From Chloroflexota bacterium (lineage in GTDB: Bacteria; Chloroflexota; Dehalococcoidia; Lucifugimonadales; JADFKI01): a stretch of DNA of 12,945 nucleotides. Shown here in pieces: positions 1-12,945 of the stretch; position 1 is the first letter of the stretch, and every line of letters begins with the position of its first letter. The stretch lies in NCBI GenBank assembly GCA_027623195.1, contig JAQBUT010000046.1, positions 1 through 12,945 of the forward strand. Direction: 5' to 3'. A program made the translations under genes and the position numbers. The notes below the pieces were generated by a model. That model ran no database searches and was not told the DNA's origin. It worked only from the letters and a program-made list of their open reading frames with translations.

Positions 1-1790
1 ACCAGGTAGGTTCGACGCAAAGATTATCACAGTCGGCCCGCACCTGGAAATCAGGGAGCGGGCTTTTTCATTCTACGAAAAGGTAACGATTACGGAACTC
101 ACAGCCCCGGCAGAGTCCGGGCAGGAGACAGATTATGATGGAATTCAAAGAGCAGGACGGCAAGCCGATTCACGTGGCAATCTACTGCCGGGTGTCGTCC
201 GAGGAACAGCGAGACAACCAGACCATAGAGACCCAGGTGAACTACGCTAAGAAATGGATAGAACTCCAAGAGCTCAGCCGCAAGCATTACTTAGTCTATG
301 ACTTTTATAAGGATGACGGCGTATCCGGCACCATAGCCCTTGCCAAACGCCCCGAAGGCAAACGCCTTTTGGCAGACGCAGAGGCAGGTCGTTTCTCAAT
401 CGTGCTGGCCTACAAGATAGACCGGATGGGACGAGACCCAAGGGACATCCTTAACTCCGCACACAGACTTGACCAGTTGAGTGTGGGCCTAAAGAGCCTC
501 ACGGAGGATTTTGACCTCACATCACCATCGGGTCGATTCATGTTCAACATCTTCGCGGCATCGGCGGGATTCGCCAGAGACACCCAGGTTGAACGCTCCG
601 TCGAAGGCACTAACTACTGGGCCAAAGAAGGTGTATGGCTTGGCGGTATCGTACCTTACGGGTACGTAGTGGAAGGCCGGAAGAAGCAGGCCCGAATCGC
701 AGTTAATGATTCTTCCTTGCGGGATATGGACCTGTCAGAGGCAGATGTCGTACGACTCATGTACAGGCTGTTGACTCAAGATGGGTGGTCCTGCGTGAAA
801 ATCGCCGAACACCTCAATGCTCTCGGTATACCTACGGCCTACACCAGAGACGAACGGGCCGTGAAGCGAACCACACCAGAAGGGAAACGTAAGACCAACA
901 CAGCAGGGGTATGGCGACCATCGCGTGTGAGAAACTTGTTGGTGAACTCCGTATATAAGGGGGAGCACGTTTACGGTAAACGTAGTAAGAAACAGCGGTC
1001 CACGATATCCCGTGAAGTGCCACATATAGTCACGTCAGATACTTGGGACGCCGCTCAAAAGACTCTCCGAAATAACCAGATAATGTCCAGCAAGAACGCA
1101 AAGCGGCAGTACCTGTTGCGTGGCGCAGTCCGCTGCGGCATCTGCGGACTGAACTATTCAGGCTCTCAAGTAAAAAGGGCCAAGGGTAACATCCACATCT
1201 ACTACAAGTGCAACGGCAAGCAGCCTTTCCGCGGACGCCTGGAAGGCAAATGCCCCAGTGCTTACGTGGAGGCTGAGCGACTAGAGTCCGAAATTTGGAA
1301 AGATATCGAAGGCTTCATAAGAAACCCAGGAGAGGTGATTGAGACACTGGCCTACAGGCTCAAAGACCACGAGCAAGTGACGGAGAATGCTGCAGTGGAC
1401 CGTGACGTTATAAATGCGGCGTTGAATCGCAAGCAGTCAGAGAAAGACATTGTGATTGACCTTTACCGCCGGGATCGCATCACCCTACCCGATCTGGAGC
1501 GACAGCTTGAGAAGATATCCGCCGAGGAACGGGAACTCAACGAACGAATTGTTGAATTGGATAGTCAGGCCGGAATCCAGGAGGATTACTCGTCCCGTCT
1601 TTCCCAGTCTCGTGAGCTACTAAGTGAACTGGGGAGCCGATTAGACGAAGGCGTTTCTTGGGATGTCAAGCGGCAACTGGTTGAGACTCTAGTGCTGTCT
1701 GTAAACGTTGAAACAGTGCTTGAGGGCCAGAGCCGCAAACCCAACGTGACCGTGACATACGCCTTTCCTGGTAGCGCAGATAACCGCACG
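1..1790. mobile_element. End of an integrative element (genomic island/prophage/IME) inserted in comM; it continues left of the window
   Basis: Terminal serine integrase abutting a host gene that is interrupted at a conserved motif. Confidence 0.85.
2..250 (+). CDS. 3' part of a putative element-encoded ORF upstream of and overlapping the integrase (5'-truncated by the window)
   Basis: Frame 2 is stop-free from the window start to TAA at 248-250 (PGRFDAKIITVGPHLEIRERAFSFYEKV...GELR*). The other + frames stop at 7-9 and 84-86. No start codon is visible and no family is recognised. Confidence 0.4.
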   Translation, partial: PGRFDAKIITVGPHLEIRERAFSFYEKVTITELTAPAESGQETDYDGIQRAGRQADSRGNLLPGVVRGTARQPDHRDPGELR

Positions 1791-1820
1791 GGCACGGATT
1801 CATGGCAGCAACCAGCATGA
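135..1820 (+). CDS. Large serine recombinase (serine integrase): resolvase catalytic domain, recombinase domain, zinc ribbon and coiled coil
   Basis: [11 protein letters not shown] with catalytic Ser21, [21 protein letters not shown], zinc ribbon [12 protein letters not shown]...YYKC...C and a long coiled coil. RBS AGGAG at 123-127. Confidence 0.96.
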
Positions 1821-2871
1821 AATTGGCTGGGAAGCTAGTTGTGCCCTGTGCTCGGCTTATGGTGACCATCTTGTCCTCCAATGGCTGGCGCAGTACCTCA
1901 AGCACCGTGTGGCCGAACTCCGGCAACTCGTCGAGAAACAGCACGCCTCTGTGGCTCAACGTCACCTCTCCCGGCCTGGGCATCCTCCCGCCGCCAACCA
2001 GCCCTGCGTTCGAGATCGTGTAGTGAGGCGCTCGGAATGGCCTTTGCGATATTAACGGCGAGGAGTTCGGCAGCAGACCGCCCACGCTGTATATCTTCGT
2101 GACGTCCAGCGCCTCGTTCCTGGTTAGCCGAGGCAGCACAGATGGCAAGGCGCGAGCCAGCAGCGTTTTGCCGCTACCAGGAGGACCGCTCATGAGCAGG
2201 TTATGACCCCCTGAGGCCGCCACCTCTAATGCTCGCTTGGCATGTTCCTGACCGCGAACGTCGGCGAGGTCGGTGTCCCTGCCGGGGTTGATGCCAGCGC
2301 CGTTAAGAGGGTGCGCGTCCTCTACAAGCGCGTTGACATCGGCCTTGATTGGGAGAATGACATCATCTCCCCTAAAGTGGGAAATGAGTTGATTGAGGTG
2401 TCCCACCCCGTATACGTCAATACCGTCTACCAGTGCCGCCTCCGCAGCATCCAGCGCCGGCACGAAGACGCATTGGAATCCTTCGTCTCGGGCCACTGCA
2501 ACCATTGGCAGAATGCCGTTTGTGTGTCTTAGTCCGCCGTCCAGCGAAAGCTCGCCCAGAAAAAGGGCTGACTCTGGAATGGATGGGACCTGCCCCGAGC
2601 TAAGCAGCACGGATATGGCGATTGGCAGATCGTAAGCGGGCCCGGCTTTACGCAGGTCTGCCGGGGCAAGATTGACGGTGACGCGTCTCATGGGGAATTC
2701 GCCGCCCGAGTTTCGGATGGCGGCCCGGACGCGTTCGCGTGCCTCCTGAACGGCAGTGTCAGGCAATCCTACGATGGTGAAAGCGGGGAGCCCAGGGGAG
2801 ATGTCTACTTCGACCTGGACGATGAATCCATCCAGGCCAACCACGGCACACGTTGTGGATTTCGCCAGCAT
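1666..2871 (-). pseudogene. comM: 5' portion of comM / YifB-family Mg-chelatase-like AAA+ ATPase, interrupted after residue ~364, with a 37-aa non-native tail
   Basis: [36 protein letters not shown], Walker [16 protein letters not shown], Walker [27 protein letters not shown]. It lacks the usual downstream ISGPLLDRID segment and the C-terminal domain. Confidence 0.93.
1770..1805. other. Hybrid attachment site (attL/attR); crossover probably within ~1778-1797
   Basis: ComM-like sequence stops after N-P-C-P-C-G-Y (minus-strand codons 1800..1780). Beyond this the reading is integrase antisense (LRYQERR...). The exact core dinucleotide cannot be fixed without the other junction. Confidence 0.8.
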
Positions 2872-2907
2872 AATTGTGACCCGATGATGTACAAATCCTT
2901 GGCCGCT

Positions 2908-2936
2908 ATACTAAGTGTCGGCTAGGCGGGAGTCAA
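2908..2936 (-). promoter_or_regulatory. Sigma70-type promoter of comM
   Basis: TTGACT (2936-2931), 17-bp spacer, TAGTAT (2913-2908); 36 nt upstream of the ATG. Confidence 0.6.
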
Positions 2937-3029
2937 CAGATCATATTTTGCGCCTGAATGGAGGGGGGGCTATTCAGCAAGGGATAGCGTAGGGAATCGT
3001 AGTAGAAATGGCGCTAAAATGAGGCAACC

Positions 3030-3058
3030 TTGACTATTTTTCTGGGCGATGCTAGCGT
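3030..3058 (+). promoter_or_regulatory. Sigma70-type promoter pointing into the 3071-3176 hairpin
   Basis: TTGACT (3030-3035), 17-bp spacer containing extended -10 TG (3050-3051), TAGCGT (3053-3058). No + strand gene follows. Confidence 0.5.
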
Positions 3059-3064
3059 ATGAAG

Positions 3065-3190
3065 GAGTAGGTCCTGCTGTAGCTTATAAGAGGGGTCCAC
3101 TCGCTTGCCCAACTGTCACGGCTAGATGTGGGGTCTTCCGTATCAGCTATAATTAATGGGGCAGCTACAGCAGGACTTCACTGCTACTTT
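3065..3190. ncRNA. Candidate structured small RNA closed by a perfect 14-bp inverted repeat
   Basis: GTCCTGCTGTAGCT (3071-3084) / AGCTACAGCAGGAC (3163-3176). Outer AGTAG/CTACT (3066-3070/3184-3188). Inner G-U-rich stem 3090-3100/3128-3138. Promoters on both sides. Confidence 0.45.
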
Positions 3191-3216
3191 ATATTCGTTC
3201 CCACCAGTTCTGTCAA
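3188..3216 (-). promoter_or_regulatory. Near-consensus sigma70 promoter pointing into the hairpin and towards comM
   Basis: TTGACA (3216-3211), 17-bp spacer, TATAAA (3193-3188), preceded by a long AT-rich tract (3217-3315) that could act as an UP element. Confidence 0.6.
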
Positions 3217-3320
3217 CATGTTTTTATGACTTTTTTGAGTAATCCTTAATATAAATATTTAATTTGCGATTAGCAATATACTAGAAATAATGTTAATAAT
3301 TGGATTCGATAATACGGGTC

Positions 3321-5648
3321 CTATTTTCCACTAGTTTCACCCAGGCTTTCCTTCAACCCAGCCAACCTAATTTTGGCCTCTGCAACCGCCGCGCTATCGA
3401 ACGGATTCGGGTCGTACGCAGCTTTCCAGGCATTCGACCGAAGCCATGCCATGTGTGCACCCTCGGCGCGTTCCTTACCTATGACTGGGCGGCTGTACTC
3501 GCCCAATGTCTGAGCAGGTTGGCGTGGCGGAAATCCGTGCTTCCCCAGAAGCTTTTCCGCCTTGGAGTAGATCTTAAGCATGTCCTGCCGTCCATCGCCG
3601 GGTATGCCGGAGTACGCCATTCTTGGCCTACCAGAGCGCAGCAGTGGCGCGAAACGCCAAATGGCGAACGCTGCCAACATAAGGCTTGCTATTGTTATGG
3701 CAGGACCCAGTATCTTGATGGCAGTCTGGGCTGCATCGCCGTTCAACAGGTCGCCTATCATCTCGGGAGAGGAGCGCACGGAGCTGTAAATGTCCTCCGA
3801 CAGGTTTGCGCTAAATATGGCCCCCACGGGCGGCGAGTCGAAGAAGGTTCCTCCCTCTCCAAACCCGGCGGTGGACGGCCTCGGCGCACTGTCGAATGGA
3901 ACCCATCCCGAGTCGCTAAAGAATACCTCCGCCCACGCATGTTGATCGCTAGCGCGCACCATGTAGGTGCCAGAGAGCGGATCGAACTGCCCAGGCAAGT
4001 AGCCAGTCACCATTCGCGCTGGTATGCCCGCGCCTCTGGCCAGGAGCACCGTCGCCGTAGCGATGTCCATTCCTGTGCCTTTGCCCTGGGACTCTATGAA
4101 AACTGAAGGTTCTTGCGTCAACGCCATCTGATCGGTGGCCGTTAAGTCGTACTCATAGTTTCTGTCTATGTACGTGACGATGCGGCGCATCCGGTCCACA
4201 TCGGCGAAGAAGCCTCCAGTTATTTGTGACGCCACCGATTCTATACTGTCAGAATTCGGAGGCATCTGATGGTAGCGGTATTCCAGGCGATTGGCTGGAT
4301 TGGATTTACGAAGGACGCTCAAGCTGAAGTCCGGTAGCGCAGAGATCACCCGATACGTCGAGCCAGCGTCAATCTTACGAGAGCCGTCTTCCGCCAGTGG
4401 AATCGAAGCCACCATGGGTGAGTAACCGCTAAAGAACTCCCCTTCACCTTGAGGCTGTTTCATGAAGAAAGTCTGGTTGTAGAGCGGTCCGGACTGGATA
4501 TTTTTGGGTTGGGGCGCGGCATACACCGCCCTGGAGCCCCCAGATCTTCGGTTGAACCAAGCAGTGCCGTCCTCGTGCCAGATACCATCCGCGAACCTGT
4601 CATATGCTTTGTCGCGCCAGTAGGTCAAAACGGGGCTTCGGACCTGCATAATCAGAGTGTCCTCTGCCGAAGGCGCCGTCGTCTCGCTGGGGCTAATGTT
4701 ACCTGCGCCGACCTCCGACCCCTGCCCCGTGCCGATACCGCGTTGACCACCCTCGCCCGATTCCTGCCCAAGCGTCGGCGATTCCGGTAAATCCGAGTTT
4801 TCCGTTTGAGTCGTGTCATTGGGAGATTGGGCGGGACCATTCGTAGGGTTTGTACTTCCTTCTTCCTCTGGAGTTCCGGCAGTAACAGGCAACGCCGAAC
4901 CAAGAGACTGCTGCTCAAACGAGACCTCGGGGATGTTGATGCGGTCGCTGGCCCTCATGGGCAGGACGGCTCCATGAGCGTCGTTTATGGGATCGACAAG
5001 CTGTTTCGGCAGCAGAATAAATATAGCGGCGGAGGTTAGCATGGAAGCGACGAACACACCGGTCCAGAAAAACCCAAATCCGAAACGATTTTGGAACCAG
5101 CGGACATCGGCGGTCTTCACCTGATCCAGCAGGAAGGATAGGGCCAGAAACGAGAGCAGCAGAGTGGTATAGCCTGTCAAAAATATTACGAAGGTTATGT
5201 CCAGGGCCTGCTGACTAACGAAGAAGAAAATAGCGCCGCTTACGATGATACTGGCGTACAGTCCCCCGCGACTTCTCATCTCGAATGACGCTATGCCCTG
5301 GAAAAGTATGAGGAAGTACGCGATGGGCAGCCAATCGCCGTTGACGGCCTTCATTACGGAGGCAGGCACCAGCATTAGTGAGCCCAGTAACGCCAGCGCG
5401 ATTATGCCTGTCCTGACGCGGGATTGGAGTGACCTGAATACCCAGCTGAATACGTGGCCGGCGGTTAGAAGCAAGCCACCGCCAAACCAGATCCAAAGTG
5501 GGCTGCCTACCCATGCCATAGACGCGGCCACCCACCAGCTCATCAGCAACACGATGAAATGGAGCGAAGGGCTTTCATCCCCCTTCTTTATTAGGGAGCC
5601 GTTTATCAGCTCTTTCATGGGCCGAATGTCTCTGAAAGCGTTGGTCAT
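3321..5648 (-). CDS. Membrane transglutaminase-like protein (TgpA-type: N-terminal TM bundle, transglutaminase-like core, C-terminal TM plus DUF4129-like tail); catalytic Cys absent
   Basis: Multiple hydrophobic helices, YWRDKAYDRF, LARGAGIPARMVTGYLPG, HAWAEVF, GWVPFD, and a C-terminal RQPAQTLGEY...AAY. Third gene of a MoxR-DUF58 operon. The start could alternatively be M11. Confidence 0.88.
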   Translation of the reverse strand: MTNAFRDIRPMKELINGSLIKKGDESPSLHFIVLLMSWWVAASMAWVGSPLWIWFGGGLLLTAGHVFSWVFRSLQSRVRTGIIALALLGSLMLVPASVMKAVNGDWLPIAYFLILFQGIASFEMRSRGGLYASIIVSGAIFFFVSQQALDITFVIFLTGYTTLLLSFLALSFLLDQVKTADVRWFQNRFGFGFFWTGVFVASMLTSAAIFILLPKQLVDPINDAHGAVLPMRASDRINIPEVSFEQQSLGSALPVTAGTPEEEGSTNPTNGPAQSPNDTTQTENSDLPESPTLGQESGEGGQRGIGTGQGSEVGAGNISPSETTAPSAEDTLIMQVRSPVLTYWRDKAYDRFADGIWHEDGTAWFNRRSGGSRAVYAAPQPKNIQSGPLYNQTFFMKQPQGEGEFFSGYSPMVASIPLAEDGSRKIDAGSTYRVISALPDFSLSVLRKSNPANRLEYRYHQMPPNSDSIESVASQITGGFFADVDRMRRIVTYIDRNYEYDLTATDQMALTQEPSVFIESQGKGTGMDIATATVLLARGAGIPARMVTGYLPGQFDPLSGTYMVRASDQHAWAEVFFSDSGWVPFDSAPRPSTAGFGEGGTFFDSPPVGAIFSANLSEDIYSSVRSSPEMIGDLLNGDAAQTAIKILGPAITIASLMLAAFAIWRFAPLLRSGRPRMAYSGIPGDGRQDMLKIYSKAEKLLGKHGFPPRQPAQTLGEYSRPVIGKERAEGAHMAWLRSNAWKAAYDPNPFDSAAVAEAKIRLAGLKESLGETSGK

Positions 5649-5668
5649 GCTAATTGGATAACGTCCAT

Positions 5669-6898
5669 TTAAGAAACCGCAGCGGCTTCGGGTTCTGCCG
5701 CATGGTTTATTTGTCTGTCACTCAACACCGCCAGGGCCTGCGCGGCCTCGCCCGGCCCACATTCGACGACTCGCGCCCCGGCTTTTACAAGGTCTGAAAG
5801 GGCATTGGGCGAAGCCCCGTTCGTGCTAAAGCCAGTAAGGACTATTGCCGAAACCCTGCGCTGTCCTGAAGCCAGTCTTGTGGCTTCGCGAAGGCCAGCG
5901 CTGTCAGAGTCCTGCACTATGATCAACACCGCCGAGAACGGAGCCACAACCCCCAGCATTTCGGGCAGCGACCACTTTTCTTTGGGTTTCATCAACGCCA
6001 GGTTGCGCAACAGCGCGTTGGGGTCGGTAGTCTCCTCATTTATGCCGCCAGCCACCAGCCTAACAATGCCTGCGGATCGACAGACATAATCGCCAACGCT
6101 GGCTGCCAGAGAAATAGCGTGCTCCAGGGCTTCGTCATTACCGCCCGGAATTCGTTTTATGTCAAAGCAAATTGTTATAGCACTGTCTGGAGTTTTCTCA
6201 AACTCTTTCACCTGTGGCTGGTTTGTGCGGGCGGAGTTTTTCCAGTGGACGTGGTGCCACGGATCGCCTGAAACGTAGTTTCGAGATCCGCTGGCCTGCT
6301 CACCAACACGTGATTTCAGCGAATAGTTGGAGGTAGTGCCGGAGTTGTCCAGAAGCTCCAACCCTTCTACGGCGTGGACCTTCGGTAATACCAGCACTTC
6401 TGTAGGATTGCTGATGGACTTCTGTCTTCGGAAAATACCGAAAGGTACGCTGGTTTCCAACTTAAGGTCTGAAAGATTATATAATCCGCGTCTCAGGAAG
6501 CTGCAGTGGGTTGTGGAGGCGTATGTGCCATTGCGGCTTAACCAGGCGACGAACATCCGTTGCTTCTCCGCCTGAATCCCCAGTTTGTCGAAATCGTAGG
6601 AGGCGCCGACGAAGACCGCAGGGAGTATGGCACGGTTCTCCATAAGAGTTTCCAGGTCGCATTCGTCGCCTGCCATAGGGCCTTCGTAAAGGCCTTTGCC
6701 ATGCCAGCCTGTTATCCGGCGTCGAATACTAATGTTTCCTATTGCCAGCCAGGGCAAGACCATGGAGATGATTATGATGCCCCACAGGACGGCGTCGAAT
6801 AGCAAAAGCCATCCAACACGGGTGAACCCCGCAAGGGTAAAGAGCATCACTGCGACTATGATCAGACCTATGCCGCGAGGTCGGACCGCTATAGGCAT
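5669..6898 (-). CDS. DUF58 family protein (MoxR-associated, degenerate vWA-like) with N-terminal TM helices
   Basis: RRGLY...PFGIF...VLVLPKV, RNYVSGDPWHHVHWKNSAR, VKEFE, LEHAISLAAS. Lies 9 nt downstream of moxR with a GGAG RBS. Confidence 0.9.
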   Translation of the reverse strand: MPIAVRPRGIGLIIVAVMLFTLAGFTRVGWLLLFDAVLWGIIIISMVLPWLAIGNISIRRRITGWHGKGLYEGPMAGDECDLETLMENRAILPAVFVGASYDFDKLGIQAEKQRMFVAWLSRNGTYASTTHCSFLRRGLYNLSDLKLETSVPFGIFRRQKSISNPTEVLVLPKVHAVEGLELLDNSGTTSNYSLKSRVGEQASGSRNYVSGDPWHHVHWKNSARTNQPQVKEFEKTPDSAITICFDIKRIPGGNDEALEHAISLAASVGDYVCRSAGIVRLVAGGINEETTDPNALLRNLALMKPKEKWSLPEMLGVVAPFSAVLIIVQDSDSAGLREATRLASGQRRVSAIVLTGFSTNGASPNALSDLVKAGARVVECGPGEAAQALAVLSDRQINHAAEPEAAAVS

Positions 6899-6907
6899 GG
6901 GATACTC

Positions 6908-7888
6908 CTAAACAGGCACCGCGATCTTATCGAGAATCTCCTGGACGATTTCGCGGTTGTCCATGTCGGAGCCTGGATGGGAAGCGATGCGGTGAGGCAA
7001 AACCAAAGGGGCTACCTTTTTGACATCCTCGGGTATGAGGAAGTCCCTGCCCTCGAACGCCGCCCAGCCCTGGGCCGCGCTCTGAAGCAGAACTGTTCCT
7101 CTGGGGCTAACGCCCCGAGATACCTGCGGATGCTCTCTGGTAGCCTGGGATATGTTGACCAGGTATTCTTTCACAGGTAAAGCGACCTGTATCTGCCTCA
7201 CGGTGGCTTGCATGGCCAGAACGTCCTGCGTGGTCAGCACGGCTGAGGTGCTCTTAAAACCATGCTCCGCTCGGGACAGAATCTCAATCTCCTGCGCCGG
7301 CGACGGCAGGCCAAGGCTCATGCGAATCAGGAACCTGTCTAGCTGTGAGTCCGGCAGCGGGAATATTCCGTGGCTCTCCACCATGTTCTGAGTAGCAACA
7401 ACCATGAAGGGCCTTGGTAGAGGATAGACGTCGCCGTCGGCGCTGACCTGGAACTCGGCCATGGCCTCCAGCAGCGCTGCCTGCGTGCGTGGCCCCGTCC
7501 TGTTAATCTCGTCTGCTATGAGAACGTTCGAGAATACAGGCCCGGGCTTGAACTCGAAGTGGTTCTGCTGCATGTTGAAAATAGATGTGCCGGTAATGTC
7601 GCTGGGAAGCAGGTCGGGCGTGCACTGCACTCGGGAGAATCGGCCCTGGACGGACTGAGCCAAGGTCTTGGCCATCAGGGTCTTTCCTACACCTGGCGTG
7701 TCTTCCAATAGAATATGGCCCTGCGAGACCAGTCCCAACAAGACATAGCGTATGGACTCTTCTGATATAACCACGGAACTGGATATGTTGCTTACCAGAG
7801 CCTGTAGGAGTTGCTGGAAGCGTTGCTGGTCTAGCTGACCAACAGGCGCGCCGCTCTCCGTGTTCATCACCTGCGTTGACGTGGACAT
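6908..7888 (-). CDS. moxR: MoxR family AAA+ ATPase
   Basis: GHILLEDTPGVGKT, RVQCTPDLLPSDITG, LIADEINR, QAALLEAMAE, QLDRF, GVSPRG. Start reassigned from 7954 to the ATG at 7888, which is preceded by GAGG. Confidence 0.95.
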   Translation of the reverse strand: MSTSTQVMNTESGAPVGQLDQQRFQQLLQALVSNISSSVVISEESIRYVLLGLVSQGHILLEDTPGVGKTLMAKTLAQSVQGRFSRVQCTPDLLPSDITGTSIFNMQQNHFEFKPGPVFSNVLIADEINRTGPRTQAALLEAMAEFQVSADGDVYPLPRPFMVVATQNMVESHGIFPLPDSQLDRFLIRMSLGLPSPAQEIEILSRAEHGFKSTSAVLTTQDVLAMQATVRQIQVALPVKEYLVNISQATREHPQVSRGVSPRGTVLLQSAAQGWAAFEGRDFLIPEDVKKVAPLVLPHRIASHPGSDMDNREIVQEILDKIAVPV

Positions 7889-7923
7889 CTGTCTGTCCTC
7901 ACTGAAGAAGGTATAATCGAACG

Positions 7924-8125
7924 GCTTTTCGCCATCCGGACAAGTCCAGGTCAACCGGCGTAACCCCCGCTGACTGCCTGGATCAAGTCATTCATCTTCT
8001 ATGTTATCGAGGTGGGGCGGTATTTCCACGTAGTCGATACGTGACTTGATAGGCGATAGCACCCACTGTGGAAACATGGGCATACAGTAGGTCGTTACGC
8101 GGTAAACGAGGTGTTCGTTTCGTAT
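7924..8125 (+). ncRNA. Candidate structured ncRNA, possibly 6S RNA (ssrS)
   Basis: Perfect TATAAT at 7912-7917. Nested stems 7954-7964/8094-8103, 7976-7990/8042-8054, 8005-8010/8034-8039 and 8012-8017/8024-8029. GNRA-capped hairpin 8062-8080. 3' hairpin 8104-8120. Length about 190-200 nt; the ends are approximate. Confidence 0.4.
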
Positions 8126-8141
8126 TTGGCAGGGACGCTGT

Positions 8142-9317
8142 TTATGCGCCTGGCTGCTCTGAAACGGGGCACCACGCGCCAAGAGCGCCGGGCCCAATGG
8201 GCGTCGGCTTGCTATCAGGCGTAATCGACAGAGTGAAGATTTGTGACATGCGGCTGTCTGGAAGGCTCGTTCGAACAGCCTGAGGGCCAAGCCTGCCTGC
8301 GAATATGAGGCTCCGGCTGTCGTGGGACCATGGCGAGTGGGACTGGCCGTACTGGTCGAAAAACATAAAGATGTTCAACTGCTCTCGCGTGGGCTGGAAA
8401 TCGACCAGGTAGTGCTTTTCCTTAGTATTCACGTTAAGGATTCCCCACCTTATTGAGCCTTCGCCCTCTAAGGATGGCGTAATGTAAGCCACGTAAGCGC
8501 CGTCTGGAGACCAGAAGAAGGACAAGAAGCGGTCGGTAAGTATCTGCTCTTCAGTCTCCTCCTCTGTATCCACTAGCCAGAGACCGCCATAGAATCCCGA
8601 CCCCATATCAAGGTCTTTCGCCAGCCCAATGTGGCGACCGGCCGGGTGCCAGCCAAAGGTAGCTGACCCATCCACTTCCGACACCATGTGGGCGCCCTCT
8701 CCGTCTGTGCTTGCCACCAGCAAACCCTGTTGGGTGTCGTTCAACTCACCGCAGAAGGCCATTTGGCTGCCAATCGGACTCCAGGAAGGAGCCATATACT
8801 GGCCGGAGACCACGGGAATCTGCGCCGGTTCAAGATCATCAGACCTCATAAGGTAGTGGAGCAATCCCGAGTGAACCAGTATGAATTTGGAGTCCGGCGA
8901 CCAGGATGCGAAGAGAGGGCCACCTGATAGCAACTCCTTGGGCGCGCCGTCAGTGATGGTTCCCCGTACGAACAGGGTAAGACCGCCCCGCAAGACCTGC
9001 GAAACGAAAGCCAGGTTTTCGCTGTCCGGCGACCACATGGCATAGTGCGGCGTCTCGTGCGCGATGGCGTCCGTGCCGGGCTGGTTGGCGTATATTTCGG
9101 TTAGCGATTCGCCAATGGGGTCGGTGAGGCATATGCGCAGGCCGCCGTGCCCGTTCTCGCCCGCGCCATAACGGGACACCGCTACGGACCTTCCGTCCGG
9201 AGACCAGGTTGGCCATGTAAAGCGCATTCCCGCAGGCGTTAATGGTCGAGTTTGGCCGTTGACAGAAGAGCCAATCTGCACCCGACCGTCGGGGTCTACG
9301 AAAGCTATTAATGTCAT
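8142..9317 (-). CDS. TolB-like beta-propeller (PD40/WD40-like repeat) protein
   Basis: Repeated WSPDG/WSPDS/WSPIG/WHPAG/WSHDS motifs. The ATG at 9317 overlaps the upstream TGA (ATGA), so it is preferred to 9329. Confidence 0.85.
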   Translation of the reverse strand: MTLIAFVDPDGRVQIGSSVNGQTRPLTPAGMRFTWPTWSPDGRSVAVSRYGAGENGHGGLRICLTDPIGESLTEIYANQPGTDAIAHETPHYAMWSPDSENLAFVSQVLRGGLTLFVRGTITDGAPKELLSGGPLFASWSPDSKFILVHSGLLHYLMRSDDLEPAQIPVVSGQYMAPSWSPIGSQMAFCGELNDTQQGLLVASTDGEGAHMVSEVDGSATFGWHPAGRHIGLAKDLDMGSGFYGGLWLVDTEEETEEQILTDRFLSFFWSPDGAYVAYITPSLEGEGSIRWGILNVNTKEKHYLVDFQPTREQLNIFMFFDQYGQSHSPWSHDSRSLIFAGRLGPQAVRTSLPDSRMSQIFTLSITPDSKPTPIGPGALGAWCPVSEQPGA

Positions 9318-10168
9318 GCCGAGAACCAACTGGGCCTGCGGCTGGCCGTTATCTGCTCGATAACGGCCTCGTCAAATGGCAGGTCTATGTCGTGCCTGTG
9401 GAGAGGAGTCAGCGGCTCGCAAGGGATAGGCAAGCTTTCTGACAGCCGGTTGTAAGCAATTTCGGCCAGCGCTGGAAGCGACGCCACGTCCTCGGCGTTG
9501 TATCGAATCAGCGTCTCTCTGGCTGCATTATCTCCACGAGTCCATCGCCTCCAAAAGGTTATCGCGTCGTAGCCGTTCAGTGCGGTTAGACTGGTGGGCC
9601 TACCCACGCCCAAACGGGCCTCGATCGACTTGAGGCCGCCGCTGTACCCTGCCCGCTTGAGGGCGAAGCGCAGATCGATATGCGCCATGTTCTGGAACAT
9701 GCGACCGTAGAAATGCTCAACGTACGGAAGGTCGAAGGAGGTGCCGTTGAAGGTAACCACCATGTCGTACTTCTCCATGGCTTCTCTGAGGTCCTCAAGG
9801 TTTTCGTCGTAAACGTATGCCGAGTACCCTTCGGAGTCCAGGACTCCTACCATGGTGATTTGGCTGGTCTGCGGCGACAGGCCCGTAGTTTCGATGTCCA
9901 GGAATGCTGCGTTCGTCCGGAAGTCAGCGTATAGGCGCCACATATCTCGTGACGATAGACATGAGTTGAAATACCGAACGTTCTTTTCTTCCAGCTTGGC
10001 CTGAGATTCGGAGATCAGACTTTTCAAGTAGTCCCTTTGCCCATCTATCCGGGGGACCAACGATTCCGCTGAGATGAAGTCGTCCCAGGTGTGGACGCCA
10101 GATGTCCAAAGCTCTTGTTCAGTCACTTTGCCAACCCTGGGCAGATGTATGAATGTGTTTTTTAGCAA
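9314..10168 (-). CDS. RNase H-like (YprB / RNase_H_2, DEDD-type) exonuclease with N-terminal helix-hairpin-helix
   Basis: HLPRVGKVTEQELWTSG, FLDIETTG, TFNGTSFDLP, HIDLR, GGLKSIE, YNAEDV. TTG start. Confidence 0.88.
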   Translation of the reverse strand: MLKNTFIHLPRVGKVTEQELWTSGVHTWDDFISAESLVPRIDGQRDYLKSLISESQAKLEEKNVRYFNSCLSSRDMWRLYADFRTNAAFLDIETTGLSPQTSQITMVGVLDSEGYSAYVYDENLEDLREAMEKYDMVVTFNGTSFDLPYVEHFYGRMFQNMAHIDLRFALKRAGYSGGLKSIEARLGVGRPTSLTALNGYDAITFWRRWTRGDNAARETLIRYNAEDVASLPALAEIAYNRLSESLPIPCEPLTPLHRHDIDLPFDEAVIEQITASRRPSWFSA

Positions 10169-10319
10169 AACTCAGCACTTATAACTATGGAAGCATTTCA
10201 ATAGAAGTTAGTAATCGAGTGTAGCCAAAGAGTAAGGCAGTGTCCAGTTTACGCAGACTGCCATTGCCGTCCGCTGTGTCCATTATCGGCGGCCTCGCGA
10301 AAAATTCGTCATAAGGCCT

Positions 10320-10384
10320 GTGGTTCGACGGGCTCACCACGAATGTTGCTGCTAAAGTTCCGCTCACCCGGAGTCCGTCGAAGG
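10320..10384. repeat. REP-like palindromic element
   Basis: TTCGACGGGCTC (10324-10335) / GAGTCCGTCGAA (10371-10382), 11 of 12 complementary with the exception being G-T. Alternative pairing GTGGT/ACCAC (10320-10324/10336-10340). Confidence 0.6.
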
Positions 10385-10430
10385 ATAAAAGCCACCTAAT
10401 CGCGTATTATTGTGAAAAGATATTGTGGAC

Positions 10431-10472
10431 AATAAAAGTGGGGCGGAGCTACTAAAAGCTCCGCCCCACTTT
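10431..10472 (-). terminator. Rho-independent terminator of the sulfite oxidase gene, possibly bidirectional
   Basis: Perfect 16-bp inverted repeat AAAGTGGGGCGGAGCT (10435-10450) / AGCTCCGCCCCACTTT (10457-10472), 6-nt loop, minus-strand tail TTTTATT, 16 nt after the stop. Confidence 0.88.
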
Positions 10473-10488
10473 CCGATCCAGAGTTGAA

Positions 10489-11592
10489 TCAGGAAACGTT
10501 AATGCACACAGGTTTTACGCCGTTGATGACGTAACCGAGTTTGTTCCATCGGGTTTCCATTGGCTGAATATTACCCTTCTCGTCTTTTGCCCTGGCCAAG
10601 ATAGTGTGGTGACCGGCCGATTCGGGTTTCCAACTGTAATTCCACTGCTGCCATGCATACTCGTAACGAGGTCCCACCAGGTCGGCATCGTTCCATGTGT
10701 CGCCGCCGTCATGGCTCACCTGGACACTATCGATGTGTCCAGAACCGGACCAGGCAAGGCCAGATAGGTTGTGCCTATCCTTAGATAACTCCATGCCTGA
10801 CTGCGGCCAACTTATGAGCGATTTGACCTGGATATCCTCTACAGGAAGGGGGGTGCCGTCGTCATCTTCTATGACGTAACGGTCTCCCTGGAAGAAGCCG
10901 TGATATTTCTCTGTGATTACAGATATGCGCCCGAGCCACTTAACGGAAGCCATGCCGTACCATCGAGGTACAATCAGGCGAAGTGGAAAGCCGTGCTCCA
11001 TGGAAAGTGGTTCGCCGTTCATCTCGTAAGCAAGCAATACGTTTGGATTTTCGGCCATTTCCAGAGATAGGCTTCTAAGATATTGCTCCCTCTTGACACC
11101 AGGGGCAGGTTCGCCAGAGTCCAACCCTTCGAACAGTATCTCGACGGCGCCTGACTTGATTCCGACATTGGCCAGAATGTCCCTCAAGGGCACTCCACCC
11201 CATATGGCAGTGCTTACCGCGCCGTTTTGGAACGGGTTGCCAGGCACTCGAGGTTGCAGGTCGCTACGGTTATTGCCTGCGCACTCTATGGTGACGGGAA
11301 GAGTCTGCTTGGGGTATTGCCTAAAGTCTTCGAGCGTTAGTTCGAGTGGAACTGAGACGTGGCCATCAATAGTGAGCTTCCAAGAGGAGGTTTCTTCGGG
11401 CGTAGGCAAAGAATAGTGGTTGCGAACGTAAAATAAAAGGTTCGGCGTCAGCCAGCTTTGCAGGGTACTCTGGGGCGTCTCGCCGATAAGGGGTTCTTCT
11501 TCGATTGACACCAGGCCAATCTCTTTAGGCTGGGTACACAAAGGCTCTTTAGCCTTCGAGACCCCAGCCTCGATACATGTACACTGTAGCAT
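10489..11592 (-). CDS. Sulfite oxidase-family molybdopterin oxidoreductase with Mo-co dimerisation domain
   Basis: FYVRNH, Mo-ligand ECAGNNR, GAVSTAIWGGVPL, LAYEMNGEPL...HGFPLRLIVP.WYGMASVKWL, GLAWSG, ARAKDEKGNIQP. Start uncertain: ATG 11592 after GGAGG, or a later TTG/GTG. Confidence 0.93.
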   Translation of the reverse strand: MLQCTCIEAGVSKAKEPLCTQPKEIGLVSIEEEPLIGETPQSTLQSWLTPNLLFYVRNHYSLPTPEETSSWKLTIDGHVSVPLELTLEDFRQYPKQTLPVTIECAGNNRSDLQPRVPGNPFQNGAVSTAIWGGVPLRDILANVGIKSGAVEILFEGLDSGEPAPGVKREQYLRSLSLEMAENPNVLLAYEMNGEPLSMEHGFPLRLIVPRWYGMASVKWLGRISVITEKYHGFFQGDRYVIEDDDGTPLPVEDIQVKSLISWPQSGMELSKDRHNLSGLAWSGSGHIDSVQVSHDGGDTWNDADLVGPRYEYAWQQWNYSWKPESAGHHTILARAKDEKGNIQPMETRWNKLGYVINGVKPVCINVS

Positions 11593-11811
11593 CATGCCCT
11601 CCAATGAATGTTAAGGTAGACGGTCAGTCCATTCGCTTAATATATCTTAGTCTTAGAATATTTACAATGACCGGATGCCTAGTCTGGACCATAAAGCGAA
11701 CGCCTTCCGTTACCGCAATGGCAGGCGCATTCAGCCAGCGGTATACTGGTGCCAAAATCTGGAAGCCAGACGACGTTGTTTCAGTTCAAAATCTGATATC
11801 GGGAGGAAAAT

Positions 11812-12762
11812 ATGCAAGCAAATATTCCCAGCGAGGAAGAGGTCTTAACTTATTTTGACAAGCTAAGCAACTGGGGCCGATGGGGAGAAGAAGACCAGCT
11901 AGGCACGCTTAACTTTCTAACGGAAGAAAAGACTAAACGTGCGGTGTCCCTGGTACAGGAGGGCAAAACGATATCGTGCGCCCGAACCATTTCGTGGGAG
12001 CCTGCGGCCGATGTGTCTTCGACGCCGATTCACTACATGGTGGAGAGCGGCGAGGGCTGGGGCAGCGGCGACAAGGTTTCCTCAAGGCCAAGCCAGGCCT
12101 CAACTGACTTCTTCGGCCTGGTTTTCCACGGCTACACCATCACCCACATAGATAGCCTCGCCCACTTCTTCTGGAAGGGCAAGATGTATAACGGCCGCCC
12201 AGCTCACCTGGTTTCAACCAGCATGGGGGCGACTGTTGAGTCGGTGGAACTGGCTAAGGACGGCATCATAAGCCGAGGCGTTCTGGTAGACGTGCCTATG
12301 ATCAGAGGCATCGATTGGGTAGAAAGAGGCGAAGGCGTAATGCCCGAGGACATCCTTGCGGCTGAAGAGCGATGCGGGTTCAAGATAGAAGAAGGCGACG
12401 TTCTATTTATCCGCACGGGCAATTTGCATCGTCGTAATGTAGAGGGACCCGTCAACCCAAGAGAGGCCGGTTCGCCCGCCTGTCAGGCCGCATGCCTGCC
12501 GCTGTTCCATGAGCGAAGCGTCGCCGTGATGGGCAGCGATACCGGAAACGACGTCTCCCCCAGCCAATACGTCAGCATGTCCAATCCAATTCATCAGGTT
12601 GGCATCACGGCCATGGGTCTCTGGATCTTAGACAATCCAAACCTGGAGGAGTTGGCGGAGGCGTGTAAGGAAAGAAACCGCTGGGAGTTCTTGATTTCCA
12701 TCAATCCGCTGCGGCTATACAACACAACAGGTTCCCCAGTGAACCCGGTGGCGATTTTCTAA
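11812..12762 (+). CDS. Cyclase family (kynurenine formamidase-like) metal-dependent hydrolase
   Basis: NWGRWGEEDQLGTLN, HGYTITHIDSLAH, SRGVLVD, GDVLFIRTG, GSD, ILDN, TGSPVNPVAIF. RBS GGAGG 5 nt upstream. Confidence 0.92.
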   Translation: MQANIPSEEEVLTYFDKLSNWGRWGEEDQLGTLNFLTEEKTKRAVSLVQEGKTISCARTISWEPAADVSSTPIHYMVESGEGWGSGDKVSSRPSQASTDFFGLVFHGYTITHIDSLAHFFWKGKMYNGRPAHLVSTSMGATVESVELAKDGIISRGVLVDVPMIRGIDWVERGEGVMPEDILAAEERCGFKIEEGDVLFIRTGNLHRRNVEGPVNPREAGSPACQAACLPLFHERSVAVMGSDTGNDVSPSQYVSMSNPIHQVGITAMGLWILDNPNLEELAEACKERNRWEFLISINPLRLYNTTGSPVNPVAIF

Positions 12763-12770
12763 GAAATCGT

Positions 12771-12808
12771 CGCTTGTCGAACAGGCGTCATAGCGAATTT
12801 TTTGTGAC
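12771..12808 (+). terminator. Possible weak terminator region after the cyclase gene
   Basis: Hairpin CGCTTGT/ACAGGCG (12771-12787), an overlapping GTCATA/TGTGAC stem and a T6 run. The geometry is not canonical. Confidence 0.3.
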
Positions 12809-12945
12809 TACATAAACGTATTTATCTGTCGGCTTCGGATATAATAATAGTGTTAGATCCGGAGGTTCGCCGGGGGTATAAGGTGGATCTACTTATTCAA
12901 ACAACAATGAGGCCAAATTAAGAGAGTCTTCCGCTACTTGGGGGC

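Follow-up and report, generated by a model that had tools for sequence, protein, structure and literature searches.

Serine integrases are prized as genome-engineering tools. The tyrosine integrase of myxophage Mx8 (IntP/IntX) has its attP inside int, and integration changes the C-terminus of the enzyme, replacing a long C-terminal segment and changing its activity. For the repressor of mycobacteriophage BPs, integration is said to remove a C-terminal degradation tag. The attP of BPs lies inside the repressor gene and immunity is integration dependent, according to the accessible text of the report (PMC4557955), and the accessible parts of two papers on the "suicidal" tyrosine integrases of the SSV type, from archaeal viruses, describe an att site inside the integrase gene, which is split and inactivated by integration (PMC8371274, PMC5861418). 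Genes of the comM type are the commonest natural target of serine integrases in the accessible text of Durrant et al. 2022, where 12.4% of the predicted site-specific large serine recombinases (LSRs) target the Mg-chelatase-like/comM family (PMC10083194), and sr1WO of phage WO integrates in a Mg-chelatase-like/comM gene as described in the accessible part of its report (PMC9203015). Supplements aside, the accessible text of these two papers makes no mention of a crossover inside the integrase ORF or of state-dependent integrases, and our search of the literature on comM-targeting serine integrases and on attP within the integrase gene found no published description of an LSR ORF that crosses attP. 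LSR elements that target comM are already published.

The window, by which we mean the whole analysed stretch of 12,945 nucleotides (positions 1-12945 of contig C8, from a genome that is 87% complete), opens with element DNA 5' of int (1..134, + strand); the contig starts here, and the remaining element is outside the window. The integrase gene, int, follows at 135..1820 (+), and its ORF and translation give, in the integrated state, a large serine recombinase of 561 codons and 561 aa. Pfam assigns residues 14-168 to the N-terminal resolvase catalytic domain (Resolvase, PF00239, 1.4e-29), followed by matches to Recombinase (PF07508, 1.6e-18) and Zn_ribbon_recom (PF13408, 2.8e-11), and finds no HTH or repressor domain in Int. 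The motif R19-V20-S21 is invariant across 39 aligned relatives and presumably contains the nucleophile serine, and the zinc-ribbon cysteines C334, C337, C359, and C373 are likewise invariant among the aligned relatives. The AlphaFold2 (AF2) model of Int (mean pLDDT 80.2) has long helices at 399-445 and 451-503, which fit an inserted coiled coil, and a last strand at 533-542; residues 547-561 fall below a pLDDT of 50. The catalytic domain, the Recombinase and zinc-ribbon domains with their coiled coil, and the dyad attP described below together identify Int as a large serine recombinase.

To the right of int, on the opposite strand, lies the 5' part of comM (1793..2871, -), comprising codons 1-359 and the TG of codon 360, as assigned by Pfam and by the join with contig C58 of the same genome. 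Pfam matches ChlI (1.9e-45) and Mg_chelatase (7.5e-78), the latter covering profile positions 1-173 of 207 and cut at 173. The comM ORF as read in the window extends over 1666..2871, but its translation is unrelated to ComM once past ...CPCGY; the segment 1666..1792 (-) is the cut comM frame running, without meaning, into the element, antisense to the 3' end of int. The only match to Mg_chelatase_C in the whole genome is on C58, about 1 kb from the contig end, where the comM frame picks up again at ...CPCGYYSDP... The far end of the element accounts for the remaining ∼990 nt of C58 (17179-18169). Sequence comparison of the two junctions gives a 15-bp identity, ATAACCGCACGGGCA, at 1780..1794 of the window and 17164-17178 of C58. 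When the host flanks are joined in silico, an uninterrupted ComM of 516 aa results, and the gene is restored exactly, as expected of a crossover that leaves no target duplication; both comM halves are undamaged, and the insertion is inside comM, with the gene halves flanking the element. In enzyme class and target, in the splitting of comM with its halves on either side, and in the rebuilding of attB by flank joining, the locus resembles the LSRs and sr1WO of the published work, as far as the accessible text of those papers describes them (PMC10083194, PMC9203015).

Six public runs, none of them listed as an RNA run, contain the whole stretch or about half of it, and four of these were compared over positions 1000-3000 of the window. 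Contigs from X3 and X4, which belong to another study, match the window from 1780 rightwards and continue leftwards with exactly the comM 3' letters of C58. Since the letters left of 1780 are those of the comM 3' side, these contigs represent the empty site as predicted by the in silico join, and the empty comM site is the only one found in X3 and X4. In X1, which may be the sample of origin, an attL contig (1000-1809) occurs alongside a host contig that starts with 15 letters of the attB type. We note that the two contigs have depths of 15.5 (attL) and 29.5 (host), which are contig depths and not shares of cells. The comM insertion is polymorphic in nature. With comM found both interrupted and uninterrupted in natural samples, the element looks still mobile. 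We regard it as very improbable that the element is a dead remnant or an artefact of assembly, one whose excised form never exists and whose borrowed stop would be the scar of an old insertion. Such a reading would suit a window that starts inside the element, in a genome 87% complete in which the element is spread over two or more contigs, but the int ORF shows no damage and retains every residue that is invariant in the family, the comM halves give a perfect frame on joining, and the exact empty site in other runs, together with both states in X1, points to recent mobility.

The position of the crossover was approached through the symmetry of attP and through the junctions of relatives. In the attP rebuilt in silico, complementarity is best when centred on CA 1793-1794, with 17/24 arm positions pairing, a score reached by 0/20000 shuffles. 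The CA is, read on the other strand, the TG of the first Cys codon in the comM motif N-P-C-P-C-G, and it lies within the 15-bp identity. For the relatives, we mapped junctions by codon-anchored alignment in place of a naive longest-common-substring core search, which returned chance matches; with this mapping, the same TG is common to attL and attR in 24/24 junction pairs. The rebuilt attPs of the family (n = 22) have on average 15.5/24 complementary positions around the TG centre. The dyad and the 24/24 sharing of TG place the crossover within codon 554 of the 561 codons of int, and we infer that the Int attP would be cleaved at CA 1793-1794, 12 residues past the last predicted strand of the AF2 model. 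As a separate observation, the 22 rebuilt attB sites have a mean of 5/24 at the same centre, which is about chance, so the attP/attB pair is unusually lopsided for a serine integrase.

A crossover at CA 1793-1794 divides the end of int in two. The dyad analysis assigns 1769..1792, coding for Int residues ∼545-553, to the P' arm of attP, the element-derived half-site, and 1779-1792 would accordingly be the element's own P' arm mimicking comM. Only 1795..1820 (+) would be host DNA: the rest of codon 554, codons 555-561, and the TGA at 1818-1820, antisense to F351-P359 of comM. The first-pass annotation had read the integrase tail at 1779-1820 as the reverse strand of comM codons and as host DNA. 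Translations of both strands bear out the first statement; host origin holds for 1795-1820, including the TGA, and has to be withdrawn for 1779-1792. Its placement of attP within the int ORF agrees with the crossover in codon 554 given by the dyad and the junction pairs.

The first-pass annotation had further proposed that the two states encode integrases with different C-termini, and that joining the element ends in silico and translating the attP form would reveal this. Joining the element flanks gives an excised-form Int of 569 aa, which reads ...NRTG followed by the 16 residues IRANNCATITKPVALR, read without a break from C58, and a stop. The C-terminus of Int thus has 8 aa in the integrated form and 16 aa in the in silico excised form, as had been anticipated. 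A duplicated comM segment that would make the two tails alike is not what we find, as the 15 nt of comM copied in the element (13 nt plus the 2-nt crossover) leave the two tails unequal. Taken together, these results suggest a scheme in which the LSR inserts the element into comM by a crossover in int codon 554, the integrated int closes with eight codons and the TGA of antisense comM, and, once the element has circularised, the gene would instead close with 16 different codons contributed by the far end of the element.

This arrangement can be set beside the known systems. Mx8 is like the window in having attP in the coding sequence of int, but its enzyme is a tyrosine integrase and the segment exchanged is long, against 8 and 16 residues, predicted to be disordered, here. 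In BPs, too, attP is in a coding sequence and integration alters the C-terminus of a protein; there the gene crossed is that of the repressor, whereas in the window it is that of the integrase, with no tag evident. Unlike the SSV-type enzymes, for which the accessible text of the reports describes int as split and inactivated (PMC8371274, PMC5861418), Int of the window keeps its catalytic and DNA-binding domains intact in both states.

The sequence of the integrated tail follows from the codons of comM. Read in antisense, F-M-L-V-A-A-M-N-P becomes [TKRM]-[DG]-S-[WSL*]-[QPRL]-[QPRL]-[PS]-[AT]-TGA, so the tail sequence and the position of the stop are dictated by host codon choice. Among 119 homologous proteins examined, a strict 8-aa antisense-comM ending is present in 26 and the motif occurs at other lengths in 30 more, which gives antisense-comM endings in at least 56/119 homologues; 9/119 carry a C-terminal tandem XRE-HTH extension of ∼150 aa, and 54/119 have other or truncated ends. 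The 26/119 homologues with the 8-aa antisense-comM tail, together with the restored 516-aa comM and the natural empty site, put the arrangement beyond chance. We also examined 160 related loci, half of them viral and half genomic (80 each). In 44/160 the end of int carries, as in the window, the antisense comM 5' part, and in 22/160 it carries the sense comM 3' part, in the opposite orientation; comM is elsewhere in the locus in 10/160, and 84/160 are without comM within the stretch covered. In sense-oriented insertions, the Int frame can enter the comM 3' part in frame and yield an Int-ComM-C fusion ORF, as in P0082 (698 aa, with precomputed Pfam matches PF01078 and PF13335) and in L143:3001-5133, which reads ...HGCPCGWHGDP... 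A scan of metagenomes with alignment A2 picked up generic serine-recombinase patterns and mostly distant matches, of which only L194-L210 were partly useful, and a metagenome scan with the window's single Int protein found no relative.

We then consider the excised forms of the relatives. The far junctions of 24 integrated relatives were joined in silico; L106 was dropped and L130 set aside, leaving 22. L106/L181 were left out of the tail count because their far locus is an intact comM copy, and L130/L182 because comM-like sequence is present on both sides of attL. In L130/L182 (Clostridium ganghwense), a second comM piece is found further on, beyond the comM-like sequence flanking attL, and this arrangement may represent tandem or nested insertions. 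With the anomalous L130 left out, the integrated tails of the 22 relatives are 3-23 aa long. In 16/22 of the rebuilt excised forms, all from Bacillota, the frame continues for ∼140-165 aa into two XRE-type HTH domains, and the other 6/22 have short tails of 16-27 aa; these are L088, L090, L091, and L104 (Chloroflexota), L095 (Terriglobia), and L116, whose own int is interrupted. Contiguous HTH-fused ORFs also occur naturally in viral contigs and proteins (L007-L010, L037, L053, L078, P0066, and others), with two HTH_3 stretches by Pfam. L053, which is fused, and L052/L055, which have the same integrase with another tail, represent one enzyme in two states. The in silico joins and the natural viral contigs show that integration in the Bacillota cuts off the tandem XRE-HTH; in these relatives attP parts the recombinase core from the HTH domains.

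The HTH-split relatives are 42-47% identical to Int, use the same comM site and the same TG crossover, and have the crossover ∼10 residues past the last zinc-ribbon strand. The window shares with them a crossover inside the int ORF; unlike theirs, its excised frame stops after 16 codons and does not enter an XRE-type HTH, and its far end is without an HTH. An in-frame "WEAN" string had suggested a relic HTH, which we discarded in the absence of a match to Pfam or to the HTH-tail HMM: past the excised-form stop, the next ORF has no Pfam family, and an HMM of 16 HTH tails found no match at E ≤ 10 in the six frames of C58 17101-18169. The fusion to a downstream frame that the first-pass annotation had envisaged does not occur in the window element, since the excised frame closes after 16 codons, although it is realised, as the tandem HTH, in 16/22 relatives.

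Clades differ in where att lies with respect to the HTH, as judged from an Acidobacteriota clade (L120, L124, L156, L102, L114) and L162, in which the integrated Int retains its C-terminal tandem HTH and comM is 0.1-1.5 kb beyond the int stop, so that att follows the HTH there. A tree of 59 integrase cores, from which L108, L136, L088, and L095 were omitted because their HSP was short or contained a stop, shows two starred clades. In it, the window falls with the short-tail Chloroflexota L201, L090, and L091 (SH-aLRT 85); the sister clade of this group includes the Acidobacteriota HTH-native clade, and the other large clade consists of the Bacillota with HTH-bearing excised forms. As HTH-bearing lineages are found on both sides, the lineage of the window probably lost its HTH, on a tree whose root is not fixed. 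The family comparisons show, at the level of sequence, that the clade of comM-targeting serine integrases keeps attP within the 3' part of int, and this layout is inherited across the clade.

Whether the exchange of tails does anything in the window element depends on the nature of the tails themselves. In addition to the low-confidence end of the integrated form, the tail of P0013, a natural excised-form relative, is modelled with a pLDDT of 24-29 over residues 555-590; such disorder predictions are silent on degradation tags or partner binding. Short excised-form tails can be as long as 34 aa among relatives that occur naturally in this form, and they are alike mainly in their first 6-8 residues, [IT]-R-A-x-N/x-C, which are within the 24-bp P arm. 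This conserved start mirrors the P' arm. Since the conserved tail residues sit in the P arm in this way, the constraint on them can be at the DNA level. At the same time, the tails of the window, P0013, P0051, and L091 have in common an I-R-A-x-x-C start and a hydrophobic pattern that runs a few residues past the half-site, to about residue 15, and four tails (window, L091, L088, and L201) are exactly 16 aa long; the partly conserved excised-form tails could reflect constraint on the peptide.

These observations bear on a working state sensor, in which the 16-aa and 8-aa tails would give Int different stability or directionality. The two states do encode different C-termini, the excised tails are partly conserved past the half-site with a recurrent length of 16 aa, there is a family precedent in the 16/22 relatives from which integration strips a whole HTH domain, and an analogy can be drawn with the BPs repressor and the C-terminal degradation tag it reportedly loses. 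Against this, both tails are predicted to be disordered, host codons determine the integrated tails, whose length varies between 3 and 23 aa, and the excised tails span 16-34 aa, with no relation to one another past ∼15 residues. We consider such a sensor unlikely. A narrower form, in which the tail of the excised Int (I-R-A-x-x-C-x-x-[IL]-x-x-P-[VI], a pattern that P0013 and P0051 also have) would act as a minimal state sensor present only on the circle and modulating the integrase, we likewise rate as quite improbable. If it were true, the tail sensor would, for example, favour integration or mark Int for turnover, insertion into comM would delete the sensor, and the integrases of the clade, with or without an HTH, would read their own integration state from the C-terminus.

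The reading that we hold to be the best explanation, and reasonably probable, is that the window has an inherited family layout and that the tail swap is here a neutral by-product. The sub-clade of Chloroflexota to which the window belongs is without the HTH, and integration would trade one short, predicted-disordered tail for another. The swap in this sub-clade is likely to be without functional effect, the family layout in a minimal or vestigial state, because the tails are predicted to be disordered, the integrated lengths range over 3-23 aa, there is no HTH relic, and the window groups with short-tail relatives; a regulatory role of the swap is plausible for the HTH-bearing relatives. The self-modifying switch put forward in the first-pass annotation thus goes unsupported for the window element, given the disordered tails, the variable integrated lengths, and a tail likeness limited to the P arm. 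That annotation had also held that random attP tails would speak against a switch, and the tails come close to this, agreement being mainly in P-arm residues, but they are not fully random, in view of the pattern that extends to about residue 15.

An effect at the RNA level would be independent of the tail peptides: the comM promoter would drive antisense transcripts across int and so lower its expression, an interference that would be absent on the circle. In the integrated state, int is without its own 3' UTR or terminator and faces the cut comM head-on, the cut comM frame overlaps the 3' end of int by 155 nt on the opposite strand, our scan finds no terminator-like site between int and comM, and a promoter-like site (9/12) is present upstream of comM at 2936-2908. 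However, the 5 promoter-like sites found do not significantly exceed the 2.4 ± 1.9 expected, and neither the promoter nor the terminator scan gives anything above shuffled expectation. In addition, the 22/160 oppositely oriented loci lack the convergence, which makes it not a general requirement. This explanation seems to us doubtful, and we retain the neutral by-product of an inherited layout as the preferred reading.

State-specific C-termini matter for choosing the protein to test and for locating attP inside the gene. Integrases of this clade that are annotated from integrated copies have host-derived C-termini and stops and are without the segment of the free form, and in many Bacillota relatives this missing segment is a whole DNA-binding domain. 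The window is mostly cautionary in this respect, as the same anatomy without an HTH suggests that the layout need not have a regulatory role in order to persist, and its HTH-less Int provides a natural minimal control for the HTH-bearing relatives.

The DNA on either side of the junctions can be described briefly. At the far end of the element (L001:2206-2547 and 2721-2882, corresponding to C58) are genes for an ArdA-like antirestriction protein (2.5e-12) and for a small protein whose ribbon-helix-helix matches are weak and fall below the Pfam cut-offs; a 58-aa ORF at L001:2046-2222 has no Pfam family. The ArdA-like and ribbon-helix-helix cargo hints at an element of the ICE/IME type more than at a phage. 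To the right of comM, the host operon at 3321-7954 of the window (-) is ordinary, with genes for a MoxR-type AAA ATPase (6908-7954, -), a DUF58 protein (5669-6898, -), and a transglutaminase-like protein (3321-5648, -). Beyond this operon are genes for an RNase_H_2-family protein, a molybdopterin oxidoreductase, and a putative cyclase.
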